From: an uncultured Gammaproteobacteria bacterium
GTDB taxonomy: Bacteria > Patescibacteriota > Patescibacteriia > VMEV01 > CAYQCH01
Assembly (NCBI GenBank): GCA_964503955.1
Contig: CAZDCG010000001.1
Span: 316,210 to 380,209, forward strand
DNA: 64,000 nt
Direction of reading: 5' to 3'
Shown here: positions 1-64,000 of the stretch, in pieces
Layout of the letters: each line of letters opens with the position of its first letter
How positions within the stretch are numbered: the first letter of the stretch is position 1
Translations under genes and position numbers: made by a program
Notes under the pieces: model-generated
What the model saw: the letters and a program-made list of their open reading frames with translations, nothing else
What the model was told of the DNA's origin: nothing
Databases searched by the model: none

Positions 1-105
1 TACAACGCTCGCGCCACCGGCAAAACCACCCGCCGCAAGCGCACCGACATCACCATGTCAAAGCGCAATGAGAAAGCCCTCAACCAGGCACTTCCATACG
101 CTTAA
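1..105 (+). CDS. rpmI: 50S ribosomal protein L35, C-terminal part (gene starts upstream of the window)
   Basis: Frame 1 reads ...TRRKRTDITMSKRNEKALNQALPYA*, the characteristic L35 C-terminus (-LPYA). It sits immediately upstream of rplT, as in the conserved infC-rpmI-rplT arrangement. Confidence 0.7.
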   Translation, partial: YNARATGKTTRRKRTDITMSKRNEKALNQALPYA

Positions 106-221
106 AGGGGGCTACTGTTCTTAGATTGAATTGATTTATCTAGAGTTTATAGGTTTTAGTTTATAGGTTTTAGCCAAGGGTTGAAACTGAAAACTACAAC
201 CTAAAAACTACAACCTAACCT
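106..221 (+). promoter_or_regulatory. rpmI-rplT intergenic leader with two short tandem duplications (tttataggttttag x2; aaaactacaacctaa x2) and no SD before rplT
   Basis: Direct reading of the sequence. The last 13 nt, aacctaacctATG, are shared with the trpS upstream region. Confidence 0.3.
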
Positions 222-566
222 ATGCCACGAGTAAAACGAGGAACAATGCACGTCAAACGTCGCCGCAATATCCTCAAGCAAACCAAAGGCTACTACAGCG
301 GACGCAAGAACCTCATCAAGCTCGCTCAGACAGCCATCCTGAAAGCCGGCCAGCATGCTCTGCGCGACCGCCGCGACAAGAAATCAAATCAGCGCAAACT
401 GTGGAATATCCAGATCAACGCGGCTGCCCGCCTGAATGGAACGAAGTACAGCAAGCTGATTGACGGCCTGAAGAAGAAGAATATCGAGCTTGACCGCAAA
501 GTCCTTGCCCAGCTCGCGAATGAGAACCCGGAAGTCTTCAGCAAAGTCGTAGAAGCAACAAAATAA
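222..566 (+). CDS. rplT: 50S ribosomal protein L20
   Basis: 114 aa; MPRVKRG...KRRRNILKQTKGYYG...NQRKLWNIQINAAAR is canonical L20. Confidence 0.95.
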   Translation: MPRVKRGTMHVKRRRNILKQTKGYYSGRKNLIKLAQTAILKAGQHALRDRRDKKSNQRKLWNIQINAAARLNGTKYSKLIDGLKKKNIELDRKVLAQLANENPEVFSKVVEATK

Positions 567-571
567 GAAAA

Positions 572-598
572 GCCCCTCATGCCGAGGGGTTTTTTCTT
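572..598. terminator. Bidirectional rho-independent terminator (cccctcatgccgagggg + T-run)
   Basis: Perfect GC-rich hairpin followed by TTTTTT after rplT; the reverse complement is also followed by T-rich sequence for the convergent ORF 611..943. Confidence 0.7.
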
Positions 599-610
599 GT
601 TCGAAGCGAG

Positions 611-943
611 CTATTGCTGCTGTCCGCCTCTTGCCTCTTGAATGAATTCATCAAGTTTCTGCGCATGATCATGCAATTTCTGTACGTATTCTTCATCATC
701 CGAGGTGATGATCACTTGAAATCCATTTTTGAGTTCGACGATTTCAAATTCGATCGCGTCGCTTTTATACATTTCAAGTTCACGCTGCAATTCTTCATGC
801 ATGTCTTTATCCTGCCGATACCGGTCCCGCTCATAGCGTGCTTGAACCGGGTCCAGGGCGAAGGCAAAAGCTCCAACGAGAAGAGAGCCAAGCACCAACG
901 AAGACGCTGTTGTCTTCCAATTGAACCTGTCTTTTTGCTCCAT
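611..943 (-). CDS. hypothetical protein with N-terminal membrane anchor
   Basis: 110-aa ORF with a hydrophobic N-terminal segment (SSLVLGSLLVGAFAFA) and a charged coiled region; no recognisable family. Confidence 0.4.
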   Translation of the reverse strand: MEQKDRFNWKTTASSLVLGSLLVGAFAFALDPVQARYERDRYRQDKDMHEELQRELEMYKSDAIEFEIVELKNGFQVIITSDDEEYVQKLHDHAQKLDEFIQEARGGQQQ

Positions 944-1070
944 AGATAATGATTAACGGTAAGTGCCAAATAATACATCGGCACTGCCGGCGTCTTTCGC
1001 GCAAGGCAAAGACATTTCTCTGATCTATGGAAATATGTTCAAAGATTTCTGCCTAAAAGCATCTGAACAG

Positions 1071-1415
1071 CTACGTTGAATGCTTTCTTGCAATCAAAGA
1101 AGAAACAAAAAATCCTGCCATGCCGATGATTAAATCCCAGATCATGTCGATCGCAGGTTCAGGGCGGAAGACCAAATCGCCAAGCGCGCCCTCAACGGTC
1201 TCATAACCGATCACCGTGATAAGTGCAAGCCAGAACGCATTGCGCAAGCGGAATTTGCGCAAGAGAACACCAAGCGCCAAGCCGCTTGTAAAATGCACGA
1301 ATGTCCAGCGGTCAAAGTAGAATAGTTCCGATCTATACATGGTGGTCGCCAGCCAGTCTTCAATCGGATTAGGTGGAATAAGACGTTTCATGCCGTCATT
1401 ATAGCGAATTCGCAA
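1071..1415 (-). CDS. hypothetical small membrane protein
   Basis: 114-aa ORF with 3 predicted TM segments. Confidence 0.4.
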   Translation of the reverse strand: MRIRYNDGMKRLIPPNPIEDWLATTMYRSELFYFDRWTFVHFTSGLALGVLLRKFRLRNAFWLALITVIGYETVEGALGDLVFRPEPAIDMIWDLIIGMAGFFVSSLIARKHST

Positions 1416-1424
1416 AAAACCGCA

Positions 1425-2672
1425 TTAGAGCTGTTTAGCAATGCTCTTACCAGCCAACATCCCGGCCGCCCAGGAAGCCTGCAAATTAAATCCGCCGGTT
1501 ACTCCGTCTACATCCATTACTTCTCCGGCAAAATACAAACCGGCTGCTAACCGTGACTCCATGGTCTGCGAATTGATTTCATCCGTTTCAACGCCGCCGG
1601 CAGTCACAAATTCATCCCCTGGCCGTCGCTGGATAAGCGTTAATGCAAGCTCACCGGAAAACAGATGGCTGAGTTTCTTTCGCTGATCTTTTGACAGCTC
1701 AAAAAATTTTGTTTCTTCAGGAATACCCGCAAGGTGAAGCAGCAAGGCTGCGAAACGTTTTGGAATAAATTCATGCAAAAGTGTTTTGACCTGTTTCTTG
1801 CCTTGCTCTGAAATAGCGTTCAGGAAAAGCTCTTCCCAATCTTCAAATGTCCGGCCGGCGCGCGGAATAAGCAGGATCTTCAGCGGCGATTTGGGAGAAA
1901 TCGTTTCATACGGAATATGCGAAGAAAGACTGAACACAACCGGTCCTGAAATACCAAAATGCGTAAAAAGCAATGGCCCGGTCACGGCTGTTTTTTTGTA
2001 TTTCAGTATGGCTTTTTCAAGGCTGAGGCCTGACAAGGTTTTTGGCCATTCTTCCGCCAGCACAAAACTGTTCAGCGACGGTCCAACCGGCGTAATCGTA
2101 TGTCCTAATGACGCGGCAAAGGCATAGCCGTCGCCGGTTGAGCCGGTCTGGCGGTATGCATTCCCGCCCGTGGTGATGACAACAAAATCGGCCTCATGAC
2201 GGCCTTTATTTGTTTCAAGCAAAAATCTGCTGCCGGCTCGTTCAATGCCTTTCACGGAAGTGAGCAAATGCTGTTCAATGTTTGCTGCTGAAAAAAGCCG
2301 CTCAAAAACACCGACCACGTCATGACCGTCATTGGAAACGGGAAAAACGCGGAGATCTTCTTCGATTTTAAGCGCCACACCATGCGTTTCAAACCATTCC
2401 ATGACTTTGTCCGGCGGAAATTTTGAAATTGCGGCCTTGAGAAACTCACCGCCGCGCGTGTATTTTTTCAGCAGCTCCTGACGGTTCGTAATCCCTGTCG
2501 TGACATTGCAGCGTCCTCCCCCGCTGATAAGCACCTTTGTGCCAAGCCGTTTATTTTTCTCAAAGAGCAAAATCCGGCAGGGCTTGCCGGACTCAATCAG
2601 CGCGGCAGCGGCCATCATGCCTGCCGCTCCGCCTCCGATAATGGCGATGGTTTTGAGATTCCCTTTATTCAT
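1425..2672 (-). CDS. FAD-dependent flavoprotein, HI0933/BaiN (YhiN) family
   Basis: N-terminal Rossmann motif IAIIGGGAAGMMAA, GGGRCNVT and C-terminal GGxxxDxxTGGFNLQ, all typical of the HI0933-like aminoacetone-oxidase family. Confidence 0.8.
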   Translation of the reverse strand: MNKGNLKTIAIIGGGAAGMMAAAALIESGKPCRILLFEKNKRLGTKVLISGGGRCNVTTGITNRQELLKKYTRGGEFLKAAISKFPPDKVMEWFETHGVALKIEEDLRVFPVSNDGHDVVGVFERLFSAANIEQHLLTSVKGIERAGSRFLLETNKGRHEADFVVITTGGNAYRQTGSTGDGYAFAASLGHTITPVGPSLNSFVLAEEWPKTLSGLSLEKAILKYKKTAVTGPLLFTHFGISGPVVFSLSSHIPYETISPKSPLKILLIPRAGRTFEDWEELFLNAISEQGKKQVKTLLHEFIPKRFAALLLHLAGIPEETKFFELSKDQRKKLSHLFSGELALTLIQRRPGDEFVTAGGVETDEINSQTMESRLAAGLYFAGEVMDVDGVTGGFNLQASWAAGMLAGKSIAKQL

Positions 2673-3538
2673 AAAGAAGCCTGGGCTTCCTCTTTGATAA
2701 AACTTCCAACACGCAATTCATAGGCTGCCTCTTCAAGCTCTTCTTGCGTATTCATCACAATCGGACCGTACCAGGCAACCGGTTCGCCAAGCGGCTTGCC
2801 AGACATCAGCAGAAAACGCGCGCCGCTTACACCCGCTTTCAGATAAACCGTATCGCCCTCTCGGGAAAAGAGCAAGATCTGGTTTTTGGTATAACCGATT
2901 TGATCCAGCTTTGACGCGCCGACCGCGCCTTCAATCACATATAAGCAGGTATTGTACTCAGGCGGAATCGGCAGGGCGAACTCTTTGCCCGCGTCAACGC
3001 GCACGTCAAGATAAAACGGCATGGCCACCAACTCCTGAACAGGACCGGCAACATCATTGACGCTACCGGCGATGACTTTAACCACCACGCCGTTGCCATG
3101 CGAAATTTCCGGAATATCTTTGGCCAGAACATCCTGATACCTCGGCTTGGTCATCTTGTCTTTTTGCGGCAAGTTTACCCAGAGCTGAAATCCCTGCAAC
3201 CCAGGTATCGCTTTTGGCATTTCCTCATGTAAAATCCCGCTGCCGGCTGTCATCCATTGCACGTCTCCTTTGCCGATGCGGCCGGAATGGCCAAGCGAAT
3301 CATGATGCAGCACCTCGCCGTTTAACAAATAGGTCACGGTTTCAATCCCGCGATGCGGATGCCAGGGAAATCCAAGCCTGTAATCAGCCGGGTCTTCTCC
3401 GCTGAAATCATCAAACAGCAAAAAGGGATCGTAACGGGGCACCTCTGCTTGCGAAAATCCACGCTGCAGACGCACGCCGGCCCCTTCAAGAGTTTCCCTG
3501 GTTGAGCGGACATCGACGATGGTTTTGTGCTTTGGCAT
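2669..3538 (-). CDS. pirin family protein (cupin)
   Basis: HPHRGIETVTYLLNGEVLHHDSLG and MTAGSGILHEE motifs of pirin; overlaps the upstream gene by 4 nt (operon). Confidence 0.85.
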   Translation of the reverse strand: MPKHKTIVDVRSTRETLEGAGVRLQRGFSQAEVPRYDPFLLFDDFSGEDPADYRLGFPWHPHRGIETVTYLLNGEVLHHDSLGHSGRIGKGDVQWMTAGSGILHEEMPKAIPGLQGFQLWVNLPQKDKMTKPRYQDVLAKDIPEISHGNGVVVKVIAGSVNDVAGPVQELVAMPFYLDVRVDAGKEFALPIPPEYNTCLYVIEGAVGASKLDQIGYTKNQILLFSREGDTVYLKAGVSGARFLLMSGKPLGEPVAWYGPIVMNTQEELEEAAYELRVGSFIKEEAQASL

Positions 3539-3644
3539 AGGTAGTTATGATGCCTGAGGGAAAAAGGATTGGCAATGTCTTCTAAAAGATGAAGAGCCGG
3601 TTTGTGTGAAACAAACCGGCTCCATATGATGGCGCGAACCAGCA

Positions 3645-3965
3645 TTAGGTCTTGCGCCTCTTCGCTGTCGCCTGCCGGACGATGGCGTCAAAATTCTCCT
3701 TTTCGGCTTCCACGCACCGGATCAGATCGATCTGCTCCCCAAGAATCTTGGGAAGCGTCTGTGGATTCACCTCGATCATCTCCCGAGACTTCGCACCCTC
3801 AAGCAGCAAGCCCACTGGTGCCCAGCCCGTCCACTGGAGCCGCCCCATGACGTTCCAGTCTTCTCCGGGAAGACGGGCGAAGCTCAGCCGGATGGCAAGC
3901 ACCCGCGGATGCGGGCCAGACTTGTCCAGCCGGCGTTGAATGAGCAAATAATCAGCCACGCACAC
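3645..3965 (-). CDS. hypothetical protein in a GC-rich patch (possibly a small DNA-binding/antitoxin-like protein; true start may be internal)
   Basis: 106-aa ORF in a locally GC-rich segment; the C-terminal half (REMIEVNPQTLPKILGEQIDLIRCVEAEKENFD) weakly resembles the AbrB/SpoVT swapped-hairpin fold; divergent to a small membrane-peptide gene. Confidence 0.3.
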   Translation of the reverse strand: MCVADYLLIQRRLDKSGPHPRVLAIRLSFARLPGEDWNVMGRLQWTGWAPVGLLLEGAKSREMIEVNPQTLPKILGEQIDLIRCVEAEKENFDAIVRQATAKRRKT

Positions 3966-4152
3966 CCCTCATGTCTTTGCGCTGAACCGGTTCAGAATGC
4001 CCGCGCTGTAGCACAGGTTCGTCATTTCAGCAAAAATACCCGGTATTGTCAACCATGCGCGAAGGAGCTCGCAGCAAGGCTGGACTATTGCCCTGATTTT
4101 ATGCTACGATCCTTTGTCATGAGCACTTGCTCATGCGCAAGGGGGATTTTCC

Positions 4153-4314
4153 GTGTATCTTAACGCGCCTGTTCCTGACCGAACAACCGTGATCGCGCTT
4201 TGCTTCTTCGTGCTGATTCTGCTGCTTGCCCCGCGCAAGCGCGGCAGCATCGAGATCAAGGCCGCCGGCGATCACACGAACGCGATTCCTACCCCGGGGA
4301 TGCGGCCGCGCTAA
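4153..4314 (+). CDS. small hydrophobic peptide (53 aa), not in the ORF track (<60 aa)
   Basis: GTG start 7 nt after an AAGGGGGA SD; VYLNAPVPDRTTVIALCFFVLILLLAPRKRGS... has a single TM helix. Preceded by an 18-bp near-perfect palindrome catgagcacttgctcatg and followed by a terminator. Confidence 0.3.
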   Translation: MYLNAPVPDRTTVIALCFFVLILLLAPRKRGSIEIKAAGDHTNAIPTPGMRPR

Positions 4315-4325
4315 CCCCGAAGCGA

Positions 4326-4373
4326 TGACCCTGCCGTGGAGACTCCTCTCCGCGGCAGGGTCGCTATGTTTTT
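4326..4373. terminator. rho-independent terminator (gaccctgccg...cggcagggtc + TGTTTTT), bidirectional
   Basis: 10-bp GC stem followed by a T-run; lies between convergent small ORFs. Confidence 0.6.
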
Positions 4374-4566
4374 AAAGAGAATTCTGCGCTTCCTGCATAG
4401 CAGGAATATCCGGCATAGATTCCTCCTGCTTATTTGAAAAAGATTCCCGCGAGAAAAAGACGAACAAAACGAAGACCACAAGAATTATTCCAAGAATCAG
4501 CCAGCTGGTTTTATCCATGGTGGTGAGCATAGAAATGGTATTGAGAGGTCTACCCAACGGTAGCAT
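4372..4566 (-). CDS. small membrane protein, hypothetical
   Basis: ORF with a strong TM helix (WLILGIILVVFVLFVFF); the start is probably the internal MDKTS. Confidence 0.35.
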   Translation of the reverse strand: MLPLGRPLNTISMLTTMDKTSWLILGIILVVFVLFVFFSRESFSNKQEESMPDIPAMQEAQNSL

Positions 4567-4618
4567 GAAAACGAACGGACAAAAATAGGCTATACTTAAG
4601 CCACTCTAATGAATATCT

Positions 4619-5125
4619 ATGAAAAAGCTCGCCCTGCTCGTGGTTTTAGTCGCCATTATCACCATCGTTCTTTTTGCCATGCCACAGAAAAATACTCCAA
4701 CCGCTGTCGATGAGAAGAACACGGCCTATACCATCGATGGACGAAGCGTGCCCCTGATAAACGGAGCCAGCGAACAAGAGCATTCCACAGTTCGCTACTT
4801 TGGCAATGAAATCCGCAAAGACCTAAACGGCGACGGGAAAGAAGATATCGCCTTTCTCCTCACCGAAGACAGCGAAGGCTCAGGAACGTATTTCTACCTC
4901 GTAGCCGCAATCGCTTCAGACAACGGCTATGTCGGATCAAACGCTTACCTGCTTGGAGACCGCATCGCCCCGCATTCGACCGAATCCGGCCCTGGCCTGG
5001 CCGTTATCGTCAACTATGCCGACCGCCTGCCTGACGAATCTTTTACCGCCCAGCCCTCGGTTGGAATGTCCGCGCAGCTGGTGCTTGATCCGGAGAGTTT
5101 GACTTGGAGTAATGAGAACGGGTAA
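4619..5125 (+). CDS. secreted hypothetical protein (signal peptide)
   Basis: MKKLALLVVLVAIITIVLFA signal-like N-terminus; a terminator hairpin (gacccacc...gcgggtc + T-run) lies ~100 nt downstream. Confidence 0.5.
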   Translation: MKKLALLVVLVAIITIVLFAMPQKNTPTAVDEKNTAYTIDGRSVPLINGASEQEHSTVRYFGNEIRKDLNGDGKEDIAFLLTEDSEGSGTYFYLVAAIASDNGYVGSNAYLLGDRIAPHSTESGPGLAVIVNYADRLPDESFTAQPSVGMSAQLVLDPESLTWSNENG

Positions 5126-5371
5126 AGCTGATTTTCAGACAAAAGAGCGCAGGAGATTCTCGACTAGACAAGGCCCGCAAATCCTGCTAATTTATGGATG
5201 ACCCACCACTTTGAGGCGGGTCTTTCTTTCTAAAAACTCGACTTATTTTACTGCTAGTTCAGATGCAGAACGAGGAAGAAATGAGTACCGGACCGAAGCG
5301 ATCGTGAGTGATCGCAGAGGGAAGCACGGAATTTCTGACGAAGTGCTGCGCTGAAATCGCAGTAAAAGCAT

Positions 5372-5447
5372 GGACCGGTGGTGTAGCGGTTAACATGCCT
5401 CCCTGTCACGGAGGAGATCGCGGGTTCGATTCCCGTCCGGTCCGCCA
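5372..5447 (+). tRNA. tRNA-Asp (anticodon GTC)
   Basis: GGACCGGTGGTGTAGCGGTTAACATGCCTCCCTGTCACGGAGGAGATCGCGGGTTCGATTCCCGTCCGGTCCGCCA. The cloverleaf, CTGTCAC anticodon loop, GTTCGATTC T-loop and encoded CCA are very close to E. coli tRNA-Asp. Confidence 0.9.
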
Positions 5448-6628
5448 CGAAGAGCCCCGTATTCACGGGGTTTTTCGTTTTGGGGCGCGGGCGTGTTGCC
5501 CACGGGTTGCCCAAGGATTGCTGAAGTCGGCGCCAGTGTCGGCGTGAGCGGCCCCAACTGGAAGACGAAGGACGATACCTCTCGCGCCGGCGAGAGCGGC
5601 CGACGGTCAAGCCGATCGACGAACTCCTTGAGGCGAGAGGGCTCGAGGTGGCTGTAGCGCATGGTGACCCGAATGTCACTATGGCCCAGCAGTTCCTGCA
5701 CGACCTTGAGGTGAGCGCCCGTTGCCACGAGGTGCGAGGCGAAGGTGTGGCGCAGTACATGCCACCCGACTTTGCGGAGGCCGGCAGCGGCGCACGCTTG
5801 CTTGAGCACGCGCGCCATGGCGTCTTGGTCCGAGTGCTTGCGGCCCGCGTCTTGCCCGAAGACAAAGCCCCTGCGGTGCGGCCATGCCCTCAGTGCTTCC
5901 TTCACGTCCTCGCTGAGCGGCACGTGGCGGATCTTGTTGCTCTTGGGAGGGCCGAGGCGGCGTCTCACCAGTGCCCGCCTCACCGTCAGCAGGCTCCCCT
6001 CGAGGTCGACGTCGGACCAGTCCAGCGCCAGCAGCTCTCCCAGGCGGAGCCCGGTGCGCATGGCGACGAGCACGACTCCACGCCAGAACGTGTCCTTCAT
6101 GCTCCGCAAGAGACGTTCGCTCTCCTCCAGCGTGAGGAAGTCGAACGCCTGAGGTGGAACGGGAAGAAGCCGGATCTTCGGGCGGCGGTCGAGCTCGCCC
6201 CACTCCTCGGCAATGCTAAGAGCCCGGCCGAGGGCGGCCAGGTAGTTGTTGACGGTCTTGGGCGCATAACCCTCTGCGCGCCTCGCCGCCTTGAAGCTCT
6301 CGATCAGCTTGGGGGAGATCTCATCGAGCCCGCACTCCCCGAAGAAGGGCAAGAGCTGACGGTCCAGAATAGACCGCTTCGTGCGCTGCTCGGAGTGGCG
6401 GTTGTTGGGCACGACGTACTCTCGGTACCACCGCTCGGCGAACTCCGCGAAAGTGGTGGCCTTGACGACAGGTGCGTCTGGATCAAAGCCGAGCGCGAGC
6501 TGGCGGCGGAAGTAGGTTTCGTACGCGGCAGCGCCCGCCCGGCTGCTTTCCGGGCTCTTGCGGCGATAGCGGATGCCAGCGTGGCGGAAGTCAATCCACC
6601 AGCGGTTGCGGATCTTGCGAGCGCTCAT
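5390..6628 (-). CDS. int: tyrosine-type site-specific integrase (phage-integrase family)
   Basis: Core-binding and catalytic domains with R...HVLRHTFASHLV (HxxR)...RVTMRYSHL (catalytic Tyr). The ORF runs with no stop through the att core and into the tRNA on the opposite strand, so the last ~60 codons are probably not authentic or reflect the recombinant junction. Confidence 0.9.
   Translation of the reverse strand: MSARKIRNRWWIDFRHAGIRYRRKSPESSRAGAAAYETYFRRQLALGFDPDAPVVKATTFAEFAERWYREYVVPNNRHSEQRTKRSILDRQLLPFFGECGLDEISPKLIESFKAARRAEGYAPKTVNNYLAALGRALSIAEEWGELDRRPKIRLLPVPPQAFDFLTLEESERLLRSMKDTFWRGVVLVAMRTGLRLGELLALDWSDVDLEGSLLTVRRALVRRRLGPPKSNKIRHVPLSEDVKEALRAWPHRRGFVFGQDAGRKHSDQDAMARVLKQACAAAGLRKVGWHVLRHTFASHLVATGAHLKVVQELLGHSDIRVTMRYSHLEPSRLKEFVDRLDRRPLSPAREVSSFVFQLGPLTPTLAPTSAILGQPVGNTPAPQNEKPREYGALRGGPDGNRTRDLLRDREAC
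5424..5448 (+). repeat. attL core (within tRNA-Asp 3' end)
   Basis: Exact 25-nt match to 9326-9350. Confidence 0.85.
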
Positions 6629-6894
6629 GGGGTGTTGTCGTCAACGGAGCCCACGCGGTGCTTGGCCAAGTAGGCCGCCAGGTCCTCCCGCGAGAAGCGC
6701 AGACTGCGGAGTACGCGGTGGAAGGGCAGCCGGCGCTGCTCCACAAGTCTGTAGACGCTGGCCCTGGAGATACCCAGCTGGCGGGCGACCTGGTCTGGCG
6801 TGAGGAGAAGGGGCGGCAAGGCGTGGTCCGGACGATGATGCCGTGGTTGGGCCGAATTGCGCAAATCCGGACTGTGGATAAGATCGTTGAGCAT
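6625..6894 (-). CDS. xis: excisionase/AlpA-like helix-turn-helix DNA-binding protein
   Basis: LLTPDQVARQLGISRASVYRLVEQRRLPFHRV is the HTH_17/Xis signature; overlaps the int start by 4 nt (xis-int operon). Confidence 0.7.
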   Translation of the reverse strand: MLNDLIHSPDLRNSAQPRHHRPDHALPPLLLTPDQVARQLGISRASVYRLVEQRRLPFHRVLRSLRFSREDLAAYLAKHRVGSVDDNTP

Positions 6895-7074
6895 GTTTTA
6901 TGTGGCTAAGGCTAGCGGAGAATCTATGTCCTCCCGCCCGGCAGGGACACGAACCTCGGTCGGTGTCCCTGCCAGGGTGACGGCGGCGCGAGGTGCGGCC
7001 GCACAGGCGCGAGGGCGCCCGGGAGGTGGCCAGCGGTGAGCTGGCCACGCCCGTGCCCGGGCGCTTCCGACCGG

Positions 7075-7635
7075 TCACGAGCTTGGCCTTCTCGTAGGCG
7101 GGAGAATCTTCTGCTCAATCAGATATGCCGCACCCACGGCTGCAGCGTCGAACATGTTGAGCCAGAAGGTCTCCTTCCACGCGTGGGTCTGGATCTTGTA
7201 AATCGCTAGTTCGGGGTAACGACGAATGATCTCGGTGGCGACAGTGGGCTTCTTGGCGTTTCCGTTCAGGCAGAGAATCGCTCGCGCTGAGCGCGGGGCA
7301 TACTCGACGACCAAGCCGTCGACGACGACGACCCGCTGCTCTCCGCTAGTGCGGACCGTCACCCGGTCGTTCACGACGACGGCGTCGCCGCTTCCGGGCT
7401 CGAGATCGAAGAACGTCTGCTGCTCGTCTTGGCTCACCCGGCAATCGTGCCTTACGGCCTCGTTGCCGCAAGGCAATAACGGGACACGTTCTGGTCCGCG
7501 CAATTGCCCGAGCGCTCCCGGGCCAAGCCCGCCTGTAGCGGCATCAGCAGGCGCTACGAGCCGCCGGCGGAGTCGAAAGGCGGACACATTGCGGTCCGCA
7601 GCTACCCGGCTGCCAGCCCTGCTACGACAGGGCAT
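7075..7635 (-). CDS. island cargo, hypothetical protein (start uncertain; the N-terminal ~60 codons may be non-coding)
   Basis: Only non-low-complexity frame in GC-rich DNA; the C-terminal ~110 aa (VVVNDRVTVRTSGEQRVVVVDGLVVEYAPRSARAILCLNGNAKKPT...IYKIQTHAWKETFWLNMFDAAAVGAAYLIEQK) is globular-looking; no family recognised by eye. Confidence 0.35.
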   Translation of the reverse strand: MPCRSRAGSRVAADRNVSAFRLRRRLVAPADAATGGLGPGALGQLRGPERVPLLPCGNEAVRHDCRVSQDEQQTFFDLEPGSGDAVVVNDRVTVRTSGEQRVVVVDGLVVEYAPRSARAILCLNGNAKKPTVATEIIRRYPELAIYKIQTHAWKETFWLNMFDAAAVGAAYLIEQKILPPTRRPSS

Positions 7636-7975
7636 GTCAGGAGGTCTGGAGTCTGGAGGAGGTGCGCGCCCACTTCCGGCGCCGCCTCGACGCCTACGTC
7701 TGCGAGGTCATGACCGAGCGCGCGTCCGCGCGCGCGGCGCTGGCCCCCAGGAAGGCCGACGATCGCAGCGCGACACTCCCCTACGGCTGCGGGACCTACT
7801 GGCTGGTCCGCTTCCACGGCGCGTCATGCGAGCACGCCCCGCCGGCCTGAGCGGCGAGCCGGGCCGCCGCGACGCGAGGCGCCCGGCGCGAGCGAGCTCG
7901 ATTGCGCGGCGCGCAGGCCGAGCGTGGATCGACGGAGCGCTGGAGCTCGCGGACGGCGCGGCAGTACCTGCCCAC

Positions 7976-8611
7976 TCACTGACCAGGACGAGGCGGAGCA
8001 TGCGCGAGAGCACTGAACTCGCCTACGTTCTGCATGGCATAATCAATAAGGCAATCATAAACGCGATCGCACTCGCCCTCAAAATTTAGAAACACCCTAC
8101 CCACAACGGTATCCTCCAAGCGCCCGTCGTATGCCCCGATACTCTCCAAGAACTCTCGACGTGCGTCGAGGTCTAGATGGGGATTTGGCCCTGGGAATGC
8201 GGCTACCGCCTCCGCCAAGTAACGAGCGGCATCGCGTGCCCCTATCTCCTCCAATGCCTGCACAAAAACAGAATACGACGGATTCCCGCCCCCGGCGAGA
8301 AGGTAGCAGTAGGCGTCGAGCAGAAACGGCTTGGCCTGGTCGAAGTCGAGCCAGATCAGGGCGTCAGCAATTTGACACCGCTCGCCAAAGTCGGCAAAAT
8401 CAAGAACGCTCACGTGGGGTGTTTCCTCGTGGGCCAGGATCCAGTTTACGCTGGACCTGGGGTAGCAGGTGGCTCCACCGCCTGCTGCCCGAACCCAGCA
8501 CTTGATCCCCCTGGCAGCCCTGGCGCAGTCAGGGGGTTTTCGTTGCAGGAGGGCGTGATCGATAGGCCGAGGGTGCTGCACCCGGCAAAAACAACGGACA
8601 GCATGGCACAA
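7976..8611 (-). CDS. island cargo, hypothetical protein (likely starts at the internal GTG near VSVLDFADF; ~145 aa)
   Basis: Conserved-looking region ...LDFADFGERCQIADALIWLDFDQAKPFLLDAYCYLLAGGGNPSYSVFVQALEEIG...; the N-terminal part of the long ORF is Cys/Arg-rich junk typical of wrong-frame GC-rich DNA. Confidence 0.4.
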   Translation of the reverse strand: MCHAVRCFCRVQHPRPIDHALLQRKPPDCARAARGIKCWVRAAGGGATCYPRSSVNWILAHEETPHVSVLDFADFGERCQIADALIWLDFDQAKPFLLDAYCYLLAGGGNPSYSVFVQALEEIGARDAARYLAEAVAAFPGPNPHLDLDARREFLESIGAYDGRLEDTVVGRVFLNFEGECDRVYDCLIDYAMQNVGEFSALAHAPPRPGQ

Positions 8612-8727
8612 ATAACGGCGATGACGGCTACTTTGCTAGTCGAGCCACCACTCTCGCGGCCAGTGGTCTGTGCATAGCCCTTGACAGTTAAGGAATTATG
8701 AACCAATCTCTGCCTAGAGTCGCTCAC
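8446..8727 (-). CDS. possible small lipoprotein (signal peptide + FAGC lipobox), island cargo
   Basis: Alternative frame overlapping the 5' end of the previous ORF: ...KVAVIAVICAMLSVVFAGCSTLGLSITPSCNENP... has a classic n-h-c lipoprotein signal; ends just before the probable GTG start of the downstream gene. Confidence 0.25.
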   Translation of the reverse strand: MSDSRQRLVHNSLTVKGYAQTTGRESGGSTSKVAVIAVICAMLSVVFAGCSTLGLSITPSCNENPLTAPGLPGGSSAGFGQQAVEPPATPGPA

Positions 8728-9325
8728 CTTTGTCCTCCCGTGGAAGGGTGCGCGATCCGCTGCTCCGGGAGCACCAGATCCGCCACCTGTGGCCTTGCTC
8801 CAGGTGCGTCAACACCCGGGGCTCGCGGCTCAGCGGCCCCCGAGGTCTACAGCTTCGGGGGTCTTCTCGCGCGAAAACCGATCTGACGATTCCGTGTGTC
8901 GGGCCCAGAGTCAACTGATTTCCCAACGACAGAATGAAAACCTCTCCACACCTTCTCAACGTCCGAGGCAGGGGCGCGTAACGCGCTGTTCTGTCAGGCC
9001 TTGCTCTTCGCGCGCGGTGGAGAGCAGGGCGAGAGTGACCAGGGCACAGACGGACAGGAGTCGCCTCCCTCGCTCCCGCTGCGAGATCGTCTTGTGGGAC
9101 GAGAGAGCAGTCGGACGAGATCCCACCGAGTCAGCGACTTGGCACCTGTGGCCGGTCTGGTCGTCCATGAGCTCCGGCGTTGACCGTTGCCCACCGATTG
9201 CCCAGGAAGTGCGGATTCAGCGGGGAAACAGCGCTGAACTGACCTGAGCTGAGAATCTCGATTCTGAGCTAAGGTTAGAGGAATTCCGCTAGAGCTAGCG
9301 ACGCTTCCGCTTTCGCCTCCTGCGC

Positions 9326-9350
9326 GTTCGATTCCCGTCCGGTCCGCCAC
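9326..9350 (+). repeat. attR core (duplicated tRNA-Asp 3' end)
   Basis: Exact 25-nt match to 5424-5448 with no tRNA body upstream of it. Confidence 0.85.
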
Positions 9351-9413
9351 AGAGCCACTCAGCAATAGCTGGGTGGTTTTGTTATACTGCACAGGGCTTT
9401 CTTATTTAGCCTC

Positions 9414-10421
9414 TTGTTTATGGCTTTAGCGTCTCTCTTCTTGCTGCTTTCCTTCCTGAGTTTTCTGGCCTTAGTCATCGGGCTTGTTGACCCTCAGGTG
9501 ATCAGCAATATCACGCGGCAAACGTTATCAAGAAAAGAAATCACTCTCCGTTTTAGTTTGGTCATGATGGCAAGTTTTATTCTCACCGTTGTATTCACTC
9601 CAATCGACCAGGATTATGAGCAAGCCGTAAAATTAGCTGATGAGCCTCGTATAGAAGAATCTGCAAGTTCAATAGCTTTTACGGGCAGCGAGGAGGAACT
9701 CGCAAAGATAACCGATGCTGAGGAGGCTGAGAATTCTACCGAGCAAATAACGCAACAAGCATTGGCCGTCGATGAAGAGGAAGCGGATTACGCCACAAAT
9801 ATCTATCCCGTAAAACAGATCATCGACGGGGATACGATTGACATTGAAGTTAATGGAAACATCACTCGTATTCGTATGATCGGCCTGGATTCTCCTGAAA
9901 AAGACCAATGTTATTTTCAAGATGCAAAAAATAAAATCGCAAGTTTGCTGTCAGGCACATCGGTGACTCTTGAGTATGATCCAAGCCAGGGAGAAAAAGA
10001 CCGATATGGACGCACCCTGGCTTATGTTTTTTTGAAAGACGGAACAAATGTTCAGCAAATCTTGATTCGAGAGGGTTTTGCAAAAGAATACACCTACAAT
10101 ACGGCTTACAAATATCAGACGCTCTTTAAAGAAGCCCAAGAAGAAGCAAAATCAAAAGGTCTGGGCATCTGGAGTTCAGCCTGTGCCGCCCCGGCGCAGC
10201 CGGTCGCAGTAATTCCAGAAGAAAAAGAAACAGCAACAACGCCTCCCCCAGCAGCGCCCGATCTTGTGACATACAATTGCTCTGCCAATGTCTACAACTG
10301 CGCCGACTTCTCCTCTCATCAAGAAGCGCAGGAACTTTACGAATACTGTCTGAAGCAAAGAGGATATGATGTTCACGCTCTCGACCGAGACAAAGACGGG
10401 CTGGCTTGCGAATCTCTCTAA
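9414..10421 (+). CDS. membrane-anchored thermonuclease (SNase-like) with C-terminal Excalibur Ca-binding domain
   Basis: N-terminal TM helix, SNase core (IIDGDTIDIEVNG...RIRMIGLDSPE...RYGRTLAYVF) and C-terminal DRDKDGLACE Excalibur motif. Confidence 0.85.
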   Translation: MFMALASLFLLLSFLSFLALVIGLVDPQVISNITRQTLSRKEITLRFSLVMMASFILTVVFTPIDQDYEQAVKLADEPRIEESASSIAFTGSEEELAKITDAEEAENSTEQITQQALAVDEEEADYATNIYPVKQIIDGDTIDIEVNGNITRIRMIGLDSPEKDQCYFQDAKNKIASLLSGTSVTLEYDPSQGEKDRYGRTLAYVFLKDGTNVQQILIREGFAKEYTYNTAYKYQTLFKEAQEEAKSKGLGIWSSACAAPAQPVAVIPEEKETATTPPPAAPDLVTYNCSANVYNCADFSSHQEAQELYEYCLKQRGYDVHALDRDKDGLACESL

Positions 10422-10910
10422 GATTTTTTACCAAAATAGCTGCGCACAGCCTATCTACTCCAGATTCAATATCGGCGTTCTGTCTTATCCTTCGATACCC
10501 CTCAACGAGAAAAGGGAAATTGCCACCCAAAACGAACAGTGCTCCCCTCGACCGTGACTGATCGAGAGAAGCACCGATGATCATGGACTGCGAGAGCTTG
10601 CGGCCGCGCGGACCGCTCTGGCCGCCGCCAGCGTTGTCGCCCTTGCAGCAGATATGGCTTTCGTGCATCTCGCTTGTGGACAGCAACTGCGGTTGAGTCC
10701 CTTCAGGGTGGACATACGGCACCAAACCATCCCGCAACCATCTATTAGGCGCAGGACATCAAAGAATAGAACCTCTTAAGAAACTCGTCAAGGAATAAAG
10801 CCAGTCTCATTGCTTACCTTGACAATCCCCTTATTTTTGCCTACTCTCGTTGAACACCTCCTTTCTGAAAAGCGATGTCTGTCTCATCTTTTTTCAGAGA
10901 GGAGGTCTTT

Positions 10911-11123
10911 ATGACCGCGAGATACCAGGACACTCCGATGATCGAAGACGGGTCGACGACCGAGGCCTACACCGAGGACGACCGCGTGCACATGATCTGC
11001 TGCATCGAGCGCGGCCGGCGAGCGGGCAGCTGCTTCCGCCCCCGGCTGAGCACCAAGAAGCAGACTGACCGTACTTCGCGCCGCCTCAACGCCGAGCGCT
11101 CCCCGGCGCTCACCACCATCTAG
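10911..11123 (+). CDS. small GC-rich protein (70 aa) with consensus promoter and SD-sequestering leader
   Basis: TTGACA-17-TACTCT promoter at ~10819-10848; the leader cctcctttctgaaaa...ttttcagagaggagg can pair to occlude the GAGAGGAGG SD; ATG 7 nt after the SD; peptide carries an HMICC motif. Confidence 0.4.
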   Translation: MTARYQDTPMIEDGSTTEAYTEDDRVHMICCIERGRRAGSCFRPRLSTKKQTDRTSRRLNAERSPALTTI

Positions 11124-11276
11124 CCGGCAGACTTCGTTCTGCCCGGCCACGCTCGCGCCTACAGATGCTGTCTGTGGGCGCGCTTTCGTTTATGCAAAAG
11201 ATACATAGATGGGGAGCTGCTTACACACCAACAGAGTCATTGCCCGCCGCATCCTTCTGCGGTACGCTTTTGGCAT

Positions 11277-13334
11277 ATGACTATTACATTTCCTTCACGA
11301 CAAGTTTATACGACAAGCATCGTCCTTGGTGCATTCCTGCTCTTTCTTATCCAACCCATGATCAGCAAATTTATCCTGCCGTGGTTTGGCGGCGGGCCGG
11401 GAGTTTGGACCATGGCGCTTGTCTTTTTCCAATGCGCGCTGCTGCTTGGCTATCTCTATGCGCATCTGCTTGGCAGGCTGTCCCTGAAAAAACAGGGATT
11501 TATTCATGGGACATTATTGCTGCTCAGCTTGATCTTTCTGCCCATTATTCCCGATCTCGCGCATGTGCCCGAATGGCCGCAGCCGGGTTTTCGCATTCTC
11601 TTTCTGCTGAGCGCGACAATCGGCTTGCCCTATTTGCTTTTGGCGTCGACTTCGCCTCTTATGCAGCATTGGCTGGCCAAAACTGAGCAGACAGAAAGCA
11701 AGACATACCGTCTCTACGCGCTGTCAAACGCGGCCTCGCTTTTAGGACTTGGCATGTATCCGTTCATTCTTGAACCGCTGTTTGGACTGCGCGCGCAAGC
11801 CTGGATCTGGTCAATTTTCTTTCTGCTCTTTGCCGCTTCAAGCGGATACTGCGCCTGGAAACTGCGAAAAGAAAAAGATGACCAGCTGCAACATGAGGCG
11901 GGCTCAGCTCCTCTCTCGCCTTTGAGAAAAAGCGTCTGGTTCTTTCTGCCAGCCATAGGCGTGGTTCTATTGCTTTCCGTTACCAATCAGCTGACAATCG
12001 ATATCGCGCCAACGCCTTTTCTCTGGGTGCTGCCCTTAAGCGTGTATTTGATCAGCTTTATTCTGTCATTCGGGCAATCCCGTTGGTATGAACGGCGCTG
12101 GTATTTTCCTCTCTTCCTGATTTCAGTCATGTCCATTCTCTGGCTTTTGCTTCAACGCCCTCATCTGCCAACGCATCAGACCATCCTTATTTTTATCACG
12201 CTGCTTTTTGCGGGCACCATGATTTGCCATGGCGAACTCGCGCGCCAAAAACCGGCAACTGAATATTTGACGGAATTCTATTTGCTTCTTTCCGCCGGCG
12301 GCGCGGGCGGAGGTTTGTTTGTAGGACTACTCGCGCCGATTCTCTTTAACGGCTATTGGGAATTCCCGCTCTCCATCGGCATCCTCGTCGTCATGGTCTG
12401 CACCATTGCTTTTTCACATTCCAGGTCTCCTCTGCATTACAGGCGCTCGCTGCTGCGCACCGTCGCATTCGCGCATTTTGGCGTGATCATGCTCGCCGGC
12501 TTCTTTTTTTACGCGCGCGACTTTGGTTCAGACGCGGTGTTCATGGACCGGAATTTTTATGGCATCCTCCGTGTCAGAGACCGCGCGCAGGACGATCCTG
12601 AATTCGCATTCAGAGAATTGCTCAATGGAACAACCTTGCACGGTAGCCAGCTGCTGGCGCAAGACAAGCGCGGCCTGGCAACGACCTACTATGGAGAAAC
12701 AAGCGGGCTTGAACTTGCTTTTCTCTCAAGACGAACAGAAACGCCTTTGCGCGCGGGCGTGATCGGGCTTGGAGCCGGAACAACTGCCGCCTATGGACGC
12801 CCGCAGGATCACTTTCGCTTTTACGAAATCGATCCGGATGTGGAGGATGCCGCGCGCGAATACTTCACCTTTCTTTCGGATTTTCCCGGGCAGGCTGAAG
12901 TGATAACTGGAGACGCGCGGCTCTCGCTTGAAGAGGAAGAAAACCAGGAATTTGACGTTCTGGCTATCGACGCGTTCAGCAGCGACGCGATTCCCTTTCA
13001 TCTGCTGACCAAAGAAGCCTTTGACATTTACCTGCGTCATCTCAAACAGGACGGCATCATTGCCGTGCATATTTCCAATCGCTATCTTCGGCTTGAACCG
13101 GTCGTACTCGCCTTGCGCGACGCGTTCAATCTGGAAGCGAGAATCGTGGAGAGCGCAGACCGCGTGCCAAATTACGTTTCATCAAGCACCTGGATTCTGC
13201 TCAGTCCTGAGCCTATGGTATTCGCGGATGCGCTCTTTGCCGACACGCAACAGGAAGATGAAAGCGGCATTGCCCCTATCCTCTGGACCGATGACAAAAA
13301 TAGTCTATTTGATATCGTAAAACTGTCTTTTTGA
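11277..13334 (+). CDS. polytopic membrane protein fused to a spermidine-synthase-like (aminopropyltransferase/methyltransferase fold) domain
   Basis: ~12 TM N-terminal region; C-terminal GVIGLGAGTTAAY...FDVLAIDAFSSD...DGIIAVHISN matches the SpeE-like fold. Confidence 0.75.
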   Translation: MTITFPSRQVYTTSIVLGAFLLFLIQPMISKFILPWFGGGPGVWTMALVFFQCALLLGYLYAHLLGRLSLKKQGFIHGTLLLLSLIFLPIIPDLAHVPEWPQPGFRILFLLSATIGLPYLLLASTSPLMQHWLAKTEQTESKTYRLYALSNAASLLGLGMYPFILEPLFGLRAQAWIWSIFFLLFAASSGYCAWKLRKEKDDQLQHEAGSAPLSPLRKSVWFFLPAIGVVLLLSVTNQLTIDIAPTPFLWVLPLSVYLISFILSFGQSRWYERRWYFPLFLISVMSILWLLLQRPHLPTHQTILIFITLLFAGTMICHGELARQKPATEYLTEFYLLLSAGGAGGGLFVGLLAPILFNGYWEFPLSIGILVVMVCTIAFSHSRSPLHYRRSLLRTVAFAHFGVIMLAGFFFYARDFGSDAVFMDRNFYGILRVRDRAQDDPEFAFRELLNGTTLHGSQLLAQDKRGLATTYYGETSGLELAFLSRRTETPLRAGVIGLGAGTTAAYGRPQDHFRFYEIDPDVEDAAREYFTFLSDFPGQAEVITGDARLSLEEEENQEFDVLAIDAFSSDAIPFHLLTKEAFDIYLRHLKQDGIIAVHISNRYLRLEPVVLALRDAFNLEARIVESADRVPNYVSSSTWILLSPEPMVFADALFADTQQEDESGIAPILWTDDKNSLFDIVKLSF

Positions 13335-13344
13335 TCAAGAGCGT

Positions 13345-14067
13345 ATGAAAAAAGCTTCTCTGATTATTTGCCTGTTCTTTCTGGCCGGCTGCGCGGTGAA
13401 TCAACCGACAGTTCTTACCGAACAATCGCCGGCTCCCGAAACGGAAAATGAAAATCTGTCCATGCAAATAACGGAGGACCTCGAAGCTTCGGTTAAAAGC
13501 AGCACCATGCCGATTCAGCAAGTGCGTGAACCTGAAGAGTTTCTTGCCTTGCCGTCTTCCACGCCGAAATTCGTTTATCCCATGCAGGGCTATGCCAGCC
13601 GTGTCACCTTCAAGCGGTTCGGCCAGGCAGTCAACGACCGCTTCTGCTGTTTTCATGTGGCTGATGATCTGGAAATCAGTACGGAAGAATACGATATTGA
13701 AATCCCGGTCTATGCCATGGCGGATGGAACCGTCGTCGCCGTGCGGCGCGCTTCAGGATATGGAGGGGTGATCGTCTTGCAGCATGAAATCAACGGCAAA
13801 AGCGTGCAAAGTTTATACGGGCATGTGGATTTATCGCAGACAACAATCAAGCCGGGAGATTCCGTTTCAGCCGGCATGATCATCAGCTACCTTGGTGATC
13901 ATGAGAGCAGCGAAACAGACGGAGAGCGCAAGCACTTGCATTTCAGTGTTTATGAAGGTTCAAACGTGAAGCTAGCGGGATATGTGCAGCGGCGCGACCA
14001 AATTTCAGGCTGGATCAATCCAACAGAATTTTTAGCAAACCTAAGCGCGAGCGAACCGGCAGCGTAA
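13345..14067 (+). CDS. M23 family metallopeptidase lipoprotein
   Basis: Lipoprotein signal (LFFLAGC); YGHVD...GDSVSAGMIISYLG...KHLHFSV motifs (HxH) of LytM/M23. Confidence 0.65.
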   Translation: MKKASLIICLFFLAGCAVNQPTVLTEQSPAPETENENLSMQITEDLEASVKSSTMPIQQVREPEEFLALPSSTPKFVYPMQGYASRVTFKRFGQAVNDRFCCFHVADDLEISTEEYDIEIPVYAMADGTVVAVRRASGYGGVIVLQHEINGKSVQSLYGHVDLSQTTIKPGDSVSAGMIISYLGDHESSETDGERKHLHFSVYEGSNVKLAGYVQRRDQISGWINPTEFLANLSASEPAA

Positions 14068-14120
14068 AAACGACACTTACGAAAGCAGCCCCTCGCCGTT
14101 TCCGGCAAGGGGCTTTGCGT

Positions 14121-14522
14121 TTAGGCGACCTGGGAATCGCCATTCTCGTGCGTGCCGAGAGCACCCGCGAACAACTCGCTGACCACGAACTCCCATTCGT
14201 TGCCATGCCCGTGCAATGCTCCGCAAATGGTCAGCTTCTGCGTGGCAACAAGCTGCTCTCCCTGCTTCTTCCATCCGACAGGCTTCTCATGATGAATCAC
14301 AATTTCAGAGAACGATTCACCCTGCACGATCATTTCCCGGATCGCCTGCAGGAACTTGTGCCGAACCGCTTGGTCGCGGAAGACATCGTAGGGCCGCTTA
14401 TAGCAGGTAAATGTACCTGCCTTTTCCCGGCCGCTAAAGCGGCAGCGAAGCGAGAGTTCGCGCTCTGGTTTGATCACCACCTGCAGCGGACGCTCCGTGT
14501 CGATTTTCATGTGAAACAGCAT
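14121..14522 (-). CDS. hypothetical protein, paralog A of a tandem pair (133 aa)
   Basis: Strong SD (AGAGGGGGA); shares MLFx...F.CYKRPYDVFRDQ...EKPVGWKKQGEQ...TICG...EWEF with the neighbouring ORF. Confidence 0.5.
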   Translation of the reverse strand: MLFHMKIDTERPLQVVIKPERELSLRCRFSGREKAGTFTCYKRPYDVFRDQAVRHKFLQAIREMIVQGESFSEIVIHHEKPVGWKKQGEQLVATQKLTICGALHGHGNEWEFVVSELFAGALGTHENGDSQVA

Positions 14523-14729
14523 TGATCCCCCTCTTGAGCTGAGTAAAGATCATAGGCGCGATTATAGCTTTCGTCAAGGGGTGTTCAGCCCTAAAAAGAG
14601 AGCATGGCGGACTTTGCATGAGCGCTGGTGATTTTTAGGGCCGATTGATCCGGCACCGGCTGGTAAAACATTCCGAAATGTCTAAAATATGAAACCCTCC
14701 GCTATCCGTCTAGACAGCGGAGGGAGGGA

Positions 14730-15128
14730 TCAGGCGGCGGACATGGCGGGAACAGCGTTTTGCTCCACGCAGCCTGCAGCCAGATCTTCCAGAGTGATAA
14801 CCCACTCCTGTTCTCCGGGCTCGATCCGCCCGGCGATGGTGATGGTGTTGGAGGGCTTGCCGTCCTGCCCCCAGCCGACTGGCTCCTGGTCGTAAAGCTC
14901 GCAACGGAATGCGCTCTGCTCGGGCAGAAGCTTGCGCACATGCTCGACCAGCTGGCGGCGCAGAGGCTGGCGCTTCAGCACGTCGACGTAACGCCGAAAC
15001 GCGAAGAAACTGCCGGGAACCGGCTTGGCATCCACCAGGCATAGCTTGCGCCGCAACTTGCCGATGCGGCTGGAACAGAGGCAGAAGAGAAATCGGGTTT
15101 CCGGATCGGGACGCGTATAGAAGAGCAT
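14730..15128 (-). CDS. hypothetical protein, paralog B of the tandem pair (132 aa)
   Basis: SD AAAGGGG; MLFx...FFAFRRYVDVLKRQ...QEPVGWGQDGKP...TIAG...EWVI aligns with paralog A over the full length. Confidence 0.5.
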   Translation of the reverse strand: MLFYTRPDPETRFLFCLCSSRIGKLRRKLCLVDAKPVPGSFFAFRRYVDVLKRQPLRRQLVEHVRKLLPEQSAFRCELYDQEPVGWGQDGKPSNTITIAGRIEPGEQEWVITLEDLAAGCVEQNAVPAMSAA

Positions 15129-15739
15129 GACGGCCCCTTTCTTATTTTTGCCGAATCAACCATCATGCGGATGCAAACGATAAACGTCAACGAAACAGGG
15201 CCTTGTTTTTGACAAAATGTGATGACGAAAGCCCGTGGGGGGGCCAGGTTTCTAAAACAAACGAACTTTTCAGACTCATAGAAAATGACTATCTTCACAT
15301 CGTCACCCCCGCGGAGAAAGTTACTCTTTGCGAAGCAAAGTCTAAACATCGCCAGCGGGGGTCTCATTCTTTAAGAGGCATCGAACAGCCCCCCTCACTC
15401 AGTTGATCTCTTTCGATGCTTGATCCCGTCCCCCCTAAACAGGGGGAAGAGTAGGTGGAGGTATACGGAGAAGCGGAGGGATTATAAAGCCTATTCGGGC
15501 GCGGGGCTCCCTCCTTCGCTAAAGGCTTCGGCGGGCACGCTGTCTCCGCCCGGCACTATTACGTGAAATGGTAAAAATGCTTCACTGTATTGAGCTCCCA
15601 AAGGAAAGATCTGAAACCTGAATTCTGAATTCCGGATCTCTATCTGAGGCGGCTCAGAGTCAGAATTCCGATCCAGATTTCAGAATCCAGAGAGAATCTT
15701 CATTCTGACTGCCAAACGATTCCCTAAGAAAGCACGAAC

Positions 15740-15785
15740 CCCGGCCGCTCCTTGAGAGAGCAACCGGGGTCGTTTGTTGCACTTG
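15740..15785 (-). terminator. rho-independent terminator of the lipoprotein gene (ccccgg...ccgggg + U-rich)
   Basis: On the minus strand, the hairpin gaccccggttgctctctcaaggagcggccggggt is followed by tcgtgctttctt. Confidence 0.5.
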
Positions 15786-15788
15786 GTG

Positions 15789-16874
15789 CTAGGGCTTGAA
15801 CTCCCAGACCTCGTGCTTGTCAGCATCGTAGAAGTAGGTCACGCCGTTATGCGGCTGGCCATCGTCCGAGACGCGGAAGTAGCTGTCGACGACGAACGGA
15901 GCGTCTGCCCCGCTCTGGCGCGTGAAGCTGTTGTCTGCCAGGTCGTAGACGTGCACCCGGTAGCCGGACGGCTGCGCGTCGTCCCTGAGCAGGAAGATCC
16001 TGCCGTTTCCGGCGAAGAGCACATCGCCGCTGATGCCGTCCGGGTGCGTGGCCCCCAGCGTCACCATCGGCTTGGACATGGCCAGCGTGGCGGGCAGGTC
16101 AATGCTCACGACGCGGCGGTTCTCGTTGACCTGCGCCTGTGACAGGTAGTACCCGCCGCCGAGGATGACGAAGGTGTCACCCACCACCGTGCCCAGGCCG
16201 CGGTGCGGGATGGCATCGAGGTCCTGCGTGGTGATCACGTCCCAGGTGTCGGTGCTCTCGTTGAACACATCCAGGCTGGCCTGCCGTTCGAGCTCGAAGC
16301 GGCTGATGTAGCCGTGGCCGGCCAGCAGGCGGTACATCCGCCCGTTGTAGACGAAGTAGTAGCCCTGCTCGTGGGCCGAAGCCGACAGCTTGACCCAGCC
16401 GTTCTGGCCGAGCCGCAGCATGGCCCCAACCGGCGCGGGACTGGGCGGCCACGCCAGCGAGGGCTGGATGGCGTAGAGCGCCTGCGCGGTTCTGAGCAGG
16501 GTCGCGCCGCTGTTCTCCAGGACATTGGGCACGACCATGCCGCCGAGCGGCGAGGAGGCGCCGTTCAGGTTGAACTTGGCGGCCTTGCTCGACACGTCCT
16601 CACCGACGGGGTTGGACGGGTCGTTCACGATCCCGCCCATGATGTGGACCTCCCGCAGCACCGGGTCGAAGTTGAACCCGGGCCCGGTCCAACCGATCTT
16701 GGCCGAACCGGCGACGAGCGAGGAGTCGAGCGTGGCCACCTTGGTCCAGGTGGCGTTGATGACGTTGGCCGTCGTGACGGCCGAAGTGCCGGGCGAAGTC
16801 GAACGGCTGGTATTGCAGCCGGCCAGGACGATCAGCAGCCCGCAGAGAGCCGCGGAAGCGAAAACGTGTCGCAT
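15789..16874 (-). CDS. GC-rich lipoprotein, hypothetical (possibly beta-propeller-like)
   Basis: Lipoprotein signal MRHVFASAALCGLLIVLAGC; TTGACA-17-TATTTT promoter and GGAGAGGGG SD upstream; GC content clearly above neighbours. Confidence 0.6.
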   Translation of the reverse strand: MRHVFASAALCGLLIVLAGCNTSRSTSPGTSAVTTANVINATWTKVATLDSSLVAGSAKIGWTGPGFNFDPVLREVHIMGGIVNDPSNPVGEDVSSKAAKFNLNGASSPLGGMVVPNVLENSGATLLRTAQALYAIQPSLAWPPSPAPVGAMLRLGQNGWVKLSASAHEQGYYFVYNGRMYRLLAGHGYISRFELERQASLDVFNESTDTWDVITTQDLDAIPHRGLGTVVGDTFVILGGGYYLSQAQVNENRRVVSIDLPATLAMSKPMVTLGATHPDGISGDVLFAGNGRIFLLRDDAQPSGYRVHVYDLADNSFTRQSGADAPFVVDSYFRVSDDGQPHNGVTYFYDADKHEVWEFKP

Positions 16875-17060
16875 TGATCAAATTCCCCTCTCCGTTGATC
16901 ACCCCTGAATGAAGTGATCAGCGAAAATAGCATGATTTTGCTCATTTGTCAAATATCTAACGCTTGATCCCAATCCGTCAGAGAGGAGGATAAGAAGGAG
17001 AAGGAAGAATCATTCGCGCCCCTGGCAACTTATGAGAGCGTCTGCTATCATAGCTCCACT

Positions 17061-17975
17061 ATGAATCACGCAATCAAGCTTGAGAACCTTCAAAAAACCT
17101 ATCAATCAAAACGAGGTCCGGTAGAAGCACTGAAAAGCATCTCATTTTCCATTCAAGAAGGTGAGATTTTTGGTTTGCTCGGTCCAAACGGCGCAGGCAA
17201 AAGCACGCTGATCAATATTCTTGCCGGCGTTGTCGAAAAAACGTCCGGAACAGCTTCGGTGCTTGGAATCGATATTGATAAAGATCATGCGGCCGCAAAA
17301 AAGCTTTTAGGAATCGTGCCGCAGGAAATTTCATTTGATGCGTTCCTCTTTATTGAAGAAGCGCTTCGTTTTGAATTTGGCTACTATGGCCAGAAAGTGG
17401 ATGAAAAATACTTAACGGAAATCCTGCAAAAACTGACGCTTGACGATAAACGCCGCCAGGAACCGCGCGCGCTCTCAGGAGGCATGAAACGGCGCTTAAT
17501 GATCGCTCGCGCCTTGATGCACCGGCCAAAGGTTTTGATCTTGGACGAACCGACCGCCGGCGTTGATGTAGAGCTCCGCCATGAAATGTATGATCTTATT
17601 CGCAAACTGAACAGAGAAGGAGTAACGATCATCTTAACAACCCATTACCTGGAGGAAGTTGAGCTGCTCTGCGATCGCGTGGCCATTATCAATAAAGGAG
17701 AACTGGTCGCGCTTGATAAGAAGAATGATCTGAAAAACCGTTTCCAATCAAAACGTCAATTCTCCATCGCGCTCACGGATAACATCGCGGTTCCAACCGC
17801 CTTGCAGCGCTTCGAGCCGCAGTTCATGGATCATGAATTGCGTCTGTCGTTTGAAGAACATGAATACGCGGATGTGCTCAAAGCCGTTTCAGAAGCTAAA
17901 CTTCCTCTCTCGCATTTCTCCGTGATCGAACCAAGCATTGAAGATGTCTTCGTTAGTCTCACGGCCAAAAAATAA
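17061..17975 (+). CDS. ABC transporter ATP-binding protein
   Basis: Walker A GPNGAGKST, signature LSGGMKRRL, Walker B ILDEPTAGVD. Confidence 0.9.
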   Translation: MNHAIKLENLQKTYQSKRGPVEALKSISFSIQEGEIFGLLGPNGAGKSTLINILAGVVEKTSGTASVLGIDIDKDHAAAKKLLGIVPQEISFDAFLFIEEALRFEFGYYGQKVDEKYLTEILQKLTLDDKRRQEPRALSGGMKRRLMIARALMHRPKVLILDEPTAGVDVELRHEMYDLIRKLNREGVTIILTTHYLEEVELLCDRVAIINKGELVALDKKNDLKNRFQSKRQFSIALTDNIAVPTALQRFEPQFMDHELRLSFEEHEYADVLKAVSEAKLPLSHFSVIEPSIEDVFVSLTAKK

Positions 17976-18043
17976 CCGATGAACCGTTGCGAGCCGGTAT
18001 TGCGGATGAACCCGCACCCTGAAACTCGTAACCCGTATCCCCT

Positions 18044-18805
18044 ATGAATAAACGAGGTCTTTACACGCTATTCCGCAAAGAGGTCGCCCGTGTAACGGGC
18101 ATCTGGAGGCAAACCGTTATCGCACCTGTTATCACCAATATCCTTTTTCTGGTGATTTTTGGCGTGGCTCTCTCCGAGCAGGCTTCTTCCTTTGGCGAGT
18201 ATGGATACCTGGCTGTTCTCATCCCCGGTTTGATCGCCATGGGCATCATGACCAATGCCCTGCAAAATCCCATGGGTTCATTGATCATCGCCAAATACAG
18301 CAACAATATTTACGATATACTCATGCTCCCTCTGCATGGTTATGAGCTTGCGCTGGCTTATATCAGCGCGGGGCTGGTACGCGGCGTTATGGTAGGAGCG
18401 GCCACTTTGGTCGCGGGCATGTTCTTTGTTTCCGTTCCGTTCTCCCATCCATTCATCATCCTGATCTTTACGATTCTGCTTGGCATCATTTTCGCTTCCA
18501 TTGGATTGATCATTGGCATCGTCAATGATGATTTTGACAAAGCCAGCGTCATCCCTACCTTTGTGATCACTCCGCTCATTTATCTTGGCGGGGTATTCTA
18601 TTCCGTCAGCACGCTGCCGGGCATCTTTGGAACCATCTCAAAATTCAATCCGATTCTCTACTTTGTCGATGGCTTTCGCTATGGATTCCTGGGCGTGGGC
18701 GATGCACCCGTCTGGCTGTCGCTCCTTGTGACCGCTTCCATCGCCGCGCTCACATTCTCCATCGCCGCCTGGATGTTTCATACCGGGTATAAGTTGAAAT
18801 CGTGA
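18044..18805 (+). CDS. ABC-2 type transporter permease
   Basis: 6-TM permease immediately downstream of the ATPase. Confidence 0.8.
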   Translation: MNKRGLYTLFRKEVARVTGIWRQTVIAPVITNILFLVIFGVALSEQASSFGEYGYLAVLIPGLIAMGIMTNALQNPMGSLIIAKYSNNIYDILMLPLHGYELALAYISAGLVRGVMVGAATLVAGMFFVSVPFSHPFIILIFTILLGIIFASIGLIIGIVNDDFDKASVIPTFVITPLIYLGGVFYSVSTLPGIFGTISKFNPILYFVDGFRYGFLGVGDAPVWLSLLVTASIAALTFSIAAWMFHTGYKLKS

Positions 18806-18916
18806 TTTGATCCATTGCCATCCAAGGCGATTGGCCATGCTAAACCTATGTCTGCGTTTATAGATTAACGAGTGTACGCTAGAGAAATCCTCCGATTCCG
18901 TTTATACTATACTCAT

Positions 18917-19255
18917 ATGGCAAAATGGATCTCATTTCTAAGTCTTCTTCTGTTCAGCGGCGCGAGTTGCTCCATGGTTTCGGCTCCGCAGAAATTTGCC
19001 TGCGGGTATAATGGCCAGCGCTATGAAGTAGGCGCGCAATTCCCATCCACGGACGGATGCAATACCTGCACCTGCGGAGAGAATGGCCAGATCGCCTGCA
19101 CGCAAACAGCCTGCGCGAATGAGATTCTTGGGCAGACCTGTCAAACTGCAGCAGATTGCGCGAATTCAGGAATCGACACATCATTCTGTGCAAGCGGTGC
19201 GTGGACATGCCAGAATGCCCAGTGCGAATTCGCATGTGAAGAAGTCGCTTTGTAA
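18917..19255 (+). CDS. small secreted cysteine-rich protein (12 Cys), protease-inhibitor-like Cys spacing
   Basis: Signal peptide MAKWISFLSLLLFSGASC; core C-N-T-C-T-C-x3-G-x3-C-T-x3-C spacing resembles the pacifastin/VWC-type disulfide-knot pattern. Confidence 0.5.
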   Translation: MAKWISFLSLLLFSGASCSMVSAPQKFACGYNGQRYEVGAQFPSTDGCNTCTCGENGQIACTQTACANEILGQTCQTAADCANSGIDTSFCASGAWTCQNAQCEFACEEVAL

Positions 19256-19263
19256 ACACCCGC

Positions 19264-19734
19264 ATGCCGGCCAAGCAAGTCGAATTTGTTTTTGTCCTTG
19301 TCAGCCTTCGATCCCTCTATAATGTGGGATCGATTTTTCGTACAGCCGATGCCGTGGCAGCAAAAAAAGTCTATCTCACCGGCTTTACCGGCACGCCTAA
19401 ACAGAGCAAGGTTGCAAAAACCGCCCTTGGCGCGGAACAAAGCGTGCTTTGGGAGAAAGTACGCAGCACAAGCGAGCTCATCAAACGCCTGAAAAAAGAG
19501 GGATATGCTATCATTGGATTGGAACGGACAAACGACAGCCTTTCTGCGTTTGCCTGGACGCCCCCAGGGAAAATCGCCGTACTTTTAGGGAATGAAGAAC
19601 GCGGCCTTTCGCCAAGAATCCTCAAACTTTGCGACAACGTCGTACACCTGCCTATGCAGGGCATGAAAGAAAGCCTGAACGTATCGGTAGCTGCCGGCGC
19701 GATCGCCTATCTCATCCGCTCCAAAGAAGAGTAA
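19264..19734 (+). CDS. SpoU/TrmH-family RNA 2'-O-methyltransferase (TrmL-like size)
   Basis: SPOUT motifs LYNVGSIFRTADA, GNEERGLS, NVSVAAGAIAY. Confidence 0.8.
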   Translation: MPAKQVEFVFVLVSLRSLYNVGSIFRTADAVAAKKVYLTGFTGTPKQSKVAKTALGAEQSVLWEKVRSTSELIKRLKKEGYAIIGLERTNDSLSAFAWTPPGKIAVLLGNEERGLSPRILKLCDNVVHLPMQGMKESLNVSVAAGAIAYLIRSKEE

Positions 19735-19839
19735 TCTGCAATTATTATGGATATTCGCATTAAGATCGTGATGATCATCTCCGCGGCTGCGCTGCTTTTG
19801 CTTTCGATCGCCTGGATGGTCACGACCGCATCCTAACGT

Positions 19840-22179
19840 ATGAAACGTTTTTTTTGCCTCGCGCTATTTTTCTTCTTATTTGTTTTCATCCCGCAGGCAA
19901 ACGCGCAGCAGGAGGGGCAGCTGATTAAAGGTTCTTCTGCCACGGTATACTATCTTGCCGGCAATAAACGCTACGTTTTTCCAAATAGCCGCATCTATTT
20001 CAGCTGGTTTTCAAGCTTCTCTTCCGTGCAAACAATTTCAGACCAACAACTCCAGCAATATCCGCTTGGAGGCAATATCCATTACCGCCCCGGAACGCGC
20101 CTTGTAAAAATCACCAGCGATCCAAGAGTCTACGCGGTCGGTTTTGACGGAGACCTGTACCCGATCGCAAGCGAACAAGCGGCCATCGCGCTGTACGGTT
20201 CTGACTGGTCCAAACGCGTTGACGACCTGTCCGATGCTTTTTTCTCCGGGTATGAAATCAAGCCGAGCTTAGACGGAACAACTTATCCTCCTGGAACGGT
20301 CATTCGCAATACAGGGACCAAGCAGATGTATCTGCTGCTTGAAGAAAACGGACAAACCGTTTATCGAACCGTTTCAAGATCACTGGAAGACGATTTAGCA
20401 ATCTCCCCCGCGTATATTCATGAAGTGAACAGTTTGCCATATCAGCCCAGCCAAAGCACGCAAGATCTCTTATCATTCACCCGCCCTGTCCGCCTGACGA
20501 CAGCACAGCCGGGAACGGATCCCGCAGACGAACCGGTGATCAATCCCCCGTCTCAGCCATTGCCAGAAAAAGCAACCCTTTCTGTTTCCCGGCGGGGAGC
20601 ATCCGGGCTAAGGAAAATCATCAAAACTGCACCGCAGGCAGTCGCTTTCGAATTCACGCTCAAAGGCGATGCGGCTCATACCATGAACATCAGCGAAATC
20701 CCTCTGCGTTTTTATGTCGATGCCAATGACCAGGATAGCGACTTTCAACCGGGAATCGATACGGACGGCAATACGACCCGCTCCATTGACCAGTTGATCA
20801 AGAATATCCGCCTCGTTAACACGACGACAGGAGAACAGATCGCACAAATCCAGCAAGCATCCAATACGACTCTCAAAATACCAGTGAATATTTCATTGTC
20901 CCCGCAAAGCGAAGTACCGATTCAAGTGATCGTGTCCACGGTGAGCGTGCCTACTCCTGTCCCGCGTTTCTCCGTTGACGTTCTGACAAGCGAGATCGTT
21001 TTGAGCGTTCCAAGCGCGCAAACTGTTTCTATCAGCGGCGAATCTCCCCTGAATGGAGGAGTATCGCCAAAAACCTATGCCACCTTCACGGATCGCGGAA
21101 CATTCTCTATAGACGACGCCAACCGTCTCGCAAACGGCGTTCATTTCTTTGGAGAAACGATCACGCCGTTCACCTTAAAGCTCACCGCAACGGATGAAGG
21201 CGTGGAAGTGCGTACGCTCTCAATCGAATTAGCCGATGGCACCGATGATCCCCTGCTGGTCGAAGATCTGGATCTTATCTACGAACAGGACGGACAGACC
21301 ATCCGCGCGGAATACGACCGCTTTGAAAATAATTCGCTCTATGTCTTCACCAATCTTGATCTCTTCATCGAAGCGGGACAGACCATTGACGTAGCGATTG
21401 AAGCGCGTTTCGCGCCGTATACAAGAACGTTAAGCGATAAGCGCGTGCAATTCGCCTTCGCCAGAGATTATTTCTTCGCGACTGCCGAACATAGCCGATT
21501 CTTCTTCAGCTCAACGTCCTTTGGCAGCGCCGCCACGGACCGCACAGCGGCGGGACCGGTACATCGTTTGCGTAATAGCCTGCCGGTCTTTGACCGCGGC
21601 ACGGAAACGCCAAGCGGATCAAAAAACCGGTTTTCGTCAACACATTTGCTGACATTTTCCGCCCAGGCAATGCATAATCCTGTTTGGATCCATAAACTCT
21701 CCTTCCGGGTGGACACAAATAATGCCGGCACAGCAGGGCCCGACAATGATTTGCTTGAAAAATTGGCCAAATTGCAGCCATTTCAGGCCTCAAAACTCTA
21801 TCTGCAGAACGAGAATGCAGACGGGGGCCGCGTCCAAAGAACGGCAGAAGGCGTGACATTTGGGGTATTCCGCCCCTCTGTAGGGCTTATCACCGACTTG
21901 AGCGGATATGAAAGCAAAGTTGGTGATTACGGAATTTTTGTCTATAATTTTGGCACGGCTCCTTTTCAGCTAAGTACAGTTCAAAAATCGGTTTTCGAGT
22001 TTGAAATGGATACGTCCATTATTCCCGGCGATGTCGCGGCAAATGTCCGAGTCACGGTAATGGGCGCTTCCGATTTCTCCTGGGATGACGGCTCAAGAAT
22101 TCTGGCCAACGGATCCATCGTTCCCACATTGCCGTATGCGGGAGCAAATATATCGTTCAGCCGCCTCTTTTTACCTTAA
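19840..22179 (+). CDS. large secreted/surface protein, hypothetical
   Basis: 779 aa; signal peptide ending ...IPQANAQ; no recognised domain. Confidence 0.55.
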   Translation: MKRFFCLALFFFLFVFIPQANAQQEGQLIKGSSATVYYLAGNKRYVFPNSRIYFSWFSSFSSVQTISDQQLQQYPLGGNIHYRPGTRLVKITSDPRVYAVGFDGDLYPIASEQAAIALYGSDWSKRVDDLSDAFFSGYEIKPSLDGTTYPPGTVIRNTGTKQMYLLLEENGQTVYRTVSRSLEDDLAISPAYIHEVNSLPYQPSQSTQDLLSFTRPVRLTTAQPGTDPADEPVINPPSQPLPEKATLSVSRRGASGLRKIIKTAPQAVAFEFTLKGDAAHTMNISEIPLRFYVDANDQDSDFQPGIDTDGNTTRSIDQLIKNIRLVNTTTGEQIAQIQQASNTTLKIPVNISLSPQSEVPIQVIVSTVSVPTPVPRFSVDVLTSEIVLSVPSAQTVSISGESPLNGGVSPKTYATFTDRGTFSIDDANRLANGVHFFGETITPFTLKLTATDEGVEVRTLSIELADGTDDPLLVEDLDLIYEQDGQTIRAEYDRFENNSLYVFTNLDLFIEAGQTIDVAIEARFAPYTRTLSDKRVQFAFARDYFFATAEHSRFFFSSTSFGSAATDRTAAGPVHRLRNSLPVFDRGTETPSGSKNRFSSTHLLTFSAQAMHNPVWIHKLSFRVDTNNAGTAGPDNDLLEKLAKLQPFQASKLYLQNENADGGRVQRTAEGVTFGVFRPSVGLITDLSGYESKVGDYGIFVYNFGTAPFQLSTVQKSVFEFEMDTSIIPGDVAANVRVTVMGASDFSWDDGSRILANGSIVPTLPYAGANISFSRLFLP

Positions 22180-22187
22180 TTCATTCA

Positions 22188-22895
22188 TTGTTAACCTTCT
22201 TGTCTATGGAACCGAACTATCTTGGAGCGTTCGCCGCGACCGTGGTCGAATCGTTCCTGACCGTTTGGGAGGGTCTCCTACGGCTTCTTCCAAATATTCT
22301 GGCAGCGCTTGTCGTGCTCATTCTGGGCTGGCTGGCCGCCTCGGTGCTTGGAAAAATTGTGCGCCGTGCCGTTGAATTCACCAAAGTCGACGAAGTCATC
22401 GACAAAGCCGGTCTTGATAAAAGCATGGCTGATGCCGGGCTAGACTTTAATCTGGCCAGACTGATTGGCTGGCTCGTGAAATGGTTTGTCATTGTGGTGG
22501 TTCTCATCGCCGTGGCGGAAATCCTGCGTCTCAGCCAGATTACGCAGTTTCTTGAAACGATTGCCTACTATATTCCAAATATCATCATCGCCGTCGTGAT
22601 TCTGCTCGTCGGTCTGGTGCTTGGAAACTTCGTGCACAAAGTCGTCCTTAAATCCGTTCAGGCCAGCCAGATCGGCACAGCCGCCGGATTTTTGGCAACA
22701 TTGGCGAAATGGTCCATTTTCGTCTTCGCGCTTTTAGCAGCACTCACGCACCTGAAAATCGCGCAGGAATTGATCAATACCCTCTTTATGGGGCTTGTGG
22801 GCATGCTCGCTTTAGCCGGCGGTTTGGCGTTTGGTCTTGGTGGAAAAGATGCCGCGCGGGAATTTATTGACAAGATGAAACGGGAGATCAAGTAG
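22188..22895 (+). CDS. membrane protein with conserved TM-helix repeats (MscS-associated TM_helix family)
   Basis: Repeated ~25-aa amphipathic/TM units (LVVLILGWLAASVLGKIVRRAV... / VILLVGLVLGNFVHKVVLKSV...), as in YnaI N-terminal repeats. Confidence 0.55.
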   Translation: MLTFLSMEPNYLGAFAATVVESFLTVWEGLLRLLPNILAALVVLILGWLAASVLGKIVRRAVEFTKVDEVIDKAGLDKSMADAGLDFNLARLIGWLVKWFVIVVVLIAVAEILRLSQITQFLETIAYYIPNIIIAVVILLVGLVLGNFVHKVVLKSVQASQIGTAAGFLATLAKWSIFVFALLAALTHLKIAQELINTLFMGLVGMLALAGGLAFGLGGKDAAREFIDKMKREIK

Positions 22896-22929
22896 TTTCA
22901 TCGCAATAAGCAACTCACTCCAAAACGAA

Positions 22930-22972
22930 TCTAGACTAGCTAGATTCTCCAGACCCGGGCATGAGGCTCGGG
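22930..22972 (+). terminator. rho-independent terminator (agacccg...cgggtct + TTTGTTT)
   Basis: Hairpin plus T-run ~40 nt after the 22188..22895 gene. Confidence 0.5.
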
Positions 22973-23157
22973 TCTTTGTTTATGAAAGATAGGTGGTAAT
23001 TGGCCCCAGCCTGGCCCATCTGGCGCCTATCGTCTAAATCGAGACTAAGCAGCTCGATGTGCAGATATGATCGCTGCGATCTAAACATGTCCCTACTAAG
23101 CCGATTTTTCCCGGCTTTGTAAAGTTCCGCACTGTAAATAGCTCTGTTACAATGACC

Positions 23158-23697
23158 CTACGCGCGGATTTCCGCGTCTTTGAAAATACGGCTGCCAACG
23201 GTCTTTTCCTGGCCCTGATATTTGCCGCGATACGGTTCCAGGGCCGGCTTGTCCATTTTGCAGAAAACGAGCTGGCAGATACGGCGGCCGGATTGTAGCT
23301 TGATTGGCAATGAGCTTGCATTGTACAGCTCAAGCGTAATGCGTCCTTCAAAACCCGCGTCCACCCAGCCGGCATTCTCAATGAAAAGTCCCATGCGGCC
23401 GATAGAGCTGCGGCCTTCCACAAAGGCGGTCACGTCATCTGGCAGCTTGATATATTCCATGGTTGTGGCCAGCAGAAATGACTTTGGCGGAATGGTAATG
23501 GAGTCGGCTTCGATCTCGCGGTACGTGATTTCGGTGTCGAGCGTGATGATTTCCATCCCCTTGTCTTCCACGTCAAGAAAATGCGTGCCGAGCCGGCAGT
23601 CAATCGAACTGCATTGAATCGATTCGGGCGTAAGCGGATCAACCACGAGTTTCTTTTCCTCCATCAGCTGTTTAAGTGTTCCATCTGAGAGCACCAT
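23158..23697 (-). CDS. dcd: dCTP deaminase
   Basis: ...VEGRSSIGRMGLFIENAGWVDAGFEGRITLELYN... is canonical Dcd; start chosen at the internal MVLSDGT. Confidence 0.85.
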   Translation of the reverse strand: MVLSDGTLKQLMEEKKLVVDPLTPESIQCSSIDCRLGTHFLDVEDKGMEIITLDTEITYREIEADSITIPPKSFLLATTMEYIKLPDDVTAFVEGRSSIGRMGLFIENAGWVDAGFEGRITLELYNASSLPIKLQSGRRICQLVFCKMDKPALEPYRGKYQGQEKTVGSRIFKDAEIRA

Positions 23698-23773
23698 ATG
23701 TTGTAGTCTCAATTTCAAGTCTAGAAAGATAGTACTCAATAAGTTTCGTTTGAGCAACTAACCCAAGCATAGT

Positions 23774-24703
23774 ATGCGACAATATCTCGATTTGCTCCAG
23801 CATATTCTCGACCACGGCACGGAAAAAGACGATCGCACCAAAACAGGCACAAAAAGCCTTTTCGGCTATCAAATGCGCTTTAATCTTGAAGACGGCTTCC
23901 CCTTGGTGACGACGAAAAAAACCTATCTGAAAGCCATCATCCATGAACTCTTATGGTTCCTTCAAGGCGAAACGAATATCCAGTACCTCGTAAAGAATGA
24001 CGTGAAAATCTGGAACGAATGGGCGTATCAAATTTATTTGGAAGAAAACAATCTGCTTGAACAGTATCCTCGTTATTCCGATGCCTGGAAAGCGCACCAG
24101 GAAGAATGGGTGGAACGCATGAAAACCGACGCTGCTTTTGCCAAGCAATGGGGCGAGCTTGGGCCCATTTACGGAAAACAGTGGACGCGCTGGGAAAACA
24201 GCAAAGGAGAAGAAATCAATCAGATTCAGAATGTAATTGATCTCATTAAGAATGATCCCACCTCGCGCCGCATTATTGTCAGCGGCTGGAATGTGGGTGA
24301 AATTCAGGAGCTGATCAGAAACCATCATCATGCTCCGCCTCCATGCCATACCCTTTTCCATTTCATGGTGATCAACGGCAAGCTTTCCTGCCAGCTCTAC
24401 CAACGCAGCGCGGACGTTTTTCTGGGCGTGCCGTTTAATATCGCTTCCTACGCGCTGCTTACCATGATGATCGCCCAGGTAACCGGGCTGAAACCCGGCG
24501 AATTCGTGCATACGTTTGGCGATGTCCATATCTACAAGAATCACATGGACCAGGTCAAAGAACAGCTCAGCCGCGAACCGCGCCCGCTGCCAAAAATGAT
24601 CATCAATCCGGAGGTAAAGGACATTTTCGGTTTCACGTACGAAGACTTCAAGCTTGAAGGATACGATCCGCATCCGCCGATTAAAGCGCCTATCGCCGTT
24701 TAG
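23774..24703 (+). CDS. thyA: thymidylate synthase
   Basis: [39 protein letters not shown] active-site region of ThyA. Confidence 0.95.
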
Positions 24704-25232
24704 TATGAAACCCAAAGTCACCTTAATCATGGCCATGACGGCGGACGGCTTTATCACCAAGCATGAAGACGGCCTCGTGAACTGGACCTCCAAAGAAGAT
24801 AAAAAACATTTCTCCGAGCATACCAAACGCATCGGAGCCATGATCTATGGCAACGCGACGTTTAAAACGTTTAATAAGCCGCTGCCGGGCCGGCTGAACA
24901 TAGTCATGACAAGAACACCGGAGAAGTTTACGCCTATCCCGGGCCAGCTTGAATTCAACAATGCCGCGCCGGCCGAGCTTGTCAAAGAGCTTGGCGAACG
25001 CGGCTACAAAGAAATCGCGCTTACCGGCGGAAGCGACATCAACGCGCTTTTTCTCAAAGAAGATCTGGTCGACGAAATTATCCTCACGATTGAGCCTCTG
25101 CTTTTTGGCAGCGGCAAATGTTTATTTGCTCCCCTCAAAACCGAGAAACAGCTTGAGCTGGCTGCCATTGATAAACTCAATGCGAATACCATCGCTCTTC
25201 ACTACAAAGTAAAACGCCAGCATGCAAGTTAA
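24704..25232 (+). CDS. folA: dihydrofolate reductase
   Basis: KVTLIMAMTADGFI...GRLNIVMTR... DHFR motifs; ATG overlaps the thyA stop (classic thyA-folA coupling). Confidence 0.8.
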
Positions 25233-25653
25233 TATCCACCGCATTGATAAATCTTTGCCCTTGCCCGAGTACCATTCAGCGGGAGCAGCCGCATTTGACC
25301 TCTATAGCCGGATTGACATTGTCTGCCCGCCGCAGGCAATCACGCGGATTCCAACCAATCTGATCATTGAAACGCCGGAGGAATACGCGCTCATTGTCGC
25401 GCTGCGCTCAAGCAGCCCCAAACGCAAAGGATTGCTGCACCCGGCCGGCCCAGGCATTGTTGATTCCGATTACCGCGGCCCTGAAGACGAAGTGCATGTG
25501 CAGGTTTACAACTTTACCGATCAGGAAGTCACGATTGAAAAAGGCGAGCGCTTCGCCCAGGCCATGTTTACCCCCGTTCCTAAAGTAACCTTTAACGAAA
25601 TCGACCAGGTCTCTTCGCAATCACGCGGCGGCTTTGGATCAACCGGAGTATGA
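25222..25653 (+). CDS. dut: dUTP diphosphatase
   Basis: AGAAAFDLY, GIVDSDYRG, RFAQ motifs of trimeric dUTPase. Confidence 0.9.
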   Translation: MQVNIHRIDKSLPLPEYHSAGAAAFDLYSRIDIVCPPQAITRIPTNLIIETPEEYALIVALRSSSPKRKGLLHPAGPGIVDSDYRGPEDEVHVQVYNFTDQEVTIEKGERFAQAMFTPVPKVTFNEIDQVSSQSRGGFGSTGV

Positions 25654-25709
25654 AATTAGGTCTGTAGCCTTTGCCTACAGCCTACGACCTACTGCCTATC
25701 ACCTGATTT

Positions 25710-26855
25710 ATGGCTTCAGACGATCTCCTCTCCCGCTTTGACGCTTTGCTCGCGCCCTATGCCGTGCACAATGCAGGCGACCATCACCGCGCGTACAAAG
25801 AAGACGCACATCCCGACAAACTGCCGTTCGCGCGCGACCGGGATCGTATCGTGCATTCCAAGGCATTTCGCAGACTCAAACATAAAACCCAGGTAATCGT
25901 CAGCCCAAAAGACGATCATATCCGCGACCGCTTAACTCATAGCCTTGAAGGGGCCCAGATCGCGCGCAGCCTTTGCCGTTCCCTGCGGCTCAACGAAGAT
26001 CTAGCGGAAGCGGCCATCCTTGCCCATGATCTTGGCCATCCCCCGTTCGGCCATGAAGGCGAATACGCGCTGCATGAAATGCTTGAGCCGCTCGGATTTG
26101 CTTTTGATCATAATGCTCATGGCGAGCGCATCGTTACCTTGCTTGAGAAACAATATCCGGATTTTCCCGGATTGAACCTGACGCGTGAAACGCTGGCGGC
26201 TATTCGCAAACATCACGTACCGTGGGAAGATCCAAAAGCCACGCTGCCGCACCAGGCAAGCATTGAAGCGCAAATCGTCAATCTCGCGGATGAAATCGCC
26301 TACTACTCGCATGATATCGACGACGGGCTGCGCGCGCATTTGCTGAGAATCGAAGACCTGCTTGAATTGCAGATCGGCCGGGCCGTGCACAAAGTGATTG
26401 AAAAGCGCTATCCAAACCTTACGACCCATGACCGGCTCTATCGGCCGCAATTCGTCCGTTTCGTGATCCACCTGCTGATTGCTGACATTGTCAAAACAAC
26501 GGAACGGAATGTGCGCGACAAACAAATCTCTTCTCTGGCTGATGTCTACGCGCTTGATCATCCGGTCGCATCCTACAGCAAGCAGATGGATGACATGACC
26601 CAGGAACTGAGAAACTACCTGTATAAAACGTTCTATAGCTCTGAACCCGTTCGACGTTTCACGCAAGAAGGCCGCGAGCTTTTGCAGGAATTGTTTACGC
26701 AGCTCTATCAACGCCCGGAACATCTTCCCCAGCATATCCGCGAGCAGATCGACACCCTTGAACCGCGAGCCATTGTGGTCAAAGACTATATCGCGGGCAT
26801 GACCGACCATTTTGCCAAGGAGATGGTGTATAAGTTGAGAGGAAGCTTGGTATGA
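25710..26855 (+). CDS. dgt: dGTPase-like HD-domain triphosphohydrolase
   Basis: HSLEGAQIARSL...HDLGHPPFGHEGE HD motif of the dGTP triphosphohydrolase family. Confidence 0.85.
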   Translation: MASDDLLSRFDALLAPYAVHNAGDHHRAYKEDAHPDKLPFARDRDRIVHSKAFRRLKHKTQVIVSPKDDHIRDRLTHSLEGAQIARSLCRSLRLNEDLAEAAILAHDLGHPPFGHEGEYALHEMLEPLGFAFDHNAHGERIVTLLEKQYPDFPGLNLTRETLAAIRKHHVPWEDPKATLPHQASIEAQIVNLADEIAYYSHDIDDGLRAHLLRIEDLLELQIGRAVHKVIEKRYPNLTTHDRLYRPQFVRFVIHLLIADIVKTTERNVRDKQISSLADVYALDHPVASYSKQMDDMTQELRNYLYKTFYSSEPVRRFTQEGRELLQELFTQLYQRPEHLPQHIREQIDTLEPRAIVVKDYIAGMTDHFAKEMVYKLRGSLV

Positions 26856-27280
26856 CGGGTACAAATCACCAATCGGATACAAATTTACAAATATCCGGCG
26901 GGAAAGTCATTCACAAAGAACTAAGTTATACGATCGTAGGAATCCTGTTTGATGTTTACAATGAGCTTGGATATGGGCATAAAGAGAAGTATTATGAAAA
27001 CGCAATTGCCGTTGCTTTTGATACGAGGGGGATTAGTTATGAAAGACAAAAAAGAACGCCACTTTTCTTTCAAAATGCAAAAATAGGTGATTATTATTTA
27101 GATTTTCTCGTAGAAGAGAAAATTGTTTTAGAATTAAAGCGGGGAAATCGTTTCCCAAAATCACACATTGATCAAGTTATGGGTTATCTGAAACAGACGG
27201 GACTTCAACTGGCCATTCTCGCGACATTTTCTGTTGACGGTGTTAAGTTTCTAAGAGTTCTAAATGGAGTTAAAGAGTAG
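26852..27280 (+). CDS. GxxExxY family protein (PD-(D/E)XK-like; rRNA-IVS-associated family)
   Basis: ...ELSYTIVGILFDVYNELGYGHKEKYYENA...YYLDFLVEEKIVLELK... matches the GxxExxY family; the gene is bounded by ~36-bp terminal inverted repeats. Confidence 0.8.
   Translation: MTGTNHQSDTNLQISGGKVIHKELSYTIVGILFDVYNELGYGHKEKYYENAIAVAFDTRGISYERQKRTPLFFQNAKIGDYYLDFLVEEKIVLELKRGNRFPKSHIDQVMGYLKQTGLQLAILATFSVDGVKFLRVLNGVKE
26858..26895 (+). repeat. Left terminal inverted repeat of the GxxExxY cassette (gggtacaaatcaccaatcggatacaaatttacaaat)
   Basis: Reverse complement of 27280-27315 with 3-4 mismatches; near-identical copy at 48427-48460. Confidence 0.8.
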
Positions 27281-27315
27281 ATTTGTAAATTTGTAATGTA
27301 TTTGTGATTTGTACC
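27280..27315 (+). repeat. Right terminal inverted repeat of the GxxExxY cassette (atttgtaaatttgtaatgtatttgtgatttgtaccc)
   Basis: See the left repeat at 26858-26895. Confidence 0.8.
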
Positions 27316-27329
27316 CTTAATCATCCGCT

Positions 27330-28010
27330 ATGAAAGGAAAATTGATCGTCATCGACGGTATAGACGGTTCAGGAAAAGGCACGCAATTTGAGCTGCTGCT
27401 TGAAAAGATGGACCAGCTTGATATCCCCGTACAAACAAAAGACTTTCCGCAATACGGCAAAAAATCCGCCGGCGCGGTGGAAGAATATCTGAATGGCAAA
27501 TACGGCGACGCAAAGGAAGTGGGACCGTATCGGGCTTCCGTTTTATTCGCGGTTGACCGCTACGACGCAAGCCACGAGATGAAAAAGTGGCTGGCAGATG
27601 GAAGCCATGTCATCTGCAACCGGTATGTCACAGCCAATATGGGGCATCAGGGCGGAAAGATCCGCGACAAAGAAGAACGGATGCGCTATTTTGAATGGCT
27701 CAAGGAATTAGAATTCGGAATCTTTGATATCCCAAAACCCGACTTGAACATTTTTTTGCATGTTCCTCCTGAAACAGCCATTGAGTTGATCGAACAAAAA
27801 GGTTTTCGCGAATATATCGGAGGCGAAGGGAAAGATTTGCATGAAGGTGATTTACAGCATCTCAAAGAAACCGAGGAAGTATTTCTCCAGCTCGCTGATA
27901 TCATGCCAAATGCGCATATTATCTACTGCGCGCCGGAAGGCAAACTCCTCTCCCGCGAAGAGATTCATGAGAAGATTTGGGAAGTGGTGAGGAGGGAAAT
28001 TAACGTATAG
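27330..28010 (+). CDS. tmk: thymidylate (dTMP) kinase family protein
   Basis: P-loop VIDGIDGSGKGTQ, FAVDRY (DRY/H motif) and lid-region features of Tmk. Confidence 0.75.
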   Translation: MKGKLIVIDGIDGSGKGTQFELLLEKMDQLDIPVQTKDFPQYGKKSAGAVEEYLNGKYGDAKEVGPYRASVLFAVDRYDASHEMKKWLADGSHVICNRYVTANMGHQGGKIRDKEERMRYFEWLKELEFGIFDIPKPDLNIFLHVPPETAIELIEQKGFREYIGGEGKDLHEGDLQHLKETEEVFLQLADIMPNAHIIYCAPEGKLLSREEIHEKIWEVVRREINV

Positions 28011-28014
28011 TTTT

Positions 28015-28635
28015 ATGAAATGGAAAATTTCAACAGGTATTCTCTTGCTCATTACTCTTGCAGTCATCGGTTATTCATGGAAACAAAATCAGCCGCTAGA
28101 GAAAAACCAGGACACCCCCTCTGCTGAGCAGGAACTCGCTTATCGCGTCTATCAAAATGACGAGTACGGGTATCGCTTCCATTATCCTTCTTATTTTGAT
28201 GTTGACGGACAAAATGGAAGCGAAGTCTTTTTTCGAAACAATACGTGTTATCCCAATGAAGGACTCTGCATTCCAGGTATTGATACCATGATCATTCAGG
28301 TCTCAGAAGAACCATATTACAAAACAATGGATGAACTGGTTGCACTGGGTTCCGGGCGAGAAATCATTTCGATAAACCCACTTCCTGCACGTTTTGACCC
28401 TGAACAATTTCTCAAAGCTGTTCGTCATGAATTTCCAGGCGTCCCCAAGCAGGTGAAGGGTGGTTATACTTATGAGCTTTTCCATGACGGAAAGCTTTTC
28501 ACAATCTCATTTTCTCAGGGCGACTCATCTGTCTCAGCCTATAAGGACGATCAGTTCGTGAGTCTTACTAAGGACGACTATGATCCACTTGGAGATGAAA
28601 TAATGCGAACGTTCGAGTTCGTTGAAACTAATTAG
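28015..28635 (+). CDS. secreted hypothetical protein
   Basis: N-terminal signal/TM (ILLLITLAVIGYSW); no known domain. Confidence 0.5.
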   Translation: MKWKISTGILLLITLAVIGYSWKQNQPLEKNQDTPSAEQELAYRVYQNDEYGYRFHYPSYFDVDGQNGSEVFFRNNTCYPNEGLCIPGIDTMIIQVSEEPYYKTMDELVALGSGREIISINPLPARFDPEQFLKAVRHEFPGVPKQVKGGYTYELFHDGKLFTISFSQGDSSVSAYKDDQFVSLTKDDYDPLGDEIMRTFEFVETN

Positions 28636-28957
28636 CCTCTTCTTCTCGTCATTCCGGCGGATGAAGAATTCCTTGCAAAACAAGGCTTGCACCGGACAAG
28701 GCGAGAATCTCGAACTTCATCATCGTAGAGATTATTTATCGTTATAGATACCACCCCCAGCCCCTCCTTAAAGGAGGGGTGTTTGCTTTATTAATACTAA
28801 GTGGAATATATAGCCCCAAGAGCGACCCCACCTTATAGGAGGGGGCGCGACAAAGAAATTTTGTTAACAATCATCCCGCTGGTGGGGCGGTACTCGAAAA
28901 AAGAAAGCTCCATAAACGACTCGACCCCGCACAGTGCGTGAAAGCACCGTACGGGGT

Positions 28958-29950
28958 CTATATTGTGAGCCAGAGCTGCGCGCCGTGAAGCGCGAACCCC
29001 GAACTCAGGATGAGCCAGAAATTATCAGCCGGAGAGAGCATATCCCCCGGCCTTGGCTCTTTTGGCCACTGCGGAATCAGCTCCGCCAAAGCCGTTGCCA
29101 CGCCTACGAAAAGCGCGCAGACAATCACCCTGGCATCCGGGCCATAGAACCAATGCAGGACAGTAAACGAAATTACGGCCGCGATCGCAAAGCAGGTCAG
29201 CGACCCTTCGACCGTTTTGCTACCAAACGGCCACTTCACTTTGCCATAGCGTTTGCCGATCACGCGGGCGAATGGATCCGCCCAGGCTGTGATAAAACAG
29301 GCTGACGCCAGCACCCAGAGCGGGCACAGCACCCAGATAATGCCAAGCCCGGCCAGGAAGTCGAGCGACGAAGACCGGGTTCCGATCTCATGCGGCCGGA
29401 CCTTGATCCGATTGGCCGTCCAGACCATCCAGCGCGTGAGCGGCCAGAAGATCCAGGAACGCATGAACGCTTTCAACCTTGGCCGGCAGCGCAAAAGCTC
29501 ATACCAGGCAAAGAGCGCGAGCGATCCAGCCAGCAGCCATCCGCTCAGCTGATGGGCCGAATAGCTCAAGCCAAGTTCCGGGCTGACCGGCCAGGGGATC
29601 TGCCGGGACGCCAGCACCGAAATGACTGAGGTAAAAGCGAGCAGCAATGACACGCCGAGCAGCTGCTTTGCGTCCAACCAGGGCCTACTGGGCTTGAAGA
29701 AGCGGCCGATGACGACAGCGCAGCCAACCCAGAGAGCAAATGCCCCAAGAGCAACCAAGACATGACGGACCGGCAACACAACTTCGCCGGAAACGGTATT
29801 CGGTAGAAGGGCGGCAAGCGCCCCGCAAACCGAGATCGCGATTCCATGGAACCAAAAGCGCACCCACTCCTTGATGAATGGCTGCGGCACTGAAGGCGGG
29901 GCAGGCGCATCCGCCGCCTGATCCGGGAACATCCGCGGTGGCATGCGCAC
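28958..29950 (-). CDS. polytopic membrane protein of the CTP-dependent polyprenol/lipid kinase (dolichol kinase/CdsA-like) superfamily
   Basis: C-terminal GKRYGKVKWPFGSKTVEGS resembles the KR..G..K...KT.EG motif of DolK/phytol-kinase-like enzymes; ~8 TM segments. Confidence 0.4.
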   Translation of the reverse strand: MRMPPRMFPDQAADAPAPPSVPQPFIKEWVRFWFHGIAISVCGALAALLPNTVSGEVVLPVRHVLVALGAFALWVGCAVVIGRFFKPSRPWLDAKQLLGVSLLLAFTSVISVLASRQIPWPVSPELGLSYSAHQLSGWLLAGSLALFAWYELLRCRPRLKAFMRSWIFWPLTRWMVWTANRIKVRPHEIGTRSSSLDFLAGLGIIWVLCPLWVLASACFITAWADPFARVIGKRYGKVKWPFGSKTVEGSLTCFAIAAVISFTVLHWFYGPDARVIVCALFVGVATALAELIPQWPKEPRPGDMLSPADNFWLILSSGFALHGAQLWLTI

Positions 29951-30138
29951 CTCCCTTTCACCGCGAGTTTAACAAAGATCGCCAAATGTGGCCACAATGG
30001 ATTGTTTTTTAGGCGTTTTTCTGATAAGCTCGCTGGGAACAAGACCCGCAGACGCAACAGACTCCTTAGACTTACAGACAAGGAAAATGCGATGTCTGTG
30101 AGTCTTAAAGATCTGTGAATCTGTTATGTCTCACGTTT

Positions 30139-31662
30139 ATGCTAAAATACGAACCCGTGATCGGACTTGAAGTCCATGTTCAGCTCAAAACCAAGAGCAA
30201 GATGTTCTGCGCCTGCGATAATACCGGCGAGCATCAGGCTCCAAATACCACCGTGTGCCCCATCTGCCTTGGGCATCCAGGCACGCTGCCCGTGCCAAAC
30301 CGCCAGGCAATAGACTGGTCCGTTATGACGTCCATCGCTCTGAATTGCGATGTGCCGCAGATTTCAAAATTCGACCGCAAGCACTATTTTTACCCCGATC
30401 TTCCAAAAGGCTATCAGATTTCTCAATATGATCAGCCTTTCGGCAGCAATGGAAAAATCCTGATCACGCTTGAAGACGGCACGCAAAAAGAAATCCGCAT
30501 TAACCGCCTTCATCTGGAAGAAGACGCGGCCAAACTCACCCACTCCGACCAGGGTTCATTTGTCGACTACAACCGCGCCGGCACGCCGCTCATGGAAATT
30601 GTCACTGAACCGGATATCCGAACCCCGGAAGAAGCAAAAGCGTATCTGCAGGAATTGCGCGCTATTGTCCGCTATCTGGGCGTTTCCGATGCCGACATGG
30701 AAAAGGGACATTTGCGCTGCGACGCGAATATCTCCCTGCGCCCGCTTTCCGATGACGAACCATTCCTCTATCCAAAAACGGAAATCAAGAACGTGAACTC
30801 ATTCCGAGCGGTGGAACGCGCTTTGCAGTATGAAATCAAGCGCCAGACCGAACTCTGGGAAGAAGGCAATCCGCCAAAAGTCACAACCACGCGCGGCTGG
30901 AATGACACCGAACAGCGAACAGAAGAACAGCGCACAAAAGAAGAAGCCGCCGATTACCGCTATTTCCCTGAACCGGATATCCCCCCTTTCCATTTCGGCT
31001 ACAATCTTTCTGAAGAAGACGCGGCCAAAGGCATAATCGATATCCGCGGCCTTGAAACGGAAATTCCGGAACTCCCGGCGCAGAAACGTGAACGCTTCAT
31101 CAAAGAATACGGGCTCGATGCGCGCGGTGCTCATACCGTGATCTATGACCAGGATTTATCCGGCTACCTTGAACAGGTGATCAGCGAGCTTGAAAACTGG
31201 ACCAAGCATCATGACGATCTCTCCTGGGAAAAACATGGCCGGGAATTAGTGCGTTCTTCCGCCGGCTGGCTGACAAGCAAGTTCAGCAAGCTTTTGATCG
31301 ACACGGAAAGCACGATCAAAACGACCAAGGTCACGGCTGAAAATTTTGCGGAAATGATGATTATGCTGCAGAAAGGTGAAATCAACAGCACGACCGCGCA
31401 GAAAGTACTTGTGATCATGCATGAAACCGGCGGAGACCCGTCAAATATCGTCCAGACTCAGGGTTGGGCGCAGATGAATGATACCAACGCGCTTGAAGGT
31501 ATAATCAAAGAAGTGATTGCCGCGAATGAAAAAGTCGTTAACGACTATAAAGGAGGCCAGGAAAACGCGGTCCAGTTTTTGCTCGGCCAGGTCATGAAGG
31601 CCAGCAAAGGCAGCGCCAATCCGCAGGTTGCCATGGAACTTCTTAAGAAACTTCTCTCTTAA
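30139..31662 (+). CDS. gatB: aspartyl/glutamyl-tRNA(Asn/Gln) amidotransferase subunit B
   Basis: YEPVIGLEVHVQL...CPICLGHPGTLP... canonical GatB; start set at MLKYEPVIG (the track ORF starts 24 nt earlier at GTG). Confidence 0.95.
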   Translation: MLKYEPVIGLEVHVQLKTKSKMFCACDNTGEHQAPNTTVCPICLGHPGTLPVPNRQAIDWSVMTSIALNCDVPQISKFDRKHYFYPDLPKGYQISQYDQPFGSNGKILITLEDGTQKEIRINRLHLEEDAAKLTHSDQGSFVDYNRAGTPLMEIVTEPDIRTPEEAKAYLQELRAIVRYLGVSDADMEKGHLRCDANISLRPLSDDEPFLYPKTEIKNVNSFRAVERALQYEIKRQTELWEEGNPPKVTTTRGWNDTEQRTEEQRTKEEAADYRYFPEPDIPPFHFGYNLSEEDAAKGIIDIRGLETEIPELPAQKRERFIKEYGLDARGAHTVIYDQDLSGYLEQVISELENWTKHHDDLSWEKHGRELVRSSAGWLTSKFSKLLIDTESTIKTTKVTAENFAEMMIMLQKGEINSTTAQKVLVIMHETGGDPSNIVQTQGWAQMNDTNALEGIIKEVIAANEKVVNDYKGGQENAVQFLLGQVMKASKGSANPQVAMELLKKLLS

Positions 31663-31672
31663 ACATACTTGT

Positions 31673-32164
31673 ATGTCACAAACCGTTGCCGATGCCATGA
31701 ACGAGCGCGTCCACGGCAATACCATCCAGGATAAAATCGACGAAGATTACAAAGCGGCCTTCAAAGCCAAGGACGAACCGAGATTCAAGGCGCTACGCCC
31801 CGTGCTTGCCAAGCTGAAACAGGAAACCATTGACCGCCGCCATGAATTATCCGATGAAGAAATCCAGCAGGTATTGCGCACGGAAATCAAAAGCCGCAAA
31901 GACGCGACTGAACAGTTTAAACAAGGCGGCCGCGAAGATCTCGTTGAGCAGGCGGCCTATGAAATTTCCTTGATTGAAAGCTATCTGCCGGCCCAGATGC
32001 CAGACGAACATCTTGAAGCGATTGTCCGCGAAACCCTGGCTGCGATTGGCGCCTCCTCTCCTGCCGATATGGGCAAAGCCATGGGAGCTGTCATGGCCAA
32101 AGTGAAAGGCCAGGCTGATGGAGGAAGAGTAAAGGCTATGGTGGAGAAAGTGCTTAATGGATAA
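31673..32164 (+). CDS. yqeY: GatB/YqeY domain protein
   Basis: ...RFKALRPVLAKLKQETIDRRHELSDEEIQQVLRTEIKSRKDA...GKAMGAVMAKVKGQADG typical of YqeY; start at MSQTVAD. Confidence 0.8.
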   Translation: MSQTVADAMNERVHGNTIQDKIDEDYKAAFKAKDEPRFKALRPVLAKLKQETIDRRHELSDEEIQQVLRTEIKSRKDATEQFKQGGREDLVEQAAYEISLIESYLPAQMPDEHLEAIVRETLAAIGASSPADMGKAMGAVMAKVKGQADGGRVKAMVEKVLNG

Positions 32165-32165
32165 A

Positions 32166-32203
32166 GCTAAAAAGCTGAAAAACTCAAAAGCTTAAAAAGG
32201 CGC
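32166..32203 (+). repeat. Left inverted repeat flanking the four-helix-bundle gene (aaagctaaaaagctgaaaaactcaaaagcttaaaaagg)
   Basis: Reverse complement of 32655-32705 (gtctttatttttttagtttttcagctttttagcttttcagttttttg) matches with a few mismatches. Confidence 0.65.
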
Positions 32204-32276
32204 GGATGGTCCGGGCCTTTTTTGTGAATACGTGCTATAATTAATGCAAATTTAATTCTCTCTGCCCACACCTTTA

Positions 32277-32654
32277 ATGAATCATTTTATGAGTGGCGGA
32301 GCCTATAAGCAATTAGAAGACCGGACGACCATGTTTGCGATACAGGTTATCCGGTTTTGTCGTTCTGTAGGAGAAAAGCACTTATCAACAAGCATTGTTA
32401 ATCAAATAATACGCTCCGCGAGCTCTGTAGGGGCCAATTACAGAGAAGCAAACGAAGCCAAATCTCACAAAGAAAAGCTATACTTTCTTTATATCGTCAA
32501 AAGAGAGCTGAAAGAAACACAGTATTGGCTAGACGTGCTTGAGGAATTCGAAAATCCAACCATCGATTCTCAACGTAAAAACTTGCGAAAAGAGGTTACA
32601 GAATTACTAAATATTTTTATGAGTATCATTTTTTCCTTCCAAAAGAAAAAGTAA
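32277..32654 (+). CDS. four-helix-bundle protein (23S rRNA intervening-sequence protein family)
   Basis: ...IRSASSVGANYREANEAKSHKEKLYFLYIVKRELKETQYWLDVL... is the characteristic family signature. Confidence 0.8.
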   Translation: MNHFMSGGAYKQLEDRTTMFAIQVIRFCRSVGEKHLSTSIVNQIIRSASSVGANYREANEAKSHKEKLYFLYIVKRELKETQYWLDVLEEFENPTIDSQRKNLRKEVTELLNIFMSIIFSFQKKK

Positions 32655-32705
32655 GTCTTTATTTTTTTAGTTTTTCAGCTTTTTAGCTTTTCAGTTTTTT
32701 GAACT
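32655..32705 (+). repeat. Right inverted repeat flanking the four-helix-bundle gene
   Basis: See 32166-32203. Confidence 0.65.
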
Positions 32706-33694
32706 AATACCCCCACCAAAGTCTTTGCCTCCTCCACATCCCGCACCCACTTCACATCTCCATGCTTGCGCCACCAGGTCAATTGGCGCTTGGCATAGTT
32801 GCGCGTGACTTTTTTTGATTCTTCAATAGCCTGATCAAGCGTCCAGTTGCCTTGCAGATAGAATCCGATTTGCTGGTATGCATGCCCGGTCATGGCGACC
32901 ATATCGTACCCGTATTTCTCTCCGACGGCACGGACTTCTTCAACCAAACCGGCTTCAATCATTTTGTCGACACGGCCATTGATCCTCTCATAAACTTCTT
33001 CGCGGTCAACAACAGGCGCTAGATACAGCGCGTCAAATTTTGCCTCCAGCTTGCTTGGCGACTTAATCATTCTCCCCTGCTCAGCGATTTCAATCGCGCG
33101 GATAACACGTCGCCTATTCTGCACATCCACACGCCTTGACGCTGAGCGATCAACCGCCTCAAGACGCGCGATCAATTCAATATCAGACAGATCTTCAAGC
33201 TCTCTGCGCAGATTCGGATTGGGTTTTGCGTCAGGAATCTGCCAGTTTTCTAAAATCGCGGATGTATAAAGCGATGTCCCGCCGACAAGAATCGGCAATT
33301 TTCCGCGCGCAATAATTTCATTGATGATGCCAAAAGCCAGCAATTGAAAATGAGAAAGTGTCAGCAGTTGATCAGGGCGCACAACGCCGATCATATAGTG
33401 GGTGATTCCTTGCACGTCATAGACATTGATCAGTGCATCCTCAAGGCTGATTGGCGAATTTGTTTCTTCAAGTTTCTGTTCAATATCAAAAAAAGCTTTG
33501 TCTTTTGTGATCTCACGTGTGTCCGTCTGATGCCGCCCAGGTTCCTTATTGGTGCCAATATCCATTTCCTTATAAATCTGGCGTGAATCAACCGAAATAA
33601 TCTCTCCATCAAATTCCTTGGCCAAGGCCAAAGCCAGGTCAGATTTTCCTGACGCGGTCGTCCCGACAACAGCAATGACTTTCGGTTTATGCAT
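32675..33694 (-). CDS. miaA: tRNA dimethylallyltransferase
   Basis: P-loop VIAVVGTTASGKSDLA and ISVDSRQIYKEMDIGT motifs of MiaA. Confidence 0.9.
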   Translation of the reverse strand: MHKPKVIAVVGTTASGKSDLALALAKEFDGEIISVDSRQIYKEMDIGTNKEPGRHQTDTREITKDKAFFDIEQKLEETNSPISLEDALINVYDVQGITHYMIGVVRPDQLLTLSHFQLLAFGIINEIIARGKLPILVGGTSLYTSAILENWQIPDAKPNPNLRRELEDLSDIELIARLEAVDRSASRRVDVQNRRRVIRAIEIAEQGRMIKSPSKLEAKFDALYLAPVVDREEVYERINGRVDKMIEAGLVEEVRAVGEKYGYDMVAMTGHAYQQIGFYLQGNWTLDQAIEESKKVTRNYAKRQLTWWRKHGDVKWVRDVEEAKTLVGVLVQKTEKLKS

Positions 33695-33973
33695 AGTTGC
33701 CTGGATTATGAGGACTTGCCCGCGAACCTGTCAAACAGTAAACAGCCCGCCTATGCCTCGTGAAAAGCATAAGCGGGCCAAGAGGCGGGACAGGTCGGGT
33801 TGTATGGTCGACGATTGCGCCTCCCGCCTCTTTGCACTAATACCCGGAACGTGCGGGATGATTTCAGATTCCTCACGAGAAACCTTCATAACCTTCTATG
33901 ACGAGGATCCTTCCTGCTTATCTTGACAATTTTCATAAAATATGTTATTTTATAAGTTATAAAGGGGTGTTTT

Positions 33974-34288
33974 ATGAAGAAAAACAAGGACGAGAGCGGC
34001 CACCGCAGCGGTAGCCGAAAGAAGATCAGCAAAAAACACACAACATCCATCAAGGAAGCAGGCGCACTCGTTGATGCCGCGCTGAGGCTTCCCAAAGTGA
34101 AAATCTCCCTCGGGGAGATTAGACCGATCCCGGGAGGCCGGCCGCGCCTCAAGTTCGCGCCGGTGCATGGCGGGCACAAGGTCACGGTCCGTGGCCGCAC
34201 AGCCATCCAGTACGTCATGGTCTACTCGCCCCAGCCAGAGCAGACCAAGGCCGCCCTCGAGGCGCTCTTCAACGAGAAGTTCGGCTGA
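33974..34288 (+). CDS. hypothetical basic protein (104 aa) in a GC-rich patch
   Basis: TTGACA-type promoter and AAAGGGG SD; no recognisable family. Confidence 0.4.
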   Translation: MKKNKDESGHRSGSRKKISKKHTTSIKEAGALVDAALRLPKVKISLGEIRPIPGGRPRLKFAPVHGGHKVTVRGRTAIQYVMVYSPQPEQTKAALEALFNEKFG

Positions 34289-34954
34289 GAAGAACTCGAC
34301 CGGCGGATGCCATTCACGGTGTCCGCCGGCGCGAATGTCAAATTGCCCAAAGGGGCTTTTTTTATTTTGAAATAAACAGCGCCCCCAGCTTGTCAAAGCC
34401 GGAGGCGCGGGCTCTCTCAGGCGCAACCTTGACCAGGGGTGTCATGGTTTGGCGAAGAAAGACTGATGGGAATTGCTTCTGTGCAAGGCGTTCTTGCGCC
34501 GTCTGTCTGCGCGGAATCAAGTTCGATCTCGCACGCGCATACCAATCCCGCAAATGGATCGTATGTTTCGACCAATCTGCAGTCAGGAATACATTGGCGG
34601 GCAAATGCCGTCAGAAGCTCACAAAGCAGGTTGGCAAGACGGTGCCGCCAGGCGATATCGCTGACTCCCGACCGCCCCAGATACAGGAAACCAACAAGCC
34701 CTTCCCCAAATCCCATGGACAGCCGCTCCACGGGAAAGAGGGTGCAAATAAGCTCCGGGGCGAGCTGTCCCTCTTACACCCCGGCTAAACCGGCTCGGAT
34801 CTCTTTCTGCAGCCGCAGGAGGTCTGATTGAGACACTTGTGAAGGGATCCCGTACACAATAACGAAAGGCATCCGCGTTTCTCCTGTTTTGGGTACGTAT
34901 ATTTACGCCCCGGCCGTGGCTGGCCGAGGCGCATGCAGTTGATTTCCCTCCTTC

Positions 34955-35269
34955 TTACTTGATCTTCTGGCCGATGATCCTCGACAGGTCGTGAACGAAT
35001 GCCTGCCTGAGCCGCGCGCCGCCGCTGCGGCTGCGGCGGATGAAGATGTTCATGGACAGCATGATGCGCCCATCCATCGCCTTGATCTGCTTGAGATCAG
35101 CGACATTGAACAGGCACTGGTCCTCGCTGACGGAAGCGTTGATGTCGTTGCCGAGCTCGAGCAGCTCGCCGGCCACGGTCGGGGAGAAGTTTCCCCAGAC
35201 CCTGATCCGGACATCGTCGGCATCGATCCTGGTGCAAAGTTCGTTTTCCGTGTGAGTGATCGTTTCCAT
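34955..35269 (-). CDS. hypothetical protein (104 aa) in a GC-rich patch
   Basis: Strong AGGAGG SD 7 nt upstream of ATG; no recognisable family. Confidence 0.4.
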   Translation of the reverse strand: METITHTENELCTRIDADDVRIRVWGNFSPTVAGELLELGNDINASVSEDQCLFNVADLKQIKAMDGRIMLSMNIFIRRSRSGGARLRQAFVHDLSRIIGQKIK

Positions 35270-35317
35270 CCCTTTCCTCCTTATCAGGGTGCCGGCACTA
35301 TAACGAAATTGCCCAGC

Positions 35318-36667
35318 CTAGACAAGCTCGCCGAATAAACCGAAAGGCCGAGCCTCGGTCACAAGGACATCCACAAATTGCCCTGTATAGTCACGGGCGG
35401 CAAAAAACTGCGTTGTTTTAAACAGGTCGGATTTTCCGGAATTTTTAAACAGGCCGTCTTCCTGCTGCTCGGCTTCATCAACAAGCACACGGATGGTTTT
35501 GCCAATCAACTTATCATGCTGCTCCTGTGCGGTTGTTTTCAAAATTTCATTGAGTACTTTTTCACGGCGGCGCTTTTCTTCCCATGGCACATCGTCGATA
35601 AACTTGCGCTCGGAAACAGCACCGGGCCGCGGAGAATATTTGTTGATATACGCCAAATCGTATTTCACCTCTTTCATAAGCTCGGCGGTTTGTTCGAATA
35701 ATGCTTCCGTTTCACCGCAAAATCCCACGATAATATCGGTTGAAATAGCAACCGGATCAAGCAGCTCACGGATTTTTGCCAAACGTCCTTTATAATGTTC
35801 AACCGTATAATGGCGGTTCATTTTTTTCAGAATTTCATCAGACCCGGCCTGCACGGGCAAATTGATATAGTTCACGATTTTATCGTGCTTTGCCATAGTT
35901 TCAATCAGCTTGTCGGACATGTCATACGGATGCGAAGTGATGTAACGGATCCAAAAGTCGCCTGGAATCTGGGCGACCATTTCAAGCAGATCTGGAAAAT
36001 CTACTGCAACAACCTGCGAGCCGCCCGCTTGCTGTGCTTTGCGATTTATCACAAGCAGGCCGCGCTTTTCCTGCGGCTTATCATATTGCCCCGCATAACT
36101 ATTCACGTTTTGGCCAAGCAGCGTGATTTCCTTATAACCTTTTGCCACAAGCTGACGGCATTCGTCTAAAATGTCATTGACGGGGCGGGAGATTTCTCGG
36201 CCGCGAGTATACGGGACCGCGCAATAGGTACAGAATTTATCGCAGCCCGTCATGATCGGAACATATGCCTTGAAGTCTGATTGATGCTTGGGCGGAACAG
36301 CAAAGTAATCAGCCAGATCAAGCGCTTCTCCTTCGCCGATGATTTCCGGAATTTTTGGGATATCCTCAAGATTAACAACATGGTCGAATTCCTTGCCCAG
36401 GCGCTCGCGGTCATGCTGCAAAATGCAGCCTGTCAGAATGGTCGTCAGCTCCCCTTTTTCCTGGCGAGGCCGCCAATGGCGCAGCTTGCCATAAATACGG
36501 TCCATGGAAGTCTGGCGCACCGCGCAGGAATTCACCACAACCACATCCGCCTCAGCTTCAGAGGGACTTTCAACGTAATTGAGATGCTTAAAAACCGATG
36601 CGACTCGTTCCGAATCAGACCGGTTTTGCTGGCAGCCCAAGGTTAAAATATGGTATTTCTTGGCCAT
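35318..36667 (-). CDS. miaB: tRNA-i6A37 methylthiotransferase (radical SAM)
   Basis: N-terminal MTTase domain (HILTLGCQQNRSDSE), radical-SAM CxxxCxxC (CDKFCTYC), C-terminal TRAM domain. Confidence 0.9.
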   Translation of the reverse strand: MAKKYHILTLGCQQNRSDSERVASVFKHLNYVESPSEAEADVVVVNSCAVRQTSMDRIYGKLRHWRPRQEKGELTTILTGCILQHDRERLGKEFDHVVNLEDIPKIPEIIGEGEALDLADYFAVPPKHQSDFKAYVPIMTGCDKFCTYCAVPYTRGREISRPVNDILDECRQLVAKGYKEITLLGQNVNSYAGQYDKPQEKRGLLVINRKAQQAGGSQVVAVDFPDLLEMVAQIPGDFWIRYITSHPYDMSDKLIETMAKHDKIVNYINLPVQAGSDEILKKMNRHYTVEHYKGRLAKIRELLDPVAISTDIIVGFCGETEALFEQTAELMKEVKYDLAYINKYSPRPGAVSERKFIDDVPWEEKRRREKVLNEILKTTAQEQHDKLIGKTIRVLVDEAEQQEDGLFKNSGKSDLFKTTQFFAARDYTGQFVDVLVTEARPFGLFGELV

Positions 36668-36812
36668 AGAGTAGAGGGCATCTTAGAGGAAATCGGGTTT
36701 GAATTCAAGCGGGAAGACGCACAGACATAACAGACTCTACAGACGCACAGACTGTTTTTGGAAAATGTGATTTGTCTGTGAGTCTAAAACGTCTGTGAAT
36801 CTGTGCGTCTGC

Positions 36813-38009
36813 TTACAGCGTGTCGTCCATCGTCAGCGGGACAAGAGTTGCCGCAAACATCACGAGGGCCAAAAAGACAAATACCCCGTTTAAAGAAACT
36901 CCGGCCGCGAGCAGCAAAGAAGCAGCTACCGGCCCGATAACATACGCAAGCGGCCCTGTGCCACGGAAAAGATTGATCAAATCAAGATCGTCCGCGTCCA
37001 CTTTTTTGTAAAAATATGTATCGCGCATGATTTCAACCAAGGCGGCTCCCACGCGCGAACAGAAAAGAATGACCATCAATGCGGCAAAACTGGAAAAGAA
37101 AATCATCGCCAGACCGCAAATCCCCATCAAGGCGAATCCGACGGCGAGCATTTCCGTTTCGCCAAGGTATTTATCTGCCAGCCAGCCGGCCGGGTACTGG
37201 ATTAAAGCAAACGGAATAAGCATGACGGTAAAAATTTGGCCGATTTTCTCCCATGATAATCCCAAATCCAGCAGATAAATCGGCGTATAAATCACCATGA
37301 ATGAATAGAAAAAGGAAAGCAGCAGCGCCACAAGATAAATCCCTCGCAGATTTTTATCTGCAAGAATTTCTTTGAGCGCTGCTTTCAATTTAATCTGCCT
37401 TCGATATTTTTCATGTCCGTTATTTCTGTACGTAGCAAAAATCATTCCCCAAACGGGAATAAGCACAAGCGCGGCCAGAAAATAGGTTTGTGAAAATCCA
37501 TACCGCTCAACAAGAACACCGGTTATCGTCGGCGCAACCACAAAAGCAAGATTCACGCAGGTCCAAAACAAACCTCGAATACGGCCGGTTTCACTGTTTC
37601 TGGTAACAAATTCCAACAGAACATCGAAATTGATGACAATCACCGCATTCGCGCAAATCCAAACAAGAAAAGCGGCCAGGGACAGAGCTGGGTGCAGATT
37701 CACGGATAGCAAAAGAAGGGCACATACCTGCACAATCAACACGGTGAGAAAGACAACATGATTCTTGAATTTTTCAATGAAGCGGCCGTAGTATTGAATC
37801 AACAAAAAGGCGAGCGCATACCCCAACGCGAAAAATGACCCGACCACGGATTTGGGAATAAGCGTTTCAAGAAAGGACGAATTGATATACGCCACCAGCG
37901 CGCCTGAGGCACTTGCAAAAAAACCGCATGAGAGGATGACCTGGATAAGACTGCGATTTTGTTTGCGCGTAGCTTGAATGATTTCTGGCATATGAAAATA
38001 TTGTAACAT
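36813..38009 (-). CDS. MFS transporter
   Basis: 12-TM profile in two 6-TM halves. Confidence 0.8.
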   Translation of the reverse strand: MLQYFHMPEIIQATRKQNRSLIQVILSCGFFASASGALVAYINSSFLETLIPKSVVGSFFALGYALAFLLIQYYGRFIEKFKNHVVFLTVLIVQVCALLLLSVNLHPALSLAAFLVWICANAVIVINFDVLLEFVTRNSETGRIRGLFWTCVNLAFVVAPTITGVLVERYGFSQTYFLAALVLIPVWGMIFATYRNNGHEKYRRQIKLKAALKEILADKNLRGIYLVALLLSFFYSFMVIYTPIYLLDLGLSWEKIGQIFTVMLIPFALIQYPAGWLADKYLGETEMLAVGFALMGICGLAMIFFSSFAALMVILFCSRVGAALVEIMRDTYFYKKVDADDLDLINLFRGTGPLAYVIGPVAASLLLAAGVSLNGVFVFLALVMFAATLVPLTMDDTL

Positions 38010-38189
38010 ATCTACCTTGAAGGATCTCCCCCTCCATATCTATTTTTTTAGTCACTATATTTCTGCCCCTCTTCAAAAGAGGGGGAACATTTTTGTTCTC
38101 TTCTTCCCCCTTTTGAAGGGAGATTGGGATCAAGATGGAAAGGGGAGCAACTAACTGAGGGGGATCCTCAAATCAAAAAACCCACTCCG

Positions 38190-38226
38190 CGACATCGGTG
38201 TGGGCTTTTTGTAACTTCATTATAGC
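38190..38226 (-). terminator. thrS terminator (cccacaccgatgtcgcggagtggg + TTTTTT on the minus strand)
   Basis: Hairpin plus T-run immediately after the thrS stop. Confidence 0.6.
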
Positions 38227-38228
38227 AG

Positions 38229-39995
38229 CTACGATCTCTCCTCAATCTCTTTTCTGACTTTCTCAATAAATTCTGCCTTCTCCATTTCCTCCGTTTGCTG
38301 CTGCCCCCTTCGGCGGATGGCAAGCTTGCCGCCGTCTTGTTCCTTATCGCCGATCACAAGAATATACGGCACCTTCATTTTCTCTGCTTCACGGATTTTC
38401 TTGCCGACCGTATTGTCAGACACATCCACAGCCGCACGGATACCTGCTGCAATAAACTCCTGCTGCAGGGTTTTAACAAAGTCCACATGCCGCTCGCTTA
38501 CAGCCAATAAACGCACCTGTTCTGGCGCAAGCCAGACGGGAAATGCGCCCGCATAATGCTCGATCAACAATGACAGGAAGCGTTCAACCGAACCGGTAAT
38601 CGCCCGATGCAGCATCACGACGCGCTCCTCTTCTCCCTTTTCATTCGTATAGGTCAGATTGAAGCGCTCAGGCAGGTTGAAATCAAGCTGAATAGTGGCC
38701 AGCTGCCAGTCGCGGCCAAGAGCGTCTTTAGCGATAAAGTCGATTTTCGGCCCGTAAAACGCCGCTTCGCCTGTTCCATCAATAAATTCCAGACCTTGGT
38801 CCTGAAGAATCCCTTTTAGCAACCCTTCCGCCCGTTCCCAGACCTCGGTATCGCCCAGATATTTCTCAGGCGCTTTTGGATCATGCGTTGAGAGGCGCGG
38901 CGTGAGCGGCATGCCAAGATTGGCATAGAGCTTACTGATGATATCGTACATTTTCAACGCTTCCTCCTTGATCTGATCCATGCGGCAGAAGACATGCGCG
39001 TCATCCTGGGTAATCGAGCGAACGCGCGAGAGTCCTTGTAATTGGCCGGTATTTTCGTCACGGTAGACGGTTGTCACTTCACTGTAACGCAGTGGAAGAT
39101 CACGATAACTGCGCGGCTGAGAGGCGTAAATCTGCGTATGATGCGGACAATTCATCGGCTTCATGATGAATTCGTCTTCGGTCATTTTCGATTTGATATG
39201 GAAAATATCATCCGCGAATTTCTGATAATGGCCGGAGGTTTTATACAAATCGGCTTTGGCCATATGCGGGATATTCACGCGCTGGTATCCATGCGGTTTC
39301 ATCAGTTCCCAGACAAAATCCGTGACAGCTTCACGCATGATAGTTCCGCGCGGAGTAAAGAGCGGCAGCCCCTGGCCGACCAGATCGGAAAAAGCGAAGA
39401 GATCAAGCTCTTTGCCAAGTTTTCGATGATCGCGCTTTTTTGCTTCTTCGCGCATGGCCAAAAACGCGTCGAGCTCCTCCTGCGTTGGAAAGGCCAAAGC
39501 GTAAACACGTTGCAGCATTTGATTGCGTTCATCGCCGCGCCAGTACGCGCCGGCAACACGATCAAGCTTGAATACGCCGGCTTCGCCGGTTTTCTGCGTA
39601 TGTCCGCCTTTGCAAAGATCGGTAAAATCGCCATGCGAATAGAAGGTGATTTTGCCGTCTTCAAGTTCATGGAGAATTTCTACTTTGTATGGCTGATTGC
39701 GTTCTTGAAAATACGCAATCGCTTCTTCCTTGCTCACCTCTCGTCCTTCAAACGGCAAATCCTTGTTAATGATTTTGCGCATTTCCTTTTCGATTTTTTT
39801 GAAATCGTCTGGAGTGAAGGTGTGGTCGGACTCAACATCGTAATAAAATCCGTCTTCAACCGCCGGCCCGATGGCCAGTTTGGTATTTGGGTACAGTTTC
39901 ATGATGGCATCAGCCATGATATGCGCCAAAGAGTGACGCATCTTTTCAATCTCGCTCATGTCTGCTGCTTTTTTTTCTCCAAAGGCTTTTGACAT
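38229..39995 (-). CDS. thrS: threonyl-tRNA synthetase (N2 editing + catalytic + anticodon-binding domains; no N-terminal TGS domain)
   Basis: HSLAHIMA editing motif, class II motifs, and the ...RDHRKLG... region; start set at MSKAFGEKK. Confidence 0.95.
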   Translation of the reverse strand: MSKAFGEKKAADMSEIEKMRHSLAHIMADAIMKLYPNTKLAIGPAVEDGFYYDVESDHTFTPDDFKKIEKEMRKIINKDLPFEGREVSKEEAIAYFQERNQPYKVEILHELEDGKITFYSHGDFTDLCKGGHTQKTGEAGVFKLDRVAGAYWRGDERNQMLQRVYALAFPTQEELDAFLAMREEAKKRDHRKLGKELDLFAFSDLVGQGLPLFTPRGTIMREAVTDFVWELMKPHGYQRVNIPHMAKADLYKTSGHYQKFADDIFHIKSKMTEDEFIMKPMNCPHHTQIYASQPRSYRDLPLRYSEVTTVYRDENTGQLQGLSRVRSITQDDAHVFCRMDQIKEEALKMYDIISKLYANLGMPLTPRLSTHDPKAPEKYLGDTEVWERAEGLLKGILQDQGLEFIDGTGEAAFYGPKIDFIAKDALGRDWQLATIQLDFNLPERFNLTYTNEKGEEERVVMLHRAITGSVERFLSLLIEHYAGAFPVWLAPEQVRLLAVSERHVDFVKTLQQEFIAAGIRAAVDVSDNTVGKKIREAEKMKVPYILVIGDKEQDGGKLAIRRRGQQQTEEMEKAEFIEKVRKEIEERS

Positions 39996-40099
39996 AGTTG
40001 CTTTTTCGTCATTCCCGCGCAGGCGGGAATCTAGAGGATTAATCTTCTTGGTGCTATGAATCGTGCTTATAAGTGTGATTTTCCATTCACGATTCCATA

Positions 40100-40335
40100 G
40101 ATTGCAAGGAATGAATAAAAAAACTCGTCTCACGATTAATCAATGATCAATCATGGGACGAGCTTTCTTGCCCGCGGTTCCACCCATATTTGCATCAGGG
40201 ATGCACGCTCATTACACCTTTTTTCTCCAAGAGTGGTATTTTCAGAGACCGAAGAGGGGGTTTGCAGCCGCGACCCACCTTCTCTAAACAACGGCTATTT
40301 CTGAAAACATGTCTCTTTTCAACGACAAAAGGTGC
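40100..40335 (-). promoter_or_regulatory. T-box riboswitch leader of thrS (candidate Thr ACC specifier; terminator/antiterminator)
   Basis: On the minus strand there is a T-box consensus ATGGGTGGAACCGCGGG (rc of 40171-40186) and a terminator ctcgtccc...gagacgag + TTTTTTT (rc of 40116-40163). Upstream there is a stem-I-like region with AGAGA and ...gaaaatACCActc... (rc of 40232-40246), a plausible specifier loop. Confidence 0.55.
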
Positions 40336-40418
40336 AATCATTGTAGAAAATCCCCTCAAAAAGGTCAATGTATAACAGAAGGCGGCCGGAATGCGGAAAG
40401 CACTCAGCGGCCGCCCTT

Positions 40419-41114
40419 TCATGGCTCCCCCATTCTGCGGATGACGCGATTGGTGATCGCACAAAACAGGGTCTGAGCAGCTATGAAAATCAAAAGAGAG
40501 ACTGCCACTCCATGACTGAGCGTATCACAGTCAATCGTAATAATCCCCGTATCAGAGAGCACAGCGCAGACCCAAACAAAAAGAGCAAGCGCTGCGACAA
40601 CCGCACATACAATCAACGGAGTAATGTTCATCAAATAACGCAACCGATTTCGCTGATCTCCTCGCGCGCGCCACCCCGCCAAGCATGGACAGAGCTCCAA
40701 GCTGCCGGAGCGATAACAGTCAATGCATCCCCATTTCCCGCATTCCAGACAACCGCTGGTCACGGTGGGAACACGCTTGCAGCCAGGACAGATATTGCTG
40801 GCATGACCAAGGCCGCTCAGGCAGCCGTACGTCGCGCAGCCGTATTCCACCAGGCAGTCGGAATGATGCATGGTACGGCATGTGCAGCAAGCCGTTTGGG
40901 AATCATCTTGCAAAGTACCGTGACAATACGGGCACCGGCCTTCTCCAGATTGAACCTCTCTCAACTTCAATCGACACCTCGTCTCACAGAACTCGTTGCC
41001 CGATACAAATCCGGCAATCAGAACTGCCGCCGTCTGATGTTTGTGAAACAAGACGGCGAAGCTGTTCAGAAGAATGATAGTACTCTGAACCCCTCCTTTG
41101 CGAAAAAGCCCCAT
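40419..41114 (-). CDS. Cys-rich multi-zinc-finger membrane protein (C-terminal 2 TM); in frame with the upstream ORF across a TGA
   Basis: Repeated C-x2-C...C-x2-C...H...C...GC modules followed by two TM helices; separated from ORF 41118..41354 only by an in-frame TGA + Glu codon. Confidence 0.45.
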   Translation of the reverse strand: MGLFRKGGVQSTIILLNSFAVLFHKHQTAAVLIAGFVSGNEFCETRCRLKLREVQSGEGRCPYCHGTLQDDSQTACCTCRTMHHSDCLVEYGCATYGCLSGLGHASNICPGCKRVPTVTSGCLECGKWGCIDCYRSGSLELCPCLAGWRARGDQRNRLRYLMNITPLIVCAVVAALALFVWVCAVLSDTGIITIDCDTLSHGVAVSLLIFIAAQTLFCAITNRVIRRMGEP

Positions 41115-41117
41115 CTC

Positions 41118-41354
41118 TCAGAACGGCCGCTCGAACCTGGCCGTTTCAGAGCTGCGAGCGACCCAGCGCGTCTCGCAGCCTGTGGTGGTACAGTGTTGAT
41201 CACGGACACAGGTGCGATGATACATCTGCTCGCAGCCAAGACAGCGAACGAAAAGGCCTTTGATCTCAGTGCCGCAGGCCTTGCAAAGCAGGGAAACTCC
41301 CTGCGTGTTTTCATACTCCAAATGCCACCTCCTAACGCCGCAGGAGTTTAGCAA
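41118..41354 (-). CDS. Cys-rich zinc-ribbon protein (possible N-terminal part of the downstream ORF, or tandem paralog)
   Basis: LCKACGTEIKGLFVRCLGCEQMYHRTCVRDQHCTTTGC is the same module type as in 40419..41114. Confidence 0.4.
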   Translation of the reverse strand: MLNSCGVRRWHLEYENTQGVSLLCKACGTEIKGLFVRCLGCEQMYHRTCVRDQHCTTTGCETRWVARSSETARFERPF

Positions 41355-41820
41355 AAAATTTCCCGACCGGCCAGTGCCGCCTCATGGGATGAAGATGAGC
41401 AGCAAGACCGAATGCCAGAGCGATGATAACAAGATTCTTGATAATATATTGTCCCTCCAGCGTAGGGACGAATGCTCGTTGCCAGGAAATATGCGGCAGC
41501 AGAATAAGCGGCAAAAACGTTGCAATCATATGAGGGATCAGCAGAGCAATGGCAAGTCGTTCAAAACGAGGGAAAAGAAAGGCGACGCCGATCAGCATCT
41601 CGACCATGCCCAAAATAAACTTGAAACTTTCAAACGACCAAAATGGCAGAATCATTGCGAGCTGAGCAGCCACCAGGGCGTTTGCCGGGCTTAATCCTAA
41701 AAGCTTTAGCATGCCAAACCAGAAAAATACGATAAAAAGAGCCACTCTGGCGAGTGGCATGTGAATCTCTTTTAGTTTTTGAAGAATGTATCTGTCAAAG
41801 GCATGAATGAACGCGGACAT
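41332..41820 (-). CDS. DoxX-like small membrane protein
   Basis: 4 TM segments, ~160 aa, composition typical of the DoxX family. Confidence 0.4.
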   Translation of the reverse strand: MSAFIHAFDRYILQKLKEIHMPLARVALFIVFFWFGMLKLLGLSPANALVAAQLAMILPFWSFESFKFILGMVEMLIGVAFLFPRFERLAIALLIPHMIATFLPLILLPHISWQRAFVPTLEGQYIIKNLVIIALAFGLAAHLHPMRRHWPVGKFFAKLLRR

Positions 41821-41822
41821 AA

Positions 41823-42983
41823 TCAGGAAGCGAATTGGATATAGATATGATCAACCAGGCGTGGAATACGGCGCAGCCAGAACGGACGCAATTCAATGCT
41901 GACTTCTTCAATTCCCGCGTCTTCTTCCAATTGGCGCTTCACATCAGCCGGTTTTTCTCCAACAAAATTTGACGCGTCTAAAAGCGGATGTGCCGAACTG
42001 ATGCGGCGTTCGCCGTGGAGAACAATATGCAGCTGGGCAATGCCTTCTTCAACATCAAGCGTGCTGAGTTCATAAGTGAACGATCCGTCATCGCTTGAAG
42101 AAAGCTCGTATCCAAGCGTGGTGGTGGCATACAATTGCGCCTGCGCTAATTCAAGCAGATCTTCCTCAAATGCCTGCACAAGTGCTACCTGAGCCTTGGT
42201 GGCAACAGTAAACTGCTGCGCATTTTCTCCAACAGCCGGTTCCACGGTCTGCTCGCTGATCTCAACACTTGCGGCATTTGGCAAAATCAAATCCGGATTG
42301 ATCCCTTGCGCTTCCAACTGCTCCATGGCGCGCTGAATCAATTCATCTTTGGCTTGTTCCATGACAAGATCAACCGCGGACCGGGTCACCTGATAGGTCG
42401 CCTTCGTGCCGCCGGTCATTGCCTGGTCGCTGACGGCATAAACCTCCTGCTGGCGCGCCTGATTCAAACCTGGAATCGTAAAACGGGTCGGCGCGATTTC
42501 CCCCTTCTTTCCTGGCTGATCCGCGTAGACTTCGGCCTGCACTTCACCGTTGGCCGGAACATTCACAGCAGACCGCAAACGGAAGAGCACGCCTTCTTCT
42601 GAAAGCAGGCGCGTTGTCGCGACCAGGGGTTGGGCTTGGCTTGAATTATTGACGAGCCGAACGGTTCCCGTTGCCTGCTGCGGTTCGCCATCAGCCAGCA
42701 ATTCCGCTTCTCCTGTGCGCTGCGCATCAAGCTCCACAATATGCAGCCGGGCGGTGATTCCCTCATTTGTGATTTCGCTGTCTTCTCTCACCAATACGTG
42801 AAAATCAGCATTCACATTCTCCGGCGCAGGCGTGACAAGAATTACCGCCTGGGAAAGCGAAAAATACACCAAACCAAGCAGGACAACAATGGCTGCACCG
42901 ATGAAGGTAAAGGCGATTTGACGGTAAAAATGAATCTTATGCTGGCGAATCGTCTGCGGAGTTTCAGTCGTTTGATTTTTCAT
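41823..42983 (-). CDS. hypothetical membrane-anchored protein
   Basis: N-terminal TM helix then a ~350-aa extracytoplasmic region; TTGACT-18-TATAAT promoter upstream (rc of ~43030-43060). Confidence 0.5.
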   Translation of the reverse strand: MKNQTTETPQTIRQHKIHFYRQIAFTFIGAAIVVLLGLVYFSLSQAVILVTPAPENVNADFHVLVREDSEITNEGITARLHIVELDAQRTGEAELLADGEPQQATGTVRLVNNSSQAQPLVATTRLLSEEGVLFRLRSAVNVPANGEVQAEVYADQPGKKGEIAPTRFTIPGLNQARQQEVYAVSDQAMTGGTKATYQVTRSAVDLVMEQAKDELIQRAMEQLEAQGINPDLILPNAASVEISEQTVEPAVGENAQQFTVATKAQVALVQAFEEDLLELAQAQLYATTTLGYELSSSDDGSFTYELSTLDVEEGIAQLHIVLHGERRISSAHPLLDASNFVGEKPADVKRQLEEDAGIEEVSIELRPFWLRRIPRLVDHIYIQFAS

Positions 42984-43157
42984 AGTTGGGGACGGCTTTG
43001 TTGTTTGTCTGATGGTCTATATTATACGAGAAACAAGCGAGTATAGTCAAAATCAAGATATCTAAATTCTGAGCGCTGGATCAGAATTCTTTCTCAGAGC
43101 CGACTCAGGTCCAGAGAAAGAGTCCAGAACTCAGGATTCAGCGATGCACTGCTATAC

Positions 43158-46100
43158 CTAACTTACCACCCGCAAACTTCCAGGGCCGGTGATCTTTTGA
43201 ATCTGATAGCGCGATTCTTCATTGATGGCGATGCGATAGCTCGTCTTAATGGTGCGGTGTTCGGTTTGGCCCACCTTTAAATACACCGGCACATTGCCTT
43301 TGTAACGTTCAAATAAATGTTTCAGCTGATCGGTTCGGAAAGGGTCCGGCAGAGCCGGAAGATGAAAATACACCCCGGACGGCTCTTTCTGCGAGCCGAT
43401 CGTTTGCGATGGATCGGTTGGCAATCGTCCTTGGGAAAGAATTTTTTTCAATTCAGGCAAATTCTCGTCCGTAATCACCCAGGCAGTATCGCAAATCAGT
43501 TTGGCCTGCCCGTCGCGCGTAGAGACTTTGGCACGCACAAGCACCGACTGGTCATTCATCCAGATATTTGGAGCCTGCGCAAAAGTGCGCGGGAAGATAA
43601 TCAATTCTTTGCTGCTTGAATCGTCTTCGATCTGGCAAAACGACATCAAATCGCCTTTTTTGGTCGTGATCGTTTTCGCATCCGTAATCATGGCAGCCAC
43701 GCAGACAAGATGATTATCCGGACAGTCATCGATGCGTTCCAGCTTAGATACCTTGCCGTCAAAGGCTTTGGCGATCTTTTTGAATGGATGGCTGCTTAGA
43801 TATACGCCAAGGAGCTCTTTTTCCCACATCAGCTGTTCTTTGGCCGAAGCGGGATCGACCGGCTGCAAGTAGAGACTGGCCTGCTCCTTTTGCATGGAAG
43901 AAAAGAGCATGCTTTGCCCCGAACTTTTCACCTGCTGCTGAATTTTGGCAAAGCTGAGGATCTGCTCCATATTCATAAGCACCGTATTGCGTTCCGCCAA
44001 TGAATCAAGCGCGCCGGCTTTGGCTAAATTTTCCAGTGTTTTCTTGTTGAGATTACGGTCCTCAACGCGCGTCATCAAATCAGCAAGGTCTTTGAACGGA
44101 CCGTTTTTCTTTCGCTCTTCAATAATGACATCAATAATTCCCTGCCCCACGTTTTTAATCGCCAATAGACCAAAGCGGATCGTCTTGCTGTCCATGACCG
44201 TGAAGTTAGACAGGCTTTCATTGATATCAGGGGCAAGAACGCGGATACCAAGGCGCTGGCATTCGCGGATCGCGTCGGCGATTTTTCCCAAATCATGATA
44301 TTCCGCCGTCATCAGCGCGGCCATATACTCCACCGGGAAATTGGCCTTCATATAGGCGGTCTGATACGCGACCAGCCCATACGAAGCCGCATGCGCCTTG
44401 TTAAATCCGTACGCGGCAAACGGTTCAATCAGTTTGAATAAGTCCTGCGCCTGCTTCTTGGTCAGACCGCCATGCGACTGGGCCCCGTCAATAAACTTTT
44501 CTTTCTGCGCGGCCATCTCGGCTGGAATCTTTTTTCCCATGGCTTTGCGCAGCTTATCGGCCTCAAGCCAGTCGTATCCAGCAATAGTAATAGCCGTAAG
44601 CAAAACGTCGTCCTGATAGGTCATGATCCCGTATGATTTTTCAAGCACGGTTTCAAGACGCGGATCAGGATAGGTGACTTTAGAAGGATCCTTTTTGCGC
44701 GCGATATATTCAGGAATCGATTCCATCGGACCGGGGCGGAACAGCGCGACCATGGCCATGATGTCATGGATGGTGGTTGGCTGCAGCTCCATTAAGTAGC
44801 GCGTCATGCCGCGGCCGCCCAGCTGGAAAACACCAAAGGTCTGTCCTTTAGAAAGCATGTCAAAGGTTTTGGGATCGTCTAGCGGAATATTGAGAATATC
44901 AATTTCCTTGCCTCGTGTGCGTTTGATAATTTCAATCGCGCGTCCAAGGATGGACAAGTTGCGGATCCCAAGAAAATCCATTTTTACAAGCCCGGCTTCC
45001 TCAATGGATTTCATTTCATACTGCGTCACGTTGCCGCCGGTATCAGGATCAACCTGCACGGCGGTAAAGTCCGTCAGCGGGCCGGGCGCGATGACCACAC
45101 CCGCCGCGTGAATCGAACTATGCCGCGCGCAGCCTTCCACTTTCTTGGCATAATCAAGCAGTCGGCGGGTATTCGGTTCAGTCTGATACGCTTTTTTGAG
45201 TTCGGGATTTTCCTCGAGCGCGCGTTCAATGGTCATAGGAAATCCCTGCGCGCCCATGGGAATCATTTTGCTGATGCGGTCCACATCCCCGTAGCGCATG
45301 CCAAGCGCGCGGCCCACATCGCGCACGGCCCCGCGCGCCGCCATGGTTCCAAAGGTGATGATATGCGCAACCTTGTCCTCGCCGTATGTATCAATCACGT
45401 ACTGCACCACCTCATGGCGGCGATCATCCTGGATATCGAAATCGATATCAGGGGCAGACGGACGGAGCGGGTTTAAGAAACGTTCAAATGGCAGATTATA
45501 ATCAAGCGGGTTAACATCAAGAATTTCCATCGAATATGAAACAAGCGAACCCGCGGCCGATCCACGCGTCGTGCTCATAATCCCCTGCTTTTTTGTCCAT
45601 TTACAGAAATCCGAATAAATCAAAAAGTACTCAGGATATTTTTTCACTTTGATGATTTCAAGCTCATAGCGAAGCCGTTCAATCACGAAAGCATCATCCT
45701 GATCGAATCGTTCTTTGATTTGTTCAATGGTCGCGGCTTCGGCTTCCTCAGCGTTCATATAGCCGTAACGGACCGCCAATCCGCGATGCGCGCGGTCATA
45801 CAGCCACTCATCGGCCGTATAGCCTTGCGGGATTTCATAGAGCGGAAAATGAAATTCTCCCAGCGGAATTTCAAGCTCGATTTTTTCTGCCACGCGGACC
45901 GTTTCATCCACTGCTTCAGGATGATCCGCAAAGCCGGAGCGGATCTGCTCTTCGGACTTCATGGATAAATCCACCTCGCGCATGTCCAGGCGATTGGTAT
46001 CGCTCACTTCCTTGCCGGTGCCGATACACACGAGCAAATCCTGCGCTTCCGAATCCTCTTTATGTAAATAATGGCAGTCGCAGGTTGCGACCGTTTTGAT

Positions 46101-46691
46101 CCCAAGCTCCTCGCTGAAACGGAAAAGCGTTTGGTTGACCAGCTGCTGTTTTTCTAAACCAGGATGATGCTGCACCTCAAAGTAAAAATCATTACCTAAG
46201 AGTTCTTTAAACCGCAGGGCGATTTCTTTGGCTTTTTCTTCCTGCCCGGCAATAATCGCCTGCGAAACCGGTCCGCGCAAACAGCCCGAGAGGCAAATCA
46301 ATCCATCCGCGTGCTTGGCCAGCACTTCCATGTCAATACGCGGTTTATAGTAAAAGCCTTCTTTATTGGCAATCGTTGTCAGCTTCAACAGATTGCGATA
46401 TCCGGTGAGATTTTTTGCCAGGACAATGAGATGATTGTATTTGTCGTCGATGCGGGGACGTTTTTGTGAAAGACTATGCGGCGCAAGGTACATTTCCTGC
46501 CCGATAATCGGTTTGATCTCGTTTTCTTTGCAGGCTTTGTAAAATTCAATGGCGCCGTATACATTGCCGTGATCTGTTAATGCCAGCGCCTCAAATCCCA
46601 GTTCTTTTGCCCGTTTCACCATGGGCTTGATCTTTGGCAAACCGTCTAAAAGCGAATAGTGGGAATGGTTATGAAGGTGGACAAAAGCCAT
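43158..46691 (-). CDS. dnaE: DNA polymerase III alpha subunit
   Basis: PHP domain (AFVHLHNHSHYSLLDG), polymerase core and OB domain; 1177 aa. Confidence 0.97.
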   Translation of the reverse strand: MAFVHLHNHSHYSLLDGLPKIKPMVKRAKELGFEALALTDHGNVYGAIEFYKACKENEIKPIIGQEMYLAPHSLSQKRPRIDDKYNHLIVLAKNLTGYRNLLKLTTIANKEGFYYKPRIDMEVLAKHADGLICLSGCLRGPVSQAIIAGQEEKAKEIALRFKELLGNDFYFEVQHHPGLEKQQLVNQTLFRFSEELGIKTVATCDCHYLHKEDSEAQDLLVCIGTGKEVSDTNRLDMREVDLSMKSEEQIRSGFADHPEAVDETVRVAEKIELEIPLGEFHFPLYEIPQGYTADEWLYDRAHRGLAVRYGYMNAEEAEAATIEQIKERFDQDDAFVIERLRYELEIIKVKKYPEYFLIYSDFCKWTKKQGIMSTTRGSAAGSLVSYSMEILDVNPLDYNLPFERFLNPLRPSAPDIDFDIQDDRRHEVVQYVIDTYGEDKVAHIITFGTMAARGAVRDVGRALGMRYGDVDRISKMIPMGAQGFPMTIERALEENPELKKAYQTEPNTRRLLDYAKKVEGCARHSSIHAAGVVIAPGPLTDFTAVQVDPDTGGNVTQYEMKSIEEAGLVKMDFLGIRNLSILGRAIEIIKRTRGKEIDILNIPLDDPKTFDMLSKGQTFGVFQLGGRGMTRYLMELQPTTIHDIMAMVALFRPGPMESIPEYIARKKDPSKVTYPDPRLETVLEKSYGIMTYQDDVLLTAITIAGYDWLEADKLRKAMGKKIPAEMAAQKEKFIDGAQSHGGLTKKQAQDLFKLIEPFAAYGFNKAHAASYGLVAYQTAYMKANFPVEYMAALMTAEYHDLGKIADAIRECQRLGIRVLAPDINESLSNFTVMDSKTIRFGLLAIKNVGQGIIDVIIEERKKNGPFKDLADLMTRVEDRNLNKKTLENLAKAGALDSLAERNTVLMNMEQILSFAKIQQQVKSSGQSMLFSSMQKEQASLYLQPVDPASAKEQLMWEKELLGVYLSSHPFKKIAKAFDGKVSKLERIDDCPDNHLVCVAAMITDAKTITTKKGDLMSFCQIEDDSSSKELIIFPRTFAQAPNIWMNDQSVLVRAKVSTRDGQAKLICDTAWVITDENLPELKKILSQGRLPTDPSQTIGSQKEPSGVYFHLPALPDPFRTDQLKHLFERYKGNVPVYLKVGQTEHRTIKTSYRIAINEESRYQIQKITGPGSLRVVS

Positions 46692-46947
46692 AAAAAACGA
46701 CGTTTGGAGTGGATACTAGATTAGCATAGATGGAATAGACGTACCAGACGTTTTCAATTTATTGCTCTTGTATCTTAATACTGGATATCTAGAACTCCGG
46801 ATCTCTGAATACCTTATTGAAAAATGTAAGGCTTCAGATGCAAGATACAAGATTCCAGAAATCAGACGCTAGATTGAAAGCAAAAATCCTTCCCCGCGCC
46901 TCCTCGCGGGAAAGGATATTGCCTCCTAAAAATTGTGTTGTTGCCCG

Positions 46948-47841
46948 TTACGACTGCGTGCCGGCGGGTACATCTTCAAGCGCGCTGCGGAATCCGAATT
47001 CGCGCAGGCACCAGCGCTCAACCGATCCCCCTTTCCGCACCGGATTATCCGCCTCCTGCGGATCAGCATCCTGAGGCCAGACAGCGTCCGGCGTGAAGTT
47101 GGTGAACCAGACAAGACTTACCTTGGTCCAGCTCGCCTTGGGCACGCCATGCTCCACGGCGGACGAGCGGTTGCCACAGAGCCAGAGCGAAAGCGACTTC
47201 CCGAAATTGTGGACGATAAGAGGCCCCGGGCCTTCCACCTCCACATCAAAGAGCACTCCGTTCCGGCGGATCTGAAACGGCTTTTGAAAAACCAATCCAG
47301 CGACCGCGCTGGTATCAAGGTGCATCTTGGAAAAGCCGGTCTTGGCCTGGTACCGATTGATCCGTCCGGCCGAAAAGACTCCATGCGCGCTCAGAGCTTC
47401 GCGCAGCTCCTGCACGTCCCGTCCGTAGAAGCGGGCGGCGGCGCTGGCCGCTGCCACATTGGAACGATGCAGCAGCATGCTCACCCTGAGCAGACGGTCG
47501 GTAGACGCGCGCAGGGTCTCGGGAAATCCTCCCTCCATTTGGAAACTGTAGTAGTCCTTGTTCTCCGGCTCTTGCTCGCCCTCCTGAGTCTCCCTGCCGG
47601 TAGCCGTGGGACCTCGCATGCCATGATGCGTGCGCGGACATTGCCGGAGAATCTCATTCCACTCCTCAAAGAGGCGGTAGCAGAACTCCATGGTGCGGGA
47701 GAAGTCTGTTCCCCGAAACGGCAGGTGGGAGACAGCCGTTACCCCCCATTCGTGAAGCTCTGCGCCGGCTTGGGCGGCCTCAGTGCTGTTCACGTCTTCA
47801 AGCAGCGGAAACGGTCTGGCCTTGAGCATGAGTCGAGGCAT
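46948..47841 (-). CDS. hypothetical protein in a GC-rich patch (start at MPRLMLK after an AGGAGGG SD)
   Basis: Clean ORF in a GC-rich region with an SD; no family recognised. Confidence 0.45.
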   Translation of the reverse strand: MPRLMLKARPFPLLEDVNSTEAAQAGAELHEWGVTAVSHLPFRGTDFSRTMEFCYRLFEEWNEILRQCPRTHHGMRGPTATGRETQEGEQEPENKDYYSFQMEGGFPETLRASTDRLLRVSMLLHRSNVAAASAAARFYGRDVQELREALSAHGVFSAGRINRYQAKTGFSKMHLDTSAVAGLVFQKPFQIRRNGVLFDVEVEGPGPLIVHNFGKSLSLWLCGNRSSAVEHGVPKASWTKVSLVWFTNFTPDAVWPQDADPQEADNPVRKGGSVERWCLREFGFRSALEDVPAGTQS

Positions 47842-47998
47842 CAAGCCCTCCTTTTCGAGAGGAGAATAGCATGCTCGAACAGACCTTGTCATTAGTTGCG
47901 AGCTGCGGGTTACAAGTTGAAGGGCAAGCAATGGATGAATCTCTCATAAACAAATCCAGGGATTTTGCCCTGGATTTTCCGGTTTTTTCTAACAATCC

Positions 47999-48295
47999 CT
48001 ATTTCCTCCTCACCGTTCTTTTCCTGGTCGTCTTTTTTTCACCGAAGTACTCAATCGCGCTTTGAATGGCATTGGCTGCCACGCCGATATAGGTTCCGGT
48101 TGAATGCAGCTTGTCTTTGGCCATATCAAGCACCTCATCCGCTTTCTGCATCACTGTGGTGACTTTCTCTACCATATACACTGCGTTTCGCAGCATGCGC
48201 ACAACATAGTAAATCGCCCAGGCGAGAAAGACCGTCAGCAAAGCAACAGCGCCGGCGAGAGTAAGATACAAAATATCGAGAGTGGTGTTGACCAT
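47999..48295 (-). CDS. small membrane protein, hypothetical
   Basis: N-terminal TM helix and a helical C-terminus. Confidence 0.4.
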   Translation of the reverse strand: MVNTTLDILYLTLAGAVALLTVFLAWAIYYVVRMLRNAVYMVEKVTTVMQKADEVLDMAKDKLHSTGTYIGVAANAIQSAIEYFGEKKTTRKRTVRRK

Positions 48296-48426
48296 ATGTA
48301 TTTGTTTTTGTCTAAAGGTAGTATATCAATGTTGCTTATTTCTGTCAGGGGTACAGATCACGAATGCATTACAAATAGACAAAGCCTGTCAAAGCTGACG
48401 ACAAACCGTTTGTGAGATGCAGCCCA

Positions 48427-48460
48427 TTTGTAAATTTGTATCCGATTTGTGATCTGCCCC
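48427..48460 (+). repeat. Solo copy of the GxxExxY-cassette inverted repeat (atttgtaaatttgtatccgatttgtgatctgccc)
   Basis: Near-identical to the rc of 26858-26895 and to 27280-27315; lies just downstream of pheT. Confidence 0.7.
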
Positions 48461-48475
48461 CTCCATCATGCTCGT

Positions 48476-50866
48476 TTATCTCAACCGAGCCCCCAGTTCA
48501 TTCTCCAGCTTCTCCACAATGCGCTTATGCAATGTCTCAGCCTCGCTCATTTCAAGGGTTTTTTCATCGGAACGGAATTCAAGATGAAAGCCAAAACTCT
48601 TTTTGCCGTCTCCATGATGATACACATCAAAAAGCTCAATGTTTCGCAGCAGGTCGGTTCCGGCCTGCAAAACGGTTTGCTCCACCTTGCCCCAGGCCAT
48701 GTCTTCAGCCACCGTTACGGAGAGATCCAGCTGAATCGGCGGAAATTTTGGAATAGGGGTATAGGTGAGCGCATGCTTTGAGCGCGCGACAAGCTCCCTG
48801 AAACGAAGCTCAAAGGCCACGGCCGGACGCTTGAGCCCGACGGACTTCGCTGTTTCATTGCTCACAACGCCAACAGAAACCAAAGGCTCACCATCAATCA
48901 GATAGGCGAAACTGTTTGACGCCTGCAGCAAAGAAGCATCCGATCCAGTCGTGAAATCCGCTCGTTTCTGCAAACCAAGTTTCTGCAGAATAGCCAGAAC
49001 AATTCCCTTGGCTTCTCGAAGCGACCGCTCAAGATCATCCGTGATCACCACGCCGGCCATTTCCGGGTATTCGTCGGGCAAACCTCCCTTTTTCTTTGGA
49101 AGATAGACATGGCTGATCTCAAAAAGACGCTGCACAGGCGCGACTCCCTGGTTAAGGGCCGCCACTTCAAGCAGGCTTGGCAGCAAACGCGTGCGCATGG
49201 CCACATGCTCCTCATCAAGCGGGTTGAGCAGACGGATCGCTTCGCTTGTCTGACGTTTTGATAAAGCAAGCAGCGGCTCGGAGACCATGGAATAGGTGTA
49301 CAGCTCGGTATAGCCGGCTCCTTTCATAAGAGTCTTTACTTTGTCTTCCGCTTCAAGCTGCTTGTCAAAAACCGGCATGGGCATTTCTCCGCTTGGCAGG
49401 GCGCTTGGAATATGGTGATAGCCGTATAGACGGGCTACTTCTTCAATCAAATCTTCTTCAATGCTGACATCCGTCTGCCGCCAATGCGGAACCTGGCAGA
49501 CAAGTTTGTCTTTGGCTGCTTTCATGGAAAAGCCAAGCGCCTTGAGTTGGTGAGCGACCTGCTTCTTGTTGAGCTTGGCGCCAATAACCTGCTCCGCGCG
49601 CGCAAAGCTCATGCTCACCTTTGCCGGTTTATAGGTTTGATACCCTGCCTCAACAAGATCGCTTGCAACATGCGCGCCGGTGATTTTCACAAGCAATTCA
49701 ACCGCGCGCAGCATGGCTTCTTTGCTCATCTGAGGAGACACATTGCGAGTATAATACGCGCTTGCGTCTGAAAATTTATCCAAAGCCATGGCGGTTTTTC
49801 GCACGGCCTTGCTGCTCCAGTCAGCCGCTTCAAGCAAAACAGTTGTCGTTGACTCGCTCACGCCGCTTTCAAGCCCGCCTTTGACTCCGCCAAGCGCGAG
49901 CGCCTTCTCTTCATCGGCCACAACCGGCATAAATGATTTGAGCGCATGCTCCATGCCATCAAGCGTTACAAGCTTCTCCCCGTCTTTGGCCGCGCGGATA
50001 ACAAGCTTGCCATCTTTAACGTTGTCATAATCAAACGCATGCAAAGGATGCCCATACTCGCGCATCACATAATTGGTGATATCAACCACATTGTTGATGG
50101 GCGTATGTCCGGCCGCGCGCAGACGGCGCTGCAACCATTCGGGCGAAGGCGCAACTTTTACATTGCTTAAAACCAGCGCGCGAAAACCAAGACATTTTTC
50201 CTTGTCTTTGATAACCACGCCAAGAGGCTTCTTCTCTTTCGTTTTTGATCCTTTTAGTGCGAGTTTTGGCAGGCGCAGTGTTCCGCCCGTAATGGCCGCT
50301 GTTTCGCGCGCCATGCCGACCACGCTGGCCGCGTCAATGCGATTGGTCGTAATTTCAATATCAAAAACCGTGTCATCGAGTCCAAGCGCCTTGGCCATGG
50401 GCGTGCCTGGCTTGGCTTTGAGATGCGAGTAATCGGTTACGCCGTTTGGATTTGGCGATTTGGCAAGACCAATCTCGCTGTCATCGCAGATCATGCCAAA
50501 ACTTTCTTCTCCGCGAATTTTTGCCGGCTGAAGTTCAACCGGATCACCCTCGCCATGCCAGCGCACCATCGCGCCAAGACCGGCAAAGGCGATCTTCATG
50601 CCCGCTTTGATATTTGGAGCGCCGCAAACGACTTTGTGTTTGTCTTTGCCGGTGGACACAACCGCCAGCTGCAGCTTGTCGGCATTGGGGTGCTTGCTGA
50701 TTTCAAGAATCTCTCCAAGCACAATTTTGTCCGAAAGCAATTCAACTTCCGGCAAAATCCGCTCCACGCTCATGGAGTGCAATGATAAGAGTTTTGCCAA
50801 TTCTTTCGCCGGCGTTTTCGTTTTGACGTATTCGTTCAGCCAATTGAGACTAAGTAAGATATTCAT
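48476..50866 (-). CDS. pheT: phenylalanyl-tRNA synthetase beta subunit
   Basis: 796 aa; tRNA-binding, B3/B4, B5, catalytic-like and FDX-ACB domains in the PheT order. Confidence 0.95.
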   Translation of the reverse strand: MNILLSLNWLNEYVKTKTPAKELAKLLSLHSMSVERILPEVELLSDKIVLGEILEISKHPNADKLQLAVVSTGKDKHKVVCGAPNIKAGMKIAFAGLGAMVRWHGEGDPVELQPAKIRGEESFGMICDDSEIGLAKSPNPNGVTDYSHLKAKPGTPMAKALGLDDTVFDIEITTNRIDAASVVGMARETAAITGGTLRLPKLALKGSKTKEKKPLGVVIKDKEKCLGFRALVLSNVKVAPSPEWLQRRLRAAGHTPINNVVDITNYVMREYGHPLHAFDYDNVKDGKLVIRAAKDGEKLVTLDGMEHALKSFMPVVADEEKALALGGVKGGLESGVSESTTTVLLEAADWSSKAVRKTAMALDKFSDASAYYTRNVSPQMSKEAMLRAVELLVKITGAHVASDLVEAGYQTYKPAKVSMSFARAEQVIGAKLNKKQVAHQLKALGFSMKAAKDKLVCQVPHWRQTDVSIEEDLIEEVARLYGYHHIPSALPSGEMPMPVFDKQLEAEDKVKTLMKGAGYTELYTYSMVSEPLLALSKRQTSEAIRLLNPLDEEHVAMRTRLLPSLLEVAALNQGVAPVQRLFEISHVYLPKKKGGLPDEYPEMAGVVITDDLERSLREAKGIVLAILQKLGLQKRADFTTGSDASLLQASNSFAYLIDGEPLVSVGVVSNETAKSVGLKRPAVAFELRFRELVARSKHALTYTPIPKFPPIQLDLSVTVAEDMAWGKVEQTVLQAGTDLLRNIELFDVYHHGDGKKSFGFHLEFRSDEKTLEMSEAETLHKRIVEKLENELGARLR

Positions 50867-50883
50867 ACATGCTAATATTGCTC

Positions 50884-51278
50884 TTCACTACAAATTACAA
50901 ATTTTACGACGAATCTACAAATCGAGATTCAATACACGCATAAACTTACACCGGAACTAGTGAAGTTTGCCAGAATCGCCAATTGTGTTTTTGTCGTTTT
51001 TAAATAATCCTTGACCTGTTGGATATTTTTTCGAGAAAAATGATTACCTTGCTTTAACTCAAGGATAATTTTTCCTTCGACCAAAAAATCAAGATAGAAT
51101 GTCCCTATTTTCTTTTCTTTAAAGAACAAACGAGCGTGTAACTGACGTTCATATTCCATTCCCTTTTCATCAAGTTATAGACTTCAAAGAGAATTTCTAC
51201 AATCTGATAACTCAATTCACTGTAAATTACCTTCTGTTCTGACACTTGTAGATTTGAAGCCAATTTGTAATTCGTAGT
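50884..51278. mobile_element. Degenerate GxxExxY cassette (inverted-repeat bounded) inserted between pheS and pheT
   Basis: Inverted repeats cactacaaattacaaatt...aatctacaaatc (50884-50925) and cttgtagatttg...caatttgtaattcgtagtgg (51245-51278) flank a truncated GxxExxY ORF. Confidence 0.65.
50929..51159 (-). pseudogene. truncated GxxExxY-family gene (C-terminal half only)
   Basis: MEYERQ...FYLDFLVEGKIILELKQGNHF...QVKDYLKTTKTQLAILANF aligns to the C-terminal half of 26852..27280; the N-terminal GxxExxY region is missing. Confidence 0.6.
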
Positions 51279-51285
51279 GGAGAAA

Positions 51286-52347
51286 TCAAAATTGCTCCAA
51301 AAATCTCAAATCATTTCGATACAGTTCGCGCAAGTCAGGAATCGAAAGCCCTTCGCGCATTAACGCGACGCGCTCAACCCCCCAGCCGAAAGCGAATCCA
51401 TTGTACTTCTTCGTGTCAATCTTTCCCGCTTTGAGTACATTTGGATGCACCATGCCGGATCCTCCAAGCTCAAGCCATCCTTCCTTACAGAATTTGCAGC
51501 CTTCACCTTTGCAAAGTCCGCAGGTGATATCGATTTCAAAGCTCGGCTCCGTAAACTTGAAATGAAATGGCCGGAACCGGATTTCACGATCCTGCCCGAA
51601 AAAGGATTTGGCAAAATATTCCATCACGCCTTTCAGATGGCTGATACTTACGCCCTCATCGATGTACAAACCCTCAAACTGATGAAACATTTGCGTATGC
51701 GTCACGTCGGCCTGGCGGCGATAGCATTTGGCAATATTGATCATGCGGATGGGCAGCTCTCCTTTTTCCATTTCACGCACCTGCGCATTAGACGTATGCG
51801 GCGTAAGGATGACGCGTTCTCCTTTGGCATCCGGTTCGGTGACAAAGAAGGTTTCCCAGTCATCGCGCGCGGGATGATCCTGCGGCATATTCAGCCCTTC
51901 AAACGCGTAGTAATCTGATTCCACTTCAGGATAGCGGACGCGCGCAAACCCAATGCGTTTGAAAATGTCGGTGATTTCACGGATCGTTTGAGTGACCAAA
52001 TGCAAATGGCCTTGCGCGGGAGCAAGCGGCGGCAAGGTCAAATCAACCGCCAGCGAAGCCTCTTCCGCTTCCTTCTTTTTTCCCTCGTAAGCGGCTTCAA
52101 GCGCTTTTTTCAGCTCATTCGCCAATGGACCGATTTCACGTTTTTCTTCCACCGGCAGCCCGCCAAGCGACTTCATAATTTCCGTGAGCTTTCCCTGTTT
52201 GCGGCCGAGATATTGAATATGCCACGCGTCAAGCGCTTTGAGATCTGTCACTTGTTTAAGCGCATCAAGCGCCTCTTTTCGAAGTTGGTCTAACTTGTCT
52301 TTCATAATGATTTGGTAACATCTGGAAACGTATGGTACGTCTGGCAT
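51286..52347 (-). CDS. pheS: phenylalanyl-tRNA synthetase alpha subunit
   Basis: Class II motifs; ends ...LRFLEQF followed by a TGA stop, which shows TGA is a stop in this genome. Confidence 0.95.
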   Translation of the reverse strand: MPDVPYVSRCYQIIMKDKLDQLRKEALDALKQVTDLKALDAWHIQYLGRKQGKLTEIMKSLGGLPVEEKREIGPLANELKKALEAAYEGKKKEAEEASLAVDLTLPPLAPAQGHLHLVTQTIREITDIFKRIGFARVRYPEVESDYYAFEGLNMPQDHPARDDWETFFVTEPDAKGERVILTPHTSNAQVREMEKGELPIRMINIAKCYRRQADVTHTQMFHQFEGLYIDEGVSISHLKGVMEYFAKSFFGQDREIRFRPFHFKFTEPSFEIDITCGLCKGEGCKFCKEGWLELGGSGMVHPNVLKAGKIDTKKYNGFAFGWGVERVALMREGLSIPDLRELYRNDLRFLEQF

Positions 52348-52411
52348 TATTTAATGATTATACGCTATCAAACAAGCAACATTTTGACAAAATGCCATCA
52401 ACTCGTCATAG

Positions 52412-52975
52412 ATGATGCCAAAGGAGGAAGAAGTGCTGTGCAAAAACCAATGCGGAAAACCGGAATACCTTGAAGATCTCTGCGAGGATTGCCATAAAGA
52501 GGCAAGACTCAAGGCCATCGAGGAACGAATTCGCCGGGAGGAAAGCGAACTCACGCCGGCAGAAGACAGGAAGCGTGCCGACCTTGCTCTAAAAGAGCTT
52601 GTAAACAATCAGCCTCTTTCAGAGCCGCCGAAGAAAGCCGCGCGGCCAAAAAAGAAGAAGCGGTCAGCGGCAAAATCGGCACAAGCTGCTGCGGTAAAAA
52701 CGAACGAGAAGCAGCCTCGATCCGCGCTAAAGCAGAAGCGAACCAAGCCGACCACGGTTGAATCAACACCCGCCAAGGCAACCTGCCTGGTGCCGGATTG
52801 CAGTGAAGCGCCGGACCGCGACGGTCTTTGCGTCTGCTGCCGCTCCATGCTGATCCTGTGGCGAAATGAGCGCGATCGTCTGGACAAATGCCCCATCCTG
52901 ATTTCGGGCAGCCAGGTGGAGACCTTCAAGCGGCACTTCCCGGATCGCGCTGCCGAAATGGATCCCGGTGCCTGA
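52412..52975 (+). CDS. Cys-module protein with a Lys/Ala-rich linker (probable start at GTG 52433 after AAGGAGG)
   Basis: Two C-x3-C-x7-8-LC-x-x-C-H/R modules (CKNQCGKPEYLEDLCEDCH; CLVPDCSEAPDRDGLCVCCR) of the same type as the downstream gene. Confidence 0.45.
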   Translation: MMPKEEEVLCKNQCGKPEYLEDLCEDCHKEARLKAIEERIRREESELTPAEDRKRADLALKELVNNQPLSEPPKKAARPKKKKRSAAKSAQAAAVKTNEKQPRSALKQKRTKPTTVESTPAKATCLVPDCSEAPDRDGLCVCCRSMLILWRNERDRLDKCPILISGSQVETFKRHFPDRAAEMDPGA

Positions 52976-53067
52976 CAGGTGCCGGGATCTCTTCATTTCA
53001 AAAACCGTTGACAAAAACAATTTTTTGCCGTTCAATAATCTACCGCCTGAAGAGAAAGGAGTGTGAA

Positions 53068-54129
53068 ATGGATTCTGTGTTATCCAGCAGTCACAAGCCC
53101 CTTCCTCAAGGGCGCGACAGGAAACCACGCTGGGAGGTCTGCCGAAACGGCTGCGCCGAAATTGTATTCGCAAACGGTATCTGCATTGACTGTTTTCTTG
53201 GCGGAGTCCACGCTCTTGTTAAGAAACCCGTTTTACAGCCACCAGCACCAGCAAAACCTGAACCACCACTACCGCCGCCCCCACAAGCCTTTTCATGGAT
53301 TTGCGCTCACTGCACAGATCCGGTTTACCGCGGAATTTACTGCAAAGGGCACTGGACTTTGCTTACCCCGTCCTTTTGTGCAAGAGAGGGGTGCCGCAAG
53401 CTCATCGCCGCAGGAGATTACTGCAAAGAGCACTATGAGGAGTGGTGGAAGGAAAGGACCAGAAAGCGCGGGCAAAGCGGCTGTCTAGCGGCTGAAGTCA
53501 AATGCAATCGATCGCATAAGTCTCATGGGTTGTGCGAAAGACATTACAGCCAATTTCGAAAGCACGGCGATACATCCTACCTGCTGCCCCGGCTGCGATT
53601 GAAATGCCGCTTTCCGGATTGCGGCCGGTATCGCGGCTCAGGAGGCTATTGTTCAACGCACGCCGCTCAACTGCGCGCAACCGGAAAAACACGAGCAATC
53701 AGGCCTTCGAAAATGGCCGAATACTGTTCCATGCCGAGATGCGGACAACCCCATCACGCCAAAGGATATTGTCACGAGCACTATGGCAAATTCCTGAGAC
53801 GTAAGGGGAGAACACCCCACCCCGTCTGCGCGCATCCAGGCTGTGAACGGCGCACAACAGAGAAGTATTGCAAAACACATCGCAGACAGTTCCTCAAGCA
53901 TGGCCGCACCACTGACATACGGACAGGCCCCGTACTCTGCGAGATCCCCCAATGCGGAGGCATTCACCGCAACACCGGACTCTGCCGTAGACATACGCGA
54001 GTGCTTGAGCGTCTTGTGCGCCGCATGACGGAAGATTTCCACTGGCCAACCCCCGAGGAGCGCCAGGTTCACGCGATTGCCTTGAGTCATGGATCTCAGG
54101 TTGCAAAACGTGTCATTCTCGTCGCCTAA
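53068..54129 (+). CDS. protein with ~8 tandem C-x2-4-C-x6-9-C-x2-H zinc-finger-like modules
   Basis: Repeats such as CRNGCAEIVFANGICIDCF, CAREGCRKLIAAGDYCKEHY, CRFPDCGRYRGSGGYCSTHA, CSMPRCGQPHHAKGYCHEHY, CAHPGCERRTTEKYCKTHR, CEIPQCGGIHRNTGLCRRHT; AAAGGAG SD. Confidence 0.55.
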   Translation: MDSVLSSSHKPLPQGRDRKPRWEVCRNGCAEIVFANGICIDCFLGGVHALVKKPVLQPPAPAKPEPPLPPPPQAFSWICAHCTDPVYRGIYCKGHWTLLTPSFCAREGCRKLIAAGDYCKEHYEEWWKERTRKRGQSGCLAAEVKCNRSHKSHGLCERHYSQFRKHGDTSYLLPRLRLKCRFPDCGRYRGSGGYCSTHAAQLRATGKTRAIRPSKMAEYCSMPRCGQPHHAKGYCHEHYGKFLRRKGRTPHPVCAHPGCERRTTEKYCKTHRRQFLKHGRTTDIRTGPVLCEIPQCGGIHRNTGLCRRHTRVLERLVRRMTEDFHWPTPEERQVHAIALSHGSQVAKRVILVA

Positions 54130-54134
54130 TACAC

Positions 54135-54175
54135 CCCGCAAGCAAGGAGGAGCTCGCGGGGTGCTTCTTTTTTCT
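54135..54175 (+). terminator. rho-independent terminator (caccccgc...gcggggtg + TTCTTTTTT)
   Basis: Hairpin plus T-run after the zinc-finger gene. Confidence 0.6.
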
Positions 54176-54177
54176 CC

Positions 54178-54212
54178 CTTGACATTCCGCTTTTTATCCC
54201 GTATTCTCAATC
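54178..54212 (+). promoter_or_regulatory. sigma70-like promoter TTGACA-17-TATTCT for the small-peptide gene
   Basis: cTTGACAttccgctttttatcccgTATTCT; the same architecture as the promoter of the 10911 small gene. Confidence 0.5.
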
Positions 54213-54288
54213 ATTATTCTCCTCTCCGGTTCTCTGCTTTGCTGCCGGCAGAGAACTGGAAAATCATTTCCAGTAGAGGAGGCTGTGT

Positions 54289-54468
54289 ATGTTCAAGCCC
54301 AGCAACGCCGCTACCAAGCCCGAGTGCGTGGCCCCCTGCAAGGAGGTGAGCGATCCGTTCGCGTCCTCCGAACAGGAGGTGCGCCGCGACGGCAACGGTG
54401 CAGCGCAGCTGGACGATGGTCCCTGCGAGGATCTGTACGACGACAACTTCTACGCCGGCGCCGACTAG
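54289..54468 (+). CDS. small acidic Cys-containing peptide (59 aa), not in the ORF track
   Basis: AGAGGAGG SD; the leader ttctcctctcc can pair with the SD; MFKPSNAATKPECVAPCKEVSD...DDGPCEDLYDDNFYAGAD; followed by an 11-bp perfect hairpin terminator (gaccccgattc...gaatcggggtc). Confidence 0.4.
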   Translation: MFKPSNAATKPECVAPCKEVSDPFASSEQEVRRDGNGAAQLDDGPCEDLYDDNFYAGAD

Positions 54469-54756
54469 CGCCCGCCGCCACCGTCGCAAGACACCAAGAC
54501 CCCGATTCGTCATCCGTGACACAAGAATCGGGGTCTTCTACGTTTCTCCCTCGTCACCTTATCCTTAATCTTCCCCTTAAACGAAAAGGAGGAGAACCTG
54601 AAGGATAAGAAAAACAAGCAACCCGCGAACTCGCTAACCCGTTAACTCGTCAACACGTTAACGCTTTTGACAAATCCCCCACCCAAACCTACGCTGTAGT
54701 TACATCCTATCAGCGGTTTTCCTACAGCCTACCTCCTACCGCCTTGAACCTAACCT

Positions 54757-55746
54757 ATGAAACAACGCATTCTTTCGGGCGTGCAGCCCTCAGGCGACCT
54801 TCATATCGGCAACTATATCGGCGCGCTCAAACAATGGGTGAATCTTCAGGACAAGTATGAAAATTACTTCTGCGTGGTGGATCACCATGCTATAACCGTT
54901 CCCCAAGATCCGCAGGATTTACGCCGCCGAACGGTTGAAATTGCCAAATGGTATCTTGCCTGCGGTATTGATCCTGATCGGTCAACAATTTTTATCCAGT
55001 CGCATGTTCCGGCACATACCGAGCTAGCCTGGATTCTTTCTTCCCTGACAAAAATCCCCGAAATGGAACGCATGACACAGTTCAAGGACAAATCCGCCAA
55101 GTCGCCAAAGAACGTGAATGCCGGTTTATTCACCTATCCTATTTTGATGGCAGCGGATATCCTGCTCTATCAAGCAAACCTCGTGCCTGTTGGAGATGAC
55201 CAGACTCAGCATCTGGAATTTACGCGCGTGATCGCTCGACGATTCAACCAGCACTATCAGCAGGAAATTTTTACTGAGCCGGAACAATTCACCCCGCCCC
55301 AGGGAGCGCGCGTCATGTCTTTAAGCGAGCCGGAGAAGAAAATGAGCAAAAGCGACCGTTCGCAAAACTCGCTCATTTATTTGATTGACGATGAAGAAAC
55401 GATCAAGAAGAAAATCAAAAAGGCAGTCACCGATTCCGGCGATGAAATCGAATACAGCGACAATAAACCGGCGCTGAAAAACCTGCTGACAATTTATAGC
55501 GCGTTTTCCGGCGAACCGATCCCGCAAATTGTGAAACATTATAACGGCATGGGATATAAACTCTTCAAAGAAGGCTTGTCAAAAACGATTATCGAGGGTC
55601 TCCGACCGATTCAGGAAACCTACGCCAAGCTTGAGAAAGATCCTTCCTATGTCCATGCGATTCTTGCAAACGGCGCGGAGAAAGCAAATCAGCTCGCGCA
55701 ATCAACTCTGCGTAATATCAAAAACGCCGTGGGATATTATTCATAA
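54757..55746 (+). CDS. trpS: tryptophanyl-tRNA synthetase
   Basis: SGVQPSGDLHIGNY (HIGH) and KMSKS motifs; 329 aa. Confidence 0.95.
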   Translation: MKQRILSGVQPSGDLHIGNYIGALKQWVNLQDKYENYFCVVDHHAITVPQDPQDLRRRTVEIAKWYLACGIDPDRSTIFIQSHVPAHTELAWILSSLTKIPEMERMTQFKDKSAKSPKNVNAGLFTYPILMAADILLYQANLVPVGDDQTQHLEFTRVIARRFNQHYQQEIFTEPEQFTPPQGARVMSLSEPEKKMSKSDRSQNSLIYLIDDEETIKKKIKKAVTDSGDEIEYSDNKPALKNLLTIYSAFSGEPIPQIVKHYNGMGYKLFKEGLSKTIIEGLRPIQETYAKLEKDPSYVHAILANGAEKANQLAQSTLRNIKNAVGYYS

Positions 55747-55929
55747 AATCTGGCGTCTATTTTCTAGATCTACCAAGCTTTCAATCAATAACGTCGTTCA
55801 GACGTAGGTTCCAGATGCTAGACGTCAGACGGAAGATTTTCACCCACAAGATTCCATCTATACGAGAAAAGGTCCGGAACCCTCACAGGTCCGGACCTTT
55901 TCCCTCCTATCGCCCCTTGTCGTTCCCGG

Positions 55930-56088
55930 CTATGCCGCGTCGGACTTGTTCGATTCCTCCTCGACCTGCTGCTCCGCCACGACAGGCAGCCTGTCGCTGA
56001 GACTGGTCAGGTACTCGGCCTCCCGGTCGAGCACCTTCCTGTCCACGCCGGGATCGTTCTCGTGCTCGTCATCGATCATGTGAAACAT
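55930..56088 (-). CDS. small acidic protein (52 aa) in a GC-rich patch, not in the ORF track
   Basis: GGTGGGGGG SD 4 nt before ATG; MFHMIDDEHENDPGVDRKVLDREAEYLTSLSDRLPVVAEQQVEEESNKSDAA; a bidirectional hairpin terminator (aaaggtccgg...ccggaccttt) is shared with trpS. Confidence 0.3.
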   Translation of the reverse strand: MFHMIDDEHENDPGVDRKVLDREAEYLTSLSDRLPVVAEQQVEEESNKSDAA

Positions 56089-56118
56089 GCTACCCCCCAC
56101 CGCTTGATGGATGATTGA

Positions 56119-56943
56119 CTACATAAGCCGCACCTGCCTCGCTTTGACCGGCGCTCCAAAGAACTGGCTGGCCAGTCCATCAAAGCGACGGTCAAGATCG
56201 GTCGTGAGAAAATCGAGTTGCCCGTTCTTGCTCAGATCTTTGTCGATTTCAGGATGACGCTGCAAGTAATCTGCCAGCGACTCCGCGACAATCGTCGGGA
56301 TATCAAGCACAAGAACGCGACGACCCATAATAGCTGAAATCGTGCTTTCCAGCAACTGGTAATGCGTGCACCCGTTGATCAGCACGTCAATTCGGGCCTT
56401 TTTGAGAGGTCGGAGGTAATACTTCAAAATCCGTTTTGTTTCCGGCCTCTTGTGAAAACCCTCCTCTACAAGCGGTACAAGCAGCGGACAAGCCTGCTCA
56501 AGAATATCGGCTTTCTGCGCAAGCTGCTGCTCGATCTCCTTACTGTAGACTCCTGACTGAATTGTCGCGCGCGTACCAATGACCCCGATTTTTTTTCCGG
56601 GAGCGACTTTGGCCACGGCCTCGGCAATGGGACGGATCACCCCAAGCACGCGTCGATCAGGATAATGCGAGGGCAACCATTCCTGCTGCAGCTGGCGCAG
56701 AGCCTGAGCCGACGCCGTATTGCAGGCAAGAATCACCAGCCTGCAGTCCTGCTCAAACAGATACTGCACGGCCTCTATCACATACGAGTAGATAATTTCA
56801 TGCGAATGGTTGCCATAAGGCGCCCTGGCCGAGTCGCCAAGGTAGAGAAAATCGTAGTCAGGCAAAGCCTGCCGGATTGCTTTAAAAACAGAGAGCCCGC
56901 CAAAACCGCTGTCAAAAACGCCTATTTTCATAAGAGTGCTCAC
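56119..56943 (-). CDS. murI: glutamate racemase
   Basis: IGVFDSGFGGLSV, ACNTASA and GCTHY motifs. Confidence 0.9.
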   Translation of the reverse strand: MSTLMKIGVFDSGFGGLSVFKAIRQALPDYDFLYLGDSARAPYGNHSHEIIYSYVIEAVQYLFEQDCRLVILACNTASAQALRQLQQEWLPSHYPDRRVLGVIRPIAEAVAKVAPGKKIGVIGTRATIQSGVYSKEIEQQLAQKADILEQACPLLVPLVEEGFHKRPETKRILKYYLRPLKKARIDVLINGCTHYQLLESTISAIMGRRVLVLDIPTIVAESLADYLQRHPEIDKDLSKNGQLDFLTTDLDRRFDGLASQFFGAPVKARQVRLM

Positions 56944-56987
56944 AAGTTAACCTTGTGAGCATAATCAGAATTGCCCAGACAAGCAAA

Positions 56988-57809
56988 TTAGGATTTTTGC
57001 AGAATCGCGGCCCAGTACTGTCCAATTGCCGTGACGACGGAGAACAGAATGAGAACAAGCCCCGCGGCAATGCTCAGCGAGATTTTTCGCAAAGCAGACA
57101 CGCGTGCCCGCGCGAAAGGATTTGCCTGCTTGATCGCGGCAAGCTGCTGATACACCAATCCGAAATAGAAAATCCAAACCGGCGTAAGCAGCAGAGACAA
57201 CAAGGTTGCGGCCAGAGCGCCGGAATATGGAATAACCAGAAGGAGGCTTACCAATGAAAAGAGAAAGACAAAAAAGATGAGGTAGCCAAGCAGCGGCCAG
57301 GCAAACCCTTTGGCCAGCTGCCTGCTGCGCGTAAAAGCCTGCCGGACGGTCGTATCTTCAATCACGAGAACATAGGCTCCAAGCATCCACCAGATTAACA
57401 GAATCAGGCCGGGAATGATCAACAAAAAGCTCCCCACAGATACGGCAATACCATTGAGAATCAGAAATGCGCCAAGTGTGAGCATCTTACGCCAAGCATA
57501 TTCATCAAAAGAGGAAAAAAAGGTTTTACCCGTTTTGATCATTGAACGCATGAACACAACCATGAACAGCGCATTGTACAAAAAGACCAGGGAGACAAAG
57601 AAGAGATTGACGCCAAACGTAAGTGCGGAAGATACCTCAAAAGCCTGATACAGTTCACCGACCGCGCTCCATAAGAGGAAAAGCAGGAACTGCACGCCCA
57701 CATAAAAAGCGGTGAGCGATCCAACCTGGAGCGTGCGCTTGATTGATTCAGAAAAGAGCTTGGCCGGAGACGAAAGCTCCGGAATCATTTGTTTTTGTTC
57801 TTCTGGCAT
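56988..57809 (-). CDS. polytopic membrane protein, hypothetical
   Basis: ~7 TM segments; no family recognised. Confidence 0.5.
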   Translation of the reverse strand: MPEEQKQMIPELSSPAKLFSESIKRTLQVGSLTAFYVGVQFLLFLLWSAVGELYQAFEVSSALTFGVNLFFVSLVFLYNALFMVVFMRSMIKTGKTFFSSFDEYAWRKMLTLGAFLILNGIAVSVGSFLLIIPGLILLIWWMLGAYVLVIEDTTVRQAFTRSRQLAKGFAWPLLGYLIFFVFLFSLVSLLLVIPYSGALAATLLSLLLTPVWIFYFGLVYQQLAAIKQANPFARARVSALRKISLSIAAGLVLILFSVVTAIGQYWAAILQKS

Positions 57810-57811
57810 AG

Positions 57812-59197
57812 TTAGTGCGAGCGGATTATCGATAAAACCTCTTTGGTTCTTTCTTCCATAAGAGCCTGGCTGTTTGCCTCAAGATTCAGACGGATCACCG
57901 GATCATTGGCCGATGGACGGACATTGCAGCGCCAGTCGGGATATTCAATGGACACGCCGTCCAGCTCAAGCAGCTTGGCATCGGCATACCGTTCTTTCAA
58001 GAAAGCCATGGCCGCCTGCTGATCGCGCACCGAAGAATTGATTTCTCCTGAGACATGATATTCGCCAAGATCGGTAATGAACTGCGAGAGCGGTTTTCCG
58101 GAAGTCGAAAGCAATTCAAGAATCATCAGCGGCGGAAGAAAACCATTGTCCATGTACTGGTTATCGGCAAAATAGTAATGACCGCTGACTTCCCCGCCAA
58201 AGACCGCCTGCTCGGCACGCATGCGCTGCTTAATATGCGCATGCCCCACGCGTTCCATATGCGGTACCCCGCCGTGCTTTCGTATTGTATCAGGAACCAC
58301 GTTTGACGCGCGAAGATCATAGACAATTCCCGCTCCCGGATGCTTTTGCAGGAATTGAATCGCCAAAAGTGCGGTGGCAAAATCTCCATGAATGAAGTCT
58401 CCTTTTTCACTGATGAAATAAGCTCGGTCCGCATCCGCATCCCAGGCAATGCCAAGGTCAGCGCCGACTTCCTTCACTTTTGCTTCGATATGAACACGGT
58501 TTTCCGGGATGATCGGATTCGCTTCATGATTTGGAAATCCCGCATCAGGCGTAAAGCATAATTCAGTGATGTCTAATCCAAGACCTGCAAAAATCTTTCT
58601 CGCGATTGGACCGGCCACCCCATTGCCGGCATCCATCACGACTTTTAGCGGCTTGATCTTGCTTTTATCGACAAAGGACCATAGGAATGCTTCGTAATCA
58701 GGGAAAACGTCTTTAGAGATCACCGTACCTGGAACAGCGGATGCCAGCATTTGACCGGAAGCAATCTCTGATGCAAACGCGTAAAGCTCCTCCATTCCGC
58801 TGCCCTTGCCGATCGGTTTAAGGTCTTTGGTGATAAATTTGAACCCGTTAAATTGCGCCGGCATATGCGACGCGGTAATCATCACGGCCCCCTGAATCTG
58901 ATCAGGGCCGTCGCCAACATACTTCCAGGAAGCAAAATAGGTCATGTCGGTTGTGACCTGGCCGATATCCCAAACGTCCACGCCCGCATCGGTCAATCCC
59001 CGCACCAACGCTTCTTTCAGCTCAGGGGTTGAATCGCGGTGATCATAGCCAACGACCACGCGCTTGGCCGGATTATATTTGACGAATGCCTGGGCAATGG
59101 CATACGCCGTGCTCGCATCGATTTCAGAAGGGACCTCTCCCCTCACGTCATAACTTCGAAAATTTCCCTCCCGTACATTGAATGTTGCAAACGGCAT
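57812..59197 (-). CDS. phosphoglucomutase/phosphomannomutase family protein
   Basis: Active-site TASHMP (TASHNP variant), four-domain alpha-D-phosphohexomutase layout. Confidence 0.85.
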   Translation of the reverse strand: MPFATFNVREGNFRSYDVRGEVPSEIDASTAYAIAQAFVKYNPAKRVVVGYDHRDSTPELKEALVRGLTDAGVDVWDIGQVTTDMTYFASWKYVGDGPDQIQGAVMITASHMPAQFNGFKFITKDLKPIGKGSGMEELYAFASEIASGQMLASAVPGTVISKDVFPDYEAFLWSFVDKSKIKPLKVVMDAGNGVAGPIARKIFAGLGLDITELCFTPDAGFPNHEANPIIPENRVHIEAKVKEVGADLGIAWDADADRAYFISEKGDFIHGDFATALLAIQFLQKHPGAGIVYDLRASNVVPDTIRKHGGVPHMERVGHAHIKQRMRAEQAVFGGEVSGHYYFADNQYMDNGFLPPLMILELLSTSGKPLSQFITDLGEYHVSGEINSSVRDQQAAMAFLKERYADAKLLELDGVSIEYPDWRCNVRPSANDPVIRLNLEANSQALMEERTKEVLSIIRSH

Positions 59198-59213
59198 AGG
59201 CTGTCAGAAATGC

Positions 59214-60362
59214 TTATTGCAGTCGTTTTAGCACGCCTGTGCCGGCTGTCAAAAAAGCGCCAAGACCGGCCATGGCGGCAAGGAAAATCAGCAAACCTCC
59301 AACAAATGGCACAGCGGATATGATGCCCAGAACGAGCAAACCGGCAAGCAGCGACCATCGGGGTGAAACATGTTTCCAACGACGGCCGGAAACCTTCTTC
59401 ACGAGCGGCTCGCCTAGCACCATGGCAATGACGACACCTCCGCTAAGCACGGCAATCATCAAAATAGAACCAAACAAAACGGCCAATGGCATGCCGATAA
59501 CGGTCAAGGCCAGAATGACGCAGAGAACAGGCACCAAAACAAAGGCGGCGATTCCTTTCCCGATATTGAGCCAGAGAGCGGCGCGCAAAGCCTGCTCCGC
59601 CTGCGCAAGCAAACGCGGAACAGCCCAGAGCAGGAACCAGCCTAAACAGAAGAACGCGATCAGTTTCAGCAAAAGGAATGCCAACCATAATACAACGGCG
59701 GCCGCAACCGCGCCCTCTCTCGCCTGTCGATGTTTTTCAATGGGAGTGAAATTTACTTCTCCACCCACAACGGCTCCGGAAAGCACTTGCGCGGCGCGCG
59801 GAGACGCGTAAAACAGGTCGCCGCCGATTCTTGCCTGCGGGCTTAATTGCAAGCTCCCGACTTTGGCCCACATATTTTCCTTCACTTGACCAAGAACACG
59901 CACGGTTCCCGCACTGACCCGAATATCTTTGCTGACGGTGCCAGCCAGATCCATATTGCCTCCCAGCAGCAGAAGCCCCCAGCCGACCGCGCTTGTATTG
60001 CTCAGGTAGATATCGCCCGCGATCAGACTCGCATTTTTGCCAACCACTCCGTCAAGCAAGACATTGCCGGCAATCGCCCGCACATTGCCCTGTACGGGAC
60101 CTGAAACATGCACATCGCCTCCAAGTGCTATAACATCGCCAGCAACAGCGCCGGTCACAACCACGCTGCCTCCCGCGACAATGACATCGCCTTCCACCTT
60201 TCCTTCCACAAGGATTTGATCGCCGGCCGCGAGAAAATTGCCGTCAATCACCTCATCCGGCGCGACATGCACCACCCTTGGCGCATTCATGCCCGCAAAA
60301 ACCGAAAGCGGGAAGAAGAGAAACGTAATGAGAAAAACCAATTTGAGCTTGCGCATAAACAA
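59214..60362 (-). CDS. bactofilin-like (polymer-forming cytoskeletal, DUF583) repeat protein with signal peptide and C-terminal multi-TM region
   Basis: Repeated GDV/GNV beta-helix units (VEGDVIVAGGSVVVTGAVAGDVIALGGDVHVSGPVQGNVRAIAGNV...), then ~5 TM helices. Confidence 0.55.
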   Translation of the reverse strand: MFMRKLKLVFLITFLFFPLSVFAGMNAPRVVHVAPDEVIDGNFLAAGDQILVEGKVEGDVIVAGGSVVVTGAVAGDVIALGGDVHVSGPVQGNVRAIAGNVLLDGVVGKNASLIAGDIYLSNTSAVGWGLLLLGGNMDLAGTVSKDIRVSAGTVRVLGQVKENMWAKVGSLQLSPQARIGGDLFYASPRAAQVLSGAVVGGEVNFTPIEKHRQAREGAVAAAVVLWLAFLLLKLIAFFCLGWFLLWAVPRLLAQAEQALRAALWLNIGKGIAAFVLVPVLCVILALTVIGMPLAVLFGSILMIAVLSGGVVIAMVLGEPLVKKVSGRRWKHVSPRWSLLAGLLVLGIISAVPFVGGLLIFLAAMAGLGAFLTAGTGVLKRLQ

Positions 60363-60377
60363 AAAAGCTATTTTCTT

Positions 60378-61112
60378 TCAGTATAGCTTTTTTGTCCCTC
60401 TTAAAACAAGATTCTTGCCGGCAATCGCGCGGGCTTTGCGGCCGTCTTTTCTGTAGGAAAGTTCCTCAATCGCCAGTTCGGGCGGCAGAAGCGCGCGCAA
60501 TTCACGCTTGGTAAAGGCGTGATAGTATCGATAGACCGGTTCGCGCACACCCCATTGCCAGATATGCGCCGTATCCTTAAAAGAAAGCTGCGCGCGCAAT
60601 GCAGGCGGAAATGCGCGCTTTGCCTGATCAGACCAGAAAAATCGTTTCCAATAGTGCGGCCGCCAAAGCCCCATTACCGTGATCAGCAGCTTGCCGCCCG
60701 GTTTCAGCACGCGTGCCGCCTCCCGCAAAGCCCGCGCGCGTTCCTCCTTTGTGAGCAAATGATGCAAAGCGGCAATATGCAGGACCGCGTCAAAGCTATT
60801 GTCTGGAAATGGAAGTTCAAGCATGCTGCCGGTGAAAAATTTCCCTTGCGGACAGGCTTTACGCGCCTGGTTGATTTGCTCCTCGCTTATATCAATCCCC
60901 GTATAGTGAACCCCTTCCTTTGCAAGCTGCGCGCAGACCCGACCCGTTCCACAGCCCACATCTAAGACGCTCTCTCCCGCTTTAAGCTCTTCGAGAAATT
61001 CACTCACTTCAGGCCATTTCATGCCCCGCCGGGACGCGGCAAAAGCGCCGGCAATCCGGTCATAATCGGCTTGTGTTTTGCGCTCTATGGGGGTATAATG
61101 TTCGTTCAACAT
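60378..61112 (-). CDS. class I SAM-dependent methyltransferase
   Basis: Motif I VLDVGCGTGRV and post-I acidic residue. Confidence 0.8.
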   Translation of the reverse strand: MLNEHYTPIERKTQADYDRIAGAFAASRRGMKWPEVSEFLEELKAGESVLDVGCGTGRVCAQLAKEGVHYTGIDISEEQINQARKACPQGKFFTGSMLELPFPDNSFDAVLHIAALHHLLTKEERARALREAARVLKPGGKLLITVMGLWRPHYWKRFFWSDQAKRAFPPALRAQLSFKDTAHIWQWGVREPVYRYYHAFTKRELRALLPPELAIEELSYRKDGRKARAIAGKNLVLRGTKKLY

Positions 61113-61190
61113 TGTTCACGTGTTAATGAGTTAACGTGTTAACGGGTTTGCCTTGAACGCGTTAACTCATGAACATGCTAACCCGTTAAC

Positions 61191-62900
61191 ATGTCCTACA
61201 ACGAACTTATCAAACAAATCGTCGCGCAACAACCGTCATCCAGAAACGAGATGCAGACGATCATTCGTACACATATCAAATCACGCGGAGCATCCTTTCC
61301 GCGTTTTTCGCATTTGCTTGAAGCCTATCGATCCTTGGTGGCCGGCAAGGAGCTTGAAGCGCAGCCCTGGCTTGAGCCGCTGCTTATCAAACGCGCGATC
61401 CGCACGCTTTCGGGCGTAGCGCCTGTCCATGTCATGACGGCACCGCTTGGATGTCCGGCCAATTGCCTGTACTGCCCGAATGAGCCGGGCATGCCCAAAA
61501 GCTATCTTTCCAATCAGCCGGGTTCCATGCGCGCGATTCTCAATGACTTTGACCCGTACAAACAAGTCACCATGCGGCTGCGCGCGCTCTATCAGAACGG
61601 ACACCATCCCGAAAAAATCGAATTGGTTGAAAATGGCGGAACATGGACCGCGCTGCCACGTCGTTACCGCACCTGGTTTATCACCCGCTGCTATCAAGCT
61701 GCCAATGATTTTGATCCTCAAGACTTTGTCAAAACAACGGACTTCATTCCGTCTAATAATTCCCGTTTGACGATTTTAAACCGGCTCAAAGAACAGCCTG
61801 ATCATCTGCTGAAAGCATCGCTGCGCTTGCATGACGAAGACGACGAGGATTTGCTTACCGAACTTTTTGCCGCGCAAAAGATGAATGAAACAGCCCGCTA
61901 TCGCATCATCGGCATCACGCTTGAAACCCGCCCTGACTGGCTGGCTGATGATGAAATCCATCACCTGCGTCTCATGGGCTGCACCAAGCTTGAGATCGGC
62001 GTACAAAGCATCAATGAAGAAGTATTGAAATGGAATAATCGCGGACATGGCGTAGAGGCAGTTATTAACGCGACGCAAGCCTTGCGCGACGCGGGCTTTA
62101 AAGTCGGCTACCATATGATGCCGGGGATGTTTAAGTCCACACCGGAATCAGACAAACAAATGTTTGTGGAGCTCTTCGCCAACCCCGCGTTTAAGCCGGA
62201 CTTTCTCAAAGTTTATCCTTGCGTTGTCGTGCAAGAAGCTCCTCTGTATAAACTCTGGGAGCGCGGTGAGTATAAACCCTATGAAGGAGACGAACTCATC
62301 GACGTACTGATTACCATTTCACAGACCTTCCCCCGCTATTGCCGCGTCGCGCGCCTCATTCGCGATATTCCTTCAGAAAGTATTTCGGGCGGGAATAAAA
62401 TCACCAATCTCAGAGAAGTCGTTGAGCAAAACATGCGCCAGCTTGGAATTGCTTCGCAAGATATCCGCGCTCGCGAAGTCATGGGCAATGTGCAGAATGA
62501 AGAACTGGCGCACAATGATCTCGTGTATGAAACCATCAACGGCGAAGAGCATTTCCTCAGCTTTGACGGGCAGGATTCCGACAAGCTCTACGCATTCCTG
62601 CGCTTGCGGCTCCCGCAAAGCAATTCCCATTTGATCAAAACAACCTTTCCCGAGCTGATGAATGCCGCGCTGATCCGCGAAGTGCATACCTATGGCAAGC
62701 TCGCGCGTATTGGAAATGACGATGAGACAAAGCAGGCGCAACACAAAGGACTTGGCAAACAGCTGATGGAAAAAGCCGAAGAGCTTGCGCGCAATCGTGG
62801 TTATAAAAAAATCGCCGTCATCGCCGGCGTGGGAACGCGCGAATATTATCGAAAATTCGGCTACGAGCTTGAGGGGACATATATGGTGAAACCGCTCTAA
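61191..62900 (+). CDS. Elp3-like radical SAM + GNAT acetyltransferase (tRNA U34 modification family)
   Basis: Radical-SAM Cys cluster (GCPANCLYCPN), a large radical-SAM core, and a C-terminal GNAT fold (...[41 protein letters not shown]). Confidence 0.8.
   Translation: MSYNELIKQIVAQQPSSRNEMQTIIRTHIKSRGASFPRFSHLLEAYRSLVAGKELEAQPWLEPLLIKRAIRTLSGVAPVHVMTAPLGCPANCLYCPNEPGMPKSYLSNQPGSMRAILNDFDPYKQVTMRLRALYQNGHHPEKIELVENGGTWTALPRRYRTWFITRCYQAANDFDPQDFVKTTDFIPSNNSRLTILNRLKEQPDHLLKASLRLHDEDDEDLLTELFAAQKMNETARYRIIGITLETRPDWLADDEIHHLRLMGCTKLEIGVQSINEEVLKWNNRGHGVEAVINATQALRDAGFKVGYHMMPGMFKSTPESDKQMFVELFANPAFKPDFLKVYPCVVVQEAPLYKLWERGEYKPYEGDELIDVLITISQTFPRYCRVARLIRDIPSESISGGNKITNLREVVEQNMRQLGIASQDIRAREVMGNVQNEELAHNDLVYETINGEEHFLSFDGQDSDKLYAFLRLRLPQSNSHLIKTTFPELMNAALIREVHTYGKLARIGNDDETKQAQHKGLGKQLMEKAEELARNRGYKKIAVIAGVGTREYYRKFGYELEGTYMVKPL
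62798..62900 (+). repeat. elp3 3' end, copy 1 of a ~92-bp direct repeat
   Basis: ttataaaaaaatcgccgtcatcgccggcgtgggaacgcgcgaatattatcgaaaattcggctacgagcttgaggggacatatatggtgaa is repeated at 63638-63730 with ~6 mismatches and one 1-nt deletion. Confidence 0.8.
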
Positions 62901-62951
62901 ATAAATCATCCCCGCAGAATAGGAGCATCCTGCGGGGAATAGGTAGCGGTC

Positions 62952-63548
62952 TCAAACCGCGATATCACCACCCTCTCTTTTGTCCCAACCCCCGTCACGC
63001 AGGTACGTGAAGCCTGTTCCGTTATCGAATCTGAACTGGCCGAATCGATGGAGAGACAACAGCAGTGGAGGGACAGCAAGCTCTGCAAGATCCCAATCAG
63101 CTATCTGAGCGGCCTCTACTGCATCGATGCACTTCAGGCCGGCGTCACGTGCGAGCTCTCGGTCACCGCCTCCGCAAAAGACAAGGTCAACTAAGCAGAC
63201 ATCAGTATGTGGCAGCTCAGGAATCTCAAACTCCAAAATAGAGTGCATCACAGGAAGAGGCAGGTCGTTAAACATGCCACTATTCTCTAGGGCTTTGAGG
63301 CACTCTAGTTCGGCCACATTAACCTGATGACAGGCTAGCGACTCCCGAAGATCCCATTCCCTCAAGACCCTTACCGCACTACCCATTTCTGAGCCTAGGT
63401 GCTTGGTACTCTCATCAATGTCTCGCATGCGTTGAACACAAGCAGCGCTCCAGAGATCGCGCAGCTTCAGAAACGGCTGCACGTCGTAGCCGGATGAGGC
63501 CTCATGCAGCGGCACTGAGAACGAAGCGTTTGTCAGAAAAAAATACAC
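62952..63548 (-). CDS. hypothetical protein carried on the 740-bp insert between the elp3 3'-end repeats
   Basis: 198-aa ORF; no recognisable family. Confidence 0.4.
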   Translation of the reverse strand: MYFFLTNASFSVPLHEASSGYDVQPFLKLRDLWSAACVQRMRDIDESTKHLGSEMGSAVRVLREWDLRESLACHQVNVAELECLKALENSGMFNDLPLPVMHSILEFEIPELPHTDVCLVDLVFCGGGDRELARDAGLKCIDAVEAAQIADWDLAELAVPPLLLSLHRFGQFRFDNGTGFTYLRDGGWDKREGGDIAV

Positions 63549-63637
63549 CAGCTCTCCTTTGAAGTCGCTAATGTAGCGACGTTACACGATACCCTTTTCC
63601 TTCGAAATCGTCAATATCGCTGAGCTAAAAGCAAGCG

Positions 63638-63730
63638 CAGTTATAAAAAATCGCCGTGATCGCCGGCGTGGGAACGCGCGAATACTATCGAAAATTCGGC
63701 TACGAGCTGAAAGGGACATATATGGTGAAG
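63638..63730 (+). repeat. degenerate duplicate of the elp3 3' end (copy 2)
   Basis: See 62798-62900; frameshifted relative to elp3, so non-coding. Confidence 0.8.
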
Positions 63731-63789
63731 AGACTGGATCACGAGATCACCAGAACATGAAATCAAAGAGCAATGATCAAGGAGCAATG

Positions 63790-64000
63790 TTATTCTTTGA
63801 GACGCACAACTTTGCCCTTATTCTTCTTCGCGAATTGCTCCAATTGCTTATCAAATGTCACAAGCTTATAACCGTACTGATTACTCATATATGCAAGCGT
63901 GTAATCAGTGAAAGACATTTTTGTCTTGAAATGAAGAAAGAAAAAGAGCTCCTGCTCATAACCATTCTCAACCAGCCGAGCAGATTGACTGTTAATCAGT
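63790..64000 (-). CDS. PIN-domain (VapC-like) protein, C-terminal part (runs off the window end)
   Basis: ...YGYKLVTFDKQLEQFAKKN... resembles the C-terminal LVTxDxxF motif of PIN nucleases. Confidence 0.3.
   Translation of the reverse strand, partial: LINSQSARLVENGYEQELFFFLHFKTKMSFTDYTLAYMSNQYGYKLVTFDKQLEQFAKKNKGKVVRLKE

What the first reader, a model, noticed from the sequence alone, without database searches (positions are those of the whole stretch)
32166..32705. Four-helix-bundle (IVS-protein) gene also flanked by inverted repeats
The four-helix-bundle gene (32277..32654) lies between aaagctaaaaagctgaaaaactcaaaagcttaaaaagg (32166-32203) and, downstream, gtctttatttttttagtttttcagctttttagcttttcagttttttg (32655-32705). 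The reverse complement of the downstream repeat (...gaaaagctaaaaagctgaaaaactaaaaaa...) matches the upstream one. This is a second, unrelated-sequence instance of the same gene-inside-a-long-stem architecture as the GxxExxY cassette, carrying the other classic IVS protein family. It sits between yqeY and miaA. Two independent cassettes of this type in 64 kb argues for a general mechanism.
Basis: seen in the sequence. Interest (0 to 1): 0.65.

Follow-up and report, generated by a model that had tools for sequence, protein, structure and literature searches.

The report
Repeat-bracketed IVS-type gene cassette outside rRNA
A small four-helix-bundle gene of the kind known from ribosomal-RNA "intervening sequences" sits here between two ordinary genes, bracketed by inverted arrays of 8-base repeats; the same bracketed layout turns up around this gene family in most of about 150 loci from many bacterial phyla, which points to a widespread and apparently undescribed class of small mobile gene cassettes.

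Summary
A 121-125 aa PF05635/TIGR02436 four-helix-bundle ORF (32277/32289-32654) lies between two inverted arrays of an 8-nt unit (AAAGCTNA; 32163-32199 and 32658-32701; core 27 nt, 26/27 complementary), exactly at the junction of the convergent stop codons of yqeY and miaA in a Patescibacteria genome. The motif occurs nowhere else in the window. The arms close the ORF in a 22-26 bp stem on either strand.

It is one member of a family-wide architecture. In 67/79 genome loci and 42/70 independent metagenome loci, the homologous gene is bracketed by cassette-specific inverted arrays, usually of 7-nt units (median arm 34 nt). The gene is sense to its neighbours and hard against gene boundaries. 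Related cassettes in unrelated contexts share sequence from the first arm unit to the last. Orthologous junctions in relatives are occupied (4 lineages, same arm type) or empty (2). The ORF is under purifying selection (dN/dS about 0.1) and the arms stay complementary although synonymous sites are saturated.

Best reading: an IVS-type mobile cassette living outside rRNA. RNase III-type processing of the stem is inferred, not shown. There is no wobble bias, and this copy carries an internal terminator. No description of this layout outside rRNA was found in the searchable literature.

The parts
32163..32199 (+). Left arm: 4.5 tandem units of 8 nt (AAAGCTAA AAAGCTGA AAAACTCA AAAGCTTA AAAAG). It begins inside the TAA stop codon of yqeY (32162-32164).
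32194..32223 (.). Terminator-like hairpin, bidirectional (A-tract, GGCGCGGA/TCCGGGCC stem with one mismatch, T-tract). It lies inside the cassette between the left arm and the ORF and is absent from orthologous cassettes L084 and L087.
   Evidence: I5; dG -17.3 on + and -14.6 on -; not listed by the consensus terminator scan; orthologs
32233..32241 (+). Extended -10-like element TGcTATAAT, 36-44 nt upstream of the first ATG. A possible own promoter; inferred from sequence only.
   Evidence: sequence; not called by the -35/-10 scan
32277..32654 (+). Four-helix-bundle ORF (PF05635 / TIGR02436), 125 aa from the first ATG. The likely true start is the ATG at 32289 (MSGG..., 121 aa): orthologs start MSGRKY, the database cluster representative has 121 aa, and residues 1-5 are disordered in the model.
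32658..32701 (+). Right arm: about 5.4 units of the complementary 8-mer (TTTAGCTT-type). Core pairing partner of the left arm is 32664-32690.
32675..32701 (-). Last 8 codons and stop of miaA (QKTEKLKS*), encoded by the right arm. Relatives' MiaA proteins end about 8 residues earlier or carry different arm-encoded tails.

Best explanation
This is an IVS-type gene cassette living outside ribosomal RNA. It is a discrete unit made of left arm, small ORF and right arm, and its arms are inverted arrays of a short tandem unit (8 nt here, 7 nt in most relatives). It was inserted at the 13-nt junction between the convergent stop codons of yqeY and miaA in an ancestor of this Patescibacteria lineage and has been inherited since. 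The four-helix-bundle protein (S23p/IVP family, Avd-like fold, probably a pentamer) has been kept under purifying selection, and the two arms have been kept complementary.

Shown here: the anatomy; its generality across phyla; sharp element boundaries in unrelated contexts; occupied and empty orthologous sites; selection on the ORF; maintenance of the arms; and independence of arm type from cargo (4HB or GxxExxY).

Inferred mechanism, step 1: the arms are the ends that matter for spread. The same arm families also occur as ORF-less hairpins at neighbouring gene junctions, so the hairpin is the propagating module and the ORF is an optional or trans-acting cargo, comparable to MITE/transposon or REPIN/RAYT pairs.

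Inferred mechanism, step 2: when both arms are on one transcript they form a duplex of about 25-30 bp, the kind of structure RNase III cuts in 23S rRNA IVSs. The duplex loops the insert out, returns the neighbouring genes to their native spacing, and lets the element sit inside operons, sense to transcription, with little cost.

In this particular copy an internal terminator-like hairpin and an extended -10 element suggest the cassette has become its own transcription unit. The RNA stem would then form only on read-through.

My confidence differs by layer. That this is a discrete IR-bounded cassette of this class: about 0.9. That the arms are the mobility determinant: about 0.6. That RNase III-type RNA processing matters: about 0.4.
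For: Anatomy and significance.

Family-wide bracketing: 67/79 genome loci beat all 100 shuffles. Cognate arms score a median of 38 against 19 for non-cognate arms, p = 2e-55, and this replicates in an independent metagenome set (42/70 above the 95th percentile of non-cognate pairs). In 63/84 cassettes the pairing beats a unit-shuffled null. Negative control: 1/39 viral GxxExxY relatives.

Periodicity: lag 7 or 14 is best in 63/77 arms, and the ORF interior is flat.

Position: the left arm starts a median of 5 nt after the upstream stop, and the right arm ends a median of 24 nt before the next gene. The cassette is sense to its upstream gene in 74/79 loci and to its downstream gene in 66/74, whatever the arm polarity.

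Discrete unit: six cassettes with 80-94% identical proteins sit in unrelated flanks, and their similarity begins at the first arm unit and ends at the last. Arm similarity tracks cargo identity, rho = 0.48.

Orthologous junctions: occupied in L084, L087/L088, L169/L170 and L083, all with the same AAARCTNA arms; empty in L171 (13-nt spacer) and L172.

Host gene tails are remodelled by the arms.

Selection: dN/dS 0.09-0.15 with pS 0.6-0.8. Unit order is mirrored within lineages and differs between them.

The stem is the MFE solution in 80/84 cassette RNAs, median 30 bp.

The same arm motif recurs nearby in 19/72 loci, including ORF-less hairpins with 91-100% identical arms.

Precedent: the Coxiella 23S IVS has a 28-bp terminal stem, tandem heptamers in the arm and an S23p ORF, and is cut by RNase III in the stem (PMC4990558).

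Protein: pLDDT 90 four-helix bundle; best structural matches are the pentameric S23p-family proteins 2RLD and 2GSC, followed by Avd.
Against: There is no signature of RNA-specific selection. Arm mismatches are 66 G-U type, 88 A-C type and 224 transversion type, and the stem is equally favoured on the antisense strand.

In this copy a terminator-like hairpin separates the left arm from the ORF on both strands, so the main transcripts may never contain both arms.

No transposase, integrase or reverse transcriptase is in or beside the cassette, and no target-site duplication is visible.

The AAAGCTNA motif has no other copy in the 64-kb window, so spread of this arm family within this genome is not shown.

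Sense orientation (94%) is only modestly above the 82% background co-orientation of adjacent genes in these loci.

The correlation between arm and cargo similarity is partly confounded by host relatedness and by about 36 nt of coding sequence in the compared window.

Occupied and empty sites could also reflect one old gain plus losses, without continuing mobility.
Confidence: 0.6

Rival explanations
1. Purely DNA-level element. The arms are terminal inverted repeats of a non-autonomous transposon-like cassette, or hairpin/cruciform recombination sites in single-stranded DNA, mobilised by an enzyme encoded elsewhere. Any RNA stem is incidental.
For: No G-U over A-C bias among arm mismatches. 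Stems are equally good on both strands. Boundaries are sharp in unrelated contexts. Arm polarity relative to the ORF is not fixed: 54 cassettes are A-rich on the left, 16 T-rich and 14 neutral. In the window copy an internal terminator would prevent both arms from sharing a transcript.
Against: No target-site duplication is seen and no transposase is nearby. A DNA-only model needs extra selection to explain the 94%/89% sense orientation and the asymmetric placement (5 nt after the stop, 24 nt before the next start). The homologous rRNA IVSs are experimentally processed as RNA (PMC4990558).
Confidence: 0.2
2. Host junction hairpins that come first. Short-period repeat hairpins, like cyanobacterial STRR hairpins, would be a host feature of operon junctions (transcript stability, translational coupling, termination). 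Small selfish ORFs (4HB, GxxExxY) would home into their loops. The arms would then not belong to a mobile unit.
For: The window has ORF-less hairpins of other short-period units that fill whole intergenic spacers (144-218, 36715-36811, 61114-61193). ORF-less hairpins with the same arms lie next to cassettes, and their loops hold no cargo remnant. The literature describes 7-bp STRR hairpins between hupS and hupL and inverted GGGAATC arrays in Xanthomonas (PMC2670836, PMC4692102). The L171 empty-site spacer contains AACAGCTAA, which resembles the arm unit.
Against: Related cassettes in unrelated contexts share arms and ORF as one block with sharp ends. The empty orthologous sites L171 and L172 have no hairpin of the AAAGCTNA type waiting to be filled. 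Arms overlap and rewrite the ends of flanking genes, as expected of an insertion that brought its own ends.
Confidence: 0.12
3. The arms are binding sites (iterons) for the cassette's own pentameric four-helix-bundle protein, one unit per subunit, serving autoregulation or packaging of its own nucleic acid.
For: The median arm is 34 nt, about five heptamers, and the window arms hold 4.5 and 5.4 units. The closest structures are homopentamers, and Avd binds nucleic acid in the DGR complex (PMC10053308).
Against: The unrelated GxxExxY (PD-(D/E)XK) cargo is bracketed by the same type of arms. ORF-less hairpins exist. A frameshifted cargo keeps intact arms. Arm length varies widely (10th-90th percentile 19-57 nt).
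Confidence: 0.05
4. Chance complementarity of two A/T-rich low-complexity tracts, or a generic terminator-like motif.
For: The arms are AT-rich, and for this copy the unit-shuffle null is not exceeded (p = 0.15).
Against: The motif is unique to the two arms in 64 kb (6 hits vs 0.55 expected). The same arms are conserved at the orthologous site in four lineages with saturated synonymous divergence. The family-wide pattern has p = 2e-55 with a clean negative control.
Confidence: 0.01

Closest known systems
23S rRNA intervening sequences with an S23p ORF (Leptospira, Coxiella burnetii, Brucella, Xanthomonas)
   Same: An ORF of the same protein family (PF05635), enclosed by terminal inverted repeats that form a stem of about 25-30 bp and oriented sense to host transcription. 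The Coxiella arm contains tandem heptamers of variable copy number. The element size is similar (about 430-540 nt) (PMC4990558).
   Different: This element is not in an rRNA gene. It sits between two protein-coding genes, and 0 of 20 sampled homologous cassettes lie in rRNA. Here the ORF is under purifying selection, whereas the Coxiella ORF is reported to be decaying. RNase III excision is not tested here. This copy has an internal terminator and a promoter-like element.
Cyanobacterial STRR heptamer hairpins and other intergenic heptamer arrays (Xanthomonas GGGAATC inverted pairs, Beggiatoaceae TAACTGA)
   Same: Tandem units of about 7 nt in intergenic spacers, often hard against start or stop codons and often in inverted pairs able to form hairpins between co-transcribed genes. 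Unit sequences are specific to a genome (PMC2670836, PMC4692102, PMC4679880). The window's ORF-less hairpins look like these.
   Different: Those papers do not report an enclosed ORF or any link to the 4HB or GxxExxY families. The hosts differ (this one is Patescibacteria). The unit here is 8 nt.
REPIN / RAYT systems and MITE / transposon pairs
   Same: A gene flanked by inverted copies of a hairpin-forming repeat that also populates other intergenic sites of the same genome without the gene. There are ORF-bearing and ORF-less members.
   Different: The cargo is not a Y1 transposase or any recognisable transposase. No target-site duplication is seen. The arms are tandem arrays of short units, not a single palindrome. 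Spread of this arm family within this genome is not shown in the 64-kb window.
Avd, the accessory protein of diversity-generating retroelements
   Same: The same four-helix-bundle fold (TM 0.7-0.8 to 4DWL and 8UB7), and Pfam PF05635 is used to detect Avd (PMC10053308).
   Different: About 15% identity, and a sequence profile does not reach Avd. No reverse transcriptase, template repeat or variable repeat is nearby; the neighbours are yqeY and miaA.
Integron gene cassettes
   Same: A small, usually promoterless ORF inserted co-directionally, with a hairpin-forming imperfect inverted repeat as the recombination determinant.
   Different: Integron cassettes carry one attC at the 3' end and sit in arrays next to intI/attI. 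Here two long arms bracket the ORF, the cassettes are scattered singly at operon junctions, and no integrase is nearby.

Membership tests
PF05635 / TIGR02436 four-helix-bundle (S23p, 23S rRNA IVS protein) family | Scores above the curated cut-offs of the family models | tested here: met
   PF05635 59.3 bits (cut-off 33.8); TIGR02436 84.2 bits (cut-off 24)
PF05635 / TIGR02436 four-helix-bundle (S23p, 23S rRNA IVS protein) family | Four-helix-bundle fold like the solved members (2RLD, 2GSC) | tested here: met
   AlphaFold model with pLDDT 90.4 and four helices; Foldseek TM 0.80-0.86 to 2RLD and about 0.8 to 2GSC; profile hit to 2RLD at 8.9e-32
PF05635 / TIGR02436 four-helix-bundle (S23p, 23S rRNA IVS protein) family | Homopentameric assembly | not tested
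   Only a monomer was modelled. The PDB entries 2RLD and 2GSC have five chains each
23S rRNA intervening sequence (IVS) element | Inserted within a 23S rRNA gene helix | tested here: not met
   The window has no rRNA, only one tRNA at 5372-5444. The flanks are yqeY and miaA
23S rRNA intervening sequence (IVS) element | Terminal inverted repeats forming a stem of about 20 bp or more that encloses the element | tested here: met
   27-nt core with 26/27 complementary; 22-26 bp stem in the MFE and centroid structures
23S rRNA intervening sequence (IVS) element | Encloses an S23p-family ORF in the sense orientation of host transcription | tested here: met
   The ORF is on the same strand as the upstream yqeY. 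Family-wide it is sense in 74/79 loci
23S rRNA intervening sequence (IVS) element | Excised from the transcript by RNase III | not testable with these tools
   Needs RNA-end mapping or an in vitro cleavage assay. Indirect test: no G-U bias in the arms
DGR accessory protein Avd | Encoded next to a DGR reverse transcriptase with template and variable repeats | tested here: not met
   The neighbours are yqeY and miaA. A loose motif scan found no RT motif in the window
DGR accessory protein Avd | Avd-like fold | tested here: met
   TM 0.70-0.83 to 4DWL and 8UB7 at about 15% identity. A sequence profile does not reach Avd
MITE-like or TIR transposable element | Terminal inverted repeats with sharp element boundaries in different genomic contexts | tested here: met
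   Six related cassettes in unrelated flanks; similarity starts and stops at the arms
MITE-like or TIR transposable element | Target-site duplication | tested here: inconclusive
   None is evident by eye at the boundaries. No very recent insertion was available for an exact comparison
MITE-like or TIR transposable element | Multiple copies with the same termini in one genome | tested here: inconclusive
   Not in this window for AAAGCTNA. Seen in 19/72 other loci, and L041 has two cassettes
REPIN / RAYT | The flanked gene is a Y1 (IS200/IS605-like) transposase | tested here: not met
   The cargo is PF05635, or PF13366 in the other cassettes
STRR-type intergenic repeats | Tandem heptanucleotide units in intergenic DNA of filamentous cyanobacteria | tested here: not met
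   The unit is 8 nt here and the host is Patescibacteria. The wider cassette family does use 7-nt units
Intrinsic terminator | Short GC-rich stem followed by a U-tract | tested here: not met
   The arms are AT-rich and 464 nt apart. Only the internal hairpin 32194-32223 fits, and the consensus scan does not list it

The most novel reading that the evidence does not exclude
Bacteria of many phyla carry a so far undescribed class of small mobile gene cassettes: a hairpin module made of inverted arrays of 7-8-nt tandem units, with an optional ORF of about 120 aa in the loop (the four-helix-bundle S23p/Avd-like family or the GxxExxY PD-(D/E)XK family). These cassettes colonise operon junctions, sense to transcription and hard against stop and start codons. 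The classical 23S rRNA IVSs would be only the rRNA-resident minority of this class. The enigmatic intergenic heptamer hairpins (STRR and relatives) would be its ORF-less members, with the cargo proteins acting on the arms in trans.
Probability: 0.4. Interest if true: 0.8.

Novelty: new variant of a known kind. Interest (0 to 1): 0.68.

Why it matters
Two very large 'hypothetical' protein families (four-helix-bundle/S23p and GxxExxY) and the long-unexplained intergenic heptamer repeats of bacteria would fall under one explanation. That would make a 30-year-old question, what rRNA intervening sequences are and where they come from, directly testable outside the ribosome.

The cassettes sit inside essential operons (pheS-pheT and gatB-yqeY here). 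They rewrite the C-termini of neighbouring proteins: the MiaA tail differs in every lineage. They are especially common in reduced Patescibacteria genomes.

In practical terms, the arms cause spurious ORF extensions and may be mistaken for CRISPR-like repeats. That could contribute to reports of IVP genes 'in cas loci'.

The structural link to Avd, an RNA- and RT-binding pentamer, gives a concrete biochemical lead for the cargo.

Tried and rejected
1. Arms as a supplier of stop codons in all three frames (the period is not a multiple of 3): rejected. 20/84 left arms have stops in all frames against 19.1 expected, and many arms have none.

2. Sense-RNA stem under wobble-tolerant selection: not supported. 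Mismatches are 66 G-U against 88 A-C.

3. Host-sense orientation following arm polarity (A-rich arm first): rejected. Cassettes with a T-rich left arm are 16/16 and 13/13 co-oriented, so orientation follows the ORF.

4. Missing Shine-Dalgarno as evidence for special translation: too weak to use. 10/113 cassette ORFs against 76/412 crude host ORFs.

5. A universal inner motif AAACAA/TTGTTT: enriched (31/84 vs 5.2 expected) but not universal, and absent from the window.

6. ORF-less hairpins as internal-deletion derivatives: inconclusive. Their loops carry no cargo remnant, and the L122 'hairpin' turned out to be part of the cassette itself.

I used them as an independent replication set instead.

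8. The viral-contig scan for GxxExxY gave only distant relatives without arms. I used them as a negative control.

9. A pure-Python Smith-Waterman timed out.

10. The original Leptospira IVS paper (PMC47033) is not in the library.

11. PADLOC: no defence-system hit for the 4HB protein, and only weak Cas4-like hits for GxxExxY.

12. An RNase III signature or RT motif in the window: none found. This says nothing about rnc, because only 64 kb of the genome is visible.

13. The inverted repeat 38486-38913 (70% complementary, inside thrS) was judged a chance match.
Full report
**1. What is in the window**

A 125-aa ORF (32277-32654, + strand) lies between two arrays of an 8-nt unit: AAAGCTNA at 32163-32199 and its complement at 32658-32701 (TRF). 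The repeat finder reports a 27-nt core (32163-32189 / 32664-32690) that is 96% complementary. The motif with up to three mismatches occurs only in these two arms in 64 kb: 6 overlapping hits against 0.55 expected, and none of 100 shuffles reaches 6.

The ORF scores above the curated cut-offs of PF05635 (23S rRNA IVS protein) and TIGR02436 (four helix bundle protein). The likely true start is the second ATG at 32289. Orthologs begin MSGRKY, the database cluster representative has 121 aa, and residues 1-5 are disordered in a model that is otherwise confident (pLDDT 90.4).

The left arm begins inside the TAA of yqeY. The right arm encodes the last eight codons and the stop of the convergent miaA. 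Folding 32150-32715 as RNA closes the ORF with a 22-bp arm-arm stem in both the MFE and centroid structures on either strand (z = -4.5 and -3.3). The arm duplex alone is worth -30.1 kcal/mol.

Between the left arm and the ORF lies a bidirectional terminator-like hairpin (32194-32223; -17.3 and -14.6 kcal/mol), followed by an extended -10-like TGcTATAAT (32233-32241; read from the sequence). The consensus scan lists neither.

**2. The same layout elsewhere in the window**

A window-wide search for inverted repeats finds two more cassettes of this kind. Both carry a GxxExxY/PF13366 ORF bracketed by ACAAATY-type 7-nt arrays.

- 26852-27321 lies between an HD-domain gene and tmk.
- 50882-51283 lies between pheS and pheT. 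Its ORF is split over two frames, so the cargo is decaying inside intact arms.

The window also holds ORF-less hairpins made of other short-period units. They fill whole intergenic spacers and end 1-3 nt from gene boundaries: 144-218 before rplT, 36715-36811, and 61114-61193.

**3. The layout is a property of the family**

I fetched 80 loci encoding 4HB homologs from one genome per species and 80 more from metagenomes. They span Patescibacteria, Bacteroidota, Planctomycetota, Chloroflexota, Desulfobacterota, Verrucomicrobiota, Nitrospirota and others.

- In 67 of 79 testable genome loci, the best inverted repeat between the 250-nt flanks beats all 100 shuffles.
- Under a stricter control, a cassette's own two arms score a median of 38. 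The left arm of one cassette against the right arm of another scores 19 (Mann-Whitney p = 2e-55). 41/74 genome loci and 42/70 metagenome loci exceed the 95th percentile of non-cognate pairs.
- In 63 of 84 cassettes the pairing also beats a null in which the units of one arm are shuffled, so unit order is mirrored. The window's own cassette does not pass this last test (p = 0.15), because its units are nearly identical.
- As a negative control, distant GxxExxY relatives on viral contigs show a flanking repeat in 1 of 39 cases, whereas the three CPR GxxExxY cassettes all do.

Other family-wide features:

- The arms have a dominant period of 7 nt (best lag 7 or 14 in 63/77), with no periodicity inside the ORF. 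The window's period of 8 is a minority variant.
- The median arm is 34 nt.
- In full-length cassette RNAs the arms pair in the MFE structure in 80/84 cases (median 30 bp), and equally well on the antisense strand.
- None of 20 sampled loci contains an rRNA gene or any Rfam family, so the rRNA-resident IVSs are a minority of this family.

**4. Position and orientation**

The left arm starts a median of 5 nt after the stop codon of the upstream gene (IQR -2 to 19). The right arm ends a median of 24 nt before the next gene, and the ORF starts immediately after the left arm. The two gaps add up to about the normal intergenic spacer in these loci (median 30.5 nt). The insert therefore sits near the upstream stop and leaves the downstream leader intact.

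The ORF is sense to the upstream gene in 74/79 loci and to the downstream gene in 66/74. This holds regardless of which arm is A-rich. It is far from the 50% expected of a randomly oriented insert, but only modestly above the 82% background co-orientation of neighbouring genes in the same loci (p = 0.002 and 0.056).

**5. A discrete unit that has moved**

Six cassettes with 80-94% identical proteins lie in unrelated contexts. Nucleotide similarity starts at the first unit of the left arm and ends after the last unit of the right arm, and the flanks are unalignable. Arm similarity rises with cargo identity (rho = 0.48) while distal flanks stay at background. One caveat: the compared window includes about 36 nt of coding sequence, and related hosts may share repeat families.

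At the orthologous gatB-yqeY / miaA junction of relatives (MiaA 64-79% identical):

- Four lineages carry the cassette with the same AAARCTNA arms: L084, L087/L088, L169/L170 and L083.
- Two are empty: L171, with only 13 nt between the two stops, and L172.
- One holds a different small ORF: L085/L086.

The arms rewrite the host gene ends differently in each lineage. The arm-encoded MiaA tail is 8 aa here, about 3 aa in L084, about 10 aa in L087 and more than 30 aa in L083. In L169 it is YqeY that reads into the left arm.

**6. Selection**

Among the orthologs the ORF has dN/dS of 0.09-0.15, while synonymous sites are at or near saturation (pS 0.6-0.8). Over the same divergence the arms remain complementary in every lineage. 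The order of unit variants is mirrored within a lineage and differs between lineages, for example the second unit is AGCTG/AGCTG here, ATCTG/ATCTG in L084 and ATCTT/ATCTT in L087 (read by hand). The arms are therefore actively maintained, by selection or by concerted evolution.

Arm mismatches across the family show no excess of G-U over A-C (66 vs 88, with 224 transversion-type). Nothing points specifically to a sense-RNA stem.

**7. Arms are independent of cargo and also exist without cargo**

The ACAAATY arms of the window's GxxExxY cassettes are of the same type as the arms of the 4HB cassettes. In 19 of 72 loci the cassette's own arm motif recurs elsewhere within about 4 kb, beating all non-cognate arms. 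L041 has a second 4HB cassette. L030 and L116 have ORF-less hairpins whose arms are 91-100% identical to the neighbouring cassette's arms but whose loops carry no cargo remnant.

So the hairpin module is the common denominator and the ORF is optional. Whether ORF-less copies are deletion derivatives or independent hairpins remains open.

**8. The protein**

The model is a four-helix bundle. Its best structural matches are the pentameric S23p-family proteins 2RLD (BT_0352) and 2GSC (Xcc0516), followed by DGR Avd (4DWL, 8UB7) at about 15% identity. A sequence profile reaches only 2RLD. There is no reverse transcriptase or DGR context and no PADLOC hit.

**9. Comparison with what is known**

The closest known thing is the ORF-bearing 23S rRNA IVS. 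The Coxiella element has a 28-bp terminal stem, tandem heptamers of variable number in the arm and an S23p ORF in sense, and RNase III cuts it within the stem (PMC4990558). The present element shares all the sequence-level features but is not in rRNA, so it fails that defining feature. Its processing is untested.

The ORF-less hairpins resemble three described repeat classes:

- cyanobacterial STRR hairpins (PMC2670836);
- the inverted GGGAATC heptamer arrays of Xanthomonas (PMC4692102);
- TAACTGA repeats (PMC4679880).

None of those papers links the repeats to an enclosed ORF. Papers that mention the protein family note IVP genes between cas genes and in CPR rRNA insertions, without mentioning flanking repeats. 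Eight full-text searches found no description of the cassette layout outside rRNA. The library lacks most subscription journals, so I cannot exclude prior description.

**10. Verdict**

This locus is an old, vertically inherited member of a widespread class of arm-ORF-arm cassettes.

I commit to the following model. It is a mobile hairpin module with optional cargo, and its arms are both the ends that spread and, when co-transcribed, a long duplex that loops the insert out of host transcripts in the way rRNA IVSs are handled. The first half of that model is reasonably supported. The RNA half is an inference from homology and position, and it is weakened by the absence of wobble bias and by the internal terminator of this copy.

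I rate the novelty as a new variant of a known kind (IVS elements), with a substantial chance that the class as a whole has not been described.

Noticed in passing
window 26852-27321 (+): GxxExxY (PF13366) cassette between an HD-domain gene and tmk, with arms of ACAAATY-type heptamers (41 nt, 83% complementary). Its ATG overlaps the upstream gene's stop (ATGA), and there is no alternative in-frame start. The left arm therefore appears to be translated as the N-terminal 15-17 residues of the protein.
   Followed up: partly
window 50882-51283 (-): Second GxxExxY cassette, inside the pheS-pheT operon: 2 nt after the pheS stop and 15 nt before the pheT start. The ORF is broken into two frames and lacks residues 21-38, while the TACAAAT arms remain 91% complementary. 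This is a decaying cargo in a maintained hairpin.
   Followed up: partly
window 144-218; 36715-36811; 61114-61193: ORF-less hairpins built from other short-period tandem units (AGTTTAT/AGGTTTT; CAGACNNN; GTTAACNN), with dG of -27 to -46 kcal/mol. They fill whole intergenic spacers and end 1-3 nt from gene boundaries: before rplT, between two co-oriented genes, and across a divergent spacer.
   Followed up: partly
window 25673-25704; 54628-54662; 54721-54744; 63737-63789: Solitary short-period arrays in intergenic DNA with no inverted partner nearby. The CCTACMG-type unit occurs at two sites, and a GTTAAC-type unit resembles the arms of the 61114 hairpin.
   Followed up: no
L171:2360-2372 (empty yqeY/miaA junction of a relative): The 13-nt spacer taaacagctaatg contains AACAGCTAA, close to the arm unit AAAAGCTAA of the occupied sites. 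It could be an excision footprint or the seed of the arms.
   Followed up: no
L085:5018-5520 and L086 (same junction in another relative): In place of the 4HB cassette there is a GC-rich ORF that reads as a small Cys-rich protein with an N-terminal hydrophobic segment. It has no inverted arms. The AGCTAAAAA and AGCTGAAAAAAAAG strings nearby may be arm remnants.
   Followed up: no
L030:4415-4523; L116:3938-4044; L041:727-1178: ORF-less hairpins with arms 91-100% identical to those of the 4HB cassette 1-1.5 kb away (L030, L116), and a second complete 4HB cassette in the same operon (L041).
   Followed up: yes
arms of 31 of 84 cassettes (e.g. L019, L026, L039, L047, L061): The hexamer AAACAA (TTGTTT in the other arm) is present in both arms far more often than composition predicts (31 vs 5.2). 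It is absent from the window's arms.
   Followed up: partly
L033:2159-2199; L044:2922-2962: Arms containing (CCCTAAA)n, identical to the plant-type telomere repeat. Noted as a curiosity.
   Followed up: no
window 6001-8000: GC content of 0.67 against about 0.50-0.55 in the rest of the window.
   Followed up: no
L083:598-1707: The MiaA of the closest relative (79% identical) is 369 aa. Its ORF reads through the right arm and into the antisense strand of the 4HB gene, a probable annotation or real C-terminal extension caused by the cassette.
   Followed up: partly

What the first reader, a model, noticed from the sequence alone, without database searches (positions are those of the whole stretch)
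40100..40400. T-box riboswitch upstream of thrS, with an ORF-track false positive lying on top of it
On the minus strand upstream of thrS there is a T-box consensus (ATGGGTGGAACCGCGGG), then a terminator hairpin (ctcgtccc/gagacgag + U7). Further upstream is a stem-I-like region with an AGAGA element and a candidate specifier loop ...gaaaatACCA..., where ACC is a Thr codon followed by the conserved purine. T-boxes are well known in Firmicutes but sparse elsewhere. Finding one in a genome that otherwise looks CPR-like and SD-less is phylogenetically interesting. It also means the 89-aa ORF 40195..40464 is almost certainly not a gene.
Basis: partly seen in the sequence, partly recalled or inferred. 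Interest (0 to 1): 0.5.

Follow-up and report, generated by a model that had tools for sequence, protein, structure and literature searches.

The report
Threonine T-box leader before thrS
The stretch upstream of the threonyl-tRNA synthetase gene is a genuine tRNA-sensing T-box RNA switch, a well-known kind of regulator found here in an ultra-small CPR/Patescibacteria bacterium and in a stripped-down form that lacks one usual domain.

Summary
Confirmed. On the minus strand, window 40334..40117 is a complete transcriptional T-box leader in front of thrS (39995..38229). It has a sigma-70-type promoter, a stem I with a K-turn, an ACC (Thr) specifier, an AG bulge and a distal loop, a stem III with RRRNG/AA flanks, the T-box sequence with a UGGAACC bulge, and a competing 24-bp terminator followed by U7. 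Rfam RF00230 matches end to end (53.7 bits, E 6e-9 for the whole window). That is below this copy's cut-off of 93 bits, but 8 of 9 conventional thrS T-boxes tested here also miss that cut-off. Eight distinct related leaders (ThrRS 64-75% identical) share the architecture with heavy covariation: 26 of 30 stem I pairs are compensated. The stem II/IIA-B domain is completely absent, as in glycyl T-boxes, and four relatives use ACU instead of ACC. ThrRS and PheT relatives and gene order place the genome in CPR (Parcubacteria-like). The 89-aa ORF is spurious. pheS and trpS have no T-box. Pairing of UGGA with the tRNA-Thr acceptor end could not be tested for this organism.

In passing: many Saccharibacteria and other CPR carry a different thrS T-box that Rfam did not report in the six such loci scanned. 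It has an ultrashort stem I with ACC in a hairpin loop, plus a terminator.

The parts
40374..40416 (-). Terminator-like GC hairpin (GGGCGGCC...GGCCGCC + UUCUGUU) that ends the upstream gene (stop codon 40421..40419). It marks the 5' boundary of the thrS unit.
   Evidence: Read from the sequence. The simple terminator scan did not list it because the loop is longer than 8 nt.
40340..40368 (-). Sigma-70-type promoter: TTGACC, 17 nt, TACAAT. The inferred transcription start is around 40333.
   Evidence: It is the only promoter-like site in 39800..40800. The same TTGAC[ACT]-17-TAnnnT arrangement, ending 1-6 nt (in one case -1 nt) before stem I, is found in 8 of the 9 clade leaders.
40217..40334 (-). 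Stem I. It comprises a basal helix, a K-turn (5' GUUGAA 40323..40318; 3' GGAG within 40233..40217), a 4x4 specifier loop, an AG bulge and a distal loop.
   Evidence: Rfam alignment. It folds on its own as drawn, -35 kcal/mol. Over 9 leaders, 30 pairs are 88.7% paired, 26 pairs have compensatory changes, 0 of 500 shuffles reach this, and slid controls give 43-56%. Model R1 scores it at 106 bits.
40234..40237 (-). Specifier: ACC (Thr codon, 40237..40235) plus the following purine A (40234). It lies at the 3' end of the 3' strand of the specifier loop, directly before the helix that leads to the K-turn.
   Evidence: In the nine leaders this position reads ACC-A five times and ACU-C four times. 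Both are Thr codons.
40281..40285 (-). AG bulge (AGAGA).
   Evidence: Aligned to the AGAGA of RF00230. It reads AGAGA, AGGGA or AGGAA in the relatives.
40261..40273 (-). Distal loop of stem I (UCGCGGCUGCAAA). It contains the conserved CUGNAA T-loop-like motif.
   Evidence: C79, U80, G81 and A84 of the first alignment are invariant. The helix that closes the loop covaries (helix 5).
40206..40216 (-). Short linker (UGUAAU) plus the purine flank GAGCG (RRRNG, 40210..40206). There is no stem II and no IIA/B pseudoknot.
   Evidence: Rfam skips 40 model positions here and inserts 0 nt. The linker is 6-10 nt in all nine leaders. For contrast, see the canonical L154.
40191..40205 (-). Stem III (UGCAUC-CCU-GAUGCA), followed by AA.
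   Evidence: Folds as drawn. A hairpin of unrelated sequence occupies the same place in all nine leaders, flanked by RAGYG and AA. This matches the RRRxG-stem III-AA motif described in PMC11404447 and PMC7778990.
40154..40191 (-). T-box sequence and antiterminator: UGGG / CCCA and GCGGG / CUCGU helices around the 7-nt bulge UGGAACC (40182..40176). UGGA (40182..40179) would pair with the tRNA 3' end.
   Evidence: The 9 pairs are 96% paired but invariant, so they carry no covariation information.
40117..40169 (-). Intrinsic terminator: a helix of about 24 bp whose 5' strand reuses the 3' strand of the antiterminator (CUCGUCCCA), then U7 (40123..40117).
   Evidence: -28.4 kcal/mol, z = -6.2. 20 pairs are 95% paired, 6 have compensatory changes, and slid controls give 40-48%.
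39996..40116 (-). Rest of the 5' UTR. It is a lineage-specific insertion of about 110 nt with two hairpins (40100..40054, and the palindrome GAUUCCCGCCUGCGCGGGAAUGAC at 40031..40008). It is probably not part of the switch.
   Evidence: In L165, L167, L168 and L172 the ATG follows the U tract within 14-20 nt. L001, L163 and L166 carry other GC-rich palindromes at this site. The palindrome occurs once in the window.
38229..39995 (-). thrS, the regulated gene. The true start is ATG 39995..39993, not the GTG at 40133 given by the mechanical ORF list.
   Evidence: TIGR00418, 694 bits. The start context AACUAUG(U/A)CAAAA..UUUGGAGA recurs, in full or in part, in the closest relatives (L165, L166, L167, L172). 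GTG 40133 lies inside the terminator.
40195..40464 (-). 89-aa ORF. It is not a gene.
   Evidence: It overlaps the upstream gene's 3' end, that gene's terminator, the promoter and stem I. It matches no family and shows no protein-level conservation.

Best explanation
This is a threonine-specific T-box riboswitch that controls thrS by transcription attenuation.

Transcription starts about 5-7 nt after the TACAAT box, so the RNA begins with stem I.

Inferred from the established T-box mechanism: tRNA-Thr, presumably the GGU isoacceptor, docks on stem I. Its anticodon pairs with ACC in the specifier loop and its elbow stacks on the platform formed by the AG bulge and the distal loop.

If the tRNA is uncharged, its free 3' NCCA pairs with UGGA in the 7-nt bulge. 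Together with stem III and its purine flanks, this stabilises the weak antiterminator, and RNA polymerase reads through into thrS.

If the tRNA is charged, the antiterminator is not stabilised. The much stronger terminator (-28 kcal/mol) forms by taking over the CUCGUCCCA strand, and transcription stops at U7 (40123..40117).

The leader has the architecture known from glycyl T-boxes: stem I, a short linker, stem III and the antiterminator, with the whole stem II/IIA-B domain missing.

What is shown here: the sequence and structure elements, their conservation and covariation, the mutually exclusive helices, and the gene context. What is inferred: tRNA binding, charge sensing and antitermination.
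For: 1. RF00230 matches end to end, E 6.9e-11 local and 6.3e-9 for the whole window. It is the only such hit in 64 kb.

2. The downstream gene is thrS, and the codon at the canonical specifier position is ACC followed by A.

3. Eight distinct related leaders, from genomes whose ThrRS is 64-75% identical, have the same layout upstream of thrS.

4. Stem I covaries: 30 pairs, 88.7% paired, 26 pairs compensated, 0 of 500 shuffles, slid controls 43-56%.

5. The terminator covaries: 95% paired, 6 pairs compensated, slid controls 40-48%. The antiterminator can form in all nine leaders.

6. Stem III has a different sequence in every leader but always sits between RAGYG and AA.

7. Each domain folds alone as predicted, and the terminator is more stable than stem III plus the antiterminator (-28.4 against -19.5 kcal/mol).

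8. A covariance model built only from this clade's stem I picks out the stem I of conventional T-boxes in unrelated non-CPR loci (44-47 bits, E about 1e-8) and nothing else.

9. A promoter is conserved at a fixed distance in 8 of 9 leaders.

10. The specifier varies only between the synonymous codons ACC and ACU.

11. Five CPR tRNA-Thr(CGU) genes found in fetched Saccharibacteria loci all have discriminator U73 and an encoded CCA, which fits UGGA. Four of them lie in loci that also carry a UGGA thrS leader.
Against: The score is below Rfam's curated cut-off (53.7 against 93 bits). However, the same is true of 8 of 9 conventional thrS T-boxes tested.

No tRNA-Thr gene from this organism or its clade was available. 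The window holds only tRNA-Asp. The anticodon and discriminator pairings are therefore untested here, and the tRNA evidence comes from another CPR class and from the CGU isoacceptor.

Stem II, which reviews describe as needed for codons that are not all G-C (PMC7583486), is absent.

Four relatives have ACU followed by C. That breaks both the 'C rule' and the conserved purine after the codon.

One relative (L169) lacks the 3' GA of the K-turn.

There is no experimental or expression evidence.
Confidence: 0.9

Rival explanations
1. It is a decaying relic of a T-box that no longer regulates anything.
For: The Rfam score is below the cut-off. A whole domain (stem II/IIA-B) is missing. Closely related Patescibacteria manage without any leader: L173 has a 50-nt gap and L170 has none.
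Against: Every remaining element is kept in nine leaders, while helices change by compensatory substitutions. The T-box sequence and bulge are invariant. The promoter and terminator are kept at fixed positions. A relic would not preserve base pairing this way.
Confidence: 0.04
2. It is a T-box with a different specificity, for example tyrosine. UAC immediately overlaps ACC and is invariant in the clade.
For: U-A-C is present in all nine leaders directly before the variable C/U.
Against: The U is predicted to close the helix as a G-U pair in all nine leaders. Under the UAC reading, the base after the codon would be a pyrimidine (C/U) and the codon would sit one nucleotide further from the helix than is canonical. 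The regulated gene is thrS. The other CPR thrS leaders present UAACCA in a hairpin loop, which contains ACC but no UAC.
Confidence: 0.02
3. It acts on translation (sequestrator/antisequestrator) rather than on transcription.
For: Translational T-boxes exist in Actinobacteria (PMC7583486). CPR transcription termination has not been characterised.
Against: The downstream helix is followed by U7. No SD-like sequence lies in or near it, and the genome largely lacks SD motifs. In the window the start codon is 121 nt beyond the last U of the U tract, so the helix cannot occlude it.
Confidence: 0.03
4. The region encodes the 89-aa protein (40195..40464), and the RNA resemblance is incidental.
For: An open reading frame exists. 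Gene callers also placed small ORFs over the same region in relatives.
Against: It has a TTG start inside the upstream gene. It matches no family. Similarity to relatives is confined to the stem I stretch, at E 0.01-0.1, and the antisense frame scores the same or better. The small ORFs called in relatives lie on different strands and in different frames.
Confidence: 0.01

Closest known systems
thrS and thrZ T-box leaders of Bacillus subtilis and other Firmicutes (RF00230). The thrS leaders of non-CPR loci fetched here, such as L154, are examples.
   Same: They sit upstream of thrS and have an ACC specifier (L154), a K-turn, an AG bulge, a distal loop, stem III, a UGGA-type T-box bulge, and an antiterminator/terminator switch with a U tract. 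The window-clade stem I model recognises their stem I.
   Different: They carry stem II and the IIA/B pseudoknot (L154), or at least a IIA/B F-box element (L068, L074, L076). The window clade has only a 6-10 nt linker. The host phylum differs. That B. subtilis thrS and thrZ are T-box regulated is from my own knowledge, not tested here.
Glycyl (glyQS / glyQ) T-boxes of Bacilli
   Same: The domain architecture is identical: a long stem I with K-turn and elbow platform, a short linker, stem III and the antiterminator, with no stem II and no pseudoknot (PMC7583486, PMC11404447). The size is similar, about 180 nt.
   Different: Their specifier is GGC and their gene is glyQS. The published reason that glycyl T-boxes can do without stem II is the all-G-C GGC:GCC duplex. 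Here the codon is ACC, or even ACU, which includes an A-U pair and in four relatives a G-U wobble.
Actinobacterial ileS T-boxes with intermediate or ultrashort stem I (Sherwood et al. 2015, as cited in PMC7583486)
   Same: These are relevant to the second CPR class noticed here, not to the window itself. In that class a K-turn is followed directly by a short hairpin presenting the codon, and a structured middle domain lies before the T-box bulge.
   Different: The window's leader has the opposite reduction: a full stem I and no stem II domain. The actinobacterial ones act on translation, whereas the CPR ones end in a terminator plus U tract.

Membership tests
T-box leader (Rfam RF00230) | Statistically significant, full-length match to the family covariance model | tested here: met
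   53.7 bits over model positions 1-219. E 6.9e-11 for the local search and 6.3e-9 for the 64-kb window on both strands.
T-box leader (Rfam RF00230) | Score reaches Rfam's curated gathering cut-off (93 bits in this copy). This is a database convention, not a biological feature. | tested here: not met
   53.7 is below 93. For calibration, 8 of 9 conventional thrS T-boxes in non-CPR loci also fall below it (60-89 bits). The 40 model positions of stem II/IIA-B are absent here.
T-box leader (Rfam RF00230) | Stem I with a GA (K-turn) motif at its base | tested here: met
   5' GUUGAA and 3' GGAG flank covarying helices (helices 1 and 2). The motif is present in 8 of 9 clade leaders.
T-box leader (Rfam RF00230) | Specifier loop presenting a codon for the amino acid of the regulated gene, followed by a purine, next to the helix above the K-turn | tested here: met
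   ACC-A at 40237..40234 before thrS. Relatives read ACC-A five times and ACU-C four times. In the ACU-C group the purine is not kept.
T-box leader (Rfam RF00230) | AG bulge and distal loop (the tRNA elbow platform) | tested here: met
   AGAGA and the CUGNAA loop motif are aligned to the model and conserved, and the helices around them covary. Formation of the double T-loop in three dimensions is not testable here.
T-box leader (Rfam RF00230) | Stem II with S-turn and the stem IIA/B pseudoknot. These are present in most T-boxes and absent from glycyl ones. | tested here: not met
   The linker between stem I and the stem III flank is 6-10 nt in all nine leaders. This is not a universal feature of the family (PMC7583486).
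T-box leader (Rfam RF00230) | Stem III flanked by 5'-RRRNG and AA-3' | tested here: met
   GAGCG-UGCAUC CCU GAUGCA-AA. The same flanks surround unrelated hairpins in all nine leaders.
T-box leader (Rfam RF00230) | Conserved T-box sequence forming an antiterminator with a 7-nt UGGNACC bulge | tested here: met
   AAAUAUGGGUGGAACCGCGGG. It folds with the bulge UGGAACC. The 9 pairs can form in all leaders but are invariant.
T-box leader (Rfam RF00230) | A mutually exclusive terminator that shares a strand with the antiterminator, followed by a U tract | tested here: met
   -28.4 kcal/mol, z = -6.2, followed by U7. Covariation is shown.
T-box leader (Rfam RF00230) | UGGN pairs with the NCCA end of the cognate tRNA, with N complementary to the discriminator base. 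The anticodon is complementary to the specifier. | not testable with these tools
   There is no tRNA-Thr in the window or in clade loci. Indirect evidence: five Saccharibacteria tRNA-Thr(CGU) genes have U73 and CCA, which fits UGGA.
T-box leader (Rfam RF00230) | Read-through dependent on uncharged tRNA | not testable with these tools
   This requires in vitro transcription or reporter assays.

The most novel reading that the evidence does not exclude
thrS T-box control may be widespread across CPR/Patescibacteria in two complementary minimal designs.

(a) The design in this window has a full stem I and no stem II domain at all, on a non-glycine codon. Four members use ACU, which would be a natural test of the published idea that stem II is needed for weak codons and that it imposes the 'C rule'.

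(b) The design in Saccharibacteria, Nomurabacteria and others has an ultrashort stem I with the codon in a hairpin loop, a pseudoknot-like middle domain, and an intrinsic terminator. That contradicts the generalisation that transcriptional T-boxes need a long stem I. The Rfam model did not report this class in the six such loci that were scanned.

Neither design appears in the searchable literature.
Probability: 0.5. Interest if true: 0.65.

Novelty: new member of a known kind. Interest (0 to 1): 0.45.

Why it matters
T-boxes are textbook regulators. Surveys place more than 95% of them in Firmicutes, with a few in Actinobacteria, Chloroflexi, Deinococcus-Thermus and delta-Proteobacteria (PMC2494555). 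I found no paper linking them to CPR/Patescibacteria.

This case shows that a reduced, largely SD-less CPR lineage keeps a protein-free, tRNA-sensing switch on thrS. It extends the known range of the family.

It also offers a natural threonyl T-box without the stem II domain, which is relevant to current models of what stem II is for (PMC7583486).

On the practical side, it removes a false gene call, fixes the thrS start, and shows that Rfam's cut-off and model miss real T-boxes in these genomes.

Tried and rejected
- The Rfam scan at gathering threshold found nothing but a tRNA. The permissive scan was needed.
- Exact-sequence look-ups of the window's ThrRS with two candidate starts found nothing, and one attempt was out of frame.
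- The metagenome scan returned only relatives at 53% identity or less.
- No tRNA-Thr from the clade could be obtained. Only tRNA-Thr(CGU) genes from Saccharibacteria loci were found.
- My first regex (TGGNACCNCG) and the Rfam model both missed the ultrashort class. It was found by chance when control loci were printed.
- RNAalifold's distal stem I pairs were replaced by the canonical AG-bulge/distal-helix layout, which was then tested explicitly.
- The second GGTGGTACC in the window (6424..6432) lies inside a long ORF and is within chance expectation, so it was rejected.
- The Tyr (UAC) reading, a coding ORF, a relic and translational control were all considered and rejected (see the rival explanations).
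- The middle domain of the ultrashort class was only partly resolved. Subtype B was not analysed.

Full report
**Observation**

- The T-box sequence AAAUAUGGGUGGAACCGCGGG lies at 40191..40171.
- A long terminator helix lies at 40169..40124, with U7 at 40123..40117.
- AGAGA lies at 40285..40281.
- ACC lies at 40237..40235, followed by A at 40234.

Rfam at its gathering score reports only a tRNA-Asp. With permissive filters, RF00230 matches model positions 1-219 at 40331..40151 with 53.7 bits. The E-value is 6.9e-11 for the local search and 6.3e-9 for the whole window, where it is the only T-box hit.

The gathering score in this Rfam copy is 93 bits. To see what that cut-off means, I scanned conventional thrS leaders in non-CPR loci. 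Nine T-boxes were found at 60-110 bits, and only one exceeds 93. The sub-threshold score is therefore not evidence against membership, particularly since the window's RNA lacks the 40 model positions of stem II/IIA-B.

**Context**

The downstream ORF is thrS (TIGR00418, 694 bits).
- Its real start is ATG 39995. The start context AACUAUG(U/A)CAAAA..UUUGGAGA recurs, in full or in part, in the closest relatives (L165, L166, L167, L172).
- The GTG at 40133 in the mechanical ORF list lies inside the terminator.
- The upstream gene ends at 40419 and is followed by its own hairpin (40416..40374).
- The only promoter-like site in the region is TTGACC-17-TACAAT at 40368..40340. It ends 5 nt before stem I.
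- The same promoter arrangement is found in 8 of 9 clade leaders.

**Organism**

- The closest ThrRS proteins are unnamed metagenomic sequences at 72-75% identity. The next tier, at 57-61%, includes hits named Patescibacteria group, Uhrbacteria and Giovannonibacteria.
- PheT gives the same placement: Parcubacteria group, Uhrbacteria and Magasanikbacteria.
- A Patescibacteria MAG contig (L173) has the same pheT..dnaE..thrS gene order.
- SD-like motifs precede 3 of 35 long ORFs, which equals the random background.

The 'CPR-like, SD-less' description therefore holds, with the caveat that the ORF starts are uncurated.

**Comparative test**

All closer relatives I could fetch carry the same leader upstream of thrS. 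These are L001, L163/L164, L165, L166, L167, L168, L169 and L172, with ThrRS 64-75% identical.

*Stem I.* This was tested on alignment A2 with an explicit canonical structure (basal helix, K-turn, specifier helix, helix below the AG bulge, distal helix).
- It has 30 pairs, which are 88.7% paired.
- 26 pairs have changes on both sides.
- 0 of 500 shuffles reach this, and slid controls give 43-56%.

*Terminator.* It has 20 pairs, which are 95% paired. Six pairs have compensatory changes, and slid controls give 40-48%.

*Antiterminator.* It can form in all nine leaders, but its sequence is invariant, so it offers no covariation.

*Stem III.* It differs in sequence in every leader but always sits between RAGYG and AA. 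This is the published RRRxG-stem III-AA motif (PMC7778990, PMC11404447).

*Folding of isolated domains.*
- Stem I folds as drawn, at -35 kcal/mol.
- Stem III plus an antiterminator with the 7-nt UGGAACC bulge gives -19.5 kcal/mol.
- The terminator gives -28.4 kcal/mol (z = -6.2).

*Cross-check.* A covariance model built only from the clade's stem I (R1) scores the nine members at 75-112 bits. Beyond them it finds only the stem I of conventional T-boxes in non-CPR loci (L154/L156/L160 at 44-47 bits, others at 21-30 bits). It finds no other CPR locus and no second site in the window.

**Specificity**

The 3' strand of a 4x4 internal loop reads ACCA in the window, L167, L168, L169 and L172. It reads ACUC in L001, L163, L165 and L166. 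ACC and ACU are both Thr codons, the gene is thrS, and the codon occupies the canonical place just before the helix above the K-turn.

The overlapping UAC (Tyr) is less likely for three reasons.
- Its U is the invariant G-U closing pair of the helix.
- Under that reading the next base would be a pyrimidine.
- The other CPR thrS leaders present ACC without UAC.

UGGA predicts a tRNA discriminator U73. No tRNA-Thr from this clade could be obtained. Five tRNA-Thr(CGU) genes in Saccharibacteria loci all have U73 and an encoded CCA, and four of them lie in loci that also carry a UGGA thrS leader. This evidence is indirect.

**Mechanism**

The mechanism is inferred from the established T-box model.
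- Uncharged tRNA-Thr binds stem I through its anticodon and elbow.
- Its free 3' end pairs with UGGA and stabilises the antiterminator, so transcription continues into thrS.
- Otherwise the stronger terminator forms and transcription stops at U7.

A translational mode is unlikely. There is no SD to hide, and the start codon is 121 nt beyond the last U of the U tract.

**What is unusual**

The whole stem II/IIA-B domain is missing. Only 6-10 nt separate stem I from the stem III flank in all nine leaders.
- Reviews treat this as a peculiarity of glycyl T-boxes. They explain it by the strong GGC:GCC duplex and attribute the 'C rule' to the stem II S-turn (PMC7583486; PMC11404447).
- Here the codon is ACC. 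In four relatives it is ACU followed by C, which breaks both the C rule and the purine rule.
- Loss of stem II alone is not unique. Some Clostridiales thrS leaders fetched here also lack stem II, but they keep a IIA/B F-box element.

**Distribution**

Not all related Patescibacteria have the leader.
- L173 (ThrRS 60% identical, same gene order) has a 50-nt gap and no T-box. L170/L171 (61%) have none either.
- Within the window, pheS is nearly leaderless, with TATAAT 9 nt before the ATG. trpS has a plain leader of about 50 nt. Neither has a T-box.

**The 89-aa ORF**

ORF 40195..40464 starts inside the upstream gene and crosses that gene's terminator, the promoter and stem I. It matches no family. 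Its only similarity to relatives is E 0.01-0.1 over residues 43-83, which is the stem I stretch, and the antisense ORF scores the same or better there. It is not a gene.

**Noticed on the way**

While printing control loci, I found GGUGGAACC just upstream of thrS in 61 further loci, representing 56 distinct leaders. They come from Saccharibacteria (including the complete TM7i genome), Nomurabacteria and other CPR.
- At a fixed distance upstream lies a K-turn-like GA motif, followed directly by a 4-5 bp hairpin whose loop reads NNUAACCAN.
- In a gapless alignment of 30 such segments, the tandem G-A positions are invariant, as is UAAC plus the following A in the loop (the third codon base is C in 29 of 30). 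All 7 pairs show compensatory changes, 94% of cells are paired, and slid controls give 30-46%.
- For one subtype, the full leader was tested with 24 pairs: the specifier hairpin, two crossing helices in the middle, and an extended antiterminator around UGGAACC. They are 95% paired, 14 pairs are compensated, and slid controls give 29-43%.
- These leaders end in a terminator plus U tract, followed by an SD and the ATG.
- The Rfam model did not report them at E <= 0.01 in the six such loci included in that scan (L002, L004, L021, L033, L045, L049).

Reviews state that ultrashort stem I forms belong to translational, mostly actinobacterial T-boxes, and that transcriptional ones need a long stem I (PMC7583486). 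This class therefore deserves its own study.

**Literature**

Searches that combined T-box with Patescibacteria, candidate phyla radiation, Parcubacteria or Saccharibacteria returned nothing relevant. A 2008 survey lists Firmicutes, Actinobacteria, Chloroflexi, Deinococcus-Thermus and two delta-Proteobacteria. The library searched is not complete, so prior mention elsewhere cannot be excluded.

**Verdict**

This is a genuine threonyl T-box acting on transcription, and a new member of a well-known family. It occurs in an unreported host group and has the glycyl-type minimal architecture. The element itself is of moderate interest. The broader pattern of thrS T-boxes across CPR is the more novel lead.

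Noticed in passing
L039:2850-2995; L061:2800-2975; L121:1280-1470; L033, L005, L017, L047 and about 50 further loci: This is a second class of thrS T-box, found in Saccharibacteria, Nomurabacteria and other CPR. A K-turn-like GA motif is followed directly by a 4-5 bp hairpin with ..UAACCA. in its loop (an ultrashort stem I). Then come a structured middle domain of about 60 nt with crossing helices, GGUGGAACC in an antiterminator, and a terminator plus U tract, followed by SD and ATG. Covariation is strong. Rfam did not report these leaders in the six such loci scanned. Transcriptional T-boxes with an ultrashort stem I run against the generalisation in PMC7583486.
   Followed up: partly
L071:2730-2935 (identical leader in L136:1230-1435): A Paceibacterota MAG has a weak RF00230 hit (33.2 bits) upstream of thrS, with a canonical GGGUGGAACCGCG core and a terminator. 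However, ACC is presented in the 7-nt loop of the hairpin GUUAUGG-CUACCAA-CCAUAAU, and there is no long stem I (no R1 hit). This is possibly a third layout.
   Followed up: partly
window 39996-40116 (-): An insertion of about 110 nt lies between the T-box terminator and the thrS ATG. It holds two hairpins: 40100..40054, and the perfect palindrome GAUUCCCGCCUGCGCGGGAAUGAC at 40031..40008. The palindrome gives a partial, sub-threshold Rfam hit to the Francisella sRNA FtrB (27.4 bits, E 0.031). L001, L163 and L166 carry different GC-rich palindromes at the same spot, and L165, L167, L168 and L172 have none. It looks like a small mobile or REP-like insertion. Only one copy is present in the window.
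   Followed up: partly
window, starts of 35 long ORFs: SD-like motifs occur at background frequency (3 of 35). Many start codons are instead directly preceded by AACU, ACU or CCU (for example GCAACU-AUG at thrS). This may be a lineage-specific initiation context.
   Followed up: no
window 52348-52372 (-), upstream of pheS: pheS appears nearly leaderless. TTGTCA-17-TATAAT ends about 9 nt before the ATG at 52347.
   Followed up: no
window 54170-54540 (+): A small self-contained unit lies upstream of trpS. It has a promoter-like TTGACA..TATTCT, a strong GGAGG SD, a 59-aa ORF (54289..54468) and a terminator-like hairpin. It is one of the few ORFs here with a clear SD.
   Followed up: no
most Saccharibacteria loci among L004-L162: A tRNA-Val gene (anticodon GAC in 80 cases, UAC in 17) turns up in most of the fetched thrS loci. 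Where I looked (L004, L021, L033, L049, L121), it lies on the opposite strand about 220-600 nt upstream of thrS.
   Followed up: no
L163:1238-1411, L167:1104-1289 and 1341-1436, L172:1303-1479: Public gene calls place small ORFs without any Pfam hit over the T-box leaders of the relatives, on various strands. They are probably the same kind of false positive as the window's 89-aa ORF.
   Followed up: no
window 61191-62900 (+): A bacterial Elp3-type radical SAM/GNAT tRNA-modification enzyme (TIGR01211, 540 bits). miaA, miaB and gatB are also in the window, making it rich in tRNA-related genes.
   Followed up: no
window 4001-8000: This segment has 61.5% G+C, against about 50% elsewhere. It contains the tRNA-Asp gene and overlapping long ORFs on both strands.
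   Followed up: no

What the first reader, a model, noticed from the sequence alone, without database searches (positions are those of the whole stretch)
48427..51278. Degenerate GxxExxY cassette splitting the pheS-pheT pair, plus a solo repeat downstream of pheT
pheS and pheT are normally adjacent or overlapping. Here they are separated by ~420 bp containing a 76-aa fragment that aligns only to the C-terminal half of the GxxExxY protein (YLDFLVEGKIILELKQGNHF...QLAILANF). The fragment is bounded by its own inverted repeats (cactacaaattacaaatt.../...caatttgtaattcgtagtgg). A solo copy of the 26.8-kb cassette repeat (atttgtaaatttgtatccgatttgtgatctgccc, 48427-48460) sits immediately downstream of pheT. 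This is the pattern expected of a mobile or once-mobile element decaying in place. It shows the cassettes insert into operons of essential genes without inactivating them.
Basis: seen in the sequence. Interest (0 to 1): 0.6.

Follow-up and report, generated by a model that had tools for sequence, protein, structure and literature searches.

The report
Decayed nuclease mini-cassette between pheS and pheT
The 419-bp gap between pheS and pheT holds a dead copy of a small selfish cassette (a tiny nuclease gene bracketed by inverted arms built from four TACNAAT heptamers), one of a barely described class of elements that come and go at operon junctions in CPR bacteria without breaking the flanking genes.

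Summary
The sequence features are real, but two details of the finding are wrong. pheS (51286-52347, -) and pheT (48476-50866, -) are intact and 419 bp apart. The gap holds a cassette bounded by inverted repeats. It aligns end to end with the intact GxxExxY cassette at 26.8 kb, not just to its C-terminal half. The N-terminal codons survive in another frame, about 60 nt including the GxxExxY motif are deleted, and a second frameshift sits near the C-terminus.

The "solo" repeat is not solo. It is one arm of a 113-bp hairpin without an ORF (48349-48461), lying 14 nt after the pheT stop.

In 26 non-redundant metagenomic relatives (25 of 29 flank pairs, window copies included, beat all 40 shuffles), the gene is bracketed by arms with the consensus CTACnAAT-TACGAAT-nnnn-TACnAAT-n-TACnAAT. 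These sit between co-oriented genes such as rpsG|fusA. The arms keep the motif rather than base pairing, and show no G:U excess. At the junction holding the intact copy, relatives show an ORF-less hairpin, a possible arm remnant, or nothing.

Best reading: a selfish element resembling rRNA intervening sequences and REPIN elements, caught at three decay stages. Mobility and mechanism are inferred, not shown.

The parts
51286..52347 (-). pheS, intact (353 aa)
   Evidence: TIGR00468 equivalog, 270.4 bits against a cutoff of 237.45. Identical in Logan contig L002.
50882..51283 (-). Cassette C: whole pseudogenised GxxExxY cassette, arm to arm (402 bp)
   Evidence: Aligns end to end with cassette A. 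The minimum-free-energy RNA fold closes it with the arm stem, -108 kcal/mol, z = -5.2. tblastn hits from family members span 50935-51281.
51246..51283 (-). Cassette C 5' arm (TCTCCACTACGAATTACAAATTGGCTTCAAATCTACAA). It starts 2 nt after the pheS stop codon.
   Evidence: (I9).
51174..51236 (-). N-terminal coding remnant QKVIYSELSYQIVEILFEVYN, out of frame with the 76-aa ORF
   Evidence: tblastn gives 58% identity to residues 2-37 of the intact protein. Matches the family consensus KVIYKELSYKIVGILFxVYN.
50929..51159 (-). 76-aa ORF. It is the central and C-terminal part of the nuclease. It keeps D...ExK but lacks helices 1-2 and the GxxExxY motif.
   Evidence: TIGR04256 positions 40-109 of 116, E 3.4e-15. 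59% identical to cassette A's protein. Alignment A1.
50915..50947 (-). True C-terminal remnant KFMRVLNLDL* in the third frame, after a second 1-nt frameshift
   Evidence: Consensus GVKFLRILN. 1-nt gap in the DNA alignment.
50882..50920 (-). Cassette C 3' arm. It ends 15 nt before the pheT ATG.
48476..50866 (-). pheT, intact (796 aa)
   Evidence: TIGR00472 equivalog, 665 bits against a cutoff of 402.65.
48349..48461 (-). Mini-cassette B: both arms (48427-48461 and 48349-48383) around a 43-nt loop with no ORF. It starts 14 nt after the pheT stop.
   Evidence: I3. Fold of -43.1 kcal/mol, z = -2.9. Aligns to cassette A better in minus orientation, score 100.7 against 70. IR score 17.5 against a shuffle maximum of 11.5.
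26852..27321 (+). Cassette A: intact reference copy. ORF 26852-27280 (142 aa); arms 26857-26892 and 27281-27317. The ATG overlaps the stop of the upstream HD-domain dGTPase gene (ATGA). The next gene, tmk, starts at 27330.
   Evidence: TIGR04256 101 bits, PF13366 104 bits. IR I1, 41 nt, 83%. AF2 model pLDDT 87.7, with the arm-encoded residues 1-16 disordered.
32163..32690 (+). Cassette D: the same anatomy with a different cargo and different arms. A four-helix-bundle / 23S_rRNA_IVP ORF (32277-32654) lies between 27-nt arms made of AAAAGCT-type units.
   Evidence: I2, 96% complementary. TIGR02436 and PF05635. Relatives L127, L129, L130 and L076 carry A-rich periodic arms of the same type.

Best explanation
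WHAT IT IS
The pheS|pheT insert (C) is a dead copy of a compact selfish cassette of about 400-470 bp. The 113-bp hairpin after pheT (B) is a derivative of the same cassette without an ORF. The intact form (A, 26.8 kb) has these features:
- One roughly 125-aa minimal PD-(D/E)xK nuclease gene of the GxxExxY family.
- Two inverted arms of about 37 nt around the gene.
- Each arm is an array of four heptamers in a 2+2 layout: CTACnAAT-TACGAAT-(3-5 nt linker)-TACnAAT-n-TACnAAT.

SHOWN
- Arms and gene travel together as one unit. They are found at unrelated junctions in different CPR genomes.
- The unit lies exactly between the stop codon of one gene and the start codon of the next. It is almost always co-oriented with the host operon.
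- Orthologous junctions in relatives are full, reduced to a hairpin, or empty.
- Within this window the three copies are at three decay stages: A intact, C frameshifted and deleted, B without an ORF.

INFERRED
- The heptamer arrays are sequence-specific recognition sites. The likeliest reader is the cassette's own nuclease, acting on DNA as a transposase reads terminal repeats or a RAYT protein reads REP sequences.
- Nuclease-promoted copying or repair spreads the unit.
- Once the nuclease decays, the arms persist for a while as a hairpin and are eventually lost.

WHY IT IS TOLERATED
The insert does not touch either reading frame and is co-transcribed with the operon. In the three window copies the two arms can also pair in the transcript. 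That would fold the insert away and bring the upstream stop next to the downstream start. RNase III processing, as for 23S rRNA intervening sequences, is possible but untested.
For: SAME ELEMENT, DECAYED
- End-to-end DNA alignment of C with A.
- Three reading-frame pieces of one gene.
- Loss of the GxxExxY block relative to 33 homologues.

B IS TWO-ARMED
-.

ARMS BELONG TO THE GENE
- 25 of 29 flank pairs tested (26 metagenomic, 3 from the window) have flanking inverted repeats that beat all 40 shuffles.
- Conserved arm consensus in 22 arms from 14 cassettes.
- TACNAAT arrays number 79 in 180 kb of GxxExxY loci. In the 874 kb of relatives' pheS loci plus the window there are 9, at least 4 of them cassette A itself (window and its Logan duplicate), against 0-5 per shuffle. 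Arm spacing is bimodal: -2 to 62 nt, or 380-520 nt.
- Distant viral homologues (27-36% identity) have no arms. This serves as a negative control.

THE MOTIF IS CONSERVED, NOT THE PAIRING
- The N and spacer positions mismatch between arms 31-48% of the time, while T-A-C and A-A-T are near invariant.
- Of 71 mismatches in 13 clean arm pairs, 12 are G:U-type, 11 are A:C-type and 48 are transversion-type.

PLACEMENT
- The cassette ORF is co-directional with the upstream ORF in 22 of 25 loci.
- Arms abut stop and start codons.
- rpsG|fusA is occupied in several lineages.

GAIN AND LOSS AT ORTHOLOGOUS SITES
The HD-dGTPase|tmk junction is:
- empty in L174 (5 nt);
- 55 nt without arms in L175;
- a possible arm remnant in L176;
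- a 157-nt ORF-less TACGAAT hairpin in L177 (z = -6.1);
- a full cassette in the window.

The pheS|pheT junction has a gap of 30 nt or less in 41 of 74 relatives. Elsewhere it is occupied by other cassettes bounded by inverted repeats.

PROTEIN AND PRECEDENT
- The protein is a confident PD-(D/E)xK fold with D84, E94 and K96 invariant.
- The Coxiella 23S IVS is a 428-nt element with a 28-bp terminal inverted-repeat stem, tandem heptamer repeats and a decaying small ORF (PMC4990558).
Against: - No recent copies exist. A and C are 59% identical at the protein level, and two paralogues on one 565-kb contig are 58% identical. Active intragenomic transposition is therefore not visible.
- There is no consistent target-site duplication.
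- GxxExxY is not a known transposase or homing endonuclease, and its function is listed as unknown (PMC3424549).
- The fold search returns only generic PD-(D/E)xK neighbours.
- That the nuclease reads the heptamers is pure inference.
- Only one ORF-less copy is seen in 64 kb, unlike high-copy MITEs or REPINs.
- The closest relatives available are distant (63-76% protein identity). Because of this, recurrent insertion cannot be separated from ancient insertion followed by differential loss.
Confidence: 0.6

Rival explanations
1. The arms work mainly at the RNA level. The cassette, or at least its stem, is kept because the long hairpin in the polycistronic mRNA is useful. It might be an RNase III processing site, a stabiliser at the 3' end of a transcript, or a device that holds the upstream stop next to the downstream start so that translational coupling of pheS and pheT survives. 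On this view the nuclease gene is a passenger.
For: - All three window copies fold with the arms as the closing stem: z = -2.8 for A, -5.2 for C and -2.9 for B. L177 gives z = -6.1.
- The arms of C are still 91% complementary over 22 nt even though the ORF is dead.
- The arms abut stop and start codons.
- B has a nested terminator-like hairpin followed by a T-rich arm, and sits just before a promoter-like site for the next gene.
- rRNA IVS stems are cut by RNase III (PMC4990558).
Against: - There is no wobble signature: 12 G:U against 11 A:C among 71 mismatches. At N positions the bias is, if anything, towards the antisense strand.
- The N and spacer positions are unpaired 31-48% of the time. 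In many relatives this leaves runs of only 3 A/U-rich pairs.
- The central linker is not complementary in most cassettes examined.
- The same heptamer sequence is kept across cassettes whose proteins are only 45-57% identical. Selection for pairing alone would not require that.
- The terminator and promoter scans were not above chance.
Confidence: 0.2
2. The 76-aa ORF is a functional, deliberately short member of the family, or a distinct small protein. The pheS|pheT spacer would then be an ordinary three-gene operon.
For: - The ORF has an ATG and passes the TIGR04256 cutoff (56 bits against 35).
- It keeps the D...ExK residues.
Against: - Homology continues upstream and downstream of the ORF in the other two frames.
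- It lacks helices 1 and 2 of the fold and the conserved G42/E45/Y48 block.
- Its last five residues (SLCVY) are frameshift products that replace the conserved KFxRxxN.
- 117 of the 120 listed homologues are 125-160 aa (the other three are 123-124 aa).
Confidence: 0.04
3. The inverted repeats are not ends of a mobile unit. They are by-products of local slippage or palindrome formation in AT-rich spacers, and the gene simply sits in a repeat-prone spot.
For: - The arms are periodic and of low complexity.
- Other spacers in the window and in relatives also carry periodic hairpins.
Against: - The same four-unit architecture and heptamer recur around homologous genes at unrelated loci in many genomes.
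- They are absent from the 810 kb of relatives' pheS loci, which hold no GxxExxY homologue.
- Four-helix-bundle genes carry a different arm type of their own.
Confidence: 0.05

Closest known systems
23S rRNA intervening sequences (IVS) carrying a small ORF, e.g. Coxiella burnetii, Leptospira, Salmonella
   Same: - Size is about 400-450 nt.
- Terminal inverted repeats close the element in a stem.
- There is a single small ORF that tends to decay.
- Tandem heptamer repeats sit next to the ORF (GACAGAT in Coxiella).
- Distribution is sporadic and consistent with horizontal spread (PMC4990558).
- Cassette D of this window carries the very protein family named after IVSs (PF05635).
- CPR rRNA inserts are reported to carry 23S_rRNA_IVP and GIY-YIG ORFs (PMC11270868).
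   Different: - These copies lie between protein-coding genes, not inside rRNA. No rRNA was found in the window or in 20 related loci.
- The cargo of A and C is a PD-(D/E)xK nuclease, which was not listed among CPR rRNA-insert ORFs.
- RNase III excision is untested here, and the arms show no RNA-pairing signature.
REP/REPIN elements with their RAYT genes (from my own knowledge: Nunvar 2010; Bertels & Rainey 2011; Ton-Hoang 2012)
   Same: - A small gene is flanked by inverted copies of a short repeat.
- The same repeat also occurs as ORF-less hairpin doublets in intergenic spacers, often right after stop codons.
- In several loci (L089, L090, L102) complete hairpins, rather than single arms, flank the gene.
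   Different: - The protein is a PD-(D/E)xK nuclease, not a HUH/Y1 transposase.
- Several divergent gene copies occur per genome, instead of one RAYT with hundreds of REPINs.
- The arms are arrays of four heptamers rather than one palindrome.
MITEs / Correia elements of Neisseria (from my own knowledge)
   Same: - Short elements bounded by inverted repeats sit in spacers and are co-transcribed with neighbouring genes.
- They form hairpins that RNase III can cut.
- B is the size of a MITE.
   Different: - There is no TA or other consistent target duplication.
- Copy number in the window is low.
- The ORF-bearing partner does not encode a recognised transposase.
Free-standing homing endonuclease genes and their invasion-decay-loss cycle
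   Same: - A small nuclease gene is inserted between conserved genes.
- Presence or absence varies at orthologous sites.
- Degeneration occurs in place.
- PD-(D/E)xK homing enzymes exist; I-Bth0305I appears among the weak fold matches.
   Different: - Homing genes do not normally carry conserved inverted-repeat arms.
- The same cassette type occupies many unrelated junctions rather than one cognate target.
GxxExxY protein family (NCBIfam TIGR04256; Pfam PF13366 PDDEXK_3)
   Same: - A is a full-length member, at 101 and 104 bits.
- The family is large: 7,505 clusters at 50% identity with E of 1e-3 or better.
   Different: - The family is defined on protein sequence only, with function 'unknown'.
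- The arm architecture described here is not part of its definition.
- The arms are absent from distant viral members.

Membership tests
GxxExxY protein (TIGR04256 / PF13366) | Profile score above the curated cutoff over the full length | tested here: met
   - Cassette A: 101.4 bits against 35, profile positions 1-115 of 116. PF13366 gives 104 bits against 22.
- Cassette C's ORF passes the score (56.4 bits) but covers only positions 40-109.
GxxExxY protein (TIGR04256 / PF13366) | The G-x-x-E-x-x-Y motif itself | tested here: met
   - A has G42-H-K-E45-K-Y-Y48. G42 and E45 are at least 90% conserved in 35 sequences.
- For cassette C the feature is NOT met. The block is deleted, so C is a pseudogene of the family rather than a member.
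PD-(D/E)xK nuclease fold | alpha-beta-beta-beta-alpha-beta core with D...(D/E)xK catalytic residues | tested here: met
   - AF2 model pLDDT 87.7. Secondary structure H-H-E-E-E-H-E-E.
- D84, E94 and K96 are invariant.
- Foldseek hits Cas4, lambda exonuclease, Hjc and tRNA-splicing endonuclease.
- Catalytic activity was not tested.
23S rRNA intervening sequence (IVS) | Located inside the 23S rRNA gene (helix 25 or 45) | tested here: not met
   - The Rfam gathering scan finds only one tRNA in the window and nothing in 20 related loci.
- The flanks are pheS/pheT, HD-dGTPase/tmk and rpsG/fusA.
23S rRNA intervening sequence (IVS) | Terminal inverted repeats forming a closing stem | tested here: met
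23S rRNA intervening sequence (IVS) | Excision from the transcript by RNase III | not testable with these tools
   [quoted passage not shown] The mismatch spectrum gives no support for RNA-level selection.
REPIN/RAYT system | Associated gene is a HUH (Y1) IS200/IS605-like transposase | tested here: not met
   The gene is PF13366 PD-(D/E)xK. No HUH family hit was found.
REPIN/RAYT system | Gene flanked by inverted repeats that also occur as ORF-less hairpins | tested here: met
   - B in the window.
- 11 short-spaced arm pairs in the related loci.
- L177.
MITE / DNA transposon | Target-site duplication flanking the terminal inverted repeats | tested here: not met
   - No consistent direct repeat appears across 26 cassettes.
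- Only cassette C has a 10/12 direct repeat: GAGCAATTTTGA at 51286-51297 and GAGCAATATTAG at 50872-50883. This may be chance.
MITE / DNA transposon | Multiple near-identical copies showing recent transposition | tested here: not met
   - A against C: 59% protein identity.
- Paralogues on one contig: 58%.
- B's arms are about 84% identical to A's over aligned columns.
- Only 64 kb of the genome was available.
Free-standing homing endonuclease gene | Presence/absence polymorphism at the orthologous site | tested here: met
   - The HD|tmk junction is full, hairpin, remnant or empty in different relatives.
- The relatives are distant (63-68% identity), so the timing is unresolved.
Free-standing homing endonuclease gene | The enzyme cleaves the empty allele | not testable with these tools
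   Needs biochemistry.

The most novel reading that the evidence does not exclude
GxxExxY proteins are the dedicated nucleases of a previously unrecognised class of bacterial mini mobile elements. The ends of these elements are arrays of four TACNAAT heptamers. The ORF-less hairpins are their non-autonomous derivatives, functionally parallel to REPIN/RAYT but built on a PD-(D/E)xK enzyme. Sister classes carry four-helix-bundle (IVS protein) and GIY-YIG cargos, each with its own arm type. If so, the classical 23S rRNA intervening sequences would be the rRNA-resident subset of a much broader family of cassettes living at operon junctions.
Probability: 0.3. Interest if true: 0.75.

Novelty: new variant of a known kind. 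Interest (0 to 1): 0.5.

Why it matters
- **A function for an unassigned family.** GxxExxY/PDDEXK_3 is a large protein family (about 7,500 clusters at 50% identity) with no assigned function. Tying a CPR subfamily to a fixed arm architecture gives it a concrete, testable role: a nuclease that reads TACNAAT arrays.
- **A wider view of IVS proteins.** The result suggests that "intervening-sequence" proteins, GIY-YIG mini-genes and GxxExxY genes are cargos of one style of cassette. These colonise the few non-coding nucleotides left in streamlined CPR genomes, including junctions inside essential operons such as pheST and rpsG-fusA.
- **Practical use.** The arms are a simple marker for annotating these elements and their pseudogenes. 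They also help avoid calling fragments such as the 76-aa ORF as genes.
- **Caveat.** For the specific finding, the element at pheS|pheT is dead and probably of little consequence to the cell.

Tried and rejected
1. **Known RNA families.** The Rfam gathering scan of the window and of 20 related loci returned only a tRNA.
2. **RNA-level selection on the stem.** The mismatch spectrum shows no excess of G:U. I did not build a covariance model, because the periodic arms make column assignment unreliable.
3. **Target-site duplications.** None is consistent. The 10/12 direct repeat around C is left unexplained.
4. **B as a deletion derivative retaining ORF sequence.** The 43-nt loop has no convincing homology to A or C.
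5. **Solved structures.**
   - The sequence search found none.
   - The fold search gave only generic PD-(D/E)xK neighbours and did not single out Holliday-junction resolvases or homing enzymes.
6. **Phage carriage.** Viral contigs hold only distant homologues without arms.
7. **Closest relatives for exact empty-site junctions.** The best available are 72-76% (PheS) and 63-68% (HD) identical. That is too distant to define insertion boundaries to the base.
8. **Source record.** The protein is in NCBI on a 454,799-bp contig, but no name or accession was returned. A genome-wide census was therefore not possible.
9. **Literature.** Three papers contain "GxxExxY", and none of the two listed titles concerns such elements. 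I found nothing describing these cassettes.


Full report
**1. What is at the coordinates**

pheS (51286-52347) and pheT (48476-50866) both lie on the minus strand. Both are full-length equivalog matches. They are separated by 419 bp (50867-51285).

The 76-aa ORF at 50929-51159(-) matches the GxxExxY family, but only over profile positions 40-109 of 116. Inverted repeats bound the spacer: 50882-50903 and 51262-51283, 22 nt, 91% complementary. With gaps they extend to about 39 nt.

The 34-mer quoted for the "solo" repeat occurs once, at 48426-48459. No chance matches are expected. Logan assemblies from two other runs are 100% identical to the window across cassette A and across the pheS-cassette junction, so this is not an assembly artefact.

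**2. Two corrections to the finding**

*The insert is not just a C-terminal half.*
- Its DNA aligns from arm to arm with the intact cassette at 26852-27321.
- The N-terminal codons QKVIYSELSYQIVEILFEVYN sit at 51174-51236 in a second frame.
- About 60 nt are missing. The missing stretch encodes the conserved ELGYGxxEKYYE block, that is, the GxxExxY motif itself.
- A 1-nt deletion near the end moves the true C-terminus (KFMRVLNLDL*, 50915-50947) into the third frame.
- The 76-aa ORF is therefore what is left open in a gene with at least three lesions.

*The "solo" repeat has a partner.*
- The partner arm is at 48349-48383 (I3).
- The two arms and a 43-nt loop form a 113-bp hairpin of -43.1 kcal/mol, z = -2.9.
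- The non-complementary linker (CGGA on one arm, ATGC on the other) matches cassette A only when B is read on the minus strand. B is therefore co-oriented with pheT and starts 14 nt after its stop codon.

Together with intact cassette A, the window holds three copies at three stages: intact, pseudogene and ORF-less. No further GxxExxY homologue is present in the window.

**3. The organism and the junction**

PheS relatives are Patescibacteria/CPR MAGs, with the best at 76% identity. Among 74 relatives carrying both genes:
- 41 have a pheS-pheT gap of 30 nt or less (median for all 74 is 15 nt);
- 21 have more than 100 nt.

The larger gaps hold a variety of inserts:
- a GIY-YIG gene flanked by its own inverted repeats (L068);
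- ORF-less hairpins of that same repeat type (L003, L005, L035, L042, L064);
- an ORF6N gene with repeated hairpins (L069);
- a PemK/MazF-like gene (L018);
- a GNAT gene (L033);
- small membrane ORFs;
- AT-rich periodic hairpins (L028, L045, L076).

None of these relatives carries a GxxExxY cassette there. The junction is thus a recurrent landing place, and the content in this genome is lineage-specific.

**4. The cassette as a unit**

A metagenome scan returned 44 loci encoding relatives of the intact protein at 39-57% identity. Almost all are bracketed by inverted arms built from a periodic unit. Of 29 flank pairs tested (26 non-redundant metagenomic pairs plus the three window copies), 25 beat all 40 shuffles.

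Aligning 22 arms from 14 cassettes gives the consensus nnnCTACnAAT-TACGAAT-nnnn-TACnAAT-n-TACnAAT. The T-A-C and A-A-T positions are invariant or nearly so.

Arrays of three or more units number 79 in the 180 kb of GxxExxY loci. In the 874 kb of relatives' pheS loci plus the window there are 9, at least 4 of which are cassette A (window and its Logan duplicate L001); shuffles give 0-5. Arm-to-arm spacing is bimodal: -2 to 62 nt (no ORF) and 380-520 nt (ORF).

The unit varies by lineage, with the same variant on both arms:
- ACAAAT here;
- ACGAAT in most loci;
- ACTAAT in some;
- CGCGAAT or CTCGAAT around the most divergent proteins.

Distant viral homologues (27-36% identity) have no arms. Four-helix-bundle (23S_rRNA_IVP) genes, including cassette D at 32163-32690, carry a different arm type that is A-rich and periodic. 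Arms and cargo therefore travel together, and each cargo family has its own arms.

**5. Placement**

Cassettes lie between the stop codon of one gene and the start codon of the next. The arm often overlaps those codons. The cassette ORF is co-directional with the upstream ORF in 22 of 25 loci. rpsG|fusA is occupied in several lineages. Another copy sits between a response-regulator gene and recJ. No rRNA is nearby.

In cassette A the only usable start codon is the ATG that overlaps the upstream stop (ATGA). The first 16 residues are therefore encoded by the arm, and they are predicted to be disordered.

**6. Gain and loss at an orthologous site**

The junction that holds cassette A is HD-domain dGTPase | thymidylate kinase. 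I examined it in four relatives with 63-68% HD identity and conserved synteny:

| Locus | Content of the junction |
|---|---|
| L174 | 5 nt |
| L175 | 55 nt, no arms |
| L176 | 33 nt, containing CTACAAT...TACAAAT (possibly a remnant of one arm) |
| L177 | 157 nt, an ORF-less hairpin of TACGAAT units (-45.9 kcal/mol, z = -6.1) |

Removing GGGTAC...GTACCC from the window leaves a 14-nt spacer. This falls within the range seen in the relatives.

This series across genomes mirrors the A/C/B series inside the window. It is the strongest evidence that these cassettes are inserted and then erode. Because the relatives are distant, repeated insertion cannot be separated from one old insertion followed by differential loss.

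**7. How the arms are likely read**

If the arms were kept for RNA pairing, mismatches should be enriched for G:U on the sense strand, and variable positions should covary. They do neither.
- In 13 clean arm pairs (84.5% complementary), 71 mismatches split into 12 G:U-type, 11 A:C-type and 48 transversion-type.
- The N position of the heptamer differs between arms in 32 of 71 units. Spacer positions differ in 31-48%.
- The central linker is usually non-complementary.

What is conserved is the heptamer sequence and the 2+2 layout, on both arms, across cassettes whose proteins have diverged to about 50%. This points to sequence-specific recognition. The cassette's own nuclease is the obvious candidate reader, but that step is inference.

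The protein model is a confident minimal PD-(D/E)xK fold with invariant D84/E94/K96. Its structural neighbours are generic: Cas4, lambda exonuclease, Hjc, splicing endonuclease. No solved structure is detectable by sequence, and the family's function is recorded as unknown. Some family members are tandem fusions of two domains, which is compatible with a dimeric enzyme.

The RNA-level reading is not excluded. In this window the arms are well paired and close the predicted fold of all three copies.

**8. Comparison with known systems**

The anatomy is closest to 23S rRNA intervening sequences. The Coxiella IVS is 428 nt, closed by a 28-bp inverted-repeat stem, and excised by RNase III. It carries tandem heptamer repeats and a decaying small ORF of the family found in cassette D (PMC4990558). 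CPR rRNA inserts are reported to carry 23S_rRNA_IVP and GIY-YIG ORFs (PMC11270868).

The cassettes here fail the defining IVS feature of lying inside rRNA. Their processing is also untested.

The pairing of an ORF-bearing copy with ORF-less hairpins resembles REPIN/RAYT and MITE systems, but three things differ:
- the enzyme is not a HUH transposase;
- there is no consistent target duplication;
- there are no near-identical copies.

The invasion-decay-loss pattern resembles free-standing homing endonuclease genes, but those lack conserved arms.

I found no paper describing GxxExxY cassettes or their arms.

**9. Verdict**

The interpretation that an element is decaying in place and is tolerated inside an essential operon is supported. 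Mobility and mechanism remain inferred.

The particular copy at pheS|pheT is dead and probably inconsequential. The broader pattern appears to be an undescribed variant of IVS/REPIN-like selfish elements and is experimentally testable. That pattern consists of a fixed four-heptamer arm architecture tied to a large nuclease family of unknown function, sister cassettes with other cargos, and erosion series at orthologous junctions.

Noticed in passing
window 32163-32690: Cassette D. A four-helix-bundle / 23S_rRNA_IVP ORF (32277-32654) lies between 27-nt, 96%-complementary arms made of AAAAGCT-type units. It sits after a YqeY-like gene and is convergent with miaA. L130 (60% protein identity) has the same insertion at the same junction. 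L127, L129 and L076 have arms of the same A-rich periodic type.
   Followed up: partly
window 51286-51297 and 50872-50883: A 10/12 direct repeat flanks cassette C on the minus strand. GAGCAATTTTGA is the last pheS codons plus the stop; GAGCAATATTAG lies just before the pheT ATG. It could be a target duplication that preserved the pheS end, or it could be chance. No other cassette shows such a repeat.
   Followed up: partly
window 48320-48348 and 48383-48407 (minus strand): A promoter-like site (CTGACA-17-TATACT with an upstream TG, 10/12) lies immediately after mini-cassette B, ahead of the 98-aa gene at 47999-48295. A terminator-like hairpin followed by the T-rich arm lies inside B's loop. 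B may double as the operon terminator. Counts in the scan were not above chance.
   Followed up: no
window 28761-28844; L080 around 4785-4900: Hairpins built on CCCCTCCTTnnAAGGAGGGG occur in a window spacer. A very similar motif fills the pheS|pheT gap of relative L080. This is another dispersed hairpin family.
   Followed up: no
window 61114-61182, 15618-15690, 36715-36785: Further intergenic inverted repeats whose arms look periodic: GTTAACG-like, CTGAATT-like and ACAGAC-like units. They may be ORF-less members of other cassette families.
   Followed up: no
window 46933-47931: Two overlapping ORFs of 320 and 327 aa lie on opposite strands between the 98-aa gene and dnaE. Neither has a Pfam hit. 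The closest relative, L003, has an unrelated gene at this position.
   Followed up: partly
window 52412-54129: Two Cys-rich ORFs (187 and 413 aa, with many CxxC / HxxH-like repeats) lie upstream of pheS on the opposite strand. Neither has a Pfam match.
   Followed up: partly
L176 1287-1319; L177 2950-3106: At the dGTPase|tmk junction, which holds cassette A in the window, L177 has an ORF-less TACGAAT hairpin. L176 has a 33-nt spacer with CTACAAT...TACAAAT that looks like a single-arm remnant.
   Followed up: yes
L003, L005, L035, L042, L064, L068 (pheS|pheT gaps): This is a second cassette family at the same junction. It has a GIY-YIG ORF (L068, PF01541 E 1e-16) with arms of the type GTCATCCCGAGCGAAGCG...GAGGGATC. 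Five relatives carry only the ORF-less hairpin of those arms.
   Followed up: partly
loci L006, L010, L013, L020 and about 25 others: In many CPR relatives the PheT alignment starts only at about residue 145-167 of the window's PheT. Whether these PheT proteins lack the N-terminal region or merely diverge there was not examined.
   Followed up: no
record titles of L003-L082: Many contigs whose PheS is closest to CPR sequences carry the title 'uncultured Gammaproteobacteria bacterium'. This looks like a placeholder or mislabel in those MAG submissions.
   Followed up: no
proteins P0183, P0191, P0193, P0195 and similar: Some GxxExxY family members are 250-277 aa and match the query twice. They are tandem fusions of two nuclease domains, which hints that the single-domain proteins act as dimers.
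   Followed up: no
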